A stretch of 64,000 nucleotides of DNA from positions 31,058 through 95,057 of the forward strand of contig BTWA01000016.1 of assembly GCA_045863295.1 (NCBI GenBank), in the 5' to 3' direction. Positions 1 through 64,000 of the stretch are shown one piece after another. Within the stretch, counting starts at the first letter, position 1, and every line of letters starts with the position of its first letter. This DNA is from Candidatus Hydrogenedentota bacterium. Lineage in GTDB: Bacteria; Hydrogenedentota; Hydrogenedentia; Hydrogenedentales; SLHB01. The notes under the pieces are model-generated. The model made no database searches. It had not been told where the DNA came from and was given only the letters and a program-made list of their open reading frames with translations. Position numbers and translations under genes: made by a program.

Positions 1-488
1 AGGAAGGCTCGCATAGTCTGGAGGGTCGCGACCGATACGTCGTCCCACGCCGCGTGCTGCAAGCCACTCCATGGGTTCAGGATGTTTCCAGAAACGGTCG
101 CACCAGTCCCGTTGTGCGGTGGATGCCATAGGTAGAAAAAGGCCTCGCAAAGGTGAAAGACGCTCTTGAGTCCGAGACCAAATTTCCCGACACTGGCCCG
201 CTCGGCAGCCTTGTAGCCCAAACCGAATAGGCGAATCGCCTTTTCGTCCGCACCCGTAAATTTACCATCATTAACGAAGAAAACGGCAGGACCTCGCAGC
301 AACGGGTGAGCATCATCCGGAAAACCAGGGCACCAGCCGAAATCTAGGCAGGTGGCTTCCGCCGCGTCATCGGCGTTCTGTAAGATCTCCTTGATAATAG
401 GGAAGCCCTTGGCGTACCGGTCATGTAGGTTGTCCCGGATGAGCTGTATATGCGCCGCCGGGGGCGTTTCGAATCCTCTATTCGACAC
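1..488 (-). CDS. Sacsin-like GHKL (HATPase) N-terminal domain protein, 5' part only (runs off left edge)
   Basis: Manual translation from GTG at 488 (AGGGG upstream) is open to position 1: MSNRGFETPPAAHIQLIRDNLHDRYAKGFPIIKEILQNADDA...HPLLRGPAVFFVNDGKFT...SVGKFGLGLKSVFHLCEAFFY. ExxQNADDA, NDG and GKFGLGxKSVF are sacsin/GHKL motifs. Confidence 0.88.
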   Translation of the reverse strand, partial: MSNRGFETPPAAHIQLIRDNLHDRYAKGFPIIKEILQNADDAAEATCLDFGWCPGFPDDAHPLLRGPAVFFVNDGKFTGADEKAIRLFGLGYKAAERASVGKFGLGLKSVFHLCEAFFYLWHPPHNGTGATVSGNILNPWSGLQHAAWDDVSVATLQTMRAF

Positions 489-605
489 TAAGAGTCCCCT
501 GGTGTCATTCCTTATCAGCTACAGCCACACGACACAGTCGCAAGCTGTTCATTGCCTAATTTCGAGTCGCATGACTTCACTCTGCGGGAACTGCCGATGC
601 CGCAC

Positions 606-788
606 CTACCGAGTCTGATCTTCGCGATCTTCACTCTGCACGTACTTTTCCGCTGCCTCCCTCACGACCCACGCCAGGGATACTTTCTTCCTTCTGGCGA
701 TGCGTTCTAATGCCCTGTAGAGTTCGGCAGGAAAGCCAATGGAGGCCCGCACCAGCGCGCCCTTTCTCTTCGATTTGACCTTCTGCAC
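606..788 (-). CDS. CopG/ribbon-helix-helix transcriptional regulator
   Basis: RASIGFPAELYRALERIARRKKVSLAWVVREAAEKYV fits the RHH beta-alpha-alpha pattern. Likely start is GTG at 788, preceded by GGGAGAGG. Confidence 0.85.
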   Translation of the reverse strand: MQKVKSKRKGALVRASIGFPAELYRALERIARRKKVSLAWVVREAAEKYVQSEDREDQTR

Positions 789-800
789 AATACCTCTCCC

Positions 801-816
801 TGTGGTGATCACCACA
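801..816. promoter_or_regulatory. Perfect 16-bp palindrome, putative operator of the RHH gene
   Basis: TGTGGTGATCACCACA lies directly upstream of the RHH RBS; a second inverted pair CACC-GAATT-GGTG is at 820-832. Confidence 0.6.
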
Positions 817-1103
817 TTACACCGAATTGGTGCGTATCGGCAAAATTACGCCACCCCGGTATCGTGGCAGTCTGGCGGGAATAACAGGCTCCTAGCCGGG
901 AAGACCTTACTTTTGAGCAAACGGTACAGGGGAGCCGCTCACCAAGGAACGGCCGGTTCCAGGTAGAGAGGTATGCTCGTCGGGTACTAGCATGGCGACG
1001 ATCAGAAGAGCGAAGGTATGGCGGGACGGGCGGGACCGGCTGAAATTGAACTGCGTCAATAAGTTTACTTATTCGGAGCGATTCAATGCGGAGAAAACGA
1101 TAA

Positions 1104-2276
1104 GTGAAAACCAAAGAATGGCGAATGACTCGTCAAGAATTCTACGAGCATCTATGGAGCAAGCCCATGAAGGTTTTGGAAGAGGAACTCGGGATTTGGT
1201 ACGGCCAGATGCTGGGAATAATTCGAGACTACAAGATTCCTCAACCGCCGATGGGACACTGGATGAAGGTCCAACATGGAAAGTCCGCTCGCAAGCCGCC
1301 ATTGGAACCACTTCCCGGCAAAGAGGAAATCGTGTTGAACCTTTACGTGCCAGATGAACGTCCGTACGACGAGCAGCAGAAGCAGCAGGCGGAGGGCTTG
1401 CTCGCAAAGGATTCGAGCCCAGAGAAACGTATCGTCGTCCCGAATGAGTTGACCGACGCTCATCCGTTGGTTATGAGGGCGGAACGGAGTCTTCGAAATG
1501 CGAGTGCAAATGAAAGACAACTGTTGATCCCGTCTGCGAAGAATTGCCTTGATATTCGTGTGTCGAAGGAAGCTTTGTCTCGTGCGTTGCGAATCATGGA
1601 CGCACTGATCAAAGCACTGGAAGCCCGAGATATTGCCGTTGAACTTACCGGGGAGCGAGACATTCCGACACGCGTCATCGTCTTGGGAGAGACATTTGGG
1701 ATAGGCCTTGCGGAAAAGGTGGATCGGCGGGAAAAGGAACTAACGCCGCAACAAAAGAAGGAAAAGGAGTGGCACTCATGGATGTACAGTCGGCAAGAAT
1801 TCACGTACCATCCAAATGGTCAGTTTGTACTCAGCATCAAAGAAGGTCGCACAAGCTATGGTCGACAGAACTGGTCGGATGGTAAAGTGCAGCGGGTCGA
1901 AAACCTGCTTAACAAGTTCATCTGCGCGTTGTACCGTTCCGCGGTCACCGCTCGTTCGGACCGGATACAGCGCGAAATTGACGAAGCGAAGCGACTGGAA
2001 AAACAGCGGAGGAATGAAGAACTGCGGCGACTGCAGCAGATTGAGCGCGCACGACTCGAGAACCTGGAGAAGCACGCCGAATTGTGGAAGCGCAGCCAAA
2101 CGATCAGAGCGTATGTTGGGGCCGTCCAGGAGCGGGCCGACAAAGAGACGTTTACATACGGAGACCTTCCGGTGACGGAATGGATAGACTGGGCGCTTCA
2201 GCAGGCCGATCGCCTTGACCCACTCTGTGTGAGCCCTTACTCCGTGCTTGACGAGAAGGTAGACTCGTGGTGGTAA
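1104..2276 (+). CDS. Conserved hypothetical protein of genomic islands (N-terminal HTH-like region, C-terminal coiled coil)
   Basis: 390-aa ORF with GGAG upstream. N-terminal TRQEFYEHLWSKPM..L..ELGI......I...YKIPQPPMGHWMK resembles a family I recall near island integrases. C-terminal W..WA...AD.LDP motif. Confidence 0.75.
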   Translation: MKTKEWRMTRQEFYEHLWSKPMKVLEEELGIWYGQMLGIIRDYKIPQPPMGHWMKVQHGKSARKPPLEPLPGKEEIVLNLYVPDERPYDEQQKQQAEGLLAKDSSPEKRIVVPNELTDAHPLVMRAERSLRNASANERQLLIPSAKNCLDIRVSKEALSRALRIMDALIKALEARDIAVELTGERDIPTRVIVLGETFGIGLAEKVDRREKELTPQQKKEKEWHSWMYSRQEFTYHPNGQFVLSIKEGRTSYGRQNWSDGKVQRVENLLNKFICALYRSAVTARSDRIQREIDEAKRLEKQRRNEELRRLQQIERARLENLEKHAELWKRSQTIRAYVGAVQERADKETFTYGDLPVTEWIDWALQQADRLDPLCVSPYSVLDEKVDSWW

Positions 2277-2575
2277 TTGCACAACGAGACCTGAGTGAGT
2301 CAGCTCTGGGGTCAAGAACGACGTTGCGAACAGATTTCCTGCTCTTCAGGTGATACTCAATTTGATAATTACAAATTGACGACCATGGTGAAAATGGTTA
2401 AGATGGGAAGGTGGTGAGGAGCGAGCGTATCTCGCTCTGTTGTCGTAAGTTATAGATTTTGTAAGTACTTGTGGCGGCTTGGGTTAAGACTCTCATAACC
2501 CAAAGGTGCGGGTGGTCGTAACTTTCGAGACTCGGCCAGTTTACGTAAGTCAGAAGTGCCCAACTGATACTTGAC

Positions 2576-2812
2576 TTGATACACACGAAGAAAGCCCATT
2601 CAAGTTCCGAATCGCCATATATCTCCCCCAAGCAATTAGCCGCTCGGTGGTGCTGTTCCCGCTCCACGGTCGACCGCATCACGGCACGACACGAATTCAC
2701 TCGAGTGTGCCTCGGCGAAGGAAAGAACGGCATCGTGCGCTTTCTCGTCGAGGAAGTTGAGCAGTTTGAACAATCGCGGACAGTGCCGAAGCCGGCTCGG
2801 CGCTCCAGATAG
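2576..2812 (+). CDS. Excisionase-like helix-turn-helix (HTH_17/AlpA-like) protein
   Basis: YISPKQLAARWCCSRSTVDRI...GKNGIVRFLVEEVEQFEQSR is the winged-HTH pattern of MerR-like excisionases. Confidence 0.75.
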   Translation: MIHTKKAHSSSESPYISPKQLAARWCCSRSTVDRITARHEFTRVCLGEGKNGIVRFLVEEVEQFEQSRTVPKPARRSR

Positions 2813-3058
2813 CTCTGTTTCCGCCCGTCTCTTCCGCTGTTCGCAGTTACTCATTTCCGCTCGCACGCCGGATCGAAGAGAAATCAACGGCCCACACATG
2901 CTGTCATCGGTTAAGCTCAAGCTACCCAGGACGGCACCGGAATCACTCTATCCCAAATGGAATCGAGCCAATCGCAGGTGTTTTGTGATCTCTGAAACCT
3001 CTTGTCTTCTTCCGCCGCTCATTCAGTGCGGAGGTCAATTCTACAGGAGTCGACTAAG

Positions 3059-3472
3059 ATGCTTGATGATCGAACGCTGCCAAAGCATGTTGGAGAGCCC
3101 GAGCCTCCGCTTAGGTTGACTCGTGACGCCGACCTAGATGACAGACTCCTTGACGAGGTCGGCGGACAATTCCACCCAAGCGTAGACACCAGACTTGATC
3201 GGGATTCACGTGACCGCTTCATACTTTGCCCCCGTGATGAATTCATACCGGGACTTGGCGACCAATTCTGGGCCGGACGGCACAACTCTTTCCAGCCGAA
3301 TTCGGGCGATGGTTTTCTACCGGATCCGCATGACGGCTTTGCTCCAGGTTCACATGATGGGTTTCTTCATGGCACTGGCGATATTTTTCGGCCGTCCCCA
3401 GGCGATGCCTTTCTTCCAGATCCGCGCGATCGATTCTCGCCGGACTCTGGTGACGCATTTCCACCAGCCTAA
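3059..3472 (+). CDS. Hypothetical protein built from about 14 tandem 8-aa repeats (consensus D-x-F-x-P-x-x-G/R/H)
   Basis: AGGAG RBS before ATG 3059. Repeats DRLLDEVG GQFHPSVD TRLDRDSR DRFILCPR DEFIPGLG DQFWAGRH NSFQPNSG DGFLPDPH DGFAPGSH DGFLHGTG DIFRPSPG DAFLPDPR DRFSPDSG DAFPPA. Confidence 0.7.
   Translation: MLDDRTLPKHVGEPEPPLRLTRDADLDDRLLDEVGGQFHPSVDTRLDRDSRDRFILCPRDEFIPGLGDQFWAGRHNSFQPNSGDGFLPDPHDGFAPGSHDGFLHGTGDIFRPSPGDAFLPDPRDRFSPDSGDAFPPA
3140..3469 (+). repeat. Degenerate 24-bp tandem repeat (coding)
   Basis: 24-nt periodicity, e.g. GATGGTTTTCTACCGGATCCGCAT / GATGCCTTTCTTCCAGATCCGCGC / GATCGATTCTCGCCGGACTCTGGT. Conservation is stronger at the amino-acid level than at the DNA level. 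Confidence 0.8.
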
Positions 3473-3535
3473 TATGGTTGCTTACAATCTTCGGACGTAT
3501 ACGCTCAACACCGTAGTGCTTACATCCGACTCCGT

Positions 3536-3760
3536 CTACCGCGGGTCGCCCGTGCGGTCCTCGAGGGCCTCGTAGATGGCCAGCAGCGCCTTCTCCCGCC
3601 AGTACTCCAGCCGGAAGACCTCGACACCCACGTCCCGGCTAACCGCGTCCAGCGGCTCACCGTTCAACAGTCGTAACACCACATCGCACTTACGCTGCGC
3701 ACTCCAACGTTGCTTCGGCCCCAAGAGACCCTGCTTATCTCCCTTCGATTCCTTGCTCAT
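3536..3760 (-). pseudogene. IS3-family transposase orfA remnant, truncated, no catalytic orfB
   Basis: RWSAQRKCDVVLRLLNGEPLDAVSRDVGVEVFRLEYWREKAL matches IS3-type orfA HTH proteins. It stops early, before the usual leucine-zipper segment, and no DDE domain follows. Confidence 0.65.
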
Positions 3761-4085
3761 AACCCGTCCTCCTTGGTTCACAATTATCTCAAATTCGGAT
3801 CCAATAAAACTGAGCCCGGCTTACGCGTAATTGTTCACCAGTTTCGTGCTCTACGAGACATTTGAACTTTGCGGCAAGATGGAATCTGGTGAAAAACCGG
3901 CTCAGTGGCCTTCTCCAAGCTATTGTCCCTGCGTGGTTTAGCGAAGAAAATAGACGCGATGGTCCAGTTCTCACATCAAGCCGGAAAGGCGGAGGTCCGA
4001 ACGACCCTATGCGAGACCTCATTCAACGGTGCATGAAGGTCCCGAACACAAGCGAAAGCCTCGCCCCCTCCCATCCATTCCCGCG

Positions 4086-4115
4086 TTGCATCATTTATGT
4101 GGCATTAATTATGAT
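4086..4115 (+). promoter_or_regulatory. Putative sigma70 promoter of the HTH-recombinase/integrase operon
   Basis: TTGCAT (4086-4091) - 18 nt - TATGAT (4110-4115); ATG at 4123 follows 7 nt later with no Shine-Dalgarno. Confidence 0.45.
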
Positions 4116-4122
4116 AAGACTT

Positions 4123-4701
4123 ATGGACTCGAAGACCTTCACAGTTCGTGAAGTAGCGGAGCGGCTCGGCGTGGCAGCACCCACGGTATATCACTGGGTT
4201 GCCAACGGCGTGCTGAGACACACGCGGAAATCGAGACGAATTTTGTTTACTGATTCCGATCTTGTCGAATTTGCGCGATCACGCTACGTTCCGCGTCAAA
4301 GAATCAGACAAGGCCAGGCGGAAGACGTCTTGAATCCTCTGCGGCGGGGACCTCTCGGATATGCAATCGTCGAGAACAAGATTCGCTTGATCCCCGATGA
4401 GGCTAGGCTGGTCCGCTTTGTCTACGACGTTTACGCTTTGGCCGGTGACTTGGACTGGGTTCTGCGTTTCCTGAACACTCGCTCCATGTTTCCTGCGGAT
4501 GGCACTCCATGGACCCGGAAACTGCTGTACGCTCTGCTTTCAAACCCCATCTATAAGGGCAGGCTCCCCATAGCCAAACGGAAGGAACTCGCATCAAAAG
4601 TAGATTTTAGGCGTGAAGTCTTCCAGCCAATCGTGAGTCGCGAACTATACTCCCGAGTGCGAATCCTGCTCGACCGCGAGCAACGGAGTGATGAATCATG
4701 A
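4123..4701 (+). CDS. Fusion of an excisionase-like HTH_17 domain and a non-catalytic 'Recombinase' DNA-binding domain
   Basis: N-term FTVREVAERLGVAAPTVYHWVANGVL...RRILFTDSDLVEF. C-term GPLGY...PDEARLVRFVYDVY...LN...W....L..LLSNPIYKG...PIVSRELYSRV aligns by eye with the Recombinase domain of the adjacent LSR. No resolvase catalytic domain. ATGA overlap with the next gene. The track start (3862) is probably too far upstream. Confidence 0.85.
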   Translation: MDSKTFTVREVAERLGVAAPTVYHWVANGVLRHTRKSRRILFTDSDLVEFARSRYVPRQRIRQGQAEDVLNPLRRGPLGYAIVENKIRLIPDEARLVRFVYDVYALAGDLDWVLRFLNTRSMFPADGTPWTRKLLYALLSNPIYKGRLPIAKRKELASKVDFRREVFQPIVSRELYSRVRILLDREQRSDES

Positions 4702-6296
4702 AATCGTGCGGCTTGTACGTGCGTGTCTCGACAGACATGCAGGCGCAGGTGAGAGATGGCTCTCTTGACACGCAAGAAGACAAATTGCGCGCGTATGTCA
4801 AGCTTCGGGATTCATCGAAGGAGAGTTGGCAGGTCGTAGAGGTGTACCGTGAAGAGGGACGCTCTGGGGCAGATGATTCTCGTCCACAGTACACACGGCT
4901 CATTCACGACGCGCAAAGCGGCCGAATCAATGTTGTCCTGTGCACGAAATTAGACCGTTTTTCTCGGTCGCTTCTGGACTTTTACAAGGCATACGAGCAG
5001 TTCCAGGCGAAGGAAGTTGATTTCATCACGCTTGAGGAAAACTTCGACACCTCGACGCCCGCTGGTCGAGCGATGCTAAAGATCGCTCTCGTTTTTGCGG
5101 AGCTAGAGCGGGAGCAAACATCAAAGCGCACGAAGGACAAGATGGAGTGGCGGGCACAACAGGGCCTCTGGAACGGTGGACAGATACTCGGTTACGACAT
5201 CGACCCCGACGACCACGGTATTCTGAAGATGAATCCGGAAGAGGCTCAGATTGTTCAACTGATATTCAACACCTATCTTGAGACGCATTCGTACCTGAAG
5301 ACAGCGAAAGTTGTGAATGAGAAGGGGATTCGCTCGAAACAGTTTCACTCGCGTCGAGGAAACCTTCGAGGGGGGAACACTTTTCAGGACACCACGATAG
5401 GACACATCCTTCGGAATCCAGTTTACATCGGCAAGGTCACACACAACGGGATGATTTACGAGGGAAAACACGATGGCATTATTCCACCTCCATTGTGGGA
5501 AGAAGTTCAGGAGTGCATCAGACTATATGGTCCAAAACGGAGTGGCGGCCGACAACACCGATTACACGTTTTTCTTTTGGAAGGACTCGTTGAGTGTGGC
5601 TGGTGTGGCGCCGCAATGACTCCGAAATTTGCCCATGGACAAAACAAGAAGCGGTACTTCTACTACCAATGCTCGCGAAATGACCATCGGGGCAAAGATG
5701 GCTGCAAAATGAAGTATGTGCCGGCAGAGCCACTTGAACGTCTCGTATCAGAGCGTATAAAGGACATCGCAACCGACGACAACTTGCTCGAGGGGATCGT
5801 CCAAGAGGCAAACGAAACGTCGAAAACCGAGCGAGACGAAATCGCGAGGAAACGAAAGCTGCTGAGCAGACAACTCGCCGAAGTGAAGCAGACGGTCAAT
5901 AATTGGTTAGACCTAATCGGCAACGGTACGGCCAAGAAAACAGGCTCGGCCACGACGTTGCTGGAGCGGATCGGAGAGGGCGAGAAACGGCGGAAGGAAC
6001 TTGACCAAGGATTAATGGAGCTGGGTCTCCAGGAGGGGGAACTGAAGAAGAAAATTCTTGACGCCGAGATTATGCGGGACTCCCTAGACAGGTTCCGAGA
6101 CCTTTTTGACGAGGCTCAGGAAGAGGAAAAGAAATTCCTGCTCCAGTTGATGATAGCCCGCATCATCTGGACGCCCGAGGAAATAAAGATCGCCCTGTAC
6201 GATCGTCCGACCGATACAGGGCGATTATCGACCAACTCCAGCGTAAACCGCGACGGCGAAGTTTCGCTGGAGATCGCAAACTGGCTCCGCGGGTAG
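4698..6296 (+). CDS. Large serine recombinase (integrase): resolvase catalytic, Recombinase, zinc-ribbon and coiled-coil domains
   Basis: YVRVST catalytic motif, KLDRFSR, FAELEREQTSKR, LGY..PEEA..V, LRNPVYIG, CGWCG...YYYQC...GC zinc ribbon; 532 aa. Confidence 0.97.
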   Translation: MKSCGLYVRVSTDMQAQVRDGSLDTQEDKLRAYVKLRDSSKESWQVVEVYREEGRSGADDSRPQYTRLIHDAQSGRINVVLCTKLDRFSRSLLDFYKAYEQFQAKEVDFITLEENFDTSTPAGRAMLKIALVFAELEREQTSKRTKDKMEWRAQQGLWNGGQILGYDIDPDDHGILKMNPEEAQIVQLIFNTYLETHSYLKTAKVVNEKGIRSKQFHSRRGNLRGGNTFQDTTIGHILRNPVYIGKVTHNGMIYEGKHDGIIPPPLWEEVQECIRLYGPKRSGGRQHRLHVFLLEGLVECGWCGAAMTPKFAHGQNKKRYFYYQCSRNDHRGKDGCKMKYVPAEPLERLVSERIKDIATDDNLLEGIVQEANETSKTERDEIARKRKLLSRQLAEVKQTVNNWLDLIGNGTAKKTGSATTLLERIGEGEKRRKELDQGLMELGLQEGELKKKILDAEIMRDSLDRFRDLFDEAQEEEKKFLLQLMIARIIWTPEEIKIALYDRPTDTGRLSTNSSVNRDGEVSLEIANWLRG

Positions 6297-6357
6297 GACT
6301 CGAACCTACGACATGGTGGTTAACAGCCACCCGCTCTACCAACTGAGCTACCGCGGA
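6282..6357 (-). tRNA. tRNA-Asn (anticodon GTT), CCA encoded
   Basis: Reverse complement TCCGCGG TA GCTC AGTTGGTA GAGC G GGTGG CT GTT AA CCACC ATGTC GTAGG TTCGAGT CCTAC CCGCGGA G CCA folds into a perfect 76-nt cloverleaf. Confidence 0.99.
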
Positions 6358-6516
6358 ACAGAATTAAATCCGAGCCCCTCCATTTCCAATGGAAAGAGGC
6401 GGATTCAGCGGCAAAGCGTAGCAAATGGCGGGGACTCCGTTCAACTTTTGCCCGGCCCACGCGACTGGCTGACTCCCGGCACATATCCCGCTTGCCAGGA
6501 CAGTACCTGGCCACGG

Positions 6517-8982
6517 CTACCTGGGCGTGAATCGAATCGACTGCCCGGGATCCGTACGCAGTTCCAAGAACTCACCAGCGAATTCGGCGATACTACCGCC
6601 GGTTTCCACGCGGGTACCCCCCTTCCAGGGGTTCACCATCCGCAGTGTCCCGCCTGCCTCGCTGATTACCTCCACTTCCTCCACTCGGCCCTCGGCACAC
6701 GACGCGCTCACCAAGAACGCCCCCACAGCCCGAAGCGTGCGAAAGGCCGCCGGTTTGTCCAACGGCCAATTGGGGAACAACCGGATGGTCCCATTGTAGC
6801 TCTGCATCAGGCATTCGTTGATAACGACCGGCAATCCAAAATTCTCGAACCAGATTCCCATGGGCGCCATGAAGTCAAAAGCTGTCGTGTCTTCATACCG
6901 CCCATGCACCTGCAGCGCCATGTCCGTGCAGGTCCCGTTGGCCAACAGGCAGTAGTTGATCTGCCGCTTGAACCGCTCCAGATCAAGCATGCCGATCCGC
7001 GCCGCCTGAAGGTTCATGAATACCAACTCATTCCCGCCTTCGTTCTGCGTGTTGCGCCATGTATTGCCCAGAATCTCTGCCACTTCTCCAGTGGAATGTA
7101 AACCATGATCCTCCCCCGGAAACACCGTCATCAGGCTGTTCGGCGTGTTGTACACCACCTCCGAATGCTCGCCCGGCACCGAAACAAACACCTTCCCCGT
7201 GGGAGACTCCGCCGTCGGATAATCCGGAAAGTGGGCGAGTATGTCGCGTACGTCAGCAATCAATTCCCGCTCGCTCTCTTCGATTTCCAAAATGCGCGTT
7301 GCCTCCAGATACGCCTTCATCACAAACTTCGTCAGCGTCAGATCCACCAGGCAATCGTAGTTGTACTTGAATCCAGGCTTCAGCCCGTACAATTCCGGCG
7401 GCACCGTCGGAAAGATGTGATACCGATCATCGCCCCAGCGTTCACCCCGAGCCTCCGGACGCTTCATGTAATCCACGAGAAAAAGCACCGCGTCGCGAAT
7501 CGGCGACAGAGCCCGCTCGCGCAGGAAGTCCTTATCCATGGTGTAAATGTAGTGCCACCACAAACCCTGCACCGTCCACGGCGTCTCGCAAATCTCCCAG
7601 CCCCATGTGGGCACCGGATACGGCGACATCGTCATCTCCACCGGATACGCCGAGTGCGGAAAGTAGGCACCCCGCAACCCGTAGTATTCCTGAGCCCACA
7701 TCCGGCTCATCGGCAACAGCCGCTCCACAAGCTCCACATACGGCAGATTTTTCTCCACACGATTGCTGGAAAACGGCAGCCAGAAAGGCTGTTGCGTGTT
7801 GTAGTTCATGTGGTAGTCACCGTGCCACGCCGTGCCGATATTTCGGTAACTCCAGTTCGCAAACAAACCGGGGCAATTCACCCCGGCCTTGGCAGCGCAG
7901 TTGAGAAAGTAATGATTCCAATACCAGATGCGCTCCAGAAACGTGTCCTCCAGCGCAACGCCCGATCGCGACCAATACGATTTCCAGCTCGACGTCGACG
8001 CGTCACAAGCTGCCAGCCATGCCTCTTGCGAGGGATCAGGTGTTCCTGCAATCGCACCCCCCACGTCGGCGGCCAGCCCTTCATCCAGTTGAATGGCCGC
8101 CACCAGCGGTTCACGAAAGACCAACGTCCGCTCCAGCGGATCCATCGGCTTTGGATTGCCTTCCCAGTTCAAGCGGACTTTCGAATCGGTCGGGCCGTTT
8201 ACGGAAACTGACAACCGGAAAGCACGGTCCCTCGCATCGGGGTCGCCGGGTTGTTCGCCGTTCGGTTCGTTGCGCGGAAGCACTTGCCGGAACGCGACCA
8301 CGCTTGAAGCGGTCTCGAGTACCTCGAACGAGGGCAGTGTTTGGGGAGTGTCCGGATCGGGTAGCAGGCGAATCCGGTTGAAACAGTTCGCAATGGGCTG
8401 GCCTTCTGCATCGACCAGGCGTATCCAAAGCCGGTCCGCCTGCTGGTCCGCGAACACGCGCAATTCCACCGGCGCTCCGTGCAAAAGCATCCGCACCGTG
8501 CAAACCCCGGTAGCAATATCAAGACGATGTCCCAACAGTTCCACCTCCCGCCGATCGAACCCCAGCACAAGCGATCCGCATGGAAACGGGCGTGGATAAG
8601 GTTTTCGATAGTTCTCCTGCGCCATCTGCCGGTATTCGGCGTACCACGGATCGGAGTCCAAGCCGGGCGCGGTCTCCGGAATCGCCGACACCTTTTCAAA
8701 CACTTCCTGAAAGGTGCCAATCTTGTCCTTGTTGTCCTCGGCGATTCGAATATCCCACACATTGTTGTGGCCAAAATGAACAACTACAGCGTCCGGCCGG
8801 GTAGTCACTACCGCGCCAAGCCCGCCATTGCCCAGCAATGCGCCGTCGAAGAAATTCGGACACGGACGGTCACTCGCTATGGGGTGCTGTGCCGCGCGTT
8901 CCGCAATGTCGTTTGGGACGGCAGGGGCCAATACAGCCGGCGCATACACTACGAAAGCAATTGCCAGAACGCCATGGAACAT
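6517..8982 (-). CDS. Glycoside hydrolase family 95-like (alpha-L-fucosidase-like) protein
   Basis: Signal peptide; LLGNGGLGA N-terminal motif; GLFANW...WHGDYHMNYNTQQPFW; IRLFPNWP...F..LRAVGAFLVSA C-terminal motif. Confidence 0.85.
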   Translation of the reverse strand: MFHGVLAIAFVVYAPAVLAPAVPNDIAERAAQHPIASDRPCPNFFDGALLGNGGLGAVVTTRPDAVVVHFGHNNVWDIRIAEDNKDKIGTFQEVFEKVSAIPETAPGLDSDPWYAEYRQMAQENYRKPYPRPFPCGSLVLGFDRREVELLGHRLDIATGVCTVRMLLHGAPVELRVFADQQADRLWIRLVDAEGQPIANCFNRIRLLPDPDTPQTLPSFEVLETASSVVAFRQVLPRNEPNGEQPGDPDARDRAFRLSVSVNGPTDSKVRLNWEGNPKPMDPLERTLVFREPLVAAIQLDEGLAADVGGAIAGTPDPSQEAWLAACDASTSSWKSYWSRSGVALEDTFLERIWYWNHYFLNCAAKAGVNCPGLFANWSYRNIGTAWHGDYHMNYNTQQPFWLPFSSNRVEKNLPYVELVERLLPMSRMWAQEYYGLRGAYFPHSAYPVEMTMSPYPVPTWGWEICETPWTVQGLWWHYIYTMDKDFLRERALSPIRDAVLFLVDYMKRPEARGERWGDDRYHIFPTVPPELYGLKPGFKYNYDCLVDLTLTKFVMKAYLEATRILEIEESERELIADVRDILAHFPDYPTAESPTGKVFVSVPGEHSEVVYNTPNSLMTVFPGEDHGLHSTGEVAEILGNTWRNTQNEGGNELVFMNLQAARIGMLDLERFKRQINYCLLANGTCTDMALQVHGRYEDTTAFDFMAPMGIWFENFGLPVVINECLMQSYNGTIRLFPNWPLDKPAAFRTLRAVGAFLVSASCAEGRVEEVEVISEAGGTLRMVNPWKGGTRVETGGSIAEFAGEFLELRTDPGQSIRFTPR

Positions 8983-9151
8983 AGTACCCCCTTTGTCCGC
9001 TGGCCGGGCGGGCTACCCGTGGAATGCGGGAGGCTACATTTCCACTTTCAGATCGATCGCCACGGGGGGCAACTGTCATTGTATCACGAGACCGCTTCGA
9101 GGAAATGCATGCCCTATCGGCAGGGCGAATTGGATACGGGAGGCTGGGTCA

Positions 9152-10993
9152 ATGCGCGCTCACTCGAATCAAGTGCTGTTCACCGGCTTGCAGGCGAGCA
9201 GTCATGCTTTGGCAACAGGACGTGCGGATCGTTGTACGTATTTGATGAGCGCCATTCCTCTGCCGAGAGTGGCTGCTGGGGTGGATTCTCCGGCAAACGT
9301 TTCAGCCCGGATCGCCCGAATCTCGATACCGGCTATCGCGGCTTTGATCCATGCATTCAGCGGAGGCGCAACCATTCACGCCGCCACGGACGCAGTACAA
9401 ATCCTTCCCCCACCGGAAACCCGGCAAGGGCAAAGCGACGCCCCGATCGATACGACATCGGTATGGACAATGCTTCCGGATCCGTCTGCTACGACTGCCC
9501 TGAACCGCCAACAGAGAATTGACCTCGCCAAGCAAACTCTGCGGAAAGAGTGCCTCGCCCAACCCATGAAATCGGCAAGCCTCATCGCCATCAAGGGTTG
9601 GACCTATCTCGCCATGCTTGGCGATCAAGAGGGTAAAGCCCAATTGATGGAGGTCGTTCGATCGCTCGATGACCACGCCCAAAACGCCAACTGGCACATG
9701 ATTGTATACCTCGAGGACCAGACCGCGAACGAATATGTCAAACAAATCATGGCCGATCCGGACCGTACCATGGACATCCGCGTACGTGCCACGCGATCTG
9801 TCCTGGGGGGCAGGTATTCACCCGGCGCGCCGGTTCAAGTTCCCGAAGGGATAGAAGCGCACTTCAGGCAGTTGGTCGTCCAATCCGGATTCAACCTAAT
9901 GCCATTGCGCGAATTGAACGGCATGGCCACGGAATTGAGCCGGCCCTTTTTGGAAGAACTGGTGGAAGCAGGCGCGTTTCACGATCGCGACTCGCCCCAT
10001 TCCCAGGGAATCGAACACTCCAGGCATTTTTCACGAATGAAACGGATGGCGGGCCAGCCCGGGTTCGTCTGTGTTGTACAGGTAGCCCTGGAGGGATTGG
10101 GTCGCCTGGGGAACCCCGAATCGATTTCTCTCTTGCGTCAGGCGGCCCAAGTATCCCGTGCGCCGGGCATTCGACTGTCAGCCGTACAGGCGCTGAACGC
10201 AGTGGGAGACACGGGTTTCGCGCGAGATTTGATGCGCGATCGCGCCGCGCATGATCCGGACATCGCATACCGGATCGCTTATGCGCACGATCTCGCCGAG
10301 ACGGGCGAACGTGCGTTCGTCCACCTGTTGCATGAAGCGACCCGGCATCCTGTCCGGCAGGTGAGATCGCTGTCGTATGAATACTTGTGTTCCCTCGGTG
10401 ACGATTCATTTGTCGAACCCGCGACCCGGGATTTCGAGGCGAATGGAGAGCCTGCGGGCTACTGGAAAATCTTGCATGCAGACCAGGCACGAATGGGATT
10501 CGCGCTGCAGGGCAACGACGGATTTATGAGCGACGTGTTGCAACTGTACCTTTGCACTCTCGTACAAAGCGATCGCTCGCCGCATAGCGTTTTCATGGGC
10601 CTGAATGGAATTCTTAGCGGTTCAAACGATCAAGTGCGGGCCGTGCTGCCCTCGGCCTTGAACGTGCTCGAAGGGCCGCCTGTAACGATGCCGGAATCAG
10701 AACCTCCGGACAAAGACGCCCTTGTCGCATTTGAAACCCAATTGTGTAAGTTGCTCGTGCTTCTACGGACGGGAGACGCACAAGTACGCCAAAAGGCGAT
10801 TGACTATATCGAAAACCTGTATGCGATCAACGCGGAGGGAGGGCAAACTGCCCTGTTCTATGCGCGCTGCGCACGCAACCCGGACCTCGCATCGTTCTTT
10901 GCACGGGTAATTCTAGAATCTCCCAACGCCGGTGACAGACTCACCGCCGCGACGTGGCTGCTTGCGAATGAAGCAGGCGTGTTGCCAGAGTAA
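9152..10993 (+). CDS. Hypothetical helical (HEAT-repeat-like) protein
   Basis: Long ORF; GGGAGG RBS before ATG 9152; HEAT-like segments ALEGLGRLGNPESISLLRQ, IRLSAVQALNAVGD, VRSLSYEYLCSLGD. Confidence 0.65.
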   Translation: MRAHSNQVLFTGLQASSHALATGRADRCTYLMSAIPLPRVAAGVDSPANVSARIARISIPAIAALIHAFSGGATIHAATDAVQILPPPETRQGQSDAPIDTTSVWTMLPDPSATTALNRQQRIDLAKQTLRKECLAQPMKSASLIAIKGWTYLAMLGDQEGKAQLMEVVRSLDDHAQNANWHMIVYLEDQTANEYVKQIMADPDRTMDIRVRATRSVLGGRYSPGAPVQVPEGIEAHFRQLVVQSGFNLMPLRELNGMATELSRPFLEELVEAGAFHDRDSPHSQGIEHSRHFSRMKRMAGQPGFVCVVQVALEGLGRLGNPESISLLRQAAQVSRAPGIRLSAVQALNAVGDTGFARDLMRDRAAHDPDIAYRIAYAHDLAETGERAFVHLLHEATRHPVRQVRSLSYEYLCSLGDDSFVEPATRDFEANGEPAGYWKILHADQARMGFALQGNDGFMSDVLQLYLCTLVQSDRSPHSVFMGLNGILSGSNDQVRAVLPSALNVLEGPPVTMPESEPPDKDALVAFETQLCKLLVLLRTGDAQVRQKAIDYIENLYAINAEGGQTALFYARCARNPDLASFFARVILESPNAGDRLTAATWLLANEAGVLPE

Positions 10994-11018
10994 TCCGCAC
11001 GATAAAACGCATGCGCCT

Positions 11019-11807
11019 TCATCGCTTGAGTGCGCCCTCTATTTCGGCCAGCATCGTCCGCATTTCGCCCAATCGCGCTACGATGGCGTCCGTATCCGTG
11101 TGTATTTCCGCGCGCATTTCGTCTTTCGCGGATTCGAGATTGTTGATGACGATCGCGATAAACAAATTGACGATGACAAAAACCGCCAGCACCACGAAAC
11201 TCACAAAGTACAACCACGCCCACGGCGTTGCCGCCATGGCCGCAGCCTGCAGTTCCACCCACCCTTCCAGCGTCAAAATTTGAAAAAGCGTCAGCACGGC
11301 AGAGCCCAATCCGCTCCAGTGTTCCGGATCGGCTTCGCGAAAAAGATGCACGCCAATCACGGCATACACATAGATGATCAATCCCAACAACAATAAAACA
11401 TGGCCAAGGGAAGGAATGGATCGAAGCAAGGTGCCCACGATGAGCCGCAACTCGGGTACGGCGGATACAACACGCAACGCCCGCAATAGCCGGGCAAGCC
11501 GGGCAATGGTCGCCAACGAACCGGCGGCGGGCATCAGGGAGAGGGCCACTATCGCGAAGTCGAATACGTTCCACCCGTCGCGGAAAAAAGTGTAAAACCT
11601 CGGCGCATGCGCCATCAGTCGAATCGCGATTTCCACAATGAAAACAAGCTGTACGGCTCCATTTAATACGGTAAACAGCCCCTCGTAGCGGGTCATCCAA
11701 TCCGCGTTCGTTTCGATGCCAATAAGCACCGCATTGGCCACAATGATGGCCAGCACCGTTCGTTGGAACGCGGCGTTCTCGGATAGTCGCCGGCAAGCTG
11801 CGATCAT
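11019..11807 (-). CDS. Bacterial voltage-gated sodium channel (BacNav/ion transporter)
   Basis: Six TM segments; DGWNVFDF; S4 RLARLLRALR with four gating arginines; pore FQILTLEGW; C-terminal coiled coil. Likely start ATG 11807. Confidence 0.92.
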   Translation of the reverse strand: MIAACRRLSENAAFQRTVLAIIVANAVLIGIETNADWMTRYEGLFTVLNGAVQLVFIVEIAIRLMAHAPRFYTFFRDGWNVFDFAIVALSLMPAAGSLATIARLARLLRALRVVSAVPELRLIVGTLLRSIPSLGHVLLLLGLIIYVYAVIGVHLFREADPEHWSGLGSAVLTLFQILTLEGWVELQAAAMAATPWAWLYFVSFVVLAVFVIVNLFIAIVINNLESAKDEMRAEIHTDTDAIVARLGEMRTMLAEIEGALKR

Positions 11808-12101
11808 AGGCAAGCGCCTCCACGCGGTGTATACTGTCTCAAAATTAGCCAGGTGCGGTTCTGATACTGCAATAACAATCCAGAGCAAGGCAAGCGACTC
11901 GAATCCGCCTCTCGAGTACGATGTACAACCCGGAGCGCGGTCCAAATAATTCCCAGGGAGGTACTCTATGGGTAATCACGTTGTCAGCGGTCCAGCCAGC
12001 GGCTTGGTGGCCGCGTTAACGATATTTGCCCTCAATGAAATTGCCGGCAAGAGCCGCATTCTTGTACATGGCGCCGGCATTGAAATCGACGCGGACCAAC
12101 A

Positions 12102-13808
12102 ATGATGCAACTCCGGGCCAAGCCAGAAACTCGCGCCAACTCCCGGCACAGGTATGCTCACCGCATTTGTAGGCGGCCCATATTCTTGCACGGGGCGACA
12201 ACATGCTCGGCCCTGATGTGCAGTTTGCTCTGCACTGTGGACGCCGAGCCGCCACCCCTGAATCTGGACTACGAGTCCTACCACATCGAATTGGATTCCG
12301 CTCCAATGCCGTTTGTAGACTGGGCGCTGGTCGATCCCGGTCACGTTTCTTGGACCTTGCCCTCGGGCGAACCCGCGCCATTGAGCGGACTGCACGGACT
12401 TGACTCGCCGGACGAAGTGACGCCGGTCCCGGTAAACGAACCATCTGGAATTCGAATTCAAGTGCAGGCTGCGGAGAAGCAGGGCCGATTCTTGGACTTG
12501 ATGCCTGCAGAGTACCCGTGGGAACAGGGAAGGGTAAAAGCCGTCACGCTCGCGTACGATGACGATGCCTCGTGCTATCGCGTGTGGTATGAGTGCCGGG
12601 GCGGCTTGGGTTATGCGGATTCGCCCGATCTGAGAACTTGGCGTAAACCACCGCTTAATCCAACTCCGTTCGATGACGCAAAGGCATCCAACCTGGCTTA
12701 CATTGCGAACAGCGACGAATGCGCCGCATCTGGCATGTTTCAGCACCCGGACTCGCTTCAGCCCGCCCAAGCGGGATCGATCCTGATCGATCCGTCGGCG
12801 GAGCCGGATAGGCGTTTCAAAACGACCGTTCTGGCAAGCGCGATCCCGGATCGTCTGAACGAGTTCGCGCGCAAAACAGGCAAAATGCTTAGTTCGCGTG
12901 TGAGTCCTGTGTCCGCCAATGTCCTCTTCCCTGCATATTCCGCGGACGGGGTGGCATGGCATGTCGTACCTGAACCATGCCTCTTGCACGATGCAGACAC
13001 GCAGACGGTCGTCCTTTTCGATCGGCGCACATCAAGTTATGTCATGTACACACGCAACTGGACGTTGGGCCGACGCACCATCGGCAGAAGTATCTCGCAG
13101 GACTACTTCGATTTCCCTTTGCCGCAAACCGTACTTGCCCCGACCGCTTACGAACAACCCTTCGTGGACTTCTATGTCAACGCTGCGGCATGGTACCCAA
13201 GCCGGCGCGATCTACAACTCCTGTTTGTTCTGGCATACGATCGCCACATCGACAGCGGCGCAATCCGGCTAGCGACCAGTCGCGACGGCATGTTCTGGGA
13301 ATTCACCCCCGGGGATCCGGTTGTAGCGCCCGGATCGCCGTCTGAGTGGGACAGCCATTTTCCCATCTCTATACCGTCGCTCGTGCGCACGCCGGAAGGC
13401 GGCCTCCTGTTCCTTTACAACGGCTACAATCTGCCGCACAAGTTTCCGCGCACTGGATTCGTTGAAGGCGATCAAGGAATCGCCTACTGGAAAGCGGATC
13501 GCTTGGCCGCGCTCGAAGCGCCCGATAGGGGCACTTTCACAACACCGCGGCTCCGGCTGCGCGGGGAACGCCTGATCGTGAATGCGAGCACCGCGCGTAG
13601 CGGCTCGATTGAAATTGAAGTGCTCGACGAAAGGCTGGCGCCCGTGCCTGGTAGAACCTTTGCGGAATTTGACGCACTTGTCGGTGACAACGCGAATTTC
13701 ACGGCAACATGGAAAGGCGAATCCGACTTGGCCGATTGGATGGACCAATTTGTACATTTGCGCTTCCGAATGCGCGCCGCAAAGATTTATGCCATGCGGG
13801 CGGAATAA
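12102..13808 (+). CDS. Putative five-bladed beta-propeller glycosidase-like protein (GH32/GH43-like fold) with C-terminal beta-sandwich; start uncertain
   Basis: YRVWY, YADSPD..TW.KP, YSADG..W, HDADTQ, YVMYTR, RLATSRDG..W blade motifs; C-terminal GTFTTP.L...G..L.VNA...GSIEIEVLD...LRF.MR.AKIYA. Confidence 0.65.
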   Translation: MMQLRAKPETRANSRHRYAHRICRRPIFLHGATTCSALMCSLLCTVDAEPPPLNLDYESYHIELDSAPMPFVDWALVDPGHVSWTLPSGEPAPLSGLHGLDSPDEVTPVPVNEPSGIRIQVQAAEKQGRFLDLMPAEYPWEQGRVKAVTLAYDDDASCYRVWYECRGGLGYADSPDLRTWRKPPLNPTPFDDAKASNLAYIANSDECAASGMFQHPDSLQPAQAGSILIDPSAEPDRRFKTTVLASAIPDRLNEFARKTGKMLSSRVSPVSANVLFPAYSADGVAWHVVPEPCLLHDADTQTVVLFDRRTSSYVMYTRNWTLGRRTIGRSISQDYFDFPLPQTVLAPTAYEQPFVDFYVNAAAWYPSRRDLQLLFVLAYDRHIDSGAIRLATSRDGMFWEFTPGDPVVAPGSPSEWDSHFPISIPSLVRTPEGGLLFLYNGYNLPHKFPRTGFVEGDQGIAYWKADRLAALEAPDRGTFTTPRLRLRGERLIVNASTARSGSIEIEVLDERLAPVPGRTFAEFDALVGDNANFTATWKGESDLADWMDQFVHLRFRMRAAKIYAMRAE

Positions 13809-13915
13809 TCGGCCTATCGTCCCCGTCACAAAGTGGCATTGCGATTCCACCGCGTATATCATGCGGCACCCGTGCCCAAAAAAGGTCGGACGGTATCCTG
13901 GAGGCTTCACATTCG

Positions 13916-16576
13916 ATGGCTATTGTGCCGGGATCGCGGTTGGGGTCCTACGAGATTCGCGGCCTGCTTGGCGCGGGCGGCATGGGCGAAGTCTACCGTG
14001 CCGTCGACGAGAAACTGGGCCGTGAAGTCGCCATAAAAGTCTTGCCCGAGGCCTACTCCGCTGACCACGATCGGCAGGCTCGTTTCCAGCGCGAAGCCCG
14101 CGCACTCGCGCAACTCGACCACCCCGCCATAGGCGCCATCTACGGATTCGAACAGGGCGAAGGGGCGCCGTATATTGTCATGCAACTGGTGGAAGGCGAA
14201 ACCCTGGCAGAGAAAATCCGGCGCGGCGCGTTACCCATCCGGTTGACCCTGAGCCTCTTCGATCAAATCGCCGCCGCACTTGCATGCGCGCATGATCGCG
14301 GCATCATCCACCGCGATCTTAAACCCGCCAACATCAAAGTCACCCCCGACGATATGCCCAAAATCCTGGACTTTGGCATTGCCAAAATTCTCGCGGGAGA
14401 TCCGGTCGCCGTCTCCGACGCCGCCACGCAACTGTCCTCTCCCGATCGGATTCAGACAACACAGAGCGGCGTCATCTTGGGTACACCCGCATACATGAGC
14501 CCAGAACATGCCACAGGTAAGCCTGTCGACAAACGCGCAGATGTGTGGTCGTTCGGCTGTTGCCTGTTCGAGTGCCTGACCGGCAGGTTGCCGTTTAACG
14601 GAACCAACGCCTACGAAACGCTGGTTGAAGTTCTCAAGTCCGATCCCGACTGGTCTGCGTTGCCCCAGGAAGTGCCGGAAGCGGTCATGGTTCTGCTGCA
14701 TCGCTGCCTGCAGAAGGATCCAAAGGACCGGCTTCGCGACCTGTCCGACGGCGCATTGGAAATCCGGGATGCATTGAGAGGAGAAGGGCCCGGATCCCGC
14801 TCCGGCTCGTCCCGGGTCCGAATCGTGCAAAGTGCACCTGTCGTGACCCGTGTTCCCGTTCGACGCTTGTCCGTCAATCTTGATCCCGATGCGCCCGTCT
14901 CCCCACCCCGTGAATACCTCGATCCGGCCGTTGCCCTCTCACGCGATGGAACGCAGTTGGCCTACGTCGCCGTGATCGACGGAGTCCGGCACATCATGGT
15001 GCGGGCCTTCGACCAACTGCAAGCACGTTTGTTGCGAGGAACGGAACACGCCATCCGCCCCTGCTTCTCGCCCGACGGCCAATGGCTCTGCTTCGTCACT
15101 CTCCCTGACGGTTTTCTGCGAAAAGTACCGGTGCATGGCGGTACGCCCATCACCCTACTTGAACTGAGCCACCCCATGGGACTGCATTGGATAAACGAAT
15201 CCATCTATTTCATTTCGGAAATGCCGTCCGAAATAAGACGCGTGGCGGATTCCGGGGGAATTCCGGAACCGGTTCCAATTCCCGATGAAGGTACCGGTGG
15301 GTTTGTGTGCGGCTCGCCGTCCGTCTTGCCAGGCGAATGCGGCATGCTCTATGCCACCGCATACGCGCCCGATCTGAATTTGACCCGCGTCATGGTTCTG
15401 GATTTCGCGGAGCGAAAGACGTCCGTGCTCGCGGATCGGGCTTTGCGGCCACTCTATTCTCCTTCGGGTCACGTTCTCTACTCCCAACAGGGCCGTGTCA
15501 TGGCCGTGCCATTCGATCCACAGTCCATGCGCGCCACAGGCTCGCCCTTGCTGCTTCCTGAAGCACGAATCGCAGGTAGCCAATGGCCGGCCGTGCAGTT
15601 CGACGTCGCGGAAGACGGCACGCTCGTCTACGTGCCCATAGACCGTCTGCAGGACACGCGCCAATCGCGAACGCTGGTCTGGCTCGATCGCAATGGCAAG
15701 GAAGAACCGTTGCATCAACCCCCAAGACCGTATGAATCGGTTCGCATATCCCCCGATGGAAGCAAGGCAGCCGTAAGCATTAAGGGCGACGTATGGATTA
15801 TCGATCTCGGAAAAGGCGCCAACACCCGAGTCACGTTTGATCAGGCCAGCAACCAATACCCCGTGTGGTCGCCCGACGGCAATGACATCGCCTACTCAAC
15901 GGCACAACGCGGAGGCTTTATGGTTTGCCGAAAACCGGCCGACGGCACCGGCAATCGAATCGAGTTGACCGAGGACACCGGAATCTTTCATCCCCATGCA
16001 TGGTCGCCCGACGGGCGCCATATCGCGCTGGTAGAATACGGCGCCAACCGCGGAATTCGAATCGCTCTGTGCCCGGCAGACGAAAAACGAGACTTGACGT
16101 ACTGGTCGGATGTCGACGCTTTTGATCGGGCGCCTGCCGTCGCCCCCAATGGACGATTCATCGCCTATGTCAGCGGCGAATCCGGACGCGAAGAAATCTG
16201 CGTACAGTCGTTCCCGGATAGGGGCGGAAAGTGGCAGGTGTCGGAAGGCGGCGGCGTGGAACCCGTCTGGTCATCCGATGGAACCGAATTATTCTATCGC
16301 AACGAAAATGCTGTCATGCGGGTTGGCGTCAATTGCGATTCGCACTTCTCCGCCTCATCGCCCGAAACCCTGTTCACATGGAGTTTCTTCGCGCCATCGT
16401 TCCGCGCCGCCACATACGACGTAGCAAAAGACGGCCAGCGGTTCCTAATGGTAAAGGAAACCGCGGCACCGTCCGCCGCAAATCCGGGCACGGAGTTAAT
16501 CGTAGTCCAGAATTGGTTCATGGAACTCCAGCGAATGACGCCCGCGCAGAAGAGGACAACCGGATCACTCGGCTGA
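13916..16576 (+). CDS. Hanks-type Ser/Thr protein kinase with C-terminal TolB-like (PD40) beta-propellers
   Basis: GAGGMGEVY, VAIK, HRDLKPANI, DFGIAK, GTPAYMSPE, DVWSFG; repeated xSPDG blades. GGAGG RBS before ATG 13916. Confidence 0.95.
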   Translation: MAIVPGSRLGSYEIRGLLGAGGMGEVYRAVDEKLGREVAIKVLPEAYSADHDRQARFQREARALAQLDHPAIGAIYGFEQGEGAPYIVMQLVEGETLAEKIRRGALPIRLTLSLFDQIAAALACAHDRGIIHRDLKPANIKVTPDDMPKILDFGIAKILAGDPVAVSDAATQLSSPDRIQTTQSGVILGTPAYMSPEHATGKPVDKRADVWSFGCCLFECLTGRLPFNGTNAYETLVEVLKSDPDWSALPQEVPEAVMVLLHRCLQKDPKDRLRDLSDGALEIRDALRGEGPGSRSGSSRVRIVQSAPVVTRVPVRRLSVNLDPDAPVSPPREYLDPAVALSRDGTQLAYVAVIDGVRHIMVRAFDQLQARLLRGTEHAIRPCFSPDGQWLCFVTLPDGFLRKVPVHGGTPITLLELSHPMGLHWINESIYFISEMPSEIRRVADSGGIPEPVPIPDEGTGGFVCGSPSVLPGECGMLYATAYAPDLNLTRVMVLDFAERKTSVLADRALRPLYSPSGHVLYSQQGRVMAVPFDPQSMRATGSPLLLPEARIAGSQWPAVQFDVAEDGTLVYVPIDRLQDTRQSRTLVWLDRNGKEEPLHQPPRPYESVRISPDGSKAAVSIKGDVWIIDLGKGANTRVTFDQASNQYPVWSPDGNDIAYSTAQRGGFMVCRKPADGTGNRIELTEDTGIFHPHAWSPDGRHIALVEYGANRGIRIALCPADEKRDLTYWSDVDAFDRAPAVAPNGRFIAYVSGESGREEICVQSFPDRGGKWQVSEGGGVEPVWSSDGTELFYRNENAVMRVGVNCDSHFSASSPETLFTWSFFAPSFRAATYDVAKDGQRFLMVKETAAPSAANPGTELIVVQNWFMELQRMTPAQKRTTGSLG

Positions 16577-16588
16577 ACGCACGACTGT

Positions 16589-17923
16589 CTATGGCTTTCC
16601 AATACAGTACAAGTGTCCGGGCGTACGCAGATAAATGCGGTTTCCGGAAATCGCAATCGTGGACAGCGTGTGATTCTCGCCGGGCAACGTGTTCGTCGCA
16701 ATCTTCCTGTAGGTGGATCCCGCCGCGATTACCGTTGTGGTGCCCGCTTCGTTCGTTATGAATATCTTGCCATCCGCCACGATCGGCGATGCACTGATGG
16801 TACCTTCGGCAGCATGCTCCGGCCCCCACACGATATCCCCGGTCTTCGCATTCAGGCAGGTCGCAACGCCTTTGTCGTCCACCATGTAAAAGTATTGGCC
16901 GTCGCACGCAGGCGTGGGAACGTCCGGTCCGTACGCTTCATCCCATTTCCAAGCAAGATGACTGGTGGAAACGTCTCCCGTTCCACCCGCCTTGATCGCG
17001 AGCAGCGGCCGCTGCCGCGTCGGCGCATACACCATGCCATCCACCGCAACCGCCGAAGCAATCGTACGGAAGTTTCCGTTGTTCTTCGGATTCAATCCCC
17101 CTGCCCGCCACACTTCCGCACCTGTATCCGGATCGTGCGCCGATACGAAGCCGCCGCCGCATACGATCACCCGCGTCTTGTCGCCTTCTTGAATAATCGT
17201 GGGGGTATTGTATGCATCCGGCGTTTCCGACGGTTCATCCGTGGGTCGTTCGACCCGCCAGAGTACGTCACCGGTCTTCGCGTCCAATGCAACCACATAG
17301 GAAGGATCATCGGTGTTCATGCCGTGAAGCACCTGCGCTATCAGCTTGCCGTCATGAAGCAATGGCGACGACGCATATACGAAATTCAAACCGAAAGGAC
17401 CATACATCTCCTGCAGATTCTTGGACCACACCTTGTCGCCGTCCATGGTCATGGCGGTGACCGCGCCCGTGCCCGTCACGGTCCACACATGCTGGCCATC
17501 CGTTACCGGCGTCGGACTCGAGCTATTGCCTTTCCGGCCAAGTTCATTGCCGGAAGCCAACTCCTTCTCCCACAGGATCTTTCCGTCGGCCTTTGAAATG
17601 CACAACAACAAGATCTGGTTGCCGCCCGGGCTTTCAAATCGGCCGTTCGGATTGCGCGCCGAGTCACCCTCGCCTCGCGACGGCGTGGTCAGATAAATGC
17701 GATCACCCCACACTACCGGCGAACTTCCGCTCCAAGACGGCAATTCCGTTCTCCACACAATCCCTTCCGATTCGCTCCACGTTTCCGGCAATCCCGTGGC
17801 GTCGCTCACCCCGGATTGATCCGCACCACGCCATTGCGGCCAATTGTCATCCGCAAGTGCGGAAGAAGACGCGGAAAACACAATGCCAAAAGTCATCAGT
17901 CGACGCATGAGTCGTGCAGCCAT
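16589..17923 (-). CDS. PQQ-binding-like beta-propeller repeat protein
   Basis: Signal peptide, NWPQWRG, SSPVVWGDRIY, repeated ALDAKTG..LW blades. Confidence 0.9.
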   Translation of the reverse strand: MAARLMRRLMTFGIVFSASSSALADDNWPQWRGADQSGVSDATGLPETWSESEGIVWRTELPSWSGSSPVVWGDRIYLTTPSRGEGDSARNPNGRFESPGGNQILLLCISKADGKILWEKELASGNELGRKGNSSSPTPVTDGQHVWTVTGTGAVTAMTMDGDKVWSKNLQEMYGPFGLNFVYASSPLLHDGKLIAQVLHGMNTDDPSYVVALDAKTGDVLWRVERPTDEPSETPDAYNTPTIIQEGDKTRVIVCGGGFVSAHDPDTGAEVWRAGGLNPKNNGNFRTIASAVAVDGMVYAPTRQRPLLAIKAGGTGDVSTSHLAWKWDEAYGPDVPTPACDGQYFYMVDDKGVATCLNAKTGDIVWGPEHAAEGTISASPIVADGKIFITNEAGTTTVIAAGSTYRKIATNTLPGENHTLSTIAISGNRIYLRTPGHLYCIGKP

Positions 17924-18036
17924 GATTTGGATTTCCCGATTGGTTCGTCGCAACAGCCTTCCAGCAGAGAATAACATGAATCGACGGCTTCCTTGCCAGT
18001 CAGGCGTTCACCCGTCGCGCTGCTCGTTCCTGCAGG

Positions 18037-19494
18037 CTATTTCGCAATCGCCACCGGCCCCATCATCGGCGCGGCCATGTTGGCCTCGTCCACGAGGTTG
18101 CAGTAGGGATTCAAGCCCCGGCCGTACCACAAGTGGGCGTTCTCCGGCAGCTTGTCGATCCAAAGCACTATCACCGACGGATCATCAGCGGCAATCTCCT
18201 GATTGTAAATGCACTGCGCGTCCGCACCGTCGGGACCCGCACTGATGCTGAACCCGTTCAACCGGCCTGCCGACGCCAGCGTGCCATTCGCAGACCTGAA
18301 CTTGACGCGCAACTGCTGTCCGTACGGCGTGCTCGCCAGTTCCGCGCTCTCGTACCGAGGTCCGCGTTCCGATGCACCGCCGTAGAAATCGTGTTCCGCA
18401 AGCGCCGCCAGTCGGTACCCCAGGGTCTTCAAGCCCGGCGTGCCGACATGAATGCCGTCGTCCAGGCCGAGATCGATCCCCGATACCAAACCGCCCGGCG
18501 CGAGGTCCGCCTCAAGCAGGCGCTCGTCCTCCTGAATCGCGTTCCAATGCGAAAAATTTTCGCCAGGGTTCGGCGTGAACCGGCTGATCTGAACATAGTA
18601 GAAGGGCAAATCCGACACGCCGAAATCCGTCCGCATCGCGGCAACCAATTGTTTCATCTTCTCACGATAAACCGCTTGCGCCGTGGCATTCGCATCCGAT
18701 TCGCCCTGGTACCACAGCACGCCGCGCACCTTACCCCCGGCGGCCTGCACTTGCTTGTACATCGATCCATAAAGCGATTCGCCGCCTTTGTCTTTCAGGG
18801 CCGGATCCCATTGCGCCATGCTCGTGCCGCCGTGGGCCGATGCAATCAGTCCCACCGGCCGCCCCGTCCGCTTCACCATCTCTTTCGCAAAAGCCAGCCC
18901 CAGGCCCGCGCCTTTGGCGCCGTCACGCCATCCCGCAATCGCCGCCTGCCGCGCCGCTTCGTTCTCATGTGTCCCATGTACAGGATCGGGCGATTCGCCC
19001 AACGTGTGCAGCGGCTCTTGCGCCAGCCGCCACTCGTAACTCATCGCATACGTATGCACCAGCGCATGCGGCTCCTCGACGTCAAACCGGTTCCCGACGC
19101 CCTGCATGTTGGATTGTCCGGCCAACACCCACACATCGCCCACAAGCACATCATCAACCGCAGCCGCTTCCAGCGCATTGCCCGCCGCGTCGATGACCTT
19201 CAGTTCGATGCGATAGGGACCACCGGCCGGAACGCCTGCAAGCGACCCCTGCCACGCTCCCCCTTCCGCCTTGCCCAGGCCGGCCCACGGCAATATCTCT
19301 TTCTGCACCCCCACGACGCGCGCCTGCACCGTGCCCGCCGCGGCAGTCGTGCCCGATAACGTCAGGGCGGCATTCCCATCCGGTTCGCATTGGATGACTT
19401 GTTTTGCAGCAATGCCTGTCTGCACGGCGAGCGCATGCGCAGACACGGTAAAAATACACAAAACGGCGTAGATGGCAAGAAGGATCCGGCCCAT
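18037..19494 (-). CDS. Sialate O-acetylesterase (SASA/SGNH family)
   Basis: VGDVWVLAGQSNM, AHGGTS, GVLWYQGESD, FYYVQI, DGIH motifs; signal peptide. Confidence 0.9.
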   Translation of the reverse strand: MGRILLAIYAVLCIFTVSAHALAVQTGIAAKQVIQCEPDGNAALTLSGTTAAAGTVQARVVGVQKEILPWAGLGKAEGGAWQGSLAGVPAGGPYRIELKVIDAAGNALEAAAVDDVLVGDVWVLAGQSNMQGVGNRFDVEEPHALVHTYAMSYEWRLAQEPLHTLGESPDPVHGTHENEAARQAAIAGWRDGAKGAGLGLAFAKEMVKRTGRPVGLIASAHGGTSMAQWDPALKDKGGESLYGSMYKQVQAAGGKVRGVLWYQGESDANATAQAVYREKMKQLVAAMRTDFGVSDLPFYYVQISRFTPNPGENFSHWNAIQEDERLLEADLAPGGLVSGIDLGLDDGIHVGTPGLKTLGYRLAALAEHDFYGGASERGPRYESAELASTPYGQQLRVKFRSANGTLASAGRLNGFSISAGPDGADAQCIYNQEIAADDPSVIVLWIDKLPENAHLWYGRGLNPYCNLVDEANMAAPMMGPVAIAK

Positions 19495-19663
19495 GGCAGT
19501 AGTCTCCAAGTTTTGAAGGGAATGGCCGCATAATAATCTTTGCCCGGCCCGAACGCCAGCCTCATGCGCTTGGGCCCGGGCGCATCTTCTGCGAACCATG
19601 GGCCGGTTCGTTCTTTGCGGTGATCATGGGATAGAGTGCAGAACTTTGGGAGCCTGTAAGTCC

Positions 19664-21520
19664 ATGAATGCCGAAGATGCCGCCTATTTGGATCGCTGGG
19701 TAAACCATCGCGACGCGGATGCCTTCCGCGAAATAGTGGTGAGATATGCCGCCATGGTCTACGCGACCAGCCGCCGTGTGCTCGGTACGTTCCCTGATGC
19801 GGAAGATGTTGCCCAGGAATCCTTTCAAGCCCTCGCCAACCTCGACCGTCCTCCGGCTGCATATCTCGGCCCATGGCTCCACCGCGTCGCGACAAATATC
19901 GCTCTGAATAAACGCCGTGCACTTGCCCGGGCGCAATCGCGCGAAATCCGCTACGCCCAATCACGACAGTTGCATGTCGATCCGGATTGGGAAGATATCT
20001 ACGAGTTTGTTGACGAGGCGCTTGCGAATCTTCCCGATGGTCTGCGGATTCCGCTGATTGCACATTACCTCGAAGGAAAGAGCCAGTCAGAAGTTGCCGC
20101 GTCATTGGGCATACCGAGGCAGACACTGACCAATCGCATTCACAAAGGCATCAAGGAAATTCGCCGCACTCTCGCCCGACGCGGCATTCAAGTGGGTGGA
20201 ATCGCTTTGGGAGGAATGATGGCGTCCAACATGGCGGACGCTGCCGCACTCCCGCCGCGTCTCATGGGCAACCTTGGAAAGACCGCGCTGGCCGGGATAA
20301 CCCACTCCGGCGCGGCCTCACTCAAATCCATGGGTGCATTCAAAGCTGTTGCCGCCGTGGCCGGCATTGCCGCGGTTGTTCTATTCGCCTCGTATGTCGC
20401 TCACCAGCCAGATAAGTCATTACGCGACGTTGACCCTTTCGCGCCATTGAAGACAGTCGCGGTCGTGCCGAGCCCGGAGACAACCGACCTCCCCTCTCAA
20501 TCAAGCGGCACCGCGACCGCGATGACGGTCCGTGATGTGCTTCGCAACTACGCCGATCATCAGGATCGCATTCAGCGAATCATCTACACGTACGAGTATG
20601 CCTCGGAATGGTATCGCCAGAATGAACCCGGTTCGCCATGGGAGGCAATTGCACCAAGCGGACCCGGCAAGACGTGGCAGCGTGGCGAGGTCGGCTACGA
20701 TGGACGCAGGTTCAACGTGCATACCCACACGTGGGGCGATTACGGGGGCAAATATCGCACCGCCAATGACGCCGCGCAACGAATCTGCCGGTACGACGGC
20801 AAGGAAGACATCCAGTGGGATGCCGGTGGAAACAGGCCGCTCGGCACGGGCTCCATTGGCAAAGGCGCTCCGATTGGCGAGACCATTCAACAGCCCCGCT
20901 CATACGGCAACTATTACGGCTTATGGGCAATGTATTTTGGCGGAGAACCCTTCGGTTACTTCACCGATGAAGGCCGCCGCATCGACAAAATACTACGCTC
21001 GGCAAAGTCATCTGCCGTGAAGACCGAGCGGCATGGCGCTACCGACTATCAAATCATTGAGGCGGATACGGAGTTCGGCTATTTCACGGTCTGGTTTGAT
21101 CCCGACAAGCATTTCAATATCGTGCGGATGCACCGGCATCTACGGCGTGGAGACGTCACCAATCTAAGCGACACGAATGTGATTACCGCTGAGGGCTTTG
21201 CGCGAAACGACCTCTACACGGTAACCGAACTCGCGCAGGTCAGCGGTCTTTGGATTGTCAAATCCCACACGCGAGAAACCAGCGAAGAAGCACCGGAAAA
21301 TGGTTTCTTCTCCCGCAGCGCAAGTTCGTGTACGCGAACGTCAATCGCCCTCAATCCTGACTTTGAAGCCCTCGAAACCTTTACCCTCATGCGGGACATA
21401 CCCGCCGGCTCGGAGTGGCTTTACCGGACGTTTCCAGGCGACTCAATCGAGCAGGGAGATTATCGCATCTGGGACGGCGCCAAACTGGTCCCGATGGCAC
21501 CCCGGACCAGAAGACCTTGA
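19664..21520 (+). CDS. ECF sigma factor with long C-terminal extension (TM helix plus extracytoplasmic domain)
   Basis: Sigma2 DAEDVAQESF, sigma4 LPDGLRIPLIAHYLEGKSQSEVAASLGIP; hydrophobic AVAAVAGIAAVVLFASYVA followed by about 350 further residues. Confidence 0.88.
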   Translation: MNAEDAAYLDRWVNHRDADAFREIVVRYAAMVYATSRRVLGTFPDAEDVAQESFQALANLDRPPAAYLGPWLHRVATNIALNKRRALARAQSREIRYAQSRQLHVDPDWEDIYEFVDEALANLPDGLRIPLIAHYLEGKSQSEVAASLGIPRQTLTNRIHKGIKEIRRTLARRGIQVGGIALGGMMASNMADAAALPPRLMGNLGKTALAGITHSGAASLKSMGAFKAVAAVAGIAAVVLFASYVAHQPDKSLRDVDPFAPLKTVAVVPSPETTDLPSQSSGTATAMTVRDVLRNYADHQDRIQRIIYTYEYASEWYRQNEPGSPWEAIAPSGPGKTWQRGEVGYDGRRFNVHTHTWGDYGGKYRTANDAAQRICRYDGKEDIQWDAGGNRPLGTGSIGKGAPIGETIQQPRSYGNYYGLWAMYFGGEPFGYFTDEGRRIDKILRSAKSSAVKTERHGATDYQIIEADTEFGYFTVWFDPDKHFNIVRMHRHLRRGDVTNLSDTNVITAEGFARNDLYTVTELAQVSGLWIVKSHTRETSEEAPENGFFSRSASSCTRTSIALNPDFEALETFTLMRDIPAGSEWLYRTFPGDSIEQGDYRIWDGAKLVPMAPRTRRP

Positions 21521-21605
21521 CCATACAGCCGGCAACCGAGGCCTTATGGGAAGTCTCCCCGCTCAAGGGCTGGAGTACGCGCTACGTCGTCAAGTATTCC
21601 CAATC

Positions 21606-22130
21606 TTACCTGCGAACCCTTTGCCAATTCTCCGCCAATAGCGCCCACCGCTCATGATCGCGCCAACGTCCGCCGAGCTTCAGATAGCGCGGCGAATACC
21701 CCTCCCGCGAAAAACCGAGCCGCGTCACCAACGCAATCGAGGCCGCGTTCTCCGGCTGAATGTTCGCTTCAAGCCGGTGCAACCCCAATTCGCCAAACGC
21801 TCGATCCACCACCAGCGCCAACCCAGCCGTCATGTATCTCTTCCGCGCGTGCGGCGCGAATGCGTAGTATCCGAGATATCCGCTCATCAACACGCCGCAC
21901 ACAATCTCGCTGATGTTGACCACGCCCACCAACCCGTCGTGCTCATGCACAATCAGATGACTCTCGTTTGATGGCCGGCGCAATCGTTTCATCCAACGAT
22001 CAAAAGCCGCTTCGTCCGCGGGGGGATGCGCAAATCGTCCGTGCAACCGCCGGCTCCGCTTCACCGCGGCCAGAAATTCTTCCCGCCAACGCGGCGTGGG
22101 TTTCGCCAGTCGGACGCTCACATCGCGCAT
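21606..22130 (-). CDS. GNAT family N-acetyltransferase (RimJ/RimL-like)
   Basis: GYLGY...RYMTAGL..VVDRAFGELGLHRLEANIQPENAASIALV..LGFSREG.SPRYLK.GG.WRDHERWA. Confidence 0.92.
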   Translation of the reverse strand: MRDVSVRLAKPTPRWREEFLAAVKRSRRLHGRFAHPPADEAAFDRWMKRLRRPSNESHLIVHEHDGLVGVVNISEIVCGVLMSGYLGYYAFAPHARKRYMTAGLALVVDRAFGELGLHRLEANIQPENAASIALVTRLGFSREGYSPRYLKLGGRWRDHERWALLAENWQRVRR

Positions 22131-22136
22131 CGCGCC

Positions 22137-23399
22137 TCACTCCGAAGGATAGACACTCACTGAAATGTACCCATGATCCGCTGAAGGGCCCGCCGCAAGA
22201 AGCGGCGTAGGCTTGCCTTTCAGTGCGTAATCAAAGAACGCAACGAGATACGCGCGAACGGCCGCATTGATTTCCAACTCGCGGGCGGTGTTGCCAGGCT
22301 TCAACAATGGGTCATCGCTGAAATTCTGGTGGTTTGCGCCGGTAATCCAAACGGAATATGAAGCTGCCTGAATCGAATTCATGGACTGCTCAAATCGCGA
22401 CATGGACGTGTCGGATCCTTGTTCGGGCATCGGCGGAAAGGGATCGCCCATGTGAAGAAAGACCGCACGCAAAGGATCGCCGTCGTCAAACTTGGGACGG
22501 TCCATGAAGTGGCCATCCAGGTTGGCGGCCGCCTTGAACCGGGGTTCGAGCTTGGCCGCTTCCGCCGCGGCGACGCCGCCCAGCGAATGTCCAAGGACTC
22601 CCACACGATCCAAATCCAACCGGCCCATGAATCGCACGTCGCTTTGATTGAGCGCTTCGAGGCGCCGGAGAATGGACTGCGCATCCGCCGCGCGAATCCC
22701 CACGAACTTCCGGTAGTACGCATTCATCGCTTCCATGCCGGCCGGATCGTCGAAGCGTGGATGTTCTTTGTCGAACACCGATTCCAACACCTTGCCATCC
22801 GGCAGCACCTGCCCCCGATTGTCGTAGGCGTGATCCATGGCAACAACCACATACCCATGGCTCACGAGTTCTTCGAGAATGGACGTATACAGTCCGATGA
22901 AACTGTTGGCTCCAGGGGAAAACAGAAGGACCGGGAACTCGGATTCCTTCACAGAGACGGGCGCATCCAGATACGAGTGCGTCTTCATCGGCGCAATGCC
23001 AAGTACTTCGTACGCGTGAAAGCTGCCTGAAAGCTCGCGCAAATGGGGAAAATACGGCGCGGCGGCGCAGCCGGTTACGTCATCCGACGGATACCAGATC
23101 TGCACAATCAGTGGACGATTGTCGTCCGGTTCGGCGGTGAGAATCTCCGCTCGGCTTTCATCAACCCAATAGTAGTCCGCCCGGCCCACGGCATAGGGAC
23201 CCGTGGCAACCGGCAAATGCCGCGAATACAGAAGCCAGAGGGACACGGCCACGCTGACAGCTGTAAGGCCAACAAAAGCCACTACAATCCGGCGTAGCCA
23301 TGGCCGCTCTTTTTTCCCTCGGCCAGACTCCGCGCCAATGGGCTCATTTTGCGTTAAAGGGCTCAAGTGAACGTCAACTCCACCAACACCCATGAGCAC
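22137..23399 (-). CDS. Alpha/beta hydrolase, PAF-acetylhydrolase-like, with N-terminal membrane anchor
   Basis: TGPYAVG, VQIWYP, FPVLLFSPG, SHGYVVVAMDH, GHSLGG nucleophile elbow, NLDG, HQNFSD. Confidence 0.88.
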   Translation of the reverse strand: MLMGVGGVDVHLSPLTQNEPIGAESGRGKKERPWLRRIVVAFVGLTAVSVAVSLWLLYSRHLPVATGPYAVGRADYYWVDESRAEILTAEPDDNRPLIVQIWYPSDDVTGCAAAPYFPHLRELSGSFHAYEVLGIAPMKTHSYLDAPVSVKESEFPVLLFSPGANSFIGLYTSILEELVSHGYVVVAMDHAYDNRGQVLPDGKVLESVFDKEHPRFDDPAGMEAMNAYYRKFVGIRAADAQSILRRLEALNQSDVRFMGRLDLDRVGVLGHSLGGVAAAEAAKLEPRFKAAANLDGHFMDRPKFDDGDPLRAVFLHMGDPFPPMPEQGSDTSMSRFEQSMNSIQAASYSVWITGANHQNFSDDPLLKPGNTARELEINAAVRAYLVAFFDYALKGKPTPLLAAGPSADHGYISVSVYPSE

Positions 23400-23425
23400 A
23401 GGTCCACAAACCGCAACGCGCGTGA

Positions 23426-25669
23426 CTACCGCTCATGCTCCAGCTTTGGCCTCTCCGGACCGCTGTACGGCGCCGCACCCAGTTGCAAGCCGCGCTTCGG
23501 CACCGTAATCAAGTCCTTGTCTTTCGTCTGCGGCGCGGTAATCAATCCGTAATACCGGCCCATCCAATACGCATCCAGCCAGCCACTAGGATCGGAAACC
23601 ATCTTGCCGCCGTAAACGCCGTCCAGACGCATGAAGTCGCCGTCCCACCGGTTGGGCTCCGTTTCGCGCGGATTGAGCGGTTTGGGCCGCCGGCCATACT
23701 CCGTGTATCCCGGCGGCATATACAAATCGTCACGGTGTGAATTCGTGTACGAATGCCGGCGTAGATCCAACGGCCATCCACGCAAATGATCGACCGCCTT
23801 GTCCGCCTCGCAATCATTGCCCGTCACTGCGCCATAGATAAAATTGAACCACGGTACGGACTGGCTGCGCTTCACTTCCCAACTCCGCTCCAGACTCCGC
23901 AACCAGATCGCCTTCAAATCCGGATCGGTTTCGTATTGCACCAGCGGATAGTACGAATAGAATGCCAGCCGATCGTCGAAGTGCGTCCAATACCCGGGGT
24001 GAAACGTGAGTTTCTGACGAATGATGTCGGGCAAATATCCTTGTTCCAAATGAAACTGCTTGGCCTTGGCAAATTTCTCGTCACCCGTAAAATGCAATGC
24101 CGCCGTCACGTAGTTGAACGCCTCCATGCCGTTCAAACCGCGCGCATAAAACCCATACGGCGTCTGCAGGTAATCGGGATCCCAGCGCGCCCAACGTGTC
24201 GGTTTGCCGTCTACGTCGCGAAGGAAAAATCCGTTATCCACGATGTGCCCCACGACGCGGTGCAAGTGATCCGTGGCCCACACCTTTTCTTTCTCATTGG
24301 CCACAAGGCTCAGAAAAATCGTCGTCTCGTATACGTGCGCATCGGTCTCGTCGCTCGACGTGTCACCCTTCCATTCCCAGAGCCCGTCCGGCGTAGCGTG
24401 CCATTCCGCGGGCAGACCGCCGGATCCATGCATCGCCTTGTGCGTACGCTCGCCGACCGCGTAAATCGATCGGGCCGGAAATCCGTCAATGGACGTAATT
24501 TCCTCGCTCCACTTCATGGACTTGAAACCGTCCAGCGCTGCTTCCCGCGCTTTCGGGTCGCCCGTTACCGCGTATTCAAAACACTTGGCGGTCACATAGT
24601 GGCTGGTATACCCCACGTCGTTGTCGCTCACTTCGCGTATCCACTCGCCATTCTCCTCGAACAGGATGTGAATAAACCCCAGCCGCCGCATCCCCCACTC
24701 GTCGAGCCAACGCTCGTAATACGCCGCCTTCTTCGCCAACGTGTAGGGTTCGTAAGTGATAATGCCAAGCCCGCCATCGGTCGCGATATAGGAAACATGG
24801 TCGCCGGTCGCGATCGCGTTGACCTTGTCATTGGGAATCCAACGTTCATAACCGTAAAACAGGTATTCGTCGTCGACATTGCGGATCGCCCCCCGCATCG
24901 TGCCAATCCAAAGATCGCGATCGAAACCGCGCGCAAGACACGTCGTGTCTTCGTAACACAAGCCGTCGTCGCCTGTGATGTTGTACCACGTCATGCCGCG
25001 CAACAAACCCACACCCTCGTCTGTCGCCAGATACAACCGGCTTCCGTACGACATCATGTCGCGAATCGTGCTGCCCCGTTCCAGCATGCCCCAGTCGGTG
25101 ATGTTCTCAAATTCCAGCTTGCCTTTTTCCAGCAAGCCGACCTCTTTCCCATCATGTACATACACCGTGCCGCTGTAGGTCACCGCGCCCAATAACGGTA
25201 CGCGCCCTTCGGCTATCACCGTCAAACCGCCGTCGCCAACCGCATACAGTCCGTTGCCCGAAGCCGCGATGACCGTGCCATTTAAAAGACAAACATCAGT
25301 CACCGGGGTGGCCGTGGCCTGCGCCCACGACGCACCATCAAAGGTCCATAGCCCGTCCGATGACACGGCCCACAACGCATCGCCCAACACCTTCAACCGC
25401 GTCACGCCGCCCGAAGGCCCCGACTGCTTCTGTAATGTCTCGCCCGCAACCACGGACACGCCGTCCGCTCCGCCCACATAGGCGTTGCCGGCGTAGACCG
25501 CCACGGCGTTCAAAGCAGGCCCCGGAATCAGCGTACTCACCTCCTGCAAATACACTTCATCCACAATCGGTTCCCACAACGGGTCCTCCGGTATGGGCAA
25601 TTGCGCGAACGCAGGTGAACTCGCTACCAGCACCAAAATGAGCAGTATCGGAAGAATGGGTTGCCGCAT
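23426..25669 (-). CDS. Secreted hypothetical protein: N-terminal beta-propeller plus C-terminal helical, glycosidase-like domain
   Basis: Signal peptide; blade motifs LYLATDEG, LWIGT..G, YIATDGG; C-terminal acidic/aromatic motifs SDNDVG, WKGDTSSDE. Confidence 0.6.
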   Translation of the reverse strand: MRQPILPILLILVLVASSPAFAQLPIPEDPLWEPIVDEVYLQEVSTLIPGPALNAVAVYAGNAYVGGADGVSVVAGETLQKQSGPSGGVTRLKVLGDALWAVSSDGLWTFDGASWAQATATPVTDVCLLNGTVIAASGNGLYAVGDGGLTVIAEGRVPLLGAVTYSGTVYVHDGKEVGLLEKGKLEFENITDWGMLERGSTIRDMMSYGSRLYLATDEGVGLLRGMTWYNITGDDGLCYEDTTCLARGFDRDLWIGTMRGAIRNVDDEYLFYGYERWIPNDKVNAIATGDHVSYIATDGGLGIITYEPYTLAKKAAYYERWLDEWGMRRLGFIHILFEENGEWIREVSDNDVGYTSHYVTAKCFEYAVTGDPKAREAALDGFKSMKWSEEITSIDGFPARSIYAVGERTHKAMHGSGGLPAEWHATPDGLWEWKGDTSSDETDAHVYETTIFLSLVANEKEKVWATDHLHRVVGHIVDNGFFLRDVDGKPTRWARWDPDYLQTPYGFYARGLNGMEAFNYVTAALHFTGDEKFAKAKQFHLEQGYLPDIIRQKLTFHPGYWTHFDDRLAFYSYYPLVQYETDPDLKAIWLRSLERSWEVKRSQSVPWFNFIYGAVTGNDCEADKAVDHLRGWPLDLRRHSYTNSHRDDLYMPPGYTEYGRRPKPLNPRETEPNRWDGDFMRLDGVYGGKMVSDPSGWLDAYWMGRYYGLITAPQTKDKDLITVPKRGLQLGAAPYSGPERPKLEHER

Positions 25670-25947
25670 GGTAATACCCCGCTAAAAGTGCGCCCCGTGG
25701 GGCAATAACTCACGATTCAAGAATTCAAACAAACATCATAGCGAAAATCCGGCCCAATGCAAGCAGCATCCTTGCTTTGCCCAATTAGTTCCACTTCCTG
25801 GATGAGGCGACAAACTAAGGGGGAACACACGGCTTTCATGACGAAAATGCCTGGAAGTTGTGGAGGCTCGAGCCAATTGGAGAAGAAATCACGCGCGGCC
25901 AGTGAAAGATTGGTATGCTGCTCAAAGGTATGGTCCAAGTGCATCAT

Positions 25948-28161
25948 TCACGCCGTGTCCGGCGCGTCCAGGATCTCCCGCACCTTGCGCAACAAGGCCT
26001 TGGGCTCATAGGGCTTTTGAAGCAATGGTGCGCTCTCGCGCAACTCGTGCCGCAGTCCGCCCACGCCGCCGCTGTAACCGCTGCTGAATAGAACACGCAC
26101 GGCCGGGTTAACGGACCTAATGGAATCGTACACCACGCGGCCGCCCATCTTGGGCATCACGACGTCGAGCACTGCAATGGCTATTGAATCAACATGTGCG
26201 TTAAACACCTCAACCGCCTCCTGGCCGTTGGAGGCACTCAAGACTGTATACCCCGCCGATTCCAGAATGCGCACGCCCAGCCTTCGAAGCGCCTCGTCAT
26301 CCTCCGCAAACAAGACGGTTTCGTGGCCGCCCGCTACCGTCTCGTCCTGCGCTCGTTTGGCATGGCTTGCACTCCGCAGCACCGCTGGCAAATAAATCTT
26401 GAATGCAGTGCCTTTGCCGACTTCGCTGTACACGTGAACCAGCCCGTCGTGTTGACGTACGATGCCGTATACCGTTGCAAGGCCGAGTCCCGTGCCCTTT
26501 CCGGCATCTTTCGTCGTAAAGAACGGGTCGAATATTCTCTTTTGCGTTTCCTCGTCCATTCCCGTTCCGTTATCGCTCATTGTCAACAAAACGTAGGATC
26601 CGGGCTGTGCCCAGGGGTGGGCGTCGCAAAAATCGCGGCTCAACGTCACGTTGGACGTTTCCAGGAGCAAGTCGCCCCCACTCGGCATCGCGTCTCGCGC
26701 ATTGATGCAAATGTTTAAGATAACCTGCTCTATCTGGCCAGGATCTGCATGTACGGTCGAAAGATTTTCGCCGGATTTGAATTCGATGTGAATCGCCGCA
26801 CCTAACGTGCGTCGTAACAATTTGATGAGAGATTCCACAAGGGCATTGACATTGATGTCTTTCCGTTCCAGGATTTGCTGCCGGCTGAACGCGAGCAGTT
26901 GCCGGGTAAGACTCGCGGCGTGGTCCGCACCTTTGATCACCTGCGTCAAATCGCCGTGAAGTTCGCTCCCGGACTCCGCTTTTTCCAGCGCAAGCCGTGA
27001 ATACCCCAGAATCGCCTGCAGAATATTGTTGAAATCGTGCGCGATCCCGCCGGCCAACTGGCCAATGGCCTCCATCTTCTGCGACTGTCGCAGCTGGGTT
27101 TCCAGCGCAATCCGTTGTCGTTCCTCCCGTTCGCTGTTGAGGCGGGCGTTCAGTATCGGCGCCACGGACTTGGAAATCGACTCGAGCAATCGCGCGTCGT
27201 CCGGCTCGTAGGGCTCGGTACGGTTTGCCACCTCTATCAGCCCCACCACTTCTCCTTGATGGATTAAGGGGGAGGCCATGGCCCGATCCAGCACTGCATT
27301 CGGATCGAGCGAACACGCCAGCGGCTCGTTCTCGATAACGGTGCGCTTTTCACGAATTGCTCGAGCCCATATGGTATCCCCCCAAGACTCTGCCGGAAAC
27401 ACATACTCTCGCTCGGGCATCTGGAATGGATGGCCGATTTCCCGGTGCATTCCAGGAACGATCAAACTGCCGTTCTCGTCAATATATCCGAACGCGCCAA
27501 GGCGGCTACCTAGCGCTTCCAGCAGAATCTCAAGCACGCGGACATACATACGATCGTCCGTCACGGTCAAAAACACTTCGGCTATCTTGTTGCGCGTCTG
27601 CAGCTCCTGCTCCGATCGCCGAAGCGCTTCCTCGGCTTTTTTCCGCTCTGCAATCTCCTGTTCCAATTTCCGGTTAACCTCGTCGACATCGATCATCTTG
27701 TCTTCGAGCTTGCGAATCAACGCTTCATTGTATTCCTTGACGGCGCTTGTCTCATCGGATTGAAGGTCGCCCGCGGAGGCATCACGGCCGGTGCCTTGAA
27801 TCAACACATCGGCAATCACACGCAACATCACGCCGGCTTCTTGTGGTTTGGTCAGGAACCGGTCCGCCCCAAGGCGTAAGGCAAATTCTTCATCTTTGGG
27901 ATCGGTATACGTGGCCGTATAGAAGACAAAAGGTATCCGCTTCAACCGGCCATCGCTCTTCCACTCCCGGCACAGGGTGAATCCATCCATACCCGGCATC
28001 AATATGTCAGAGACAATCACATCCGGAGGCTGGCGCCGGGCCAAATCCAGCGCGCTCGCCCCATTCGAAGCCGTGGCCACACGATGGCCGTTGGCTTCCA
28101 AAAGAGTCTCCAGTAAATAGAGATTTTGCGCATTGTCGTCAACCACAAGGACCGTGCTCAT
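25948..28161 (-). CDS. Hybrid sensor kinase/response regulator (REC-GAF-HisKA-HATPase-REC)
   Basis: N-term VLVVDD receiver; H-box [11 protein letters not shown]; [14 protein letters not shown]; C-terminal receiver LDVVMP...KP. Confidence 0.95.
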
Positions 28162-28547
28162 GGCGAAGCTCCCGGCGATGTATCCTCTATGAACGGCGTG
28201 ATTTCGCTTAGAAACGTTGAAGGATTAATCGGCTTTTCAATATACCCGGAACAACCCGATTCCAAGACACGCTCGCGATCGCCCGGCATGGCATAGGAAG
28301 TCACCGCCACTATCGGTACGCGATTCAGGCTCGCAACGCGGCGCAGTTCCTTGGCCACGCTGTACCCGTCCATCACCGGGAGCTGAATATCCAGCAGAAT
28401 CAGTGCGGGATGCTCGCTCGTGGCAAGGTCAATCCCCTCTTGACCGGTGCAAGCCTCAATGACTTCGTGTCCGGCCTTTTCCAGAATGTACTTGACGAGG
28501 TAGCGATTTTGTTCGTTGTCTTCGATCAAAAGCACTTTTCGCTTCAT
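28158..28547 (-). CDS. Single-domain response regulator (DivK-like)
   Basis: VLLIEDN, LILLDIQLP, AVTSYAM, YIEKP. ATG 28547 overlaps the upstream stop and the stop overlaps the downstream ATG. Confidence 0.93.
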   Translation of the reverse strand: MKRKVLLIEDNEQNRYLVKYILEKAGHEVIEACTGQEGIDLATSEHPALILLDIQLPVMDGYSVAKELRRVASLNRVPIVAVTSYAMPGDRERVLESGCSGYIEKPINPSTFLSEITPFIEDTSPGASP

Positions 28548-30469
28548 GGTTGCGGCTCCACAGGGAAGGGTCCCCGTTCCACCGGTAGCAAAAACGTGAA
28601 TGTACTTCCGGCCCCCCATTCGCTCCTCACTTCGATCGTGCCTCCCAGAAGACTCGCGAGTTTGCTGCAAATCGCGAGTCCAAGGCCGGTGCCCTCATGA
28701 TTCCGGCTCAGTCCGCTATCCAACTGCTGAAAACTCTGAAACAATTTTTGCCGGTCCTCGGACTTGATGCCGATACCCGTGTCCGCAACGTGAATCGCCA
28801 GCCGTTCTCCTTCATCCACAAACGTTACCCGGACGCCGCCTTCGTTCGTAAACTTCAGCCCGTTGTTGACCAGATTGATTAAGACTTGTTCAAACCTCCT
28901 TCGGTCGCTGTATAAGGATGTCAATGAAGGCGGCACCTCGGCTTTTAAGCTCAGACGCTTCTTTTCCGCAATCGGCTTGAACAGGTGCATTACACGGCCA
29001 ACGGATTCATGCGGATCGAAATAGTCGCGCTGAATCGTCATTTGCCCTGCCTCTATCTTGGAGAGGTCCAGCACATCATTGATCAGCTCGAGCAGATGCA
29101 TGGCACTGTTCTGCACCATTCCAAGTTGCTTTGCCTGTTCGTTGTTCAGCGGTCCCGGCAATTCTTCCATCAAAATCCCAGTGAAACCGATAATCGAATT
29201 CAAGGGGGTCCGCAATTCATGTGACATCGCCGCAAGAAAGGCGCTCTTCAATCGATCCGCTGATTCGGCCCGCTCTTTGGCATGGGCCAATTCTGCCGTC
29301 CGTTCCGCGACGCGCTGCTCCAATTCGGTATTGAGTTGAAGCAACTTTTCCTCAGCCTGAACCCGGGCCGTTATGTCTGTTAGCGCCACAAAAACCCGCG
29401 CCCAGGTTGCTTCGTGTCCCGGCACGACCGCCAGGGTTAACGTAACGTGAAACTTCTCCCCCCAACGGTTGTGGTTGATCGCCTCGGTTTGAAAAACCAG
29501 TTGCCCGGCGGACAACGACAGCAGTTCCCGTCTGAAGAGTTCGTAGGTCTCCTCACGCAACACGCTTCCCAGGCGCCCGCACAAATCCTCGCGCCGCTCG
29601 TATTGCAGCAACTCCAACGTGGCCCGGTTTACATCGAGTATCTTCACGAGGTCCGCGCATTCGCGCAGCGCAGCCGGGTACGACTCAAAATGCGCTCGCA
29701 GATCCGTCACACCCGATGCACGCAATTCGTCCAAGTAGGATTTGACGCCGGAAAAATCCTCTTCCCACAGCGACGCGGGACAGTCCTCAAACAATCCCCG
29801 GTACCGCGCTTCGCTTTCGCGCAGTGCTGTTTCCGCGTTGCGGCTCTCCGTAATGTCCGTGCCAATACTCAATATCCCGTCGATATTGCCTTGCGCATCG
29901 AAGGACACTTTGTTCGTCCATGATATCCAAACCTTCGCTCCGTCCCGCCGCATATTTTCGTTGACGTTGAACTCAAACGCCTTAGGATTGGCGCAGATTC
30001 TGTCCATCAGCGGCCTGAGATCGCGCCCCGTGCTCTCGGTTTCAGGTACGATCGTTCCGACCACGTGGCGGCCAACCAATTCTGATTCCTCATACCCGAA
30101 GAACCGAAGCCCATACTCGTTTACGAAAGTAATCTGGCCGTCGCGCGTCCAGCGCATGATGATGCTGTTCGCGTGTTGGACCAGATCCCGGTACTTCAAC
30201 TCGCTCTGCGTCAACGCATCCATCGTGCGGTCTTGTTTGCCAAGCATCCGTTCAAGGTATACGTATGCAATCAAAGCCGTAATGACAACATACGCCACGC
30301 CTTTGATTGACTGGTATTGGATCAGGGTCTGGGGCGAACCATCCAGCGGCAATAGAAAGACATCCGTGGTGGCGACCCATACCGCGCCGAATATCAGGTA
30401 CAGGATGGCCAATCCGGCCGCCCAACGATGGCCTGGCCAACCAGCAATCCGTTCCCGCAACTGAGACAT
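28544..30469 (-). CDS. PAS-domain sensor histidine kinase with two N-terminal TM helices
   Basis: Two hydrophobic helices, two PAS-like regions, MSHELRTPL, NGLKFT, DTGIG, GTGLGL. Confidence 0.95.
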   Translation of the reverse strand: MSQLRERIAGWPGHRWAAGLAILYLIFGAVWVATTDVFLLPLDGSPQTLIQYQSIKGVAYVVITALIAYVYLERMLGKQDRTMDALTQSELKYRDLVQHANSIIMRWTRDGQITFVNEYGLRFFGYEESELVGRHVVGTIVPETESTGRDLRPLMDRICANPKAFEFNVNENMRRDGAKVWISWTNKVSFDAQGNIDGILSIGTDITESRNAETALRESEARYRGLFEDCPASLWEEDFSGVKSYLDELRASGVTDLRAHFESYPAALRECADLVKILDVNRATLELLQYERREDLCGRLGSVLREETYELFRRELLSLSAGQLVFQTEAINHNRWGEKFHVTLTLAVVPGHEATWARVFVALTDITARVQAEEKLLQLNTELEQRVAERTAELAHAKERAESADRLKSAFLAAMSHELRTPLNSIIGFTGILMEELPGPLNNEQAKQLGMVQNSAMHLLELINDVLDLSKIEAGQMTIQRDYFDPHESVGRVMHLFKPIAEKKRLSLKAEVPPSLTSLYSDRRRFEQVLINLVNNGLKFTNEGGVRVTFVDEGERLAIHVADTGIGIKSEDRQKLFQSFQQLDSGLSRNHEGTGLGLAICSKLASLLGGTIEVRSEWGAGSTFTFLLPVERGPFPVEPQP

Positions 30470-30751
30470 GGCGTTTTTCTCCCGCCCAATGCTTTAGTCG
30501 TGTCCGCACGGCCGTATGGGTAACAATTCTGGATGACCGGGTAATGCTTCGCAGCGGCACGTGCGTGGAAACACCACTATACGCCAAATAGCCGTCAACC
30601 GCGACTCACGAAGGCTCTACTGGGGCACCCGCTAAAGCAGCGAAGCGATTATCGCAAAAGTGCTCCTTGTCGAATTGATGAATACGGAGATGGCGGTTGC
30701 GTTGTTCGCGCAATCGCACTTGGCTTATTCTCGTTTTGGAAGGAATCGCGA

Positions 30752-31798
30752 ATGAACGACATATCCGGGCACATCAATCGTAGGGAATTTGCGCAAGCCG
30801 GCGCGGCCGCCATTGCCATGGCGCTGGCCTGCACCAGGGGTGAAACCGCCATGCAATCGCTTCAGGAGTTTCAAGGCTACCAGGCTCAGCGGCGCCACGA
30901 ACTTTGGTCTCTTCTGGGTGATCTGCCGGCCCGGCGGGCCCCCACGGCGCAGGTGATCGGAGTAGACCAGCACGACGGCTTCAAAATCGAGCGGCTTGTA
31001 CTGGACCTCAACGGCATTCAGCCTGTACCCGCTCTTCTGCTCGTTCCCGACAATTTGAAGGCACCCGCCCCCGCCATGCACTACATCCACTGGCACGGCG
31101 GCGACTATTTTGTCGGCAAAGAAGAACTGCTTAATGGCACCAGCGCCATGCAGCCTTATGCGCCGGTGTATGCGAAGAAGGGCATCGTGGCCCTTGCCAT
31201 CGACAGTTGGTGTTTCGGCGAGCGCGCGCCCTATCCCGACAACGGTGGCCGCGGCGAAGGCGACACTTTTAAGGAGATGTTGTGGAAGGGGCAAGTTCTC
31301 TTCGGCATGATGATGTTCGATGAATGGCAAGCGTTGAACTACCTATGCACCCGGCCCGAAGTGGATGTGAACCGAATCGGCAGCTTTGGCATTTCCATGG
31401 GATCCACCAAGTCCTGGTGGCTCGCGGCGCTCGACGAACGCATCAAGGTTTGCATGGATCTCTGTTGCCTCACCGATTTCGAAGCGTTGCTTGAAGACAA
31501 AGGCCAGACCCATCATGGCATTTACTACTATGTGCCCAGCTTGCTGAAACACTTTCAGACGCATACGATCAATGAACTCATCGTGCCGCGTCCCCGCCTT
31601 AGTCTCAACGGAAGCCAGGACAAACTCACCCCCGCCCGCGGCGTCGAACGCATCCGCGATTATCTCCTGCCGCTCTATCACGAATACGGCAAGGAAGCGG
31701 ACTGCCGCATCGAACTCTTTGACTGCGGTCACACGGAATTGCCGGAGATGCGTGCGGTAATTCTGGAGTGGATCGACAATCATTTGGTTAACGGATAA
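30752..31798 (+). CDS. Alpha/beta hydrolase (dienelactone hydrolase/esterase-like) with Tat-type signal
   Basis: NRREF twin-arginine motif; GISMG nucleophile elbow; HWHGG; C-terminal catalytic GH. Confidence 0.85.
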   Translation: MNDISGHINRREFAQAGAAAIAMALACTRGETAMQSLQEFQGYQAQRRHELWSLLGDLPARRAPTAQVIGVDQHDGFKIERLVLDLNGIQPVPALLLVPDNLKAPAPAMHYIHWHGGDYFVGKEELLNGTSAMQPYAPVYAKKGIVALAIDSWCFGERAPYPDNGGRGEGDTFKEMLWKGQVLFGMMMFDEWQALNYLCTRPEVDVNRIGSFGISMGSTKSWWLAALDERIKVCMDLCCLTDFEALLEDKGQTHHGIYYYVPSLLKHFQTHTINELIVPRPRLSLNGSQDKLTPARGVERIRDYLLPLYHEYGKEADCRIELFDCGHTELPEMRAVILEWIDNHLVNG

Positions 31799-32062
31799 TG
31801 AGCGACCTCCAGTTACTGGGTGCGACGCGGCAATGCATTGCCCCTTAGTGAATAGGTCTCCCCGTTGCACTGCCCCGCCAAAAGCGCTAGCGGATTGTAA
31901 CAAGGGGTTTTTATTGTATTGTTGAGATTACGGATTGCTTATTCATGAGTTGCGCAGTTTTTGTAGAATTTTGTTGCGTTGGCGACGATTGCAGTGGGTT
32001 TTCCGGCCTGCCACGTGACGCCCGCGTTCCTCCTCGTGCCTCGCCGATCCGCGAAGTGCAGT

Positions 32063-34066
32063 TCAGTCCTTTCTTCCTCGGAACTCTTCTCCGATTTCAT
32101 CTGCTTTCATTGTCGTCAGGTCTTCGCGATTGTAGAAGTAAAATCGCCCGCTTTCTTCGCCCGCAATGAGGTCGGGGCCGTTGGGGTTGCCGAAGTCGGC
32201 AACGGCGGGGCTGCACGCGTGTTGGCCGAGGTAGATGGGCTTGCCTTTGAAGGCGAACAGTTCGGGCCGGTTGTAACGGGGTTGGTTCTCGGTGCCTACG
32301 TTCTTAATGAATAGAATCGAGGATCCGGGCAAACCGAGGGATTGAGGAAGCCCCTGATCCGGATCGGGCACAGAGCCGTGGCGGGGCGTGCCGACGATGA
32401 GATCTTTTACGCCGTCTTGGTCCCAATCGGTCAACACGATTTTCAAGCGGCCGGATCCGCCCGCGTGGAGGAAGTTCGCCTTCATGACTTCGCCGGTGGC
32501 GAGTTGGAGTTTGAATCCTTCGGTGACGTGGCGTTCGTCTTCCTGCCAATAAAGGTGGAACTCGTCGTCGCCGTCGAGCGCGATGTAGGCCATGCCGCCG
32601 TCCATCACGCCCACGCCGGGCTGCACGCGCCACGTGCCGTAGAGGTCGAGACCGTCGTAATAGAGAAACGTGCCGGTGGCGAGTTGGGGCGCGGCGGTTG
32701 AGCCAGTATTCTCGAAATACGTGTGCCGTGCGGTGCTGTCGCTCATCACGATGTCGAGATCGCCATCCTGATCCCAATCCACAACCGTTGGACAAACGTA
32801 GCCCCAGCGGGCTTCCTGCGGTCCTTGGATGTCGAGGCCGTACCCGGGTTGGATGTGGATGCATTGTCCGCCTGCTTCCAACGGAATACCGGGCAGAAAC
32901 TTCGGATCGACGTTGGATCCATCGTTCTCGATGAACAGGATGAATCCCTCTGAGTTTCCGGCCACTATGTCTTTGTCGCCGTCTCCGTCCCAGTCCACCA
33001 CGTTGGTAACCGGCAGTGTGCCGGCGTAAAGATGCGACTTTTCTTCCAGCACCGGTACGGGTACATCAAAGACGGGCTTACCCTCGGGTGTAAAGTGACC
33101 GAGAAACCGATACCAGTACAACGCGCCTTCGCCTGCGGCGATGAGGTCGGTGTATGTGCCTGCCGCGTTGGGAAACGCCGTGGGCGCAGGGTGAATCGAG
33201 GGGTGCCGCAATGCAATGCCATCGCGCGCGACAAGGTGCTTGCGCTGAGACGGCGCGGTGGGATCGGCGACATAGTGAAATTCGCCGTAGTGCGATCCGG
33301 CAATGACGCCGGCATGCCCTTCGCGCAACTGGACGGGCGCAAAGCCGTAGTAGCCAATACGAACGTCGCGCTCCCTGGAAGAAACAAGATACGCGGGTTC
33401 CGTCGCGCTGTTAAAACCGTCCGGCAGGCGTGCGGCATACAGCCCAACATAGGGCATGCCAAAGCGCCAGATGCCGCGCCCGTCGTAGGGATCGTACTCC
33501 GGTGATCGCGAACTCACAGGAGACTGTGGCGCGGGCGCGCCGTCACTCACGCCGAACAGAAGCAGAATTGACCCATCCGTCCGCTCCATCGCGCCAAGGT
33601 CGCGTATTGTGCGCGGCAAGCCCGTGACGTTTATCGTCCCTTTCTCTTCGAACATCATCGTATCGGCGTTGAGTACGCAGTGCATGACGTTCGAATCCGA
33701 AGGCCACAATGCATGCACGGTGCCGTCCTTGGTCTGAAAGATTGCGCCGGAGGGCGGATATGGTGTTTCAAACGGATGGCCTACCTCGCCATGCAGGGCA
33801 AACACGGGCTCGCCGCGATCACCTCGCTTCACGAAATGATAGAGATACAGTCCCTTCTTCATGCCGTGCCGCCCGGTGGCCACGAACAGGTCGGGCTCTT
33901 GCCCGCCTGTGATCCGCGCCGTGCCCAGCGGCACATTCACGACTCCGTACGTGGAGAGCGGTCCCAATCCATCCGGAGCGCCTGTCGGAATCATGGCGCC
34001 GCTTTCGAGGGCATGGGCCGCGCCGGCAATTATGAGTGTAAGCAATGCACGGAGAATAGAATGCAT
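32063..34066 (-). CDS. FG-GAP/VCBS repeat secreted protein
   Basis: Repeated VDWDGDGDKDIVAG, VDWDQDGDLDIV, DWDQDGVKDLIVG and ADFG..DLIAG motifs; signal peptide. Confidence 0.88.
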   Translation of the reverse strand: MHSILRALLTLIIAGAAHALESGAMIPTGAPDGLGPLSTYGVVNVPLGTARITGGQEPDLFVATGRHGMKKGLYLYHFVKRGDRGEPVFALHGEVGHPFETPYPPSGAIFQTKDGTVHALWPSDSNVMHCVLNADTMMFEEKGTINVTGLPRTIRDLGAMERTDGSILLLFGVSDGAPAPQSPVSSRSPEYDPYDGRGIWRFGMPYVGLYAARLPDGFNSATEPAYLVSSRERDVRIGYYGFAPVQLREGHAGVIAGSHYGEFHYVADPTAPSQRKHLVARDGIALRHPSIHPAPTAFPNAAGTYTDLIAAGEGALYWYRFLGHFTPEGKPVFDVPVPVLEEKSHLYAGTLPVTNVVDWDGDGDKDIVAGNSEGFILFIENDGSNVDPKFLPGIPLEAGGQCIHIQPGYGLDIQGPQEARWGYVCPTVVDWDQDGDLDIVMSDSTARHTYFENTGSTAAPQLATGTFLYYDGLDLYGTWRVQPGVGVMDGGMAYIALDGDDEFHLYWQEDERHVTEGFKLQLATGEVMKANFLHAGGSGRLKIVLTDWDQDGVKDLIVGTPRHGSVPDPDQGLPQSLGLPGSSILFIKNVGTENQPRYNRPELFAFKGKPIYLGQHACSPAVADFGNPNGPDLIAGEESGRFYFYNREDLTTMKADEIGEEFRGRKD

Positions 34067-34357
34067 GGTGAGACGCTCCGTTGAATTCAGTTATTGGCAA
34101 GGTAGATTCTAACGTTGATATCTATGCACAGGCCAATGGTGCGCGGTGCAGTCTAAGTTGGTGCTTTTGAGTGATACATTAAAAAAAAGTGGCAAAAATT
34201 TTAATGTGACTGGCCACTTTAAAGTGCTTTCGTATAGTTGTTTGTAAGCTATTGAAAACAATTATGTTGTGCATTAAAGTCCAAATTGTGCCTCGATACA
34301 TAAGTTCTTTTGTGTCAGTGAATTAGGATTTGAGCCGCAGCTAACTGGGAGAGCACG

Positions 34358-35887
34358 ATGTCGCGTCTGAAACACCCGTCCCGTCGCGAGTTTATGTCGG
34401 CGGCAGCCGTCACAGGAATTGCCTTTGCAACCCCTTGGGCTCGGGGGGCGGTTTCCCGGCGTCCCAACATTCTCTTTGCCATCGCGGACGATTGGTCGTG
34501 GCCGCATGCTTCGATTGGCGGGACTGGGGAGGTTCATACGCCTGCGTTCGACCGCGTAGCACGGGAAGGGTGTCTCTTTACGAATTGCATCACGGCGGCG
34601 CCGCAATGTTCGCCAAACCGGGCGGCGATACTGACCGGGCGGCACATCTGGCAACTGGCCGAGGCGGGCACGCACGCCAGCATTTTCCCGCGCACGCATC
34701 CGGTCTACCCGGATCTGCTCGCGGCCAATGGGTATCACGTGGGATATACGGGCAAGGGTTGGGGGCCGGGGGATTGGCAACGCGGGGGATGGACGCAGAA
34801 TCCGGCCGGCAGAGAGTACAACGAAAAGCGGTTCGATGCCGTTCCGGTGGACGGCATTATCAATCACGATTATGCGGGCAATTTCGAGACATTCCTGGCA
34901 GCGCGGCCCGAGGGAGCGCCGTTCTGCTTCTGGTATGGCGGCAAGGAGCCGCACCGCAAGTACGAGGTGGGTTCGGGCAGACGCGCGGGAAAAGATGCGG
35001 CTAAGGTCCGGGTGCCGGCGTATCTTCCCGACGATCCCGCCGTGCGGAATGATTTTCTCGACTACTTTCTCGAAATCGAGTGGTTTGACAGCCAGCTTGG
35101 CACGATGTTGTCCACGCTGGAGCAAATGGGCGAGTTGGACAATACGCTGGTCATTGTCACGGGGGACAACGGCATGTCGTTTCCGCGGGCAAAGGCCAAC
35201 GTGTACGAACATGGCGTACATGTTCCATTGGCGATGCGATGGCCGGGCCGGATAGACGCAGGCCGGACCGAGGCGTCGCTGGTGAGTTGTGTCGACTTTG
35301 CGCCCACTTTCCTTGCCGCCGCCGGATTGTCGATTCCTGAGTCCGTCACCGGCAAGAGTCTGTCTCCCTTGTTCGGTGCGGGCGGCGATTCGGCAAATGA
35401 ATTCGTTTTGACCGGTCGCGAACGGCACACCCATGCGCGATTCGACAATTGGGGTTATCCCAGCCGCGCGATTCGCACACAAGACCACCTTTACATCTGG
35501 AATCTCAAACCCGATCGCTGGCCCGCGGGCGATCCGGACGGGTACCATGACATCGACGCGGCACCGTCGAAATCCGTGTTGACGGACAATCCCGATAAGT
35601 ATGCCAAGTACTTCGAGTTGAGTCTGGGCAAACGGCCGGAGGAGGAACTGTATGCCGTCGATAGAGACGGCGACTGCATGAACAACCTGGCCGCCGATCC
35701 CGCCCATGCGGATGTAAAGGCGGCTTTACGTGCGGCCCTCGAAAAGGCACTCAAGGAACAGGGCGATCCACGCATGCGCGGCAGTGAGGTCTTCGACAGC
35801 TATCCGCGCGTGAGTGAAATGCGTCCGGAACTTGGCGGTTTTGCCGCACGCGGCGAATACAACCCGAAGTATGGGGCGCCCGAGTAA
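34358..35887 (+). CDS. Cys-type sulfatase (N-sulfoglucosamine sulfohydrolase-like) with Tat signal
   Basis: SRREFM Tat motif; PNILFAIADD; CSPNRAAILTGR signature; GYTGKGW; GDNG. Confidence 0.95.
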   Translation: MSRLKHPSRREFMSAAAVTGIAFATPWARGAVSRRPNILFAIADDWSWPHASIGGTGEVHTPAFDRVAREGCLFTNCITAAPQCSPNRAAILTGRHIWQLAEAGTHASIFPRTHPVYPDLLAANGYHVGYTGKGWGPGDWQRGGWTQNPAGREYNEKRFDAVPVDGIINHDYAGNFETFLAARPEGAPFCFWYGGKEPHRKYEVGSGRRAGKDAAKVRVPAYLPDDPAVRNDFLDYFLEIEWFDSQLGTMLSTLEQMGELDNTLVIVTGDNGMSFPRAKANVYEHGVHVPLAMRWPGRIDAGRTEASLVSCVDFAPTFLAAAGLSIPESVTGKSLSPLFGAGGDSANEFVLTGRERHTHARFDNWGYPSRAIRTQDHLYIWNLKPDRWPAGDPDGYHDIDAAPSKSVLTDNPDKYAKYFELSLGKRPEEELYAVDRDGDCMNNLAADPAHADVKAALRAALEKALKEQGDPRMRGSEVFDSYPRVSEMRPELGGFAARGEYNPKYGAPE

Positions 35888-35898
35888 ATTTTGTGCGG

Positions 35899-37602
35899 TT
35901 ATCGCGCCTTGCCGGTCAGATTACCTTGGGTGGCTACGTCATTTTCCTGTGGGATAATGGCGACTTCCGCTTTGCGCAAATCGTTGTTCATGAGCGCGAT
36001 GTCCTGACACGAGCCCTCCAGTTTCAAAAAACCTTGTGACGCGCCGGCAACGGTATCGCGGATGAGAATGCCCTGAGAATTCGCGAGGAGCATCGACGCG
36101 TGTGATTCCGGATGAACCTCCGCGTTGACGCCGTCGATGATCGCATCGCGCACATCGTCTGCAACGATTGCCGGACGGCCATCCATTGCTTCAAATTGCA
36201 GATCGATTCCGGACATCCGAAGTCCGGTTGCGTGCCGTATGTAGAAACCATATGCGGGCAAGGCATCGAACATGGTGATCTCCGGATACTTCTCAGGGTT
36301 TTCGGGTACATCCGCCCACGGCCGTTCCGTGCCGCCTCCGGCAAACGATATACGTATGTTGGACAGGGACAGGTTTTCAATCGGGTGATCCGGCAACCCC
36401 GCAATCGCGCAACCGGTGTTGCTCGCTCCCGTCGCCACGATATTGCTGATTGAGATATCGCGAATTGTGCCCACGGGTGGTAGCGGATCCAGGGGGTGCG
36501 CGGAGGGGCGCGCCGCCCTTCCGCGGTTGCCGAGGCGTATGAAGATGGGCGCAACTGTACCTTCCACCGTGATATTTGAAATCGCGACACGACGCATCGA
36601 TCCACCGTCCACTATTTCCAACGCAATGCCTGCAAGCCCCTCTACCCGGCCGTGATACTCGTCAGTCACTGAGGACCGGCGAATCACTGAATTTGATATC
36701 GTAATGTCATTGAATCCACCTGCTGATTCCGTACCGGCTTTGATGGCGTTGCAGTGTGAACTCAATACGCAGTTGGACACGACGACATGTTCCGTGGGTC
36801 TTGACCCAGTGCTCTTGAGCGTCAGGGCATCGTCGTCTGTGTCGCCGAAGCAATCCGATACGATCACATTCCGGCAGCCATCGATATCGATCATGTCGTT
36901 GTTCGCGCATCCATGGTTGAACACGCTCACGCCTCGGATGGTGACGAAGTCGCAGTCGAGATAGTGTTGCATCCACATCGGCGAAGCGCGCATGGCTACC
37001 CCTTCCACGCGAACGTTCCGGCAACTGATGAATCGAATGACATACGGCCGATTCATGTAGCGTGGCTCTGGAATAAACCGGCCTTCCGGTTCGAGCAGCG
37101 GTTTCACGGCGGCGATTTCTTCCGCCGTGGCGACATTGCCTTTGAACAGATGGCCCTGGCCGTCGATAACTCCGGTACCGGTGATGCCGATGTTTTGAAG
37201 ACCCTCGCCCCAGATCAAGGCGCGCAGTGTGTACGCATCACTGCGCGACGGGTACTTGCAGACATTGATTGGATAGTCGGACAAGGCGCCGCTGCCCAGC
37301 AGTGTGGCGGCGTGATCAAGGTGCAGCACTACGTTGTCTTTCATATAGAGGGTCCCGCTCAGAAACGTGCCCCGCGGAATTAGGACGGTGCCGCCTCCCG
37401 CAGCGGCGCATGCGTCTATCGCTGCTTGCAGGACGGTCGTGTTAAGTGTGGTCCCATCGCCCTTTGCGCCAAAAGTGGTCACGTTGTAGACGCCTGTCGC
37501 TGCCGGCTTGGTTTCGGCGGGTAAGGGTGTTGCGCTAAAGGCAGTGTAGAAGGCAAGGCCGATCGTTACGGCGAGTCGGTGCGCACGTTGGGTCGTATAC
37601 AT
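35899..37602 (-). CDS. Glycoside hydrolase family 28 (polygalacturonase-like)
   Basis: YNVTTFGAKGDG, NNDMIDID, DDALTLKS, CNAIKAGTES. Likely start ATG 37602 (AAAGGGGG upstream); the track extension overlaps the next gene. Confidence 0.92.
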   Translation of the reverse strand: MYTTQRAHRLAVTIGLAFYTAFSATPLPAETKPAATGVYNVTTFGAKGDGTTLNTTVLQAAIDACAAAGGGTVLIPRGTFLSGTLYMKDNVVLHLDHAATLLGSGALSDYPINVCKYPSRSDAYTLRALIWGEGLQNIGITGTGVIDGQGHLFKGNVATAEEIAAVKPLLEPEGRFIPEPRYMNRPYVIRFISCRNVRVEGVAMRASPMWMQHYLDCDFVTIRGVSVFNHGCANNDMIDIDGCRNVIVSDCFGDTDDDALTLKSTGSRPTEHVVVSNCVLSSHCNAIKAGTESAGGFNDITISNSVIRRSSVTDEYHGRVEGLAGIALEIVDGGSMRRVAISNITVEGTVAPIFIRLGNRGRAARPSAHPLDPLPPVGTIRDISISNIVATGASNTGCAIAGLPDHPIENLSLSNIRISFAGGGTERPWADVPENPEKYPEITMFDALPAYGFYIRHATGLRMSGIDLQFEAMDGRPAIVADDVRDAIIDGVNAEVHPESHASMLLANSQGILIRDTVAGASQGFLKLEGSCQDIALMNNDLRKAEVAIIPQENDVATQGNLTGKAR

Positions 37603-37643
37603 GACATCCCCCTTTTTAGAATCGACTAATCCAGCCTCGTTCA

Positions 37644-38738
37644 TCATTCGGACCCCGACAACCGGCGGCGCATGCCGGCGGCGCGGTCGAAAATAGTCTC
37701 GCGGTCGATATGTATTGCCCGATACATGGCGAAGATGTTTTCGTCGGGCGTTTCGGGCGGCACGGTGTGTGATGCGGCGAGAATGTAGCCGCCGCCATCC
37801 GACGTCATTGCTTCGACCAAGTTCGATGTTTCCCTGTATACGTCTTCTTCCGTGCCGGACGGTAAAAGGTGCTGCGTGTCCACGCCGCCCATGAAGGTAA
37901 GCGAGGATCCAAACTCGCGCTTCAGCTCGATCGGATTCATACCCGGACATGTGCATTGCACAGGGTTGAGCACATTGACCCCCATATCGATCAGATCGGG
38001 AATAATGGGACGCAATGCACCGCAGCAGTGGTAGGCAACGGGCAGCCCGGCTCGTTTGCCGGTGTCGATCACGCGCTGGAGATGCGGTTTGATGAGCGAG
38101 CGCCAGAGATCCGGGCTCATCATCAACTGTTGCTGGCCTGCTACATCGTCGCCGGTCCATAGCCAATCCAATGCGTATCTATTGATAGATTCCCGTGCGA
38201 GGGCAACGGCAAAATCCGCACACCTTCCCAACATGGTGTCTGCGACATTTTCTTGTGCGATCATGTCCAACATGGCCTCTTCCATGCCGCGCAAGCGCCA
38301 AAACATTTCGAACGCGCACGGCGATACATCCACGCCAACGAAGAACTCCGAACGCGGATCGATGATGGGTTGCATGAGCGACACCAAATCCGGAATGCGA
38401 TCATAGGGAAAGGGATAGTCGAGTAGTTCTTCGGGGGTTGCGTCTTTGAGTGGAAACTGGACTACTTGGTTGTAGGCGCCCTGCTTTTCCCAACCGATTC
38501 CCCAGAAGTCCACGTGCGATTCGCCGTCGTGCTCATGGATGATGCCCTCCATGGCGTAGTTGTTGTTGACCCATGTTTGACGGACGTCATTCCCCATGGC
38601 TTCGCCGACATAGGCGGGTGGAATTTCGAGCAGTCCGGCCAAGCGGCGCGCTGTGCATGGATGAAACCACATGAATACCGGCAGACGGTCTGCCGGTGTG
38701 CGGTCCAGCGCCGCGCGCACCCGATTTCGCGAATTCAT
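37644..38738 (-). CDS. Uroporphyrinogen decarboxylase/MtaA-CmuA-like methyltransferase superfamily protein
   Basis: MNSRNRVRAAL...DRLPV; F..FWRLRG.E; DDVAGQ; YHCCG; GGVDTQ; GGGYILAASH. Confidence 0.88.
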   Translation of the reverse strand: MNSRNRVRAALDRTPADRLPVFMWFHPCTARRLAGLLEIPPAYVGEAMGNDVRQTWVNNNYAMEGIIHEHDGESHVDFWGIGWEKQGAYNQVVQFPLKDATPEELLDYPFPYDRIPDLVSLMQPIIDPRSEFFVGVDVSPCAFEMFWRLRGMEEAMLDMIAQENVADTMLGRCADFAVALARESINRYALDWLWTGDDVAGQQQLMMSPDLWRSLIKPHLQRVIDTGKRAGLPVAYHCCGALRPIIPDLIDMGVNVLNPVQCTCPGMNPIELKREFGSSLTFMGGVDTQHLLPSGTEEDVYRETSNLVEAMTSDGGGYILAASHTVPPETPDENIFAMYRAIHIDRETIFDRAAGMRRRLSGSE

Positions 38739-38952
38739 GGCACTTCCCTCGGCACGGCGCGGAAAGGGGGAACGGCTGCGCCGGATTTGGGGGGGAGTTC
38801 CAGACTATCATGTCTGGCCTTCGTTCAGGGAGAGTCGCTGCCCATTTTCCAGGACCCAAGCCTTCCTCCGGAATGCGCGCATTCCTTGTCCGGTTTTGGC
38901 TTGGCGTGATAGCATTCCCCTCTTATTCGCGCAAAAATTGGGAGTTTTTTGT

Positions 38953-39882
38953 ATGGCGGAGGAAAAGAAGGGGTTTTTCGGGCGGCTAAAGGAACGGCTG
39001 TCCAAAACCCGGACCGGCCTGGTGGACAATGTGCGCCGCGCACTTTCGGGCCGCACAGCCATCGACGACGACCTGTTCGAGGAGTTGGAAGCCATTTTGG
39101 TTCAGGCGGATATGGGTGTCGAGGCCACGCTTGAGATTTTGAAAGACATGAAGAATATCGTTCGGGAGCGCCATGTTCGCGACCCCGAGGAATTGTTGGG
39201 AATTCTAAAGGCCGAGTTGGCGCAAACGTTGCAGCCCGGCGATCACGAGTTGAGTTTCGAATGTGCCGAGGGACCTCATGTGGCCCTTATTGTCGGGGTG
39301 AACGGATCGGGGAAGACCACCACGATTGGCAAACTTGCCAGCCACCTTAAAAGCCAGGGCAAGTCCGTGATTCTGGGCGCGGGAGATACATTTCGTGCCG
39401 CGGCCGTCGAACAGCTCACGATCTGGAGCGAGCGGGTTGATGTGCCGATTGTGAAACACAAGAGCGGCGGTGATCCCGCCGCGGTGGCGTACGACGCGGT
39501 TGACGCGGGCGTTTCGCGGAATATGGACTGTGTGCTGATCGATACGGCGGGCCGGCTTCACACGAAAGTGAATCTCATGGAGGAACTGAAGAAGATCAAT
39601 CGGGTGGTGCAGAAGCGAATGCCTAGTGCGCCCCATTCGGTTCTGTTGGTTCTGGACGCCACCACGGGCCAAAACGGCCTTCAGCAAGCCAAGATTTTCA
39701 CCGAGGCGTTGAATGTGACTGGCATCATCCTGACCAAGTTGGATGGAACCGCCAAAGGGGGTATCGCGCTTGCCATCCAACGGCAAATGGGAATACCCAT
39801 AAAAATGATTGGGGTGGGAGAAGCGGTGGACGACTTGCAGCCGTTCAATCCACATCAATTTGTGGAGGCACTCTTCTCCTGA
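38953..39882 (+). CDS. ftsY: Signal recognition particle receptor FtsY
   Basis: GVNGSGKTTTIGKLA, DTFRAAA, DTAGRLH, DATTGQNG, TKLDGTAKGG. Confidence 0.98.
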   Translation: MAEEKKGFFGRLKERLSKTRTGLVDNVRRALSGRTAIDDDLFEELEAILVQADMGVEATLEILKDMKNIVRERHVRDPEELLGILKAELAQTLQPGDHELSFECAEGPHVALIVGVNGSGKTTTIGKLASHLKSQGKSVILGAGDTFRAAAVEQLTIWSERVDVPIVKHKSGGDPAAVAYDAVDAGVSRNMDCVLIDTAGRLHTKVNLMEELKKINRVVQKRMPSAPHSVLLVLDATTGQNGLQQAKIFTEALNVTGIILTKLDGTAKGGIALAIQRQMGIPIKMIGVGEAVDDLQPFNPHQFVEALFS

Positions 39883-40177
39883 GTGACCACCCCTCCGCAG
39901 TGTTCGGATGAAGACGAGAGATAGTAGAGCCAGGCACTACCGGCTTTTCACGACATTTGCATTTTTGTCGTGATATCGATACCATTTGGAAGAGTTCGGT
40001 TGGGGGATTCGGCCGAAGACAAATTGACAATCTGCGCATTACGTGATTTCTGTCGCCATTTTTTCATTGAATTGCCTGTTTTATGGGGTTTGCGGTACAA
40101 TTCCGATGCTGGTCGTGGGAGATCTGGCCATCGGTCTCTACCGGGTTCTGCCAGACTTAAGGTTACAGCTCTTGAAG

Positions 40178-42067
40178 ATGAAACGTGCCCACAAGGGCGT
40201 CACTCCGTCCAAGCTTGGGGAAGCTTTGGTGAAAGACGGAGTGCTTACGCCTGAGCAGTTGCAGCGCGCGCTGCGGATCCAGGCCGGTCTGGAGCAGCCG
40301 CGTCAATTGGGCGAGGTGCTGGTTGAACTCGGGTTCGCCACTAAACAGGCCATTTCCCATGCCATTTCGAAGTATGGATCGGGCATGCGGCTCGGCGACA
40401 TTCTGGTCGAGCAGGGGCTGATTTCTGCCGAGGAGTTGCAGCAGGCCTTGCTCCTTCAGAAGGAAAAAGGCCTCAAGCTGGGCAATGCGCTCATTGAGCT
40501 GGGCGCGATCAACCAACAAACCCTACTGCAGAATCTGGCCCACCAGTCCAGTGTGCCCTACATCGAACCTGCGTTCGCCATGGTGGACCAGCGGCTTCTT
40601 GACGGTGTATCGCCGGACTATCTTTCCCGTTACAACTTTCTGCCATTCAGCCGGGGCGAAGACGGCAGGATTACGGTCATTTTCGGCGATCTGGCTGACG
40701 AAGACGGGAAAGCGGCCGCAGAACAACTCCTTTCCGGCGGTTTTTCTGTTGCCTTGGGTCCGCTCGATGCGATTCAACAGACTATTGAAGACTTTCGCCG
40801 TTTCCGCATGGACCGCAAGAAACGCGCGGGAGGCGAAGCGCCCGCGGAAGACGACGAAGACTCGGTGGTGCGGTTGGTGGAGCATATCATCACGGCGGCA
40901 ATTCAGGAGCGTGCGTCTGACATTCACATCGAGCCCATGTCGGAGGTGATTCGGCTTCGTTACCGGATCGACGGAGTGCTGGTATACAAAACCGACCTGC
41001 CCAAGAACCTCTATTCCCGCATTGCTTCGCGCATCAAGATTCTGGCGGAGTGCAACATCACGGAGCATCAGCGGCATCAGGGCGGCCGTATTCAGTTTCT
41101 CATGGGCGGCGAGGAGTATGACCTGCGCCTTTCCTGCTACGTTACTGTGCACGGCGAGTGCATTGTGATGCGCGTGCTCAACAAGCGGGTAGGGCTGGTT
41201 GAGTTGGAGGAACTTGGTTTTTGTCCGACGATGCTTGATCGCTTCCGGAAGGAAGTGCTGGACGTTCCAACGGGGGTGGTGCTCATCACGGGTCCGACCG
41301 GTTCGGGCAAGACCACGACTCTTTATTCGTGTCTCGGTTATTCGAATTCGATCGACATCAAGATCATCACGGCGGAAGATCCGGTCGAATATATGATCGA
41401 CGGGCTGATTCAATGCAGCATATTCGACAAGATTGGCCGTACGTTTGAATCCACATTGCGCGAGATGGTGCGTCAAGACCCGGATATCATTGTCATGGGT
41501 GAAATTCGCGATCGCGTCACGGCGCAGACGGCGATCCAGGCCGCATTGACCGGGCACAAGGTGTATTCCACGTTTCATACTGAAGACACGATTGGCGGGC
41601 TTCTTCGTCTGATCGACATGGATATCGAGACCTTTCTGATTTCCTCCACGGTGATCAGCGTGATTGCACAGCGGCTGTTGCGCCGAATCTGCGTTCATTG
41701 CGCGCAGCCGTATGCGCCTGATCCGATTCTGCTTGACCGAGTGGGCGTAAAGTTGGACGAGGTGCGCGAACTGGACTTTAAACGCGGAGTGGGGTGCCGG
41801 CATTGTAATTACACGGGATTTCACGGGCGGGTCGCGGTGTATGAATTGCTCGTGCTGAACGAGGACGTTAAAGAAGCGATTCTTCAGAAGAAGCCTGCGC
41901 ACACGATCCGCCATATCTGCACCGAATCCACCGGCTTGGTTTCGATGCGGGAGGACGCGGTCGCCAAGGTAGTCCGTGGTCTGACGACGTTTGAGGAAGT
42001 GGTCCGGCATGCGCCGCGCACGTTCGTCATGAGACCATTACGACAGATATTGGCGATGACCAAATAG
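40178..42067 (+). CDS. PilB/GspE-family secretion ATPase with four N-terminal MshEN-like motifs
   Basis: ASDIHIEP, GPTGSGKTT, TAEDPVEY, RQDPDIIVMGEIRD, GHKVYSTFH, CVHC/CRHC zinc motif; four (R/K/Q)LG..LV..G repeats at the N-terminus. Start uncertain (40043-40178). Confidence 0.93.
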   Translation: MKRAHKGVTPSKLGEALVKDGVLTPEQLQRALRIQAGLEQPRQLGEVLVELGFATKQAISHAISKYGSGMRLGDILVEQGLISAEELQQALLLQKEKGLKLGNALIELGAINQQTLLQNLAHQSSVPYIEPAFAMVDQRLLDGVSPDYLSRYNFLPFSRGEDGRITVIFGDLADEDGKAAAEQLLSGGFSVALGPLDAIQQTIEDFRRFRMDRKKRAGGEAPAEDDEDSVVRLVEHIITAAIQERASDIHIEPMSEVIRLRYRIDGVLVYKTDLPKNLYSRIASRIKILAECNITEHQRHQGGRIQFLMGGEEYDLRLSCYVTVHGECIVMRVLNKRVGLVELEELGFCPTMLDRFRKEVLDVPTGVVLITGPTGSGKTTTLYSCLGYSNSIDIKIITAEDPVEYMIDGLIQCSIFDKIGRTFESTLREMVRQDPDIIVMGEIRDRVTAQTAIQAALTGHKVYSTFHTEDTIGGLLRLIDMDIETFLISSTVISVIAQRLLRRICVHCAQPYAPDPILLDRVGVKLDEVRELDFKRGVGCRHCNYTGFHGRVAVYELLVLNEDVKEAILQKKPAHTIRHICTESTGLVSMREDAVAKVVRGLTTFEEVVRHAPRTFVMRPLRQILAMTK

Positions 42068-42075
42068 CGACTACC

Positions 42076-43110
42076 ATGGACAAACCCAATTGCCCATATT
42101 GCGGCGCGCCTGTTGCGGCCGTGTTTCATCCGATGGAGCGGCCTGGGTTGGCCGCCTGCCTATCGTGCATGAATCCGTTTGTCTATCGGGTCGAAGGCGC
42201 TTCCACGCAGCTTTGGATACCTTCGCACGTCACTGACATCCGGCAGGCGGCGCCGCCCGACAGCATTGGCGGACAGGTATTGCGCCTGGTGCCGCGAGCG
42301 CTTGAGCGGTTGCCTTTGTTGCCGGAGGTGGCGATGGAAGTGAACACGCTTCTGCGGGATCCCGACGTGGACATGGGCAAACTTGCCCAAACCATTTCGC
42401 GGGATCAGGTCATCACGGTAAAGATTCTTAAACTTGCGAACAGCGCGCTCTTTGCGGGTCTACGCGAGATAACCGATGTCAAGGCCGCGTGTACGCGCAT
42501 TGGCCTCAAAAGCACATCCAACATGGTGCAGGCGATTGCCGCGAGCGGCATATTCCGCGCGAGGCAATCGCAGCATGTGGAGTATATGCGCAACCTGTGG
42601 AAGCATGCGGTTGCGGCGGCTCATTGCGCGACTGAAATCGCCGCGTATACGGCCGAACCGAATAATGAGACGATGTACGCGGCGGCACTTACGCACGACA
42701 TTGGCAAGGTGCTTATTCTCGATATCATCGTCAATGGGCGTGTTCCGGCGTTCGAACGCGTGCGCGAATCACGGGTGCTGTTCGACGAAATCATTGCAAA
42801 TTATCATGGCTTGCTCGGCCTGCACGTGGTGCAACATTGGAACCTGCCTCCGGATTTTGCAGTGAGCACCTATTGTCACGCGCATCCTCAATCTACACCG
42901 GATAACGCGTGGCAGACTTCCGTGGCCATTGTATCGCTTGGTAGCGCGTTGGCGAATGCGAGCGGTTACGGCGTGAGCGACGTGGAAGTCTCTCTGCTGA
43001 GCCATCCTGCGACCAAGTATCTCGGATTTAATGACATCAAGCTGGCCACACTTCGGGTCGATTTGGAGGACAAGCTGGCGCCGCTTTTTGATTTGCCGGA
43101 TCCCGCCTGA
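42076..43110 (+). CDS. HDOD domain protein with N-terminal zinc-ribbon
   Basis: CPYC...CLSC at the N-terminus; LPLLPEV, I.RDQ..T.KILKLANSA, LWKH, LTHDIGK. Confidence 0.9.
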   Translation: MDKPNCPYCGAPVAAVFHPMERPGLAACLSCMNPFVYRVEGASTQLWIPSHVTDIRQAAPPDSIGGQVLRLVPRALERLPLLPEVAMEVNTLLRDPDVDMGKLAQTISRDQVITVKILKLANSALFAGLREITDVKAACTRIGLKSTSNMVQAIAASGIFRARQSQHVEYMRNLWKHAVAAAHCATEIAAYTAEPNNETMYAAALTHDIGKVLILDIIVNGRVPAFERVRESRVLFDEIIANYHGLLGLHVVQHWNLPPDFAVSTYCHAHPQSTPDNAWQTSVAIVSLGSALANASGYGVSDVEVSLLSHPATKYLGFNDIKLATLRVDLEDKLAPLFDLPDPA

Positions 43111-43322
43111 GAACCGTTTCCTTTCACCGCACGGGGTAAACACGTTACACTCTCGGTGGTGGCGCTGGGAAGTCAAGAAAGGCATGGCGTGAATCCATTG
43201 GTTGCATGCCTTTCGTTCCGGCGCGGACTTGGCCTAGCGGTAGTTGCTGGCCGAAGGAGTCCGGGCGCTCGGTGAAGTAAGCCGTCGCCTTGCAAAGGCA
43301 CCCCGTCAATCAAGCGATCTCC

Positions 43323-45137
43323 ATGACAACAGATGCGATCTCAAATAAGCCACCGCGTGATGAGTACTCGGAACGTCTTGCGGACCGGCAGGTGGATCTG
43401 ACACGGCTGACACGGTTGGACGAATGGATAGCCAACGTGCGGCTCCTGGTTTTCCTTCTGGGGGCCGGCGCGATTTGGCTTGTGGTGTCCAAGACGTTGC
43501 CTGCGGCCTTTCTCGCGGTGCCTTTGGGCGCATTCGCTGTCCTGATCGTATTGCACGAGCGGACTCGCCGTTCCATGAAGCGGGCTGCGCGTTCGGTGGC
43601 ATTTTACGAGGCGTGCCTGCGGCGCACTGACGACGCGTGGATGGGCAAGGGGTTTACCGGGACCGATTTGCAGCCGCCCGATCATCCTTACGCCGCCGAT
43701 CTCGACCTATTCGGACCAGGATCACTCTATGAACTTTTGTGCACGGCGCGCACACCCTCCGGGCGGGAAACACTTGCGGGATGGCTTTGCGCTCCCACCG
43801 GGGCGGATGAGGCGGTGGCACGCCAACAGGCCGTGGAGGAACTGCGGCCGCACGTTGACCTGCGCGAAGATCTGGCTATCGAAGGCGACGATGTGCGCGA
43901 GGCAGTTCGCGCGAGATTGTTGCGGAACTGGGCTTCCGCAGCGCCGGCCTATCCGCAAGCGTGGATTCGGCCCGCTGCCATCGCCTTGACGATTGCCGCG
44001 GTTGCTTCCGCTGTGGTGTGGGGAGTTACTGGATACGCCGCGCCGTTTGCAGTCGTGGCATTGGTGGAAATCGCGTTGTTGCGATACTGCAAGTCTTCCA
44101 TTCAACAGGTCATTCGGGATATGGAAGTGCCTGGGCTTGAGTTGTCGGTTCTCGCGCACGTTTTGAGCCGGCTGGAACGGGAGTCGTTTCATGGGTCGCT
44201 GCTTCGGAGTTTGCATACGCGTTTGTTGACCGAGGGCGTGACCGCGTCGGATGCGATACGCAAACTCGACCGGCTTGTGCGGGTGCTCGAGATGCAGAAC
44301 AACCAACTGTTTGCACCGTTTGCGCTGTTTTTGCTCTGGCCTATTCACTCCACGTTCGCGATCGAACGCTGGCGGCATGTGTATGGAGCGCGCATTGTCG
44401 AGTGGATCGATGCGGTGGGTGAGTTGGAGGCGATCTGCGCCCTGGCCGCATACGCGTACGAGCATCCGGAGGATGTCTATCCTGAGTTTACCGGGCAGGG
44501 ACCGCTGTTCGAGGCAACGGGCATTGGGCATCCGTTATTGCCGCGCGGCCACTGTGTGCGCAACGACGTGCACCTGGGAAGTCCGGTCCGAGTGCTGGTT
44601 ATTAGCGGATCGAACATGTCAGGCAAGAGCACGCTGCTTCGCACATGCGGAATCAACGCCGTGCTGGCTCAGGCGGGTGCTCCGGTGCATGCGCGCTCAC
44701 TGCGAATGTCTCCGCTGTGTATTGGCGCCACGCTGCGGGTGGTGGATTCCATCCAGGACGGTGCGTCACGGTTTTATGCGGAGATCCGCCGCCTGAAACA
44801 TGTGGTAGACATGGCACGCGGCACCACTCCGCTGCTGTTTCTACTTGATGAAATCCTTCACGGCACCAATTCCCACGATCGAAGCATCGGCGCCGAGGCG
44901 CTGTTGCGGGTTCTCCTTGAAGCAGGCGCCATCGGATTTGTCACCACGCATGATCTCGCCATTACGGCCAGTGCCGAATCGCATGCGCCGCACGCTGTCA
45001 ACATGCACTTCGAGGATCAGTTCGCCGATGGTGCGCTTCGGTTCGATTACCGTTTACGGCCTGGTGTCGTGCAAAAGAGCAATGCGCTGGCGCTAATGCG
45101 TTCCGTCGGGCTGGACGTGCCGGAGCAGGGCGCGTAA
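43323..45137 (+). CDS. Membrane-anchored MutS-related ATPase (MutS domain V only)
   Basis: N-terminal TM helices; ISGSNMSGKST Walker A; SRFYAEI; LLDEILHGTNS; TTHDL. No mismatch-binding domains. Confidence 0.92.
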   Translation: MTTDAISNKPPRDEYSERLADRQVDLTRLTRLDEWIANVRLLVFLLGAGAIWLVVSKTLPAAFLAVPLGAFAVLIVLHERTRRSMKRAARSVAFYEACLRRTDDAWMGKGFTGTDLQPPDHPYAADLDLFGPGSLYELLCTARTPSGRETLAGWLCAPTGADEAVARQQAVEELRPHVDLREDLAIEGDDVREAVRARLLRNWASAAPAYPQAWIRPAAIALTIAAVASAVVWGVTGYAAPFAVVALVEIALLRYCKSSIQQVIRDMEVPGLELSVLAHVLSRLERESFHGSLLRSLHTRLLTEGVTASDAIRKLDRLVRVLEMQNNQLFAPFALFLLWPIHSTFAIERWRHVYGARIVEWIDAVGELEAICALAAYAYEHPEDVYPEFTGQGPLFEATGIGHPLLPRGHCVRNDVHLGSPVRVLVISGSNMSGKSTLLRTCGINAVLAQAGAPVHARSLRMSPLCIGATLRVVDSIQDGASRFYAEIRRLKHVVDMARGTTPLLFLLDEILHGTNSHDRSIGAEALLRVLLEAGAIGFVTTHDLAITASAESHAPHAVNMHFEDQFADGALRFDYRLRPGVVQKSNALALMRSVGLDVPEQGA

Positions 45138-45145
45138 AAGCAAAA

Positions 45146-45178
45146 GGGCCGGATAGGCATTTCCTGCCTTCCCGGCCC
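45146..45178 (-). terminator. Intrinsic terminator between convergent genes
   Basis: GGGCCGG-AT-AGGCA-TTTCC-TGCCT-TC-CCGGCCC hairpin preceded by AAAAGCAAAA (U-tract on the minus strand). Confidence 0.75.
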
Positions 45179-45200
45179 GAACTCCGTCGAATCGAAGAAT

Positions 45201-45620
45201 TTACAGAGAACGAAGATAGGCGATCACGGCCCGCGCATCGTCTTCGGACAGGCGGAACGGGGGCATCGGCGGGCGCGCCGCCTTGCCGCTTCTTGCCACG
45301 CCCTGAGTCAACAGTTTCATGGCTTGTTCGTCGGTATAGCCCGGCAATCCGGCAATCATGGGCGGACGATATACCCAATCCCAGTTGTTTTCGTAGCCGA
45401 ACTGGACCTTCAAATCGCCGCCCTGCAATAGTTGGGATTCGACCAGGTCGCCGCCGGCCGTACGTGGCGAGTGGCACTGCACGCACATAGCGACGCTATG
45501 CACCAGGTACTGTCCGTGGGCCACCTGATGCGCCTGCTGCGCGGCCGGATCCGTATCTCCCGGTACGGCCGCCAACAGCAACGGCACGCAAATAAACACA
45601 CCTAACACAAGGCGTTTCAT
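45201..45620 (-). CDS. Periplasmic monoheme cytochrome c
   Basis: Signal peptide; GQYLV..VAMCVQCHSPR; PPMPPF distal Met region. True start ATG 45620; the track extension overlaps the GntR gene. Confidence 0.9.
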   Translation of the reverse strand: MKRLVLGVFICVPLLLAAVPGDTDPAAQQAHQVAHGQYLVHSVAMCVQCHSPRTAGGDLVESQLLQGGDLKVQFGYENNWDWVYRPPMIAGLPGYTDEQAMKLLTQGVARSGKAARPPMPPFRLSEDDARAVIAYLRSL

Positions 45621-45777
45621 AACCCCAACTACTCCTTTCCCAATCCGATGAATTTGACTGCGCGGTTCGCGCGAGCGGGGATTATAGTCCGCCCGCGCCG
45701 CACTCCGCAAAACCGCCTGGCGGGCCGGCCGGAATCCGGGAGCGGGATGTACCCCATGACCTGCCGGGCTAACGGGA

Positions 45778-45818
45778 TTGACAATGGCGGACAAGTGTTT
45801 TAAACTATTAATACACTT
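45778..45818 (+). promoter_or_regulatory. Sigma70 promoter with overlapping inverted-repeat operator (GntR/YtrA-type)
   Basis: TTGACA (45778) - 17 nt - TAAACT (45801); AAGTGT-N14-ACACTT inverted repeat at 45793-45818 covers the -10. Confidence 0.75.
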
Positions 45819-45842
45819 GATACATTTGTGAGGGCAGACGCC

Positions 45843-46235
45843 GTGGAATTTTACCTTGCGCACAACGATGGTTCGCCCATCTACCGGCAAATCATGCAAC
45901 AGGTACAGCATATGATTGCGAGCGGCCGGCTGAACCCCGGCGATGAAATGCCTTCGGTCAGGGCGCTGGCCAACAGACTTCTGGTAAACCCCAATACGGT
46001 CGTGCGGGCTTATCGCGACCTTGAAAGCATGGGGCTGCTTGTGTCGCGCCAAGGGTCGGGCACGTTTGTTTCCGACGCGGGGTCGCCGCTTGCCCGGCGC
46101 GAAAAGCGCCGCATCATTGCCAAACGCGTGGAATCCCTGATGGTTGAGGCGCGTCAACTTGACATCAGCGCGGATGAGATCAAAGACCTCATCGACAAAT
46201 GCGATTCGGCGATGAAACCGAAGCGGACTGCCTAG
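45843..46235 (+). CDS. GntR family regulator, YtrA subfamily
   Basis: PIYRQI..QV..MIASG.L.PGDEMPSVR.LA..L.VNPNTVVRAY..LE..G....RQGSGTFV; short C-terminus. Confidence 0.93.
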   Translation: MEFYLAHNDGSPIYRQIMQQVQHMIASGRLNPGDEMPSVRALANRLLVNPNTVVRAYRDLESMGLLVSRQGSGTFVSDAGSPLARREKRRIIAKRVESLMVEARQLDISADEIKDLIDKCDSAMKPKRTA

Positions 46236-46255
46236 TCCATGCGCGGAAAATCTCC

Positions 46256-47155
46256 ATGAATAGCATCATCGATATAGAGAATCTCTCGAGGCACTACAAT
46301 CGGGTCCATGCGCTGGACAGCGTATCGATTGCAATCCCTCGAGGCGGCGTATTTGGCCTCGTAGGGGAGAATGGCGCGGGCAAGTCCACGTTGATCCATC
46401 ACATTCTCGGCTTGCTCCGTGCGCAGAAAGGCACGGTGCGTGTTTTTGGAGTCGATCCCGTCAGGAACCCGGCGAGTGTGCTTGGCCGCATGGGTATCGT
46501 CACGGAGGATCGCGACTTACCGGATTGGATGCGGGTCGACGAACTCATGCAATTCACGAGCACGTTCTATCCTAAATGGGATAAGAAGTATGCGGAGGAA
46601 TTGCGCCACTTGTTCGGTTTGGCGGCGGACGCGCGCATCGGCACGCTTTCGCGTGGCCAACTCGCGAAGGCGAGCCTTCTCGCGGCGCTGGCGCACCGGC
46701 CGGAGTTGCTCGTGCTCGACGAACCTTCCTCGGGCCTAGATCCAGTTGTTCGCCGTGACATTTTGGAAGCCATTATTGCCACCGCGGGAGAAGATGGCCG
46801 CACCGTGCTCTTTTCGTCGCATCTGCTTGACGAGGTAGAACGCGTTGCCGATCGCGTGGCGATGATGCGTAGCGGCCGCCTAGTTTTGAACATGCCGCTG
46901 GAAGAGCTGAAAGATACCCATCACCGGCTGATCGTGCGCGCAAAGAACGGCGCACGTGCGATCGATTTTCCCGGCATCCTAGTGCAACAAGGAGAGGGTC
47001 CTGAACGAACCGTGTTGTGTTCTGGCGAGATGAACGTGCTTGTGCACGCCATTACCACCGCCGGGTTCGAGGTTGTTCACGCGGATGTTCCCTCGTTGAA
47101 TGAGATATTTGTCGCCCGTTGTGCCGCGCCTGCCGTTGCGGTGAAGGAAGCGTAG
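46256..47155 (+). CDS. ABC transporter ATP-binding protein (YtrB-like)
   Basis: GENGAGKST, LSRGQ, LVLDEPSSGLDP, SSHLL. Confidence 0.95.
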   Translation: MNSIIDIENLSRHYNRVHALDSVSIAIPRGGVFGLVGENGAGKSTLIHHILGLLRAQKGTVRVFGVDPVRNPASVLGRMGIVTEDRDLPDWMRVDELMQFTSTFYPKWDKKYAEELRHLFGLAADARIGTLSRGQLAKASLLAALAHRPELLVLDEPSSGLDPVVRRDILEAIIATAGEDGRTVLFSSHLLDEVERVADRVAMMRSGRLVLNMPLEELKDTHHRLIVRAKNGARAIDFPGILVQQGEGPERTVLCSGEMNVLVHAITTAGFEVVHADVPSLNEIFVARCAAPAVAVKEA

Positions 47156-47158
47156 CCA

Positions 47159-48709
47159 ATGTGGATCAGGGGCTATGGGTTGTTCTGGTCGGAATGGCGA
47201 AGAACCCGCAAGGGACTCTGCCTGGTGATCATCACTCAGCTTGCCTGCCTGGTTTTCGTGGCGGCGCGACCGGATGCCTCGTATTGGCCGTTGTTTGCCA
47301 TTGGCTTTGTTCCCTTGTTGTTCATGGCCCATCTGTTGGGGCGAGAGAGGATGCTGGTCAGCGAAGCTCTTTCCATTCCCCGTTGGGCCTTTCGGTTGCC
47401 GGCGGGCGCCTCCGAAATTGTGTTCTGGTTGTTGTTGTACCGCCTGGCGGCATTATTTCCTTTGACGGTCCTTTCGGCAATTCCTTTTCACTCCGGGGTG
47501 GCAATTGGCCGCAACTCTCTGTTCATGTATCCAATACTCTTACCCGTCTTCTTAGTGATCCAAATCGCGGCGTGGATACTCCCCGCGGCGGGAGTCAGAC
47601 CACGACTCGCGTTGCTGGCCATAGCTTATGCGTTTGGCGTCTTTGTTTTGCTTTCTTATTTTCGCGACGGTGTTGTGCATAGCTTGCCCGGTAATGCGGC
47701 ATTCACGCTTGGCAGCACGGTTGTGGCATTTTCTATTGCCGTCTACGCCGCCTTTACGCTGCGGAGCAATGGGACTTCCCGGGGCTGGTATACGCTGTTT
47801 CGCTTTTCCCCATACTGGACTGGTCGCGGCCAGGGTCACGTTTTTTCGACGCGCACTCAAGCATTGACATGGTTTACCCGGCAGGGTGTCGTGGGACGGC
47901 TCACCGTTTTTCTTTCGTTCGCAATCATTCTTTCCGCGGCCATCATCAATGTGGGCAGCTTATTCGAGGGAATCGAAGATGCCGTTCATTACCGGGAAAC
48001 GGTGTGGACCGCGGGGCTCTTCATGGTCATCACGATGGCGGGGATCGTGGGAACAGTATCGCTCGCGCTTGAGCAGGGATATTCACGCCGAGGTCACGGT
48101 TTTCTGGTTCGACAGCCTGTTCCGGAATCGGCGATTGCCTTGGGTAAGTTTGTGTTCGCCACTCAGGCAATCCTGCTGTGGGGCTGCATTCTAGTTGCGG
48201 CCTATGGCGCCCTGGCGCTATTTCTCCTCTGGTGGTCATTTGGCGCGGTGTTGAATCCACTGCCGCCCCACCCGATTTGGGCGTTTGCGCCGCTGTTATT
48301 GGTTGCCTCGTGGGTTTCGTATTGGCAGGTCTATGTCCTGTTTTCCAGTTGGATGGCCGTCAACAGTGTTGGGTACATCGCTTCGGCTCTGGCGCCTGAG
48401 GTGGCGCGAGGCTTCTGGGCGGCGCCTGGGCGGGAGGTCCCGGCCACGGCGTGTCTGGGCGCGCTGGTCATGCTGATCGTATTTGCGTTCGCCCATAGGC
48501 GCGGTGTAATTGGCCTTCCCACTATCGCGGCCTCCTTTGCCGTTTGTCTACTCCTGTCCGTGCTTGGTGTGTTCTCCATCCGTGCCTGTGGCTATCTGGA
48601 CACATGGGACATTGGCAAGCTCACTGTTTTTTGCGCGGCCGTGTCCGTGCTGGCCGTCGGACCCTTTGCGTCTGTACCCGCTTATATACATGTTCTGCGC
48701 CATCGGTAG
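47159..48709 (+). CDS. Multi-pass membrane protein, probable ABC permease
   Basis: Many hydrophobic helices; FLVRQPV...IALGKF ABC-2-like motif; directly follows the ATPase. Confidence 0.75.
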   Translation: MWIRGYGLFWSEWRRTRKGLCLVIITQLACLVFVAARPDASYWPLFAIGFVPLLFMAHLLGRERMLVSEALSIPRWAFRLPAGASEIVFWLLLYRLAALFPLTVLSAIPFHSGVAIGRNSLFMYPILLPVFLVIQIAAWILPAAGVRPRLALLAIAYAFGVFVLLSYFRDGVVHSLPGNAAFTLGSTVVAFSIAVYAAFTLRSNGTSRGWYTLFRFSPYWTGRGQGHVFSTRTQALTWFTRQGVVGRLTVFLSFAIILSAAIINVGSLFEGIEDAVHYRETVWTAGLFMVITMAGIVGTVSLALEQGYSRRGHGFLVRQPVPESAIALGKFVFATQAILLWGCILVAAYGALALFLLWWSFGAVLNPLPPHPIWAFAPLLLVASWVSYWQVYVLFSSWMAVNSVGYIASALAPEVARGFWAAPGREVPATACLGALVMLIVFAFAHRRGVIGLPTIAASFAVCLLLSVLGVFSIRACGYLDTWDIGKLTVFCAAVSVLAVGPFASVPAYIHVLRHR

Positions 48710-48731
48710 TGGCCAAAATGGGGGTAGTCAA

Positions 48732-50519
48732 ATGAAAAGCAGCCTCGCGACCGTTTGTGTTTTCGTGTGTGCGATCACAAACGCTGCTTTCTCTGCAACA
48801 GGATTTCCTGCATCCGATACAAAGGGCGACATCATATCATTTGATTACCATTCCGCTTCGTCACGCATGGCTGTGCAGTATATGTCTTGGCGTGACAGCC
48901 TTTGGGTCGATGTAGTTGATATGAAATCCGGGGATCGGGTTGCCCGCATTCCTTCGGCGAATGCCCCCGTATCGCCGCGGTTCGAGCCAGATGGCGAATC
49001 CATACTGTTTTTCGACAGCGTGGGCGCTATCAATCTTTTCGACATCAAGACTCAAACGGTGAAGCCTATGTTGTTCGACCGGGCCGCAGAGTGCGTGTTT
49101 CCAGGCTGGAGTCCGAATGCCGAATCGGTGCTCTACTATCAACGGCCGCGCGACCGTGTGCCGGATCCGTCTGTTCATCTGTACCAATTGGACATGGCAT
49201 CTCTGCAAACGGAGCGGCTGACCGACGACGCGGGCGTCATGGACATCACGCCGGTGTGGTCGCCTGATGGCAAACGCATTCTGTTTCGCCGCATGTCCGG
49301 GTTTGGTCCGCGCCAGACGCGCGCTGCGTGCATTCTCGAAGTCGTCACGGAGAAGGTAACACCGTTGTGCCCTGACGATCCGGGCGATGCCGTGGTCAGC
49401 CGGTTTCATTGGTCTCCGGACGGATCGCATGTGATCGCGATGAAGACGCAACGGGCACAGGGCACGCCGCCTGGCACTCTGAAACTCGTGCGCGTAGACG
49501 ACGCCAAAGTTATCTGGGACATTGAAGAGTCCGGCCTTGAGGATGCCGCATTTCTTTCATCCGGGCGCATTCTCGGAATCACTGATGAGGGGTTTTGTTG
49601 GATAGATGCGGCCGATGGCGCAATCGGAAACCGTTTTGCATTTGCGGAAACGGGATCGTGCAGACGCGACGTAAACGGTCCGGTGCTCGGTATCGACGGA
49701 GACGATGTCTTGTTCTTGAGCGACAAGAGGTCGATTTATCGGGTTACTCCCGGGGGTTCGTCTTCGGTTGTTCTCGATCCCGAAGCCGAGCCCCTACCGG
49801 TATGCGAGCAGTCGGAATATCGCGTCGCGTCGGATGACGGGTTTTCGGTGCCGGTGAAGCGATTCACGCCGCCCAATGCAAAGCCTTTGGCGGTAATGGT
49901 TGTGATTGGCGGACCGGGCGCGCCTATCGATCCGGACATGGATCCGATCATTGGCGTGCTCATCGAGGCGGGATACGAGGTTGCCGTTCCCGCCTATCGC
50001 GGGTGTAACGGGTATGGTCCAGAGCACCTCGCCGCCGGACGGGGGGAGTGGGGTAACGCAGACGTGCTGGACGTTGTCGCCGCGGGCAACGACTGGAAGC
50101 AACGGTCGGAGCGTCCGCTTGCGGTTGTGGGGTACAGCTACGGCGGCTACCTGACGCTGTTGGCGCTGGCGCGCGACGACGCCCCGTGGCTTGGGGGTGC
50201 GACCCTTTGGGGGATGCTGAGTCTCCAGCCGCCGTTGCTCAGCATGATCGAAGCGACGGTCCCCGCGGAATCGATCAAGGCAGTGATTGCCGCTCGATCT
50301 CCGTTGGCGCAGGCCAGCCATATCGACCGGCCACTCTTACTGCTTCACGGCGCGCTTGACGGCGGCGCGACAACGGAAGAGGCGATGTCCTTGGCAAAGG
50401 CAATCGCGCATGCCCAATTGCATGTGTACAAAAATGATGCTCACGGCCTGTCCTTGAACCGTGGAGACGTAATCCACAGGTTGACGGCATTTCTGGTTGG
50501 CCCGCCGCTCACACCGTGA
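48732..50519 (+). CDS. S9 family (prolyl oligopeptidase-like) peptidase with TolB-like propeller
   Basis: Signal peptide; WSPDG blades; IGGP, YRGCNGYG, GYSYGG nucleophile, LLLHGALD, DAHG. Confidence 0.88.
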   Translation: MKSSLATVCVFVCAITNAAFSATGFPASDTKGDIISFDYHSASSRMAVQYMSWRDSLWVDVVDMKSGDRVARIPSANAPVSPRFEPDGESILFFDSVGAINLFDIKTQTVKPMLFDRAAECVFPGWSPNAESVLYYQRPRDRVPDPSVHLYQLDMASLQTERLTDDAGVMDITPVWSPDGKRILFRRMSGFGPRQTRAACILEVVTEKVTPLCPDDPGDAVVSRFHWSPDGSHVIAMKTQRAQGTPPGTLKLVRVDDAKVIWDIEESGLEDAAFLSSGRILGITDEGFCWIDAADGAIGNRFAFAETGSCRRDVNGPVLGIDGDDVLFLSDKRSIYRVTPGGSSSVVLDPEAEPLPVCEQSEYRVASDDGFSVPVKRFTPPNAKPLAVMVVIGGPGAPIDPDMDPIIGVLIEAGYEVAVPAYRGCNGYGPEHLAAGRGEWGNADVLDVVAAGNDWKQRSERPLAVVGYSYGGYLTLLALARDDAPWLGGATLWGMLSLQPPLLSMIEATVPAESIKAVIAARSPLAQASHIDRPLLLLHGALDGGATTEEAMSLAKAIAHAQLHVYKNDAHGLSLNRGDVIHRLTAFLVGPPLTP

Positions 50520-50635
50520 CGCGATACATGCGCGTAGTCGAAGTGCAGGTTACTTAGGCGAATTCTGTGCCGATTCGCATCCTGCAGCCGGTTTCGTGTA
50601 CCTTCCAGCCTTCACACTACCGGGAGGGCGCGGGC

Positions 50636-51454
50636 ATGTTGATCAGCAGCTATTTTCCGAAGGATTCCTTCAAGGGCAAGACCGTGTTTATCACCGGTGG
50701 CGCGGGGAGCATCAATTTTGGCATTGCGAAGAATTTTGCTGCGCTGGGGGCGAACATCGGCATGTGCGGACGCACGGCGGAGAAACTGGAAGCGGCCTGC
50801 AAGGAACTCGAGGGCATGGGGGTGAAAACGGCCCATCAGGCGGCTGACGTGCGGGATTACAAGGCGCTCGAGGCCTCCATACACCACACGCGCGACACGC
50901 TCGGTCCGATCGACGTGCTCGTGTGCGCCGCGGCGGGCAATTTCCCTTGCCCGGCGGAGGGGCTCAGCGCGAACGGGTTCAAATCGGTCATAGACATTGA
51001 CGTGCTCGGCACGTTCAACGCGTGCCGCGCCGCCATCGATCAACTCAAGGAGACGAAAGGTAACGTCATCTTCATCTCCGCGGGCCAGGCGTACATGCCG
51101 TATGCGCTGCAATGCCATGTGGGCGCCGCCAAGGCTGCGAACGACAACCTCATGAAGAACCTCGCCCTTGAGTGGGGCCCCTACGGCATCCGCTGCAACA
51201 GCATCGTGCCGGGCCCCATCGCAGGGACGGAGGGCATGAAACGTCTCGCCCCGGGGGAGATCGGCGAAAAGCTCAATGAGCACATTCCGCTACGCCGACA
51301 TGGTCAGATCGATGACATCGGCCAGGCGGCTGTGTTCCTCGCCTCGCCGCTCGCGAGCTACATCACGGGCACGGTCCTCGTTGTGGATGGCGGCCAGAAC
51401 CTGCCCGGTTCCGGCGGTTTTCAACAAGCGTTGATGGAGGCGATGGGCGGGTAG
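50636..51454 (+). CDS. SDR oxidoreductase, 2,4-dienoyl-CoA reductase-like
   Basis: FITGGAGSINFGIA, CAAAGNF, LSANGFKSVIDID, GAAKAANDNL, EWGPYGIRCNSIVPG, VVDGG. Confidence 0.9.
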   Translation: MLISSYFPKDSFKGKTVFITGGAGSINFGIAKNFAALGANIGMCGRTAEKLEAACKELEGMGVKTAHQAADVRDYKALEASIHHTRDTLGPIDVLVCAAAGNFPCPAEGLSANGFKSVIDIDVLGTFNACRAAIDQLKETKGNVIFISAGQAYMPYALQCHVGAAKAANDNLMKNLALEWGPYGIRCNSIVPGPIAGTEGMKRLAPGEIGEKLNEHIPLRRHGQIDDIGQAAVFLASPLASYITGTVLVVDGGQNLPGSGGFQQALMEAMGG

Positions 51455-51602
51455 TAGAAGCGCGTTCCAGCCACGTTCACAACGCAGCAGCAACAAAAAA
51501 AGCTTCGAATGGTATGCGACTCACCTTCACTAATTGTAAGACGGATCAGTCAACGTTTTTGTGAAAGAAGTTGCAGACCACCGTCAACGTGCAGGTGGCA
51601 CG

Positions 51603-51624
51603 AAAGCGGCTAGAAGCCGCTTTT
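51603..51624. terminator. Bidirectional intrinsic terminator
   Basis: AAAGCGGC-TAGAA-GCCGCTTTT between the convergent SDR and cytochrome genes. Confidence 0.75.
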
Positions 51625-51704
51625 ACTGTGAAAACTGTTGCCGCGCCCGTGAATTGCACGGACGCGGCGGTGGTGTCGTCTATTGGAGGTTCGTCGACTG
51701 TGTG

Positions 51705-53645
51705 TTATGGGGCGTCGCCCTTGGCGGATTCGGGGTGCGGATCTTCGCCGGTGACGCGCTTGTATTCGATCGGATGCCGTTCTTTGAAGTCTTCCTTGGT
51801 AATGTGGCCGGTGACCCATGACCAGTTCATGGGGTAGGTCTCGGGATCGAGAATCATGTAGAACAGGTGCCACACGACGATGGTGCCCACGGCGAGCCAT
51901 GCTTCGTAGAAGTGGATGAGCGCAAGGATATCGAGTGCGACTTTGGGGAAGTGCGCGAGGAAATCGTTCGCGAACCACATGCAGAATCCGGTGACGATCA
52001 TGAGGATCGAACCCCACCACAATCCCCAGTACTCCAGTTTTTCCTTATAGCTGTACCGGTCGTATTTCGGCTGCACGTCGCTGAGACCGGAGATGTATTT
52101 CAGGTTGGCGGCAATGTCTTGGGCGTCTTTCCATCGGAGCATCAACGCCCACAACTCGCCTCGGCCGCGCCTTGTGAGCAGGATGTACAGCAGGTTGGCG
52201 CCCATGACAAAGCAGAACAGCACGGCGGCTTCCCGGTGCACAATACCGCGGAAGGCAAGTCCCTTGTCGCCAAAGAACATGAGTTGCGTAAACCAAGTGT
52301 CGGGGTAGCGCAGGGCAAAGCCGGAAATTGCCAGCACGGTAAACGAGATGAACAGCAGGAAGTGGCCGATCACTTCGCCCTTGTTGAATCGCCGGTACTT
52401 GTCTTTGGCCCTTCGCTCCATGAACAGTTTTGCCAACAGGTGGCGCATCATCAACAGCAAGTTGTGCAGAATCATGGAACCGAGGATAAGCGCGATGAGC
52501 CACAGGTAGACGATGCGCACGATGCCCAGCGCTTTTTGCCCTGGGTCGGTGGGCATGATGTGCACTTTACCCACGGCGAAATTCGGTCCGGCCTCTTTGT
52601 GGCAGGAGCTGCATGTCTGCACGAGATTGGCCGGGTGGATGCTGGACTTGGGATCGCTCGCGCCGAGGATGTTGTGCACTCCGTGGCAACTGGTGCACGT
52701 CGCCACGACGGTGGATCCGGCGCGACTGGCCATGCCGTGGTAACTGTCCATGTAGCTTGCGGACCGCATGGTCTCGATTCCGTACCGGGACATTACCTTT
52801 TCGTCTTCGTGGCATTGTGGACAGGTCATGCGGGCCACGTTTTGCAGGCTCACGGGCGAACTGTCGGTGGTGGATGGTTCAATATCGTGTTCCCCGTGGC
52901 AGTCGGTGCAATTAGGCGCATCCTTGATTCCCGCAGCCAGTGCTTTGCCATGGATACTCAGGTTGAATTCCTCGACGGTCTCCGCGTGGCACTTGGCGCA
53001 CGTTTGGGGCACGTTCTGGCGGTTCACCGGGGATCTGGGATCTTGGGACGGCTCGATATTGTGCGTGCCGTGGCAATCGTTGCACACGGCGGCTTCGAGG
53101 TTGTTGTCTTCGAACAGGGCCTTTGCGTGAATGCTCTTCAAGTATGAATCGGAGGGGTGCGCCACTGAAATCATATGCGATTTCACAATCGCGGGATCGG
53201 AGTGGCATTCTCCGCAGGTTTTTGCGAGATTAAACGGGTGAACCATGGAGAGTGGATCGTCCGCTGGACGCATGTCGTGTTTTCCGTGGCATGCGGCGCA
53301 AGTCGCGGAATCGGGATCGCCGGCGCGCATGGCACGGCCGTGCAGGCTTGCCTCGTACTCTTCGGTCTCGGCATGGCATGTGCCGCAATTAACGGGCGCG
53401 AGGTTCTCGGGGTGCGGCAATTCGGTAATATCGGCATGGCAGGATGTGCATCCGATACTGTTGTGCACGGAGTGGTCGTATACTTCCTTATCGATGTACA
53501 TCGACAATTCGACGCCCGACTCCAGCGTCTTGGTAATGTCGGGCTCGGCATGACACATGAAGCAATCCGCGTCTTCCTGGGCGGAAGCCGCGGGTGCGAC
53601 GAACAGTATTGCCGCGCACAGGAATACCGGCCATATCCTGATCAT
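51705..53645 (-). CDS. Multiheme c-type cytochrome (11 CxxCH) fused to a b-type cytochrome (FdnI/HydC-like) membrane domain
   Basis: Signal peptide; CFMCH, CTSCH, CGTCH, CAACH, CGECH, CNDCH, CAKCH, CTDCH, CPQCH, CTSCH, CSSCH; about 5 C-terminal TM helices with His residues; KYDRYSYKEKLEYW motif. Confidence 0.93.
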   Translation of the reverse strand: MIRIWPVFLCAAILFVAPAASAQEDADCFMCHAEPDITKTLESGVELSMYIDKEVYDHSVHNSIGCTSCHADITELPHPENLAPVNCGTCHAETEEYEASLHGRAMRAGDPDSATCAACHGKHDMRPADDPLSMVHPFNLAKTCGECHSDPAIVKSHMISVAHPSDSYLKSIHAKALFEDNNLEAAVCNDCHGTHNIEPSQDPRSPVNRQNVPQTCAKCHAETVEEFNLSIHGKALAAGIKDAPNCTDCHGEHDIEPSTTDSSPVSLQNVARMTCPQCHEDEKVMSRYGIETMRSASYMDSYHGMASRAGSTVVATCTSCHGVHNILGASDPKSSIHPANLVQTCSSCHKEAGPNFAVGKVHIMPTDPGQKALGIVRIVYLWLIALILGSMILHNLLLMMRHLLAKLFMERRAKDKYRRFNKGEVIGHFLLFISFTVLAISGFALRYPDTWFTQLMFFGDKGLAFRGIVHREAAVLFCFVMGANLLYILLTRRGRGELWALMLRWKDAQDIAANLKYISGLSDVQPKYDRYSYKEKLEYWGLWWGSILMIVTGFCMWFANDFLAHFPKVALDILALIHFYEAWLAVGTIVVWHLFYMILDPETYPMNWSWVTGHITKEDFKERHPIEYKRVTGEDPHPESAKGDAP

Positions 53646-53819
53646 GGGATCCCCCGTTTCGGATAAGGGACATGTTCACGCGGCGTCAGGGGGTAATCGG
53701 CGTGGTGAGCCGCGATCATTTATACCGCCGGGGGTGCGGCTTTCGTATACCTATTATCGCCCTTTTTCCGCGGGAAATCAAGTCTGCCGCAAATACGACA
53801 GACACAGTGTACGAGTATG

Positions 53820-54776
53820 TTATTGATTCGACGATTGTCCGGCCATCTGCTGAAACATGTTGGCTGCCTGCTGCACATACCGTTCCGCTTGCGCGTACTG
53901 GTCGGGTTCGAGTTGTTCCGATAGCCGGACCAGGCCCGCGTTCAGCGCGTTGAGTTGCGCCTGATTGAAGTTGTCGCGCGTGTACGGCGCATCGGACTGG
54001 TTAAAGGTATCCAGGTGCGTGGCCAGTTCCTCGGCAAACACATCGCGCACGGCCCAGCGGTTTTCTTCGACCAGGCCTTGCGCCATCATCGTGAGCTGGC
54101 CGTCCAGCACGATGCGATACATGGCTTCGTCGGAGGTTTCGTCGTAAGCATCCCATTGGGCAAGGGCATCGCGGTTCAGTTCTTTTGCCAACTGTTCGCG
54201 AAGGCGTCCCTCAATCTCTTCTTGCCGGGCATGTGCTTCTTTTGCGGTTAACTTGCCTTCGCCCATATCGCGCAGCATGGTACGCTGGGCCTCCAACGAA
54301 GCATCCGCCAAGTATCCACGCAGACGCGCTTCGGCGTCTTCGGGCAATGCCCATTGGGCGATAAGGTCGTCGTAAAGCATGCCCAACAACACATCCACTT
54401 GAGCGCGCTGCGCACGTTCCATGGCATCGGGTTGCGGATCTCCTTCCGGTTCAGCCGTCGCGGGCGGTTCGACGGTCTCGGGTGAGGCGTCCTCCACGCG
54501 GGTTTCAACGATTCCTTCGGTCTGAGGGGCGTCGCCGCGCATGGCAAACAGGCGCTGCATGTCATTCACCTGGAGTTCCAATTCTTGTATGCGCGCTTTA
54601 GAATCCAAGGCCGACGACTCTACTTCTTTCATGGCAGCCTGCAACTGTTCCTCCAATTGTTCAATCCGATCTCCCGCCAGGGCAAGAGCTCGTTGCGCCG
54701 TGAAATATTTCTGTGCGAATACGCCCGCACAGATCACCACAATCAATACCACGACCCCGACGGCAATATTCTTCAT
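53820..54776 (-). CDS. Hypothetical protein with N-terminal anchor, coiled coil and helical domain
   Basis: 318-aa ORF, GGAGG-like RBS, hydrophobic N-terminus, heptad-rich segment. Confidence 0.7.
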   Translation of the reverse strand: MKNIAVGVVVLIVVICAGVFAQKYFTAQRALALAGDRIEQLEEQLQAAMKEVESSALDSKARIQELELQVNDMQRLFAMRGDAPQTEGIVETRVEDASPETVEPPATAEPEGDPQPDAMERAQRAQVDVLLGMLYDDLIAQWALPEDAEARLRGYLADASLEAQRTMLRDMGEGKLTAKEAHARQEEIEGRLREQLAKELNRDALAQWDAYDETSDEAMYRIVLDGQLTMMAQGLVEENRWAVRDVFAEELATHLDTFNQSDAPYTRDNFNQAQLNALNAGLVRLSEQLEPDQYAQAERYVQQAANMFQQMAGQSSNQ

Positions 54777-55003
54777 GGCCCGGTCCTCCCGCCAAAAAAG
54801 GCATGGGGCGTTTTACTCAAGTTCCGGCCCCATTGTGGCACAAATCGGCCGGTCTGTCTTTATCCTTTTCGCGGGTCCTCTGCAGCGTTTTCCCTTGCGA
54901 ATGATGGCGGCCAAACGAAACAATGGGCTGCTGGCCCTTGCCGACTTTGGCCAGAAGTGTTCCGGGGCCGTTGATTGGGTGTGTCTTAAACGGGGGAAAA
55001 GCG

Positions 55004-57001
55004 ATGTTGGGATTCTCTATGGCTTTTGCCAGCGTTGTCTGGGCTGCGACTGGGACAGCCCCGCAGGAACTCGAGGTCGGTCTGGCGCCCTTTTTTCCAC
55101 GCCTGGAGCCGCTCTTCGATTCGCTGGATTTGTCCAGGGCCGAACTTGCGGCCGTGGAGTCGGCGGTTTCCGCGCGGGATTGGGGTCAAGCGTGCGCCGG
55201 GCTTGTCGACCATTACCGGCACACCCAAGCCCCCGTGCTTCCGTATGTCTCCGTGACCCCGGCGGGCGAGGATGTTCTTGCCCGTGCCGATGCTGTGTTG
55301 CGGGACGAGATGACCTTTTATGATCAAACGGCCACCGTGCCGCGCAATGCGGACGGGGGCCTGCAATGGGATTTTACCGGGCCTGCGGGCGACAAGGAAT
55401 GGGCTTGGGCCTTGAATCGCCATTTTCATCTGGACTGGTTGCTTGACGCTTATCTTCAGACGCGGGATCCGAAGTATGCGGCGGCATGGGACGCCCACGT
55501 TCGGGACTGGGTACTACACAATCCGTTTGCGGAGCCCGAACAGAATCCGCTGGTGTGGCGGGGGCTGGAAACGTTTTTTCGCGTGCGCGCATGGGCTCGC
55601 GGATTTTTTGCGCTGCAGAACGAAGACGCATTCACAGCGGAGACGCGCGTACTGCTCTTGTCGAGCATTCCGGATCATGCACGGTATCTTCGCAATTTTC
55701 ACAAGGACACGAGCAACTGGATCGCCATGGAATTGAATGGCCTCGCCATTGCGGGCGTAGCGTGGCCCGAATTCAAAGATTCGGAATCGTGGGTGAATTA
55801 CAGTGTGGATCGCCTGACGAAGGAACTTTCGGCACAAGTATATCCCGACGGTGCGCAGATGGAATTGACGGCCAGTTATCATCGCGTCACCTTGTGGAAC
55901 TTTCAAGGGTTTGCGGAACTGATCGAAAAGAACGGCTACACACTGCCGGACGCCTTCGCGTCGACCGTGGAAAACATGTGGAACTATCTGGCATACACGC
56001 TTCAACCCGCCGGATACTCGCCGCTGAACAACGATTCCGATCTTGATCTGAATGCGCCCCGGTTAATCGATCAGGCCGCCGTCTTCGATCGGCCAGACTG
56101 GGCGTACGTTGCCTCAAACGGAGCGCAAGGAACTCAGCCTAACGGTTCGCCGTCCCGGTCATTTGGCTGGGCAGGGCAACTGATTTCCCGAAGCGGATGG
56201 GATCGGGACGCCCATTGGTCCTTTTTTGACCTTGGGCCCATGGGCATCGGGCACTATCATTTCGACAAGCTTCACTTCTCGTTGTCGGCCCATGGCCGCG
56301 ACATTCTGGTGGACGGTGGACGCTACACCTATATGCGTGGAGACTGGCGAAAATACTTTATAGGGTCGGCCAGTCACAACGTGATACTGATCGACGGGCA
56401 AGGGCAGTTGAACCACCCGTCACAATCCGATTCGCCCTTGGATAGTCAAATGGTGATTGCACGCGATTACGATCTGGCGTACGGCAGATTCGACGGTGGA
56501 TTCTCGGACGTTCCGGGCGAGGCTATTCATGAGCGTCTTGTCTACTACCAGCGCGAAGCATTCTGGATTGTAATTGATCGAATTCAGACGGATCGGCCAC
56601 GGCACATCACTGCGCTCTGGCATTTTCATCCGGAATGCACAGTCGCAGTCGACAATCTCGATTGTGTCAGCACGGACGACGCCAAAGGAAATGTGCGGAT
56701 TGCTCCTTCGGGCACGGCGTGGTCCGTTGCGGCAGTCAAGGGACAGGAGTCCCCTTCGATTCAAGGATGGTGGAGCCGGGAATACAACCACAAGGCGCCC
56801 TCATCCACCGCGGTATACGAAATGGATGCGCAGGACTCCGTGGCCTTTGCGTGGTTGCTGCTTCCCGCCAAGGGGATTCCGCCCGCGGCGGCGTTGGATT
56901 TATCCATCCATGGAGATACGGCGGAGTGTACCGTGAAATCGGATGGCCTGAACGAGAAACTTGCGTTTCGATTTACGGCAACGCCTGTGCGAATCGAATA
57001 A
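55004..57001 (+). CDS. Heparinase II/III family polysaccharide lyase
   Basis: LNRH..L, NWIAME, VYPDGAQMELTASYH, FFDLGP.G.GHYHFDKLHF, DGGRYTY, SHNVILIDG. Confidence 0.92.
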   Translation: MLGFSMAFASVVWAATGTAPQELEVGLAPFFPRLEPLFDSLDLSRAELAAVESAVSARDWGQACAGLVDHYRHTQAPVLPYVSVTPAGEDVLARADAVLRDEMTFYDQTATVPRNADGGLQWDFTGPAGDKEWAWALNRHFHLDWLLDAYLQTRDPKYAAAWDAHVRDWVLHNPFAEPEQNPLVWRGLETFFRVRAWARGFFALQNEDAFTAETRVLLLSSIPDHARYLRNFHKDTSNWIAMELNGLAIAGVAWPEFKDSESWVNYSVDRLTKELSAQVYPDGAQMELTASYHRVTLWNFQGFAELIEKNGYTLPDAFASTVENMWNYLAYTLQPAGYSPLNNDSDLDLNAPRLIDQAAVFDRPDWAYVASNGAQGTQPNGSPSRSFGWAGQLISRSGWDRDAHWSFFDLGPMGIGHYHFDKLHFSLSAHGRDILVDGGRYTYMRGDWRKYFIGSASHNVILIDGQGQLNHPSQSDSPLDSQMVIARDYDLAYGRFDGGFSDVPGEAIHERLVYYQREAFWIVIDRIQTDRPRHITALWHFHPECTVAVDNLDCVSTDDAKGNVRIAPSGTAWSVAAVKGQESPSIQGWWSREYNHKAPSSTAVYEMDAQDSVAFAWLLLPAKGIPPAAALDLSIHGDTAECTVKSDGLNEKLAFRFTATPVRIE

Positions 57002-57011
57002 GCCTGGGGAA

Positions 57012-57788
57012 TCAGAACAACTCGATTTTGGTTGCCGCTACATCCCCCCAGGGCTGAAATGAGCCTGTCACGCGCACGGGCCGGCCCCGCGTTAAATCGG
57101 ACGCGTCGCCCGTAGGATTCGCCCCGTCGCCCGGCAGAAAAATGCCGGCCGCGCTGTAGTTCACATGCAGGTTTCCGCCCGGGAGGGCAAGGAAAAACTC
57201 CGTTTGCGATGAAACGACGGTGCCAACTTTACCCACGGCTTGTGCGGTCACGGGCAAATTCGATATGAGGGCTTGCGGGGCAAAGGTGAGCTCCGGGCCG
57301 GTTTGATTCACATCGAGGCTGTTCAGATTCACTTGAATGATGGACTGCCCGGTGCCTTCAAACGGAATCAGACCACTGATGGTTATAGGGTTTCCATTGG
57401 TGAAGATTGCTTCCGTATGAACGGTACCCAGATCGTTGGCGAATACCAGTTCCAAGGCCGACACGCGCAATTTGATGCTGGAGTAGTTGCCGGGATTAAT
57501 GAGCGAGAACCCCAATGCCGGCGGCACGCTGATGGAGGCCTTGAAATCCAATTCCAGCGGTTGATTGTAGATAACCGTTTCCACGTTTGACGCGTCTACC
57601 AATGACACTTGATCCACAGTGACTTCCATGCGATCCACTGCGGCACCCGCCAGGTCGGTCAACGTAAACATGAGCAACACGCCGTGTTGGGTGTTGGTCA
57701 GTAGTGGGCATCCGGTAGTCATCAGCAGGCAGATTGCGGCTGCGATTGTCCCCAGAATCCCTACCGTACTCCTTTTGAACTGCCTCAT
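57012..57788 (-). CDS. Putative lipoprotein (DUF4382/DUF5666-like beta-rich domains)
   Basis: Lipobox-like LLMTTGC; ...LTD.....MEVTVDQVSL...PGNYSSIKLRV; C-terminal G..VRVTG...ATKIEL. Confidence 0.65.
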   Translation of the reverse strand: MRQFKRSTVGILGTIAAAICLLMTTGCPLLTNTQHGVLLMFTLTDLAGAAVDRMEVTVDQVSLVDASNVETVIYNQPLELDFKASISVPPALGFSLINPGNYSSIKLRVSALELVFANDLGTVHTEAIFTNGNPITISGLIPFEGTGQSIIQVNLNSLDVNQTGPELTFAPQALISNLPVTAQAVGKVGTVVSSQTEFFLALPGGNLHVNYSAAGIFLPGDGANPTGDASDLTRGRPVRVTGSFQPWGDVAATKIELF

Positions 57789-57967
57789 GGCATTGCACTC
57801 CAATGGTCTTTCGGCTAAAGGTCTCCGGATCCAATTTCCGGGCTGGCAGTTTCCCCTACCCCTGTTGCGCGAAATTCAATGCCTGCTCGGGTATCCTACC
57901 TGCAATCCGGGCCGTTGTGCCAGACGATGCGGCCCCTTCACTTCCAACTTCACCAGGAGGAATCACG

Positions 57968-58729
57968 ATGCCATCGGAATCCTGCCCTGTCGTCATTGTC
58001 ACCGGCGGCGGCCAAGGCATTGGCAAATGTGCTGTACGTCGTTTTCTGGAAAAGGGTTACGCGGTCGTATTCGCGGAGAATGACCCGGAAGCCGGGCAGG
58101 ATACGGAGTCGGAACTTAAGGACTTGGGTCCGGTCTGTTGGTTTGCTTGCGATGTTGCTTGCGAGAACCAAGTCGGGGCACTCGTTGCGGAAACGGTAAA
58201 GCGGTACGGCGGCGTAAACGTTTTGGTCAACAATGCGGCGATTGCCGCGAACGGCTCGCTGGAGACGCTCAGTTTGCAGCGCTGGGATCGCGTCCTCGCA
58301 GTGAATTTGACTGGACCGTACCTGTGCGCCCGGCACGCTGTGCCTTACTTGCGCGATCGCAAGGGGTCCATTATCAACGTCGCATCCACCAGGGCGTTTA
58401 TGTCGGAAGCCGGCACCGAGGCCTACAGCGCCTCCAAGGGGGGCATCCTTGCGCTAACGCACGCGCTCGCGGCAAGCCTCGCGCCCGAGGTGCGGGTAAA
58501 TTGCATCAGCCCGGGTTGGATAGAGACCGCCGAATGGAGGAAATCGTCCGAACGCGGGACCGCGAATCACTCCGAGGCCGACCGGATGCAGCATTGGTCG
58601 GGCCGGGTCGGCACGCCTGATGATGTCGTATCGCTCATGATGTACTTGGCTGGAGCCGAGTCGGGGTTCATCACGGGGTCGAATTTTGTTGTGGACGGCG
58701 GCATGACGCGGAAAATGATCTACGCTTGA
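57968..58729 (+). CDS. SDR family oxidoreductase
   Basis: IVTGGGQGIG, LVNNAAI, NVASTRA, YSASK catalytic motif, VNCISPGWI, VVDGGMT. Confidence 0.95.
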   Translation: MPSESCPVVIVTGGGQGIGKCAVRRFLEKGYAVVFAENDPEAGQDTESELKDLGPVCWFACDVACENQVGALVAETVKRYGGVNVLVNNAAIAANGSLETLSLQRWDRVLAVNLTGPYLCARHAVPYLRDRKGSIINVASTRAFMSEAGTEAYSASKGGILALTHALAASLAPEVRVNCISPGWIETAEWRKSSERGTANHSEADRMQHWSGRVGTPDDVVSLMMYLAGAESGFITGSNFVVDGGMTRKMIYA

Positions 58730-58747
58730 GGGCCAAGGGTACGGGGG

Positions 58748-61700
58748 CTACTCGGTGCCCTCGAACTTGAACCCAATCGCGTCGGCTAGCGCAAGCACCC
58801 CGTCGCGTGCCCCATCCGTGTCGAACCCGTCCAAGCTGTCCTGTATCCGGCGCAGCAAATCGCGGTGCGCACTCCCTGCGAGCAGCCCCTTCAAGGCCTC
58901 CGCCTCGGACATGGCCTGGCCCAGGTCATGCTCGAGTGAGGCGTACAGACGCAAGGCGGCCGCCTGCACGCGTGCCGGGTCTATCTTAGCGTCTCCCACG
59001 GCAACGGCTTCCCCCTCTACTGGAAGGGCTTTGTCCAACGATGCCGCCAGCGCTGCCAGCGCCGCGGCTAGCGGGGCGTGCATGTTCTCGTCCCCTGGAT
59101 TGCCGCCTTTCTTCAGGTGGGTTTCCATGGCCGCGGCCGCGCGTTGAACCTCGGTAGCGCCGATATTGCCGGCCACGCCTTTCACCGTATGAGCAAGTCG
59201 CACTGCGTCTTCGTGCTTGTTTTCTTTCGCCATTCGCAGAATACGGGAAACGCTATCCGCATAGCTTCGGCGGAAATTGCGCAGAAGATTTACATAGAGT
59301 GCCTTGTTTCCGGCCACTCGCCGGAGCCCATCTTCTAGATCAATGCCTTCCACGTGATCTGGAAGCGCCGTTTCGACAGTGGCCGACTCTGATTCAGGAA
59401 CGGTGTCCCGGTTGCCCAAGCCCTCCCGGTGCCTGACCCATTCCATCAATGCCGTATACAGGTTGCTTGGATCGATGGGTTTAGCCACGTGATCGTTCAT
59501 GCCTGCATCCAAACATTTTTGCCGGTCGCCCGCCATGGCGTTTGCGGTCATTGCGATGATGGGCAGATCATTCCAGCGGTCTTCCGCACGCAATCGGCGT
59601 GTCGCTTCGAAGCCGTCCAACACAGGCATCTGGCAGTCCATAAAGACAATGTCGTACGGTTTGGCGTGTACGGCATCGATAGCTTCCTGGCCGTTGTTGG
59701 CCACTTCGACTTCCAGCCCCGCGCCCATGAAGAGCTCGATCGCGACCTGTTGATTGATCTCGTTGTCTTCGACTAGAAGCACCCGCGCGCCACTGAGTTT
59801 TTCGCGAACCATTCGCTCTCCGTCGCCAGCCCGATCGGCCTTCAGCGAACTGGAAATGCGTCGTCCAAATACGGACATGATGGTATCGAACAGCGTCGAC
59901 TGACTCATGGGCTTCAGCAATACCGCATCCAACCCGGATTGTTCCACGCGGTGGATCACGCCTTCGCGGCCGTATGCGGTGACCAGAATGATGCACGGCA
60001 CGTGATAGAGCGTGTCATCCTGCTTGATTCGGAGTGCGGCATCCACGCCATTCATTCCAGGCATTTTCCAGTCCATCAGAATAAGATCGAATTCTCTCGA
60101 TCCGCGCGCGTCCTCAATTCGATCGAAGCCCTCTTCGGCGCTTGATGCAACCACTACTTCGTAGCCGAACGACGAAAGCATTTCATCCAGAATCTGCAGC
60201 GAGTCCTCGTTGTCGTCGACTACCAACACTTTCAGGTTACGCAAATCCGGCGCCTGCAGCATTACCGGCTGGGTCTTCTCTTTCGAGAGCTGAAACTCTG
60301 CCGTAAACCAGAAAGTGCTGCCTTCGCCCTGCCGGCTCTCCACGCCAATCTCGCCTTTCATCATTTCGACAAGCCGCTTCGATATGGTCAGTCCCAGGCC
60401 GGTGCCGCCGTAGCGGCGAGTGGTGGAGCTATCCGCTTGTTGAAACGGCTGGAAGAGTCGCGCTTGTTGATCCCCGGTCATGCCAATGCCGGTGTCTTTG
60501 ATGCCAAAGCGCAGGCGGCAGGAGTTTCCAGAGCGCTCCAGCACTTCGGCTTCGACCACGATCTGTCCTTGTTGCGTAAATTTCACCGCATTGGAGCACA
60601 GATTGATGAGCACTTGCCCGAGACGCAACGGATCGCCCACCAAATCGCGGGGTATTTCGCGGGGCACGCGAAATAAAACCTCCAGATTCTCCCGTTCCTG
60701 CGCCCGGGCCGTGGTGACATTCGCGAGATTGTCCAACACGGTATCCAGATTGAAGGGAATGGCTTCCATATCCATCTTGCCCGCTTCGATTTTCGAGAAA
60801 TCGAGTATGTCATTGATTATGCCGAGCAACTGATTGGAGGCGCCTTGAATCTTCTGCAGATAATCCCGCTGTTTTGGCGACAAGTCCGTCTTCAATGCGA
60901 GATGCGTTAAACCAATCACCGCATTCATCGGCGTGCGAATCTCGTGCGACATGGTTGCCAGAAAATCACTCTTCGCTTTATTGGCGGCGTCAGCCGCTTC
61001 CTTGGCTTCCGCCAGTTCTGCCTGAATCCGTTTTAGATCGGTGATATCCGTCGACATTCCCCCGGTGGCGACCACCTCGCCCTCAGGGCCAAAAATCGGA
61101 AACTTCACCGAAATATATATCCGGTTTTCTCCGCGAACCGGAATGATCTCCTCGGCTTCGATGGGAACACGGCCCTCGATCACTTCGTGATCGTTTTTCC
61201 GGTACAGATCCGCGACGTCTGCTGGAAACAGGTCGTAGTCGGTCTTGCCGGTCACCTCGGCATCATGGATCCCAATAACCTCCCACTGTTTGTTCACCAG
61301 CAAGTAGCGCCCGTCAACCTCCTTCGCATAGATAAATGCCGTGCTGTTGTCGATGATCCCGCGCAGAAACTGCCGGTTCTCCTCCAATTCCTCTTGCGCT
61401 TTGACTTGATCCGTGATGTCAAAGTGCAGGCCGGTTAACACGCTCGCGACGCCGGACTCGTCTCGAATGAAGAATCCAGACACAAGCGCGTGTCTAATTT
61501 CACCATTGGGCTGGACGATTCGATAGGTCAATTCCCAGGTAGAATCGGATTCCACCGCGTGTCGATAGCTTTCCTCCGCGCGGGCTCGATCACCTTCAAA
61601 TAAGCGGGCTGCCCAGTCGTCGTATGTTCCGTGAAAATCCTCGGGGCGGATTCCGTAAATTTCCAGCGACCGTGCATCCCACTCGAGTTTCTGTTCGCGT

Positions 61701-63097
61701 ATGTCCCAGTGAAACGTCCCCGCTTTGGCCCCGGCGAGCGCCATCTTCAACCTGCGTTCACTGTCTTGAAGCGCCTCCCGGGAAAGGTGTTGCTCCGTAA
61801 TGTCACGCGTCACCACAACGACATGAGACACTGTCCCGGTCTCATCCGTAAAAGGAATCAGACTGCAGTCGCAGTACCGCTTTTCTGACTTGCCTGCCGG
61901 CAACCAAACCTGATAATTCACACGCCCGCCCAACAGTGCCTCTTCAAGCGGGCGCCTAAGCTTTTCAGAGTAGGTTGCGTGTCCCCATACGTCGGATACG
62001 TGCCTGCCGATGGCCTCTTGGCGCGAAAAGCCGGTATCCCGGCACCAGGCATCATTGACCGCGTCGTACACGCCGTGCCGGTTAATGAAACTCATGCGTT
62101 CCTGTACGGTATTGACGATGAACTCGTAGCGCCGCATCAGGCCTTCGGCACGGCGGCGTTCCCGGATTTGCCGTTGCAGGCTTGCGTTCCATGCGCCCAC
62201 CAACAGCACAACGGCAAGGCCAATTGCCACCGCAATTCCGATATAGCGCAGGATCTGCTCGGGCGCAATGCCGTATTCGAAGCGCACCGAAATCCATTTG
62301 TTGTAGATTGCGTCATGATCGGCCTGCGTCATGGAATTGAGCGCTTTTTGGAGGATGGGCACCATTTCCGGCCAGTCTTTTCGCACGGCAACGGCCATTT
62401 CCGCGCGTTCGTATGGCGTGGGTCCCGCCACTTTCAGGTTGGCCAGATTCAACGTTTCGGCGAAGTAACTGAATACCGCTACATTTCCCAGAAACGCGTC
62501 CGCCCTTCCCACAGATACCGCTTGAATGGCCTCGGATTCGGTGTTCGTCTCGTACAAATCCACCAGCGGCCTATCGGCTGCGAGGATTTCATGGGTGTAG
62601 TACCCTCGGGGAACCGCCACTGTTAAGCCGTCGAGATCTTCCACCCGGTGAATATTGGCGTTTTCCGTTCGGGTCACGATGACCAGCGGAAAGGACAGAT
62701 ACGGCTTGGTAAAGGCCAGATATTTCGTGCGGTCCGCTGTAATTCCTACGCAAGGAAGCATATCCAATTCGCCGGACTGGATCTTGAGCAGGGCATCGGT
62801 CCAAGGGATGCCCGGCACCCGTTCAAATTGCACACCCAGCCGGCCCGACAGGACGTCGAGATAGTCCGCCACGATCCCTTGAAACTGGTTGTCCTCTACG
62901 AACTCAAACGGCCGCCAATCCGTTTCGGCGGAAAAGCGGATCACGGGATGATCATTCAGCCAGGCTTTTTCCGCGTCGGTGAGCGTGATGGGGCGAGAGG
63001 CGGCAGCCGGATCCTGTGCGTACACAAAGTACGGCACTGCCGCCTGGCCTATCGCCAGCGACACGAGGAGTATGATGCTACGAATGCGTATCCACAC
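58748..63097 (-). CDS. Hybrid sensor histidine kinase (periplasmic SBP_bac_3, TM, 3 PAS, HisKA, HATPase, 2 REC, Hpt); BvgS/EvgS-like architecture
   Basis: Solute-binding domain (WRPFEF..G..ADY), [28 protein letters not shown], two receivers (MDWKMP, MDCQMP), Hpt [13 protein letters not shown]. Confidence 0.96.
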
Positions 63098-63186
63098 GAC
63101 CGATGCGACCTCATTCCGGTACCCAGCCGCGACACGATGAGTAGGTTTGCTTGGGCGCTTACCGGCAAACCCAGCATAGCACTATC

Positions 63187-64000
63187 CTACGCGCGGCGCA
63201 GCAATGCGTAGCTGCACGGCGCGAGATATACATCGTGCCCCGATGTCGTCGTGTTTTTGGAATTGGAGCTCAGCGTGGAACTTTCCCAGTTCAGACCGTG
63301 CACGTTGACTTCCGCGGGTTGTTCGCCGTAGTTCACGAACACAAGGGATTGGTCGAAGACAAATGAAGCCACACGCGAGGGCGCCTTGATATCGAATCCC
63401 AGAGGGCCTGTCGCCGTATGCCGCAGGTAATCCAGCACGTCTTTGGGAATGCCCAGCAATTCGGACGGCACGGGAACGTTGAGCTGCTCGCGAATATCAA
63501 ACGCCTCATGGCCAAACGTGCCTAGATTCCAGACGATGGCTCGCCCGCCGCTCGAATATGCCTTGGCGGTGACAAACGGCGTGCGCAACGTCTGGCCGTT
63601 GGCTTCTCCAAATTCGGCCCATGACAGCACCGCAGCACCGGAGGGAGCCAGATCGCCGGCTACGTGAAACGGCTCGTCGGTCGCGTAGCGAGTGCCGTTG
63701 ATTACGAAATGCGATACAGCGCCGCGAGCCCGCTGAAGTCCGGACGACCGGTACCCGAAGAACTCTAATAGATCCGGGTAGGCCGCCATGCGCTCCAATG
63801 CCGAAAACGTGGCAATCACGTGGCGGCCCGCGACAAGCGCGCGCGGAATGGCTTCCCGCACCCGTGCATCCGCTATTCCGTGCGAAGTCACCAGGGTACA
63901 CCGGTGCGTCGTTGACATTTCATGGGCTGGAACGCATGGTATTCCCATCATCCCGAGGTAATCGAACAGGAACAAATCCCCGGCGCCATCAGCATGCAGC
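63187..64000 (-). CDS. C-terminal part of a hypothetical protein (gene begins beyond the right edge)
   Basis: Frame is open from position 63999 (LHADGAGDLFLFDYLGMMGIP...) to the stop at 63187. Confidence 0.7.
   Translation of the reverse strand, partial: LHADGAGDLFLFDYLGMMGIPCVPAHEMSTTHRCTLVTSHGIADARVREAIPRALVAGRHVIATFSALERMAAYPDLLEFFGYRSSGLQRARGAVSHFVINGTRYATDEPFHVAGDLAPSGAAVLSWAEFGEANGQTLRTPFVTAKAYSSGGRAIVWNLGTFGHEAFDIREQLNVPVPSELLGIPKDVLDYLRHTATGPLGFDIKAPSRVASFVFDQSLVFVNYGEQPAEVNVHGLNWESSTLSSNSKNTTTSGHDVYLAPCSYALLRRA

Follow-up and report, generated by a model that had tools for sequence, protein, structure and literature searches.

The directionality factors (RDFs) of large serine recombinases (LSRs), which include gp3, gp47, SprB, TP901-1 Orf7 and others, share no common sequence family. 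Members of the excisionase family, such as lambda Xis, P2 Cox, P4 Vis, RdfS and Tn916 Xis, are often both directionality factors and transcriptional regulators, and their genes often lie directly upstream of int. Integrases of the SSV1 type, from Sulfolobus viruses, have attP within the int gene, so that integration splits the gene; the enzyme of SSV1 is a tyrosine recombinase, part of whose catalytic protein is lost in the split. CcrA and CcrB of staphylococcal SCC are two co-transcribed, full catalytic LSR paralogues, and TnpA of the IS607-family serine transposases carries a helix-turn-helix (HTH) domain fused to a catalytic domain. Characterised LSR RDFs contact the zinc-ribbon/coiled-coil region of the integrase and not DNA (PMC4111918), and a precedent for a small, 'Xis'-named RDF serving a serine integrase is Rv1584c of phiRv1 (PMC4111918, Table 2).

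Here, we focus on a stretch of 64,000 nucleotides from a Candidatus Hydrogenedentota bacterium (the window), in which a small gene joining an excisionase-type winged HTH to the 'Recombinase' DNA-binding domain (RD) of an LSR overlaps the start of an LSR gene. The pair lies at the right end of a genomic island, a composite array of 70–157 kb with defence and metal-efflux genes. On grounds of architecture, linkage and selection, the small gene is a genuine, selected accessory gene of the LSR. The features of the two genes are as follows.

4123..4701, plus strand: small accessory gene, 192 aa (domain matches, predicted fold, family alignment, dN/dS)
4135–4284, plus strand: excisionase-type winged HTH of the small protein (residues ~5–54)
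Residues about 55–75, plus strand: basic disordered linker of the small protein
4348–4677, plus strand: complete LSR RD of the small protein (residues ~76–185)
4698..6296, plus strand: LSR, integrated-state form, 532 aa (Resolvase, Recombinase, Zn ribbon and coiled-coil region)

The small gene runs from ATG 4123 to TGA 4699–4701; the length of its homologues, exactly 192 aa, and a conserved promoter support this start. Pfam HTH_17 matches residues 6–54 (E 2.3e-12, 47.4 bits against a cut-off of 27) and the NCBIfam 'excisionase family DNA-binding' domain TIGR01764 scores 40.2 bits against a cut-off of 28.8, which places the N-terminal domain in the excisionase family of winged HTHs by both models. 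Pfam Recombinase (PF07508) matches residues 91–184 (E 1.2e-8, 35.5 bits, cut-off 21.1) and is covered from profile position 1 to 100 of 102, while PHROG 95 'integrase' matches residues 73–189 (E 1e-13). The Resolvase catalytic domain (PF00239) gives no match in the small protein at E ≤ 1, Zn_ribbon_recom (PF13408) was not found in it, the protein stopping right after the RD, and the 192 residues hold no coiled coil; of the parts of a large serine recombinase, the protein thus has the RD and lacks both the catalytic domain and the zinc ribbon/coiled coil. These matches bear out the sequence-only reading of this DNA, which had described a fusion of HTH_17 and Recombinase without Resolvase and a protein free of catalytic domain and zinc ribbon. 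MerR_1 matches the HTH alone (residues 6–52); beyond it, where the MerR family has a long dimerisation helix and an effector-binding region, the protein continues with a disordered linker and the RD. The AlphaFold model has a mean pLDDT of 65, with ~80 in both domains and a disordered linker between them at residues 56–75; in Foldseek comparisons its N-terminus resembles the winged HTHs of MerR, Xis, RdfS and BldC in fold, and its best match is the A118 LSR–DNA complex 4kis, at a weak E of 0.014. A search of the PDB with the small protein returned RD and HTH matches only, with no similarity to any solved RDF.

The same reading had aligned the C-terminal part by eye with the RD of the partner LSR, and the likeness proves real but distant. 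Comparison of the two families by hhalign aligns residues 77–184 of the small protein with residues 163–275 of the LSR (probability 95.7%, E 1e-8, 21% identity), with a 12-residue basic insertion, LPIAKRKELASK, in the small-protein RD relative to that of its partner. BLASTP between the small protein and the partner's RD gave nothing significant, and a search of the own genome with the small-protein profile did not return the partner's RD among its matches at E ≤ 0.001. A recent duplication of the partner's RD is ruled out by the BLASTP result and the 21% identity; this identity, together with the absence of the partner's RD from the profile matches, also means that binding of the same half-sites as the LSR is not implied.

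Known systems share parts of this design. The closest are the Xis-type winged-HTH factors, such as Tn916 Xis, mycobacteriophage Pukovnik Xis, RdfS and phiRv1 Rv1584c: the N-terminal domain scores above the family cut-offs and matches Xis, RdfS and MerR-like HTHs in fold, and the integrase gene follows the small gene directly, with an overlap. Known Xis proteins are, however, single-domain proteins of about 55–120 aa, whereas the small protein adds a 110-aa LSR RD. Residues 76–185 are homologous to the full RD (DBD1, PF07508) of the A118/LI integrase–DNA structure 4KIS and of SPbeta SprA 9DXH, but this RD, unlike those of LSRs, stands without catalytic domain, zinc ribbon or coiled coil and follows a winged HTH in the same chain. 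As with CcrA/CcrB, two neighbouring, co-oriented genes of LSR ancestry form an operon that lies at one end of a genomic island, but the upstream partner here is without a catalytic domain and the pair is not of CcrAB type; the NCBIfam CcrB model is the best recombinase match of the RD part, far below its cut-off. The pairing of an HTH_17/MerR-like N-terminal domain with a module derived from a serine recombinase recalls the IS607 family, but the small protein, in which the HTH is joined to an RD, lacks a catalytic domain. A weak NCBIfam match to IS607 comes from the LSR, and none from the small protein.

The family of the small protein is rare, comprising two clusters at 50% identity among 1.84 billion representatives searched and six clusters at 90% identity among 5.8 billion proteins. 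Linkage of homologues to an LSR had been set as a check on the fusion, and each family member found precedes the same LSR subclade with a 4-nt overlap. The overlap of small-gene stop and LSR start is ATGA here, as had been noted from the sequence (LSR ATG at 4698, stop at 4699–4701), and GTGA in relatives; the LSR start codon is GTG in several loci, which favours translational coupling. Across pairs with dS from 0.1 to more than 2, dN/dS of the small gene is 0.16–0.29, in both domains, against 0.02–0.12 for the LSR, and in the same pairs the amino-acid identity of the small protein is 76% and 47% where that of the LSR is 92% and 75%. The family alignment shows an invariant length of 192 aa, no frameshifts and 79 invariant columns. 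Decay, which would bring dN/dS near 1, is not seen (dN/dS is about 0.2), and these values indicate a gene that evolves fast yet is constrained, with purifying selection acting on it; fast but constrained evolution is typical of RDFs and of regulators of mobile genetic elements. A search among the 1.84 billion proteins for further HTH_17–RD fusions yielded multi-stretch matches that were all tandem HTH_17 repeats, and an RD-only protein (P0118) was rejected as a parallel case, having a phage-like context and no LSR nearby. For another RD-only protein (P0026), the genomic context was uninformative.

Upstream of the operon, an alignment of seven loci, some with proteins only 44–48% identical, reveals a block of ~45 nt that is the sole conserved sequence before the ATG.

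4086..4115, plus strand: putative sigma-70-like promoter of the small-gene/LSR operon, conserved (alignment of seven loci)

We infer from this conservation that the block contains a promoter, with a −35 element TTGCAT (4086–4091), an 18-nt spacer and a −10 element TATGAT (4110–4115). The −10 element would lie only 7 nt from the ATG, which implies a leaderless mRNA. A simple promoter scan made no call at 4086..4115, because the −35 and −10 elements match at 4/6 and 5/6 positions and the spacer is 18 nt. Within the spacer, the motif ATTTATNTGG (4093–4102) is invariant in all seven loci and is found once in the island part of the window; when the promoter was compared with the attL and attR arms, these held no copy of ATTTATNTGG and no common 10-mer.

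The 532-aa neighbour has the three domains of a large serine recombinase (Resolvase E 7e-38, Recombinase 3e-18, Zn_ribbon_recom 2e-15) and the catalytic serine of the YxRVS signature, Ser11 in a YVRVST motif, which is invariant across the clade alignment. Its 3′ end coincides with the integration site, which comprises the following features.

6282..6357, minus strand: tRNA-Asn(GTT), sole copy in the genome, integration target (B′ arm)
6262..6286, no strand: attR, P arm and inferred crossover dinucleotide (attR/attL junction comparison)
6189–6225 and 6236–6272, no strand: two 11-15-11 inverted repeats in the LSR 3′ end

The final four codons and the stop of the LSR are read from the antisense of tRNA-Asn, and the 15-nt overlap recurs in L008, G011, G035 (L058) and G061 (L072). 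The reading frame spans attP: in the excised form, it runs on in frame into a ParB-type HTH domain of 136 aa, giving a protein of 668 aa, and integration parts residues 1–530 (at attR) from this C-terminal domain, which now lies at attL on another contig. The LSR had been taken from the sequence for a full one; the 532-aa protein is instead a form truncated by integration, without the C-terminal ParB-type HTH. The crossing of attP by the frame and the splitting of the gene on integration are shared with SSV1-type integrases, but here the enzyme is a serine recombinase whose catalytic and core DNA-binding parts stay intact, only the ParB-type HTH domain being detached. A literature search for precedents of the small protein's architecture, of RD partners without a catalytic domain and of LSR genes spanning attP found none, an absence that is not proof of novelty.

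Comparison of attR with the attL junctions of G000 (C17), G011 and G061 and with an attP-like junction in G033 places the crossover at a probable CT dinucleotide (6285–6286, tRNA positions 73/72, at the tRNA 3′ end), because CT is the sole shared block in G061 that is compatible with an intact acceptor stem. The outer motif of the P arm, TTTCGCTGGAG (6262–6272), lies 14 nt from the attR centre and forms the right arm of the second inverted repeat, whose other arm is an extra inverted copy of the motif (6236–6246) 15 nt outside the attR half-site. The first repeat, followed on the minus strand by a T-run, is likely to serve as a replacement terminator for tRNA-Asn. The repeats recur, with altered sequence, in G021, where a distant LSR occupies this site. 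A displaced 3′ fragment of tRNA-Asn that would mark the left end was sought on the same contig by exact, BLAST-short and fuzzy searches and not found; the location of the crossover in the CCA/discriminator end, with attL on a different contig, accounts for its absence. Rfam gave no family at threshold for a tRNA-like element, and synteny with a congeneric island-free genome (G034) showed no shared flanks from which to read the empty site. A T-arm variant of the tRNA, GTAGG, occurs in island carriers only. An origin of the variant from the element was ruled out, since G035 (whose LSR is 68% identical) has the T-arm of its congener; an attB preference is the likelier cause.

Relatives of the LSR at 50–57% identity lack the small gene, and the one with a readable flank (50% identity) sits at the same tRNA-Asn position. 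An 81-aa ORF that precedes this LSR and overlaps its start was rejected: it matches no domain and is unlikely to be a real gene. The small protein is thus not needed for target choice: the comparison marks it as an add-on, dispensable for tRNA-Asn targeting in the sister LSR with the readable flank.

The two genes belong to a larger conserved module, which contains a further candidate for a directionality factor.

589..6296, plus strand: conserved right-end module (blastn between two genomes; gene tables of L004 and L008)
2576..2812, plus strand: second, stand-alone Xis-like winged-HTH gene, 78 aa (PHROG 66, weak HTH_17)

The module is common to G011, L004 and L008 and consists of an RHH gene, a 390-aa ORF, the 78-aa winged-HTH gene, an octapeptide-repeat ORF, the small gene and the LSR; over the 5.8 kb that include the 78-aa gene, the region is 87% identical to G011. 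To its left, the cargo varies from element to element and includes a SIR2 protein adjoining an Argonaute-like Piwi-domain protein, CBASS-type genes, SNF2 helicases, a sacsin-like ATPase and metal-efflux genes. The 78-aa protein matches PHROG 66 'excisionase and transcriptional regulator' (E 4e-8) and, weakly, HTH_17, and competes with the small protein as a candidate for the classical excisionase or regulator of the element.

The reading that we favour, tentatively, is that the 192-aa protein is a Xis-like, non-catalytic accessory factor of the integration module that binds DNA sequence-specifically, is directional or autoregulatory, and is made together with the LSR. It would resemble a Xis-type protein to which the RD of a serine integrase has been added as a further DNA-binding module. 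The small gene would have a conserved promoter of its own, giving a probably leaderless transcript, and the 4-nt overlap suggests that LSR translation is coupled to it, with a fixed ratio of the two products; domain homology suggests that DNA is bound by both the winged HTH and the RD, with a flexible basic linker between them. The protein may then act on the element's own DNA, with the operator-like ATTTATNTGG as the one candidate site seen, and its binding would govern the timing of synthesis of the integrated-state LSR and whether this LSR recombines attL × attR. Architecture, fold, rarity, strict linkage and coupling, selection and a promoter conserved in seven loci support this reading, as do the membership of the HTH in the excisionase family and the precedent of phiRv1 Rv1584c. 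Against it count the lack of a known role for an RD in the contact of RDFs with the zinc-ribbon/coiled-coil region, the constant 1:1 co-production with the LSR, which should inhibit integration if the protein were a classical RDF, and the sister LSRs without the gene, one of them confirmed at the same target. The stand-alone 78-aa protein could be the true RDF, and the lack of the promoter motif or a shared 10-mer in the attL and attR arms also weighs against a Xis-like role. A purely transcriptional role, in which the winged HTH, aided by the RD, would bind ATTTATNTGG between −35 and −10 to repress or activate the operon and keep the integrase low when integrated, with no direct part in recombination, is a serious contender albeit somewhat unlikely. 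It fits the position of the small gene as first in the operon and the N-terminus, for which MerR_1 is a further match and whose fold resembles that of MerR-like regulators, and it would explain a motif that is invariant within the spacer even at 44–48% identity, has a single occurrence in the island part of the window and does not recur in the att arms. The motif may nevertheless be a mere part of the promoter, the protein is without a MerR-type dimerisation helix or effector domain, and purifying selection is equally at work on the 110-aa RD, although a 50-aa HTH would suffice for repression.

Co-translation with the LSR and a complete RD homologous to those of LSRs would also suit a non-catalytic subunit of the recombination complex, a degenerate second recombinase of CcrA/CcrB-like kind whose RD occupies an accessory or half-site in the att arms and helps to assemble or block synapsis; the extra inverted copy of the P-arm motif at 6236–6246 offers such a site. 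We consider this improbable: the RD is 21% identical to its partner's and evolves about four times faster, although the tRNA-derived target is nearly invariant; the alpha-E helix and coiled coil, through which LSR subunits interact, are missing; and the sister LSRs work without the small protein. The missing catalytic domain and the very small family might suggest a decaying remnant of a second recombinase or a mis-called ORF without function, but such an account is scarcely credible in view of dN/dS of 0.16–0.29 in both domains over the whole range of dS, the invariant length with its 79 invariant columns and intact frame, and a promoter and 4-nt overlap preserved down to 44% protein identity; as far as sequence data can do so, these refute it.

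A more speculative proposal, to which we give little credence, is that gene splitting and the RD-bearing co-factor together set directionality in this element family. The operon of the excised circle would make the small protein and the 668-aa LSR with its C-terminal ParB-type HTH, and the complex of the two would integrate the element at tRNA-Asn. Integration would cut the LSR frame at the crossover, leaving the small protein with the 532-aa LSR, and the winged HTH–RD protein, made 1:1 with the LSR, would act as RDF or subunit only with this truncated form and permit attL × attR recombination. The recombinase would thereby take its choice of reaction from the state of the DNA itself.

Large serine integrases are major tools of genome engineering, whose chief limitation is the control of direction, and the directionality factors known so far are small, unrelated proteins with the integrase as their binding partner. 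In the literature searched, no description was found of an accessory protein that joins an excisionase HTH to an integrase-type RD and is strictly coupled to one integrase lineage, nor of an integrase frame that runs across attP and loses a ParB-type HTH domain on integration; both features make the control of directionality open to simple two-plasmid tests. The element moves 70–157 kb of defence and metal-efflux genes between Hydrogenedentota genera, and is thus a sizeable vehicle of horizontal transfer in an uncultured phylum.

The sequence-only reading had described a 192-aa protein joining an excisionase-type helix-turn-helix (HTH) to a region resembling a Recombinase domain (RD), encoded directly before a large serine recombinase (LSR), and database profiles bear this out. 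The relevant features of the window, all on the plus strand, are:

2576-2812: 78-aa Xis-like winged-HTH gene (PHROG 66, E 4e-8)
4086-4091: putative -35, TTGCAT, in the conserved upstream block
4093-4102: invariant ATTTATNTGG within a 17-18 nt spacer, same block
4110-4115: putative -10, TATGAT, same block, 7 nt before the small-gene ATG
4123-4701: small gene, ATG to TGA, 192 aa
4698-6296: LSR gene

In the small protein, Pfam matches HTH_17 at residues 6-54 (E 2e-12) and nearly the entire Recombinase profile PF07508 at residues 91-184 (35.5 bits versus a cut-off of 21.1), while the N-terminus belongs to NCBIfam excisionase family TIGR01764 and residues 73-189 match 'integrase' in PHROGs. Neither Resolvase nor a zinc ribbon was matched by Pfam, in agreement with the earlier reading, and on this domain content the protein is predicted to be unable to catalyse recombination and to carry two DNA-binding modules. 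The by-eye alignment with the RD of the LSR also holds: BLASTP between the two proteins gave no significant match, and profile-profile comparison aligned residues 77-184 with LSR 163-275 (95.7% probability) at 21% identity, which makes the likeness a genuine but ancient homology. The AlphaFold model (mean pLDDT 65) has two folded modules with a basic, disordered linker (56-75) between them; Foldseek ranks the A118 LSR-DNA complex 4kis first, as a weak match (E 0.014), and the N-terminus of the model resembles the winged HTHs of MerR, Xis, RdfS and BldC.

The 532-aa LSR has Resolvase, Recombinase and Zn_ribbon_recom domains (Pfam), and the last 15 nt of its gene (6282-6296) read antisense to the 3' end of tRNA-Asn, the sole copy in the genome. 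The same overlap occurs in four further genomes: L008 (a Candidatus Hydrogenedentales MAG), G011, G035 (LSR 68% identical) and L072 (a distant bacterium, LSR only 50% identical). The three closest LSR relatives beyond the subclade all lack the small gene; it is absent from P0157 and P0156 (57% identity), which have CBASS or Mrr cargo immediately upstream, and likewise from P0159 (50%). One subclade has therefore gained the small gene, which is dispensable for tRNA-Asn targeting. Comparison of attL (the far island end) with attR (the LSR-side junction) in three genomes leaves CT at 6285-6286, tRNA positions 73/72, as the likely crossover. In G033, a decayed LSR is followed by TGGCTCCGCG and then by non-tRNA DNA that is dyad-symmetric to the LSR-side arm, a junction that reads as attP-like.

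The tRNA-Asn T-arm (6293-6309) was compared with 30 relatives. The T-stem variant GTAGG/CCTAC is found in carriers of >90% identical LSRs, in the distant bacterium with the 50% LSR and in G008, whose contig ends at the tRNA-Asn 3' end, where island presence is not readable; none of about 25 island-free relatives has it, and G035 has its congener's variant. This distribution suggests that attB recognition reaches into the T-arm. Two 11-15-11 inverted repeats (6189-6225 and 6236-6272) lie within the final 110 nt of the LSR gene, and a minus-strand T-run makes the former a probable replacement terminator for tRNA-Asn, the native one having moved to attL. A distant LSR that occupies this site in G021 retains hairpins of different sequence.

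The earlier description of this LSR as full does not stand. The window LSR was joined in silico, at the crossover, to each of the three P' arms (attL-side arms of attP) that a search with the G033 arm located on contig C17 of the same genome:

C17:5798-6212, minus strand: P' arm and ParB-HTH piece, joining in frame with window 6282-6296
C17:23658: second such arm
C17:34961: third, outermost arm

Each join yields an open frame, 668-672 aa long. A second set combined the G011 LSR with three G011 arms and one from G005; the two outer G011 arms and the G005 arm give open frames of 669-672 aa, and the innermost G011 arm a 714-aa frame with no recognisable ParB tail. The final ~136 aa of the 668-672-aa frames form a ParB-type HTH (Pfam HTH_ParB on the three C17 arms, E 4e-12, 2e-7 and 5e-6), and the decayed LSR of G033 continues in frame into a similar tail, 143 aa counted from the Trp codon. 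Along its whole length the 668-aa product is collinear with P0156, a metagenomic protein of 666 aa that combines Resolvase, Recombinase, Zn ribbon and HTH_ParB (49% identity, residues 1-661), and two other proteins of this long type rank in the top 120 homologues. The open frames and this collinearity indicate that the 532-aa LSR is a form shortened by integration, which would exchange its C-terminal domain for three or four tRNA-read residues. In G061, the genome of the 50% lineage, a ParB-HTH gene at attL lies 54 kb from the LSR in a different frame and is probably separate. The G005 genome has no close LSR; a distance of 24.7 kb separates tRNA-Asn (C52:43868-43943) from its perfect P' arm (C52:19172-19192), which comes with the in-frame ParB-HTH piece, and the locus may be an island minus its integrase.

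The outermost C17 arm is preceded by a hairpin like that after tRNA-Asn in island-free relatives, which marks this junction as the predicted attL. On the contig and strand of its LSR, G011 carries three perfect P' arms, at distances of 115, 146 and 157 kb from attR; the outer junction there is host-specific (terminator arm), and the two inner ones are identical to their counterparts on C17. Because the inner junctions are shared between two genera and the outer one is host-specific, the composite array, at least 72 kb in the window's genome and 157 kb in G011, appears to be mobile as a single unit. On the window's contig (C16), the upstream 37 kb is cargo throughout; efflux genes of the RND/CusCBA type, together with a P-type ATPase and hemerythrins, are found on the outer C17 segments.

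C17:1-34961 plus C16:1-37353: island in the window's genome, with three nested attL-type junctions; no overlap was found between the contig ends, and adjacency is assumed
C20:36826-193945: island in G011, likewise with three nested junctions
C16:1-31545 (upstream of the window plus window 1-488): dense defence cargo, comprising the next five entries
SIR2-domain protein adjoining a Piwi-domain (Argonaute-like) protein
DUF1156 methyltransferase
CBASS-type genes ThiF/E1, SMODS and SAVED
HTH-SNF2-NOV_C helicase and several other SNF2 or helicase proteins
2556-aa sacsin-like ATPase

Outside attL by 290 nt (C17:35252-35337, plus strand) lies a tRNA-Asn-like sequence with its own terminator, in which acceptor, D-arm and anticodon-loop segments are retained and two stems have GC-rich hairpins in place of their 5' strands; it is not called by ARAGORN and reaches the threshold of no Rfam family. 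G022 has a similar element beside tRNA-Asn. The C17 sequence might serve as a decoy or a second attB, or might encode a small RNA derived from the tRNA.

When 1.84 billion representative proteins were searched exhaustively with HMMER, just two clusters showed the fusion architecture at full length (76% and 48% identity), the remaining matches being HTH alone or RD alone within ordinary LSRs. Multi-stretch matches were rejected as relatives, since they are tandem HTH_17 proteins. A profile search of 5.8 billion proteins yielded six clusters in all; in every one the next gene begins 4 nt before the small-gene stop, as in the ATGA noticed earlier in the window, and it belongs to the same LSR subclade wherever sequence is readable, so the proposed linkage is borne out. 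The RD also occurs alone: a chromosomal 184-aa protein of the window's genome (C12:16008-16241, minus strand; locus L003 1384-1938) consists of a helix E tail and RD (PF07508, E 4e-18). Of 61 genomes of the order, 55 give weak profile matches of that type, mostly a single one each. Across the eight loci read, identity of the protein is 65-86%, and four of these loci have an adjacent GntR-type regulator gene; the protein has the look of a recombinase DNA-binding domain that has been domesticated and is inherited vertically.

Upstream DNA of seven small-gene loci is alignable only over the last ~45 nt, a block that we take to be the promoter, from which a leaderless transcript would arise. Several loci use GTG as the LSR start, and the overlap of the LSR start with the small-gene stop is constant, which suggests that LSR translation is coupled to the small gene.

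Several roles can be weighed for the small protein. That its gene is a relic is very improbable, and excluded as far as sequence can show, by pairwise dN/dS of 0.16-0.29 (HTH and RD parts alike), far from the value near 1 expected of decay, and by the fixed length of 192 aa. LSR dN/dS is 0.02-0.12; pair by pair, identities of 76% and 47% for the small protein correspond to 92% and 75% for the LSR, and 79 columns of the small-protein alignment are invariant. The small gene thus appears constrained yet fast evolving. A classical recombination directionality factor is disfavoured by sister LSR lineages without the small gene, by the binding of known factors to integrase and not to DNA (PMC4111918), by the predicted constant co-production with the LSR, and by the second Xis-like gene: the stand-alone 78-aa protein, in the conserved right-end module (589-6296), is an alternative candidate for the island excisionase.

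The island part of the window has a single copy of the spacer motif ATTTATNTGG, and none was found in the att arms. A pure autoregulator is conceivable though rather unlikely, and a structural subunit bound at att is improbable; slightly more doubtful still is that the small protein switches only the truncated LSR to excision, which would link it to the splitting of the LSR gene. We tentatively favour an Xis-like protein that would bind element DNA and control excision, operon expression or both.

Literature searches found no description of an HTH_17-RD protein, of RD-only LSR partners or of an LSR gene that extends across attP and has a ParB-HTH that can be detached, an absence that is not proof of novelty, nor, for serine integrases, of the integrase truncation at tRNA-Asn by integration that is proposed here. 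The arrangement resembles known integrase systems in pairing an integrase with a small DNA-binding accessory protein, the binding here being predicted.

Follow-up and report, generated by a model that had tools for sequence, protein, structure and literature searches.

Known Integrases and Their Attachment Sites

The large serine recombinases (LSRs) of phages, e.g., phiC31, Bxb1, A118/LI, and TP901-1, show the same domain order as the integrase described here. Serine integrases recombine short attachment (att) sites (about 40-50 bp) of short mutual identity at a 2-bp crossover, and their elements are not flanked by long direct repeats, a layout which the element described here may share. To our knowledge, the targets of the known phage-type LSRs are either protein-coding or intergenic. 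The integrase encoded in the window (the whole 64,000-nt stretch of a Candidatus Hydrogenedentota genome analysed here) differs from them in its apparent target, the 3′ tip of a tRNA gene, in the att site which seems to lie over the stop region of its own gene, and in the P arm, which would double as a hairpin of the tRNA trailer.

In the SSV1-type integrases of archaea, which are tyrosine recombinases, attP resides inside the int gene, and integration, which occurs at a tRNA gene, splits the integrase gene into two inactive parts. The window element resembles this type in that its att site appears to be situated within the integrase ORF, its target is a tRNA gene, and integration alters the integrase gene. 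Unlike in the SSV1-type systems, only the last few codons would be exchanged here, and the integrated ORF is complete (532 aa, with all domains). In the mycobacteriophage BPs, which possesses a tyrosine integrase, attP is in the 3′ end of the repressor gene, and the tail lost upon integration is a degradation tag. The traits probably common to both are the position of attP in the 3′ end of a gene and the difference between the integrated and the free C-termini; the gene concerned here is, however, that of the integrase and not of a repressor, and the enzyme is a serine recombinase.

The islands of the Islander type (P4, SXT-like) likewise occupy a conserved tRNA gene which remains functional, carry the integrase gene adjoining it, and frequently harbor defence cargo. 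These islands depend on a tyrosine enzyme, and their insertion produces a copy of 15-50+ nt of tRNA sequence and a displaced tRNA fragment, whereas the window element features a serine enzyme and a shared block of about 7 nt, and no tRNA-Asn fragment of at least 13 nt was found over the 37 kb left of the tRNA. According to the Islander paper (PMC4383910), serine integrases are not known to target tRNA genes, and tRNA is nowhere mentioned in a large LSR survey (PMC10083194). At the same time, 27 of the 937 Prochlorococcus elements surveyed (tycheposons and related cryptic elements) are stated to have an LSR and not a tyrosine recombinase (10.1101/2020.12.28.424599), and a tRNA-Met site was predicted for one Paracoccus phage with a serine recombinase, vB_PamS_Pami6 (PMC6536676). 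These cases are set apart from the present one by their descriptions which, as far as their available text extends, report no att site within the ORF, no host-encoded tails, and no clade-wide pattern. No description of an att site in the last codons of an integrase, or of host-encoded integrase tails, was found in the accessible portions of the open-access literature. What is new here is a serine integrase combining a new class of target with a new att-in-ORF layout, and it defines a broad clade.

The Integrase Gene and Its Overlap with tRNA-Asn

The features of the locus are collected in Table 1. The integrase displays the layout Resolvase (PF00239, 6.9e-38, residues 6-157), Recombinase (PF07508, 2.8e-18), and zinc ribbon (Zn_ribbon_recom, PF13408, 2e-15), followed by a coiled coil and, at residues 505-532, a tail modelled with low confidence. 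The catalytic Ser11, located within the YVRVST motif, is invariant in an alignment of 30 sequences together with R9, R87, and R90 and with the zinc-ribbon cysteines C300, C303, C325, and C336; by its sequence, the protein is a complete LSR with all the catalytic and zinc-binding residues present. In the AlphaFold2 model, derived from a 30-sequence alignment (mean pLDDT of 82), the long helices 361-452 constitute the coiled-coil part, and the residues 505-532, placed after the last beta-hairpin (486-500), have a pLDDT below 50. L481 is the last invariant column of the alignment, near-invariance being seen for the last time at P493 and L500. The cluster formed at 90% around this integrase comprises three members only, each 532 aa long, so it includes no variant corresponding to the free form. 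An identical integrase is also encoded on a 5.7-kb contig from the sequencing run DRR491770 of the source sample.

Table 1. Features of the integrase–tRNA-Asn locus (positions in the window).
Feature	Position	Strand	Basis
Module common to tRNA-fMet-integrating elements	585-2507		Homology
RHH gene within the 585-2507 module	606-815	-	
390-aa gene within the 585-2507 module	1104-2276		
att-like site within the 585-2507 module	2479-2507		
Remainder of the block travelling with the LSR in three genera; small ORFs, no family matches	2508-4697		Homology
ORF with HTH_17 (excisionase-like) and Recombinase domains, without a catalytic domain	3862-4701	+	Pfam
Large serine recombinase (LSR, integrase), 532 aa	4698-6296	+	ORF list, translation, Pfam, AlphaFold2
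Inverted repeat CTCCAGCG(N21)CGCTGGAG in the putative P arm / last ORF codons	6236-6272	-	Folding
tRNA-Asn(GTT), CCA encoded	6282-6357	-	ARAGORN; Rfam tRNA, 71.6 bits
Identity block TGGCTCC = tRNA terminal GGAGCCA	6282-6288		LSR-free sites, non-tRNA contexts, breakpoints
Antisense overlap, 15 nt: W529, L530, R531, G532, and stop vs. tRNA positions 62-76	6282-6296	both	Sequence
Base covarying with tRNA position 7 (G in the window, A in both L017 and G011)	6292		Locus comparison

The integrase ORF ends in ...SLEIANWLRG and a TAG stop at 6294-6296 (ORF list, translation). It is convergent with the gene of tRNA-Asn, the sole tRNA-Asn among the 43 tRNAs of this 96%-complete genome, and the two genes have 15 nt in common. 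The common stretch, TGGCTCCGCGGGTAG (TGG CTC CGC GGG TAG), reads on the opposite strand as the end of the tRNA and is composed of 4 nt of the T-stem, the 3′ strand of the acceptor stem (CCGCGGA), the discriminator G, and CCA. Thus, the placement of the integrase C-terminus and stop codon antisense within the tRNA-Asn gene, as given in the earlier note on this DNA, turned out to be exact by the sequence, the ORF, ARAGORN, and Rfam alike.

The Pattern across the LSR Clade

Among the best 120 homologues of the LSR (40-93% identity), many end in the antisense translation of tRNA 3′ halves, e.g., in ...NWLPGQDSNLQPSG, ...WLPREDSNLGPSG, ...GSGGGIRTPDPWIMIPLLYQLSYAAT, or ...ARTGFEPVLPA; tails of this kind, anticipated in the same note under the pattern WLxG(xDSN), were therefore found in abundance by the survey of homologue C-termini. 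The tRNA-antisense motifs were present in the last 50 residues of 92 of the 113 full-length homologues vs. 1 of 113 in the control window, and a further nine homologues end in GSGGGI followed by the stop, a tail which also occurs at the tRNA-Met of one related locus (L030).

The picture is similar at the level of loci. At 32 of the 51 related loci with a definable stop in public genomes, the stop codon of the LSR frame falls within a tRNA gene lying antisense to it, the two overlapping by 13-109 nt; the tRNAs involved are Asn (23 loci), Gln (3), Glu (3), Met (2), and Asp (1). At four more loci, all from Omnitrophota, the tRNA-Asn gene is split by an anticodon-loop intron of 220-710 nt and was missed by ARAGORN. 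Judging by these counts of loci and homologues, the overlap of the LSR with tRNA-Asn is far beyond chance. The 51 loci are spread over about ten phyla, the clade being represented in Hydrogenedentales, Omnitrophota, Planctomycetota, Latescibacterota, Desulfobacterota, Myxococcota, Bacteroidota, Ignavibacteria, KSB1, and Kryptoniota as well as in one Woesearchaeota MAG.

The Probable Position of the Crossover

The arms of the same element residing in different contexts part 7-10 nt into the tRNA. Two copies from one Latescibacterota MAG (L040 and L050), 99.9% identical over 7.8 kb, are located at tRNA-Met and tRNA-Glu; past the arm, they have only TGGTAGC in common and differ from +8. The arms of L047 and L048, 100% identical, have different tRNA-Asn genes beside them and part from each other at +9, and the copies L033 and L061 at two tRNA-Gln genes of one genome diverge from +11. 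Another pair, L131 and L137, is 85% identical up to TGGCTCC and unrelated beyond it (split at +8). L137 adjoins tRNA-Asn and encodes 527 aa with the tail ...NWLPR; L131 has no tRNA, is followed by restriction-modification cargo, and encodes 543 aa with the tail ...KWLRLSDEVRSYFKGSFEIKP, the differing parts of the two tails being PR and RLSDEVRSYFKGSFEIKP, respectively. In other contexts lacking the tRNA (L076 from a viral contig, L024, L044, and L054), TGGCTCC(CC) is kept and divergence follows. L131, L076, and the other non-tRNA contexts were assumed to represent un-integrated attP forms.

The island block with the LSR, at 83-87% nucleotide identity, also adjoins tRNA-Asn in L017 and G011, which represent two further genera, and the DNA past the 5′ end of the tRNA is unrelated there to that of the window. 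The arm of the element up to 6281, including the hairpin and a 9-nt spacer, is 87-90% identical among the three genera. The base at 6292 covaries with tRNA position 7 across these genera, which marks it as host-derived; the A found in L017 and G011 turns Gly532 into Glu. The LSR-free tRNA-Asn sites from the same bacterial family encode TGGCTCC in all seven cases (7/7).

Collectively, these comparisons place the putative crossover at 6282-6291, most likely within TGGCTCC at 6282-6288. With such a crossover, Gly532, a part of Arg531, and the stop codon would be host-encoded. The breakpoints 7-10 nt into the tRNA and the covariation at 6292 speak for an att junction within the integrase ORF and for the host origin of the stop, both of which had been suggested before on the basis of this locus. 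The accompanying suggestion that the excised form possesses a different C-terminus gained support by analogy from a single pair (L137/L131) and from the other non-tRNA contexts. Neither attP nor the left end of the island was located, and it is by this analogy that the excised window element would carry another C-terminus.

The Hairpin Encoded by the Last Codons

The inverted repeat preceding the junction (Table 1) folds with a dG of -23.6 (z of -2.3). Read on the tRNA strand, it starts 10 nt after CCA; as no T-run accompanies it, a terminator role is doubtful here. The 65-nt segments following CCA on the tRNA strand (ca. 22 last ORF codons) were folded for the related loci, with other segments of the same ORFs serving as controls. 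The mean dG of the trailers comprised -22.1 vs. -11.7 kcal/mol in the control, and the mean z was -3.2 vs. -0.2 (Wilcoxon p = 2e-7, n = 39, a generous p-value given that the loci are related). The hairpins of the clade begin 8-10 nt past the tRNA end and, at no less than nine loci from Planctomycetota, Desulfobacterota, Myxococcota, and Bacteroidota, are followed by a T-run, making up a canonical intrinsic terminator.

At seven LSR-free tRNA-Asn sites, the hairpin of the native terminator is found about 8-15 nt after CCA. This similarity of the distances suggests that the element replaces the terminator which it displaces. The native tRNA-Asn trailers from different genera are not alignable with each other. 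Still, homology, with a compensatory change, was found between the P-arm hairpin of the LSR in one genome (G003) and the terminator in the trailer of a tRNA-Asn lacking an LSR in another (G015). This homology could mean that the hairpin is host DNA in some lineages and that the crossover is situated further upstream there; on the other hand, the trailer in G015 may be what is left of an element, or else the arm may have been captured from a host. A DNA motif, GTAACCAC/GTTAACC, is retained 38-42 nt upstream of the core across different reading frames, which points to a constraint at the level of nucleic acid as well.

The Left End and the Island Neighbourhood

The displaced 3′ fragment of the tRNA, which was expected to mark the left end of the island, was not found either in the contig or in the whole genome. 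The search in the 37 kb left of the tRNA returned no tRNA-Asn 3′ fragment of at least 13 nt, and there was no flanking repeat of at least 12 nt within 10 kb at the 32 related loci; in the copies compared, the shared block is 7-10 nt at most. The lack of a displaced fragment fits the site of a serine integrase with a very short block of identity. The sole match in the whole genome, a tRNA-Asn-derived element on another contig (C17), has a terminator of its own and is not an island end.

The attL and attP of the island were not located in the sequence left of the tRNA, where TGGCTCC occurs only four times in 37 kb, each time inside an ORF. The best candidate among these occurrences, at 16722, was rejected as belonging to a gene with 54%-identical homologues. 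A 22-nt motif at C16:17288 was dismissed as a P′ arm, being tRNA-fMet-like and found also beside an element without an LSR (G114); the attB rebuilt from it lacked the CCA, which is encoded by 7/7 empty sites. The homology boundary at ca. 585, considered as a candidate attL, turned out to be the junction of cargo and module after the RHH gene. Inspection of 40 relatives for an empty site by synteny yielded only family-level kin in which synteny was lost; in the two-copy elements of Latescibacterota, the left ends were either past the 10-kb flanks or mosaic; and the comparison of the P arm with the candidate P′ arms for dyad symmetry gave nothing convincing.

The ORF immediately preceding the integrase gene ends in a stop codon which overlaps with the start codon of the latter (ATGA). 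This ORF probably begins at an internal codon, and its product is a candidate accessory or directionality factor. The module at 585-2507 is a part of the island and not the left end of the LSR element. Homology with two other genomes (G011 and G116) starts sharply at ca. 585, beyond which the defence genes here code for a sacsin-like protein of 2556 aa and SNF2; their counterparts are HEPN-SNF2 and a sacsin-domain protein in G011 and a NERD-kinase in G116. Overall, the neighbourhood appears as a composite defence island which includes a module of the tRNA-fMet type.

The Variable C-Terminal Tail

In the 96 nt preceding the junction, 41 loci contain in total 2 stops in the frame of the ORF vs. 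67 and 91 in the other frames; this count shows that selection keeps the frame open up to the junction, and the tail may have some function. The tails of the integrated forms consist of 2 to more than 30 residues of arbitrary antisense-tRNA peptide, and one and the same element (L040/L050) has different tails at two tRNAs of a single genome. Inspection of the homologue tails by eye revealed no motif resembling a degradation tag.

The Proposed Mechanism and Its Alternatives

The explanation favored here, with a probability of roughly three in four, is that 6282-6296 represents the attR of an integrative element whose LSR uses the 3′ tip of tRNA-Asn as attB. In this clade, the att site would occupy the very end of the integrase ORF, with the poorly conserved last ca. 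28 codons acting as the P arm, and strand exchange would take place inside the 7-nt TGGCTCC. After integration, the ORF would run through antisense tRNA sequence as far as the first stop that happens to be in frame, here the TAG derived from the T-stem CTA. Trp529 and Leu530 would come from the shared core, while Arg531 (in part), Gly532, and the stop would come from the host; recombination of this LSR group at the tip of a tRNA gene thus implies that the host supplies the last residues of the integrase along with its stop codon. A long duplicate of the tRNA would be neither needed nor left. The hairpin of the P arm, 8-10 nt past CCA, would take the place of the displaced native terminator and might end or process the tRNA transcript, shielding the element from antisense read-through.

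Another geometry, classical for islands in tRNA genes (Islander paper, PMC4383910), would resemble that of tyrosine integrases: the crossover would be deep in the tRNA (in the T-loop or anticodon loop), the element would itself bring along the 3′ portion of the tRNA as a copy, and the C-terminus together with the stop would be element-encoded and identical in both states. The tRNA does remain intact after integration (ARAGORN, Rfam), but identical arms next to different tRNAs part 7-10 nt into the tRNA, no displaced 3′ fragment was found in the genome or at the 32 related loci, and 6292 tracks host position 7, all of which makes this geometry extremely improbable. A crossover upstream of the hairpin is very unlikely, if slightly less so; it would turn 6236-6281 into the native terminator of the host, with about 20 host-derived codons instead of 2-3. 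The homology of the hairpins from G003 and G015, with its compensatory change, and the equal distance of native terminators from CCA speak in its favor; however, the hairpin with the spacer is as conserved in the three genera (87-90%) as the integrase gene, whereas the native trailers are unalignable, the hairpins are 100% identical beside different tRNAs in L040/L050 and L047/L048, and the hairpin is kept in L131 without any tRNA. One might also suppose that the LSR merely abuts the tRNA by coincidence, as a dead relic in an island placed by another integrase and no longer mobile. The failure to find attL left of the tRNA and the composite character of the defence island with its tRNA-fMet-type module would be in line with this supposition, which is nonetheless hard to believe in view of the clade-wide link to tRNA tips, the recurrence of the same element beside tRNA-Asn in three genera whose flanks are unrelated, and the intact ORF with its complete set of catalytic and zinc-binding residues. 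As to the integration at the tRNA tip favored here, a decay of attL in this particular copy is possible and compatible with it.

A different question is whether the junction operates as a designed switch, in which the integrated and excised C-termini alter the stability, activity, or directionality of the integrase, and/or convergent transcription of the tRNA silences int in the integrated state. The frame kept open to the crossover (2 stops vs. 67 and 91), the dissimilar tails of L137 and L131, and the precedent of integration-dependent immunity in the mycobacteriophage BPs are the arguments for such a switch. Still, it seems unlikely: the tails, 2 to more than 30 residues long, are whatever peptide the antisense tRNA happens to encode and differ for one element at two sites, with a tail pLDDT below 50 in the AlphaFold2 model and no degradation-tag-like motif seen by eye in the homologues. 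The state-dependent switch envisaged in the earlier note is therefore not upheld by tails so variable in length and sequence. In a broader version, the widespread, so far undescribed clade of serine integrases with attB at the tRNA tip and attP in their own last codons would have the C-terminus rewritten by each integration and the 3′ end of the gene exposed to convergent tRNA transcription, and this coupling, if it is the reason why selection keeps the frame open to the crossover, would be a built-in sensor of the integrated or free state tuning the level or directionality of the integrase; this version, too, is a doubtful, speculative proposition.

Implications

The findings contradict the working rule (PMC4383910) that only tyrosine integrases use tRNA genes, and they do so for a whole clade and not for a single case. 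Island finders looking for a tRNA gene and its displaced fragment will miss such elements, and gene prediction will yield integrases whose host-derived tails have no meaning, e.g., WLPGQDSNLQPSG. The design is compact, as the same ca. 70 nt would code for protein, act as a recombination arm, and form the hairpin of the tRNA trailer. LSRs that naturally target a highly conserved 7-nt tRNA tip together with the T-arm could serve as tools requiring no landing pad in bacteria lacking genetic systems. Finally, the island by tRNA-Asn is a hotspot of defence genes; hence, the mechanism suggested here bears on the movement of defence systems among uncultured phyla.

Genes and elements next to the integrase

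The open reading frame (ORF) immediately upstream of the large serine recombinase (LSR), with its stop codon overlapping the integrase start (ATGA), combines an HTH_17 domain of the excisionase type with a Recombinase domain and lacks a catalytic one. A role as a directionality or targeting factor is possible.

Further upstream lies the right end of an element family that integrates into tRNA-fMet. In genome G116, the 3' part of tRNA-fMet recurs as a 40-nt direct repeat at the two ends of the element of this family. The 390-aa protein encoded in this right end, for which no match was found in Pfam or PHROG, may be an integrase that has so far gone unrecognised.

The tRNA is also adjoined by a hotspot of defence genes, coding for a sacsin-like protein of 2556 aa, SNF2 and ResIII helicases, an HTH-SNF2-NOV_C protein and a SAVED-domain protein. 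Downstream of the RHH gene lies a slot that is occupied by different defence genes in G011 and G116, and two short hairpins between the cargo genes are kept in common with G011.

Features of the integrase neighbourhood and of related loci (L, loci; G000, the window's own genome; C16 and C17, its contigs)
Feature	Position	Remark
HTH_17 and Recombinase-domain ORF	window 3862-4701	without catalytic domain
Right end of tRNA-fMet-integrating family	window 585-2507; L165 1344-6690	
390-aa gene	window 1104-2276	in the right end of the tRNA-fMet family
att-like site	window 2479-2507	adjoins 390-aa gene
RHH gene	window 606-815 (-)	
Defence hotspot	window 1-815 and G000:C16:1-31545	
Short hairpins	C16:17288; C16:21135	between cargo genes
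tRNA-Asn with anticodon-loop intron	L137 2233-2520	
tRNA-Asn-derived element	G000:C17:35252-35337 (= L002 ~1433-1518)	
Tandem array of the related 75-nt unit (G116)	L201 1981-2686	
G003 hairpin vs. G015 terminator	L145 2950-3024 vs. L146 6629-6700	

tRNA variants, terminators and target recognition

In the P arm of the G003 LSR element, the hairpin (AATGTGAGAAC..GTTCTCACATT) is homologous to the terminator 3' of an LSR-free tRNA-Asn in G015, with a compensatory change between the two. A terminator of its own is also present in the tRNA-Asn-derived element on C17, which matches the real tRNA exactly in its D-arm, last 20 nt and CCA, GC-rich hairpins standing in place of the anticodon and T arms. 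A related 75-nt unit forms a tandem array of 9.4 copies (99% identical) in G116.

In Omnitrophota, tRNA-Asn genes harbor an anticodon-loop intron of 220-710 nt (L137, L019, L020, L022, L023), and ARAGORN called none of these five. Since the LSR frames continue antisense into this intron, their tails look conserved, e.g., GYDLTPITRRVGLSL.

A single Latescibacterota MAG (CBDAOB01) contains one LSR element twice (L040 and L050, 99.9% identical), the targets being tRNA-Met and tRNA-Glu. These targets have only the 7 terminal nt in common; this suggests that target recognition is relaxed or relies on the tip plus the T-arm.
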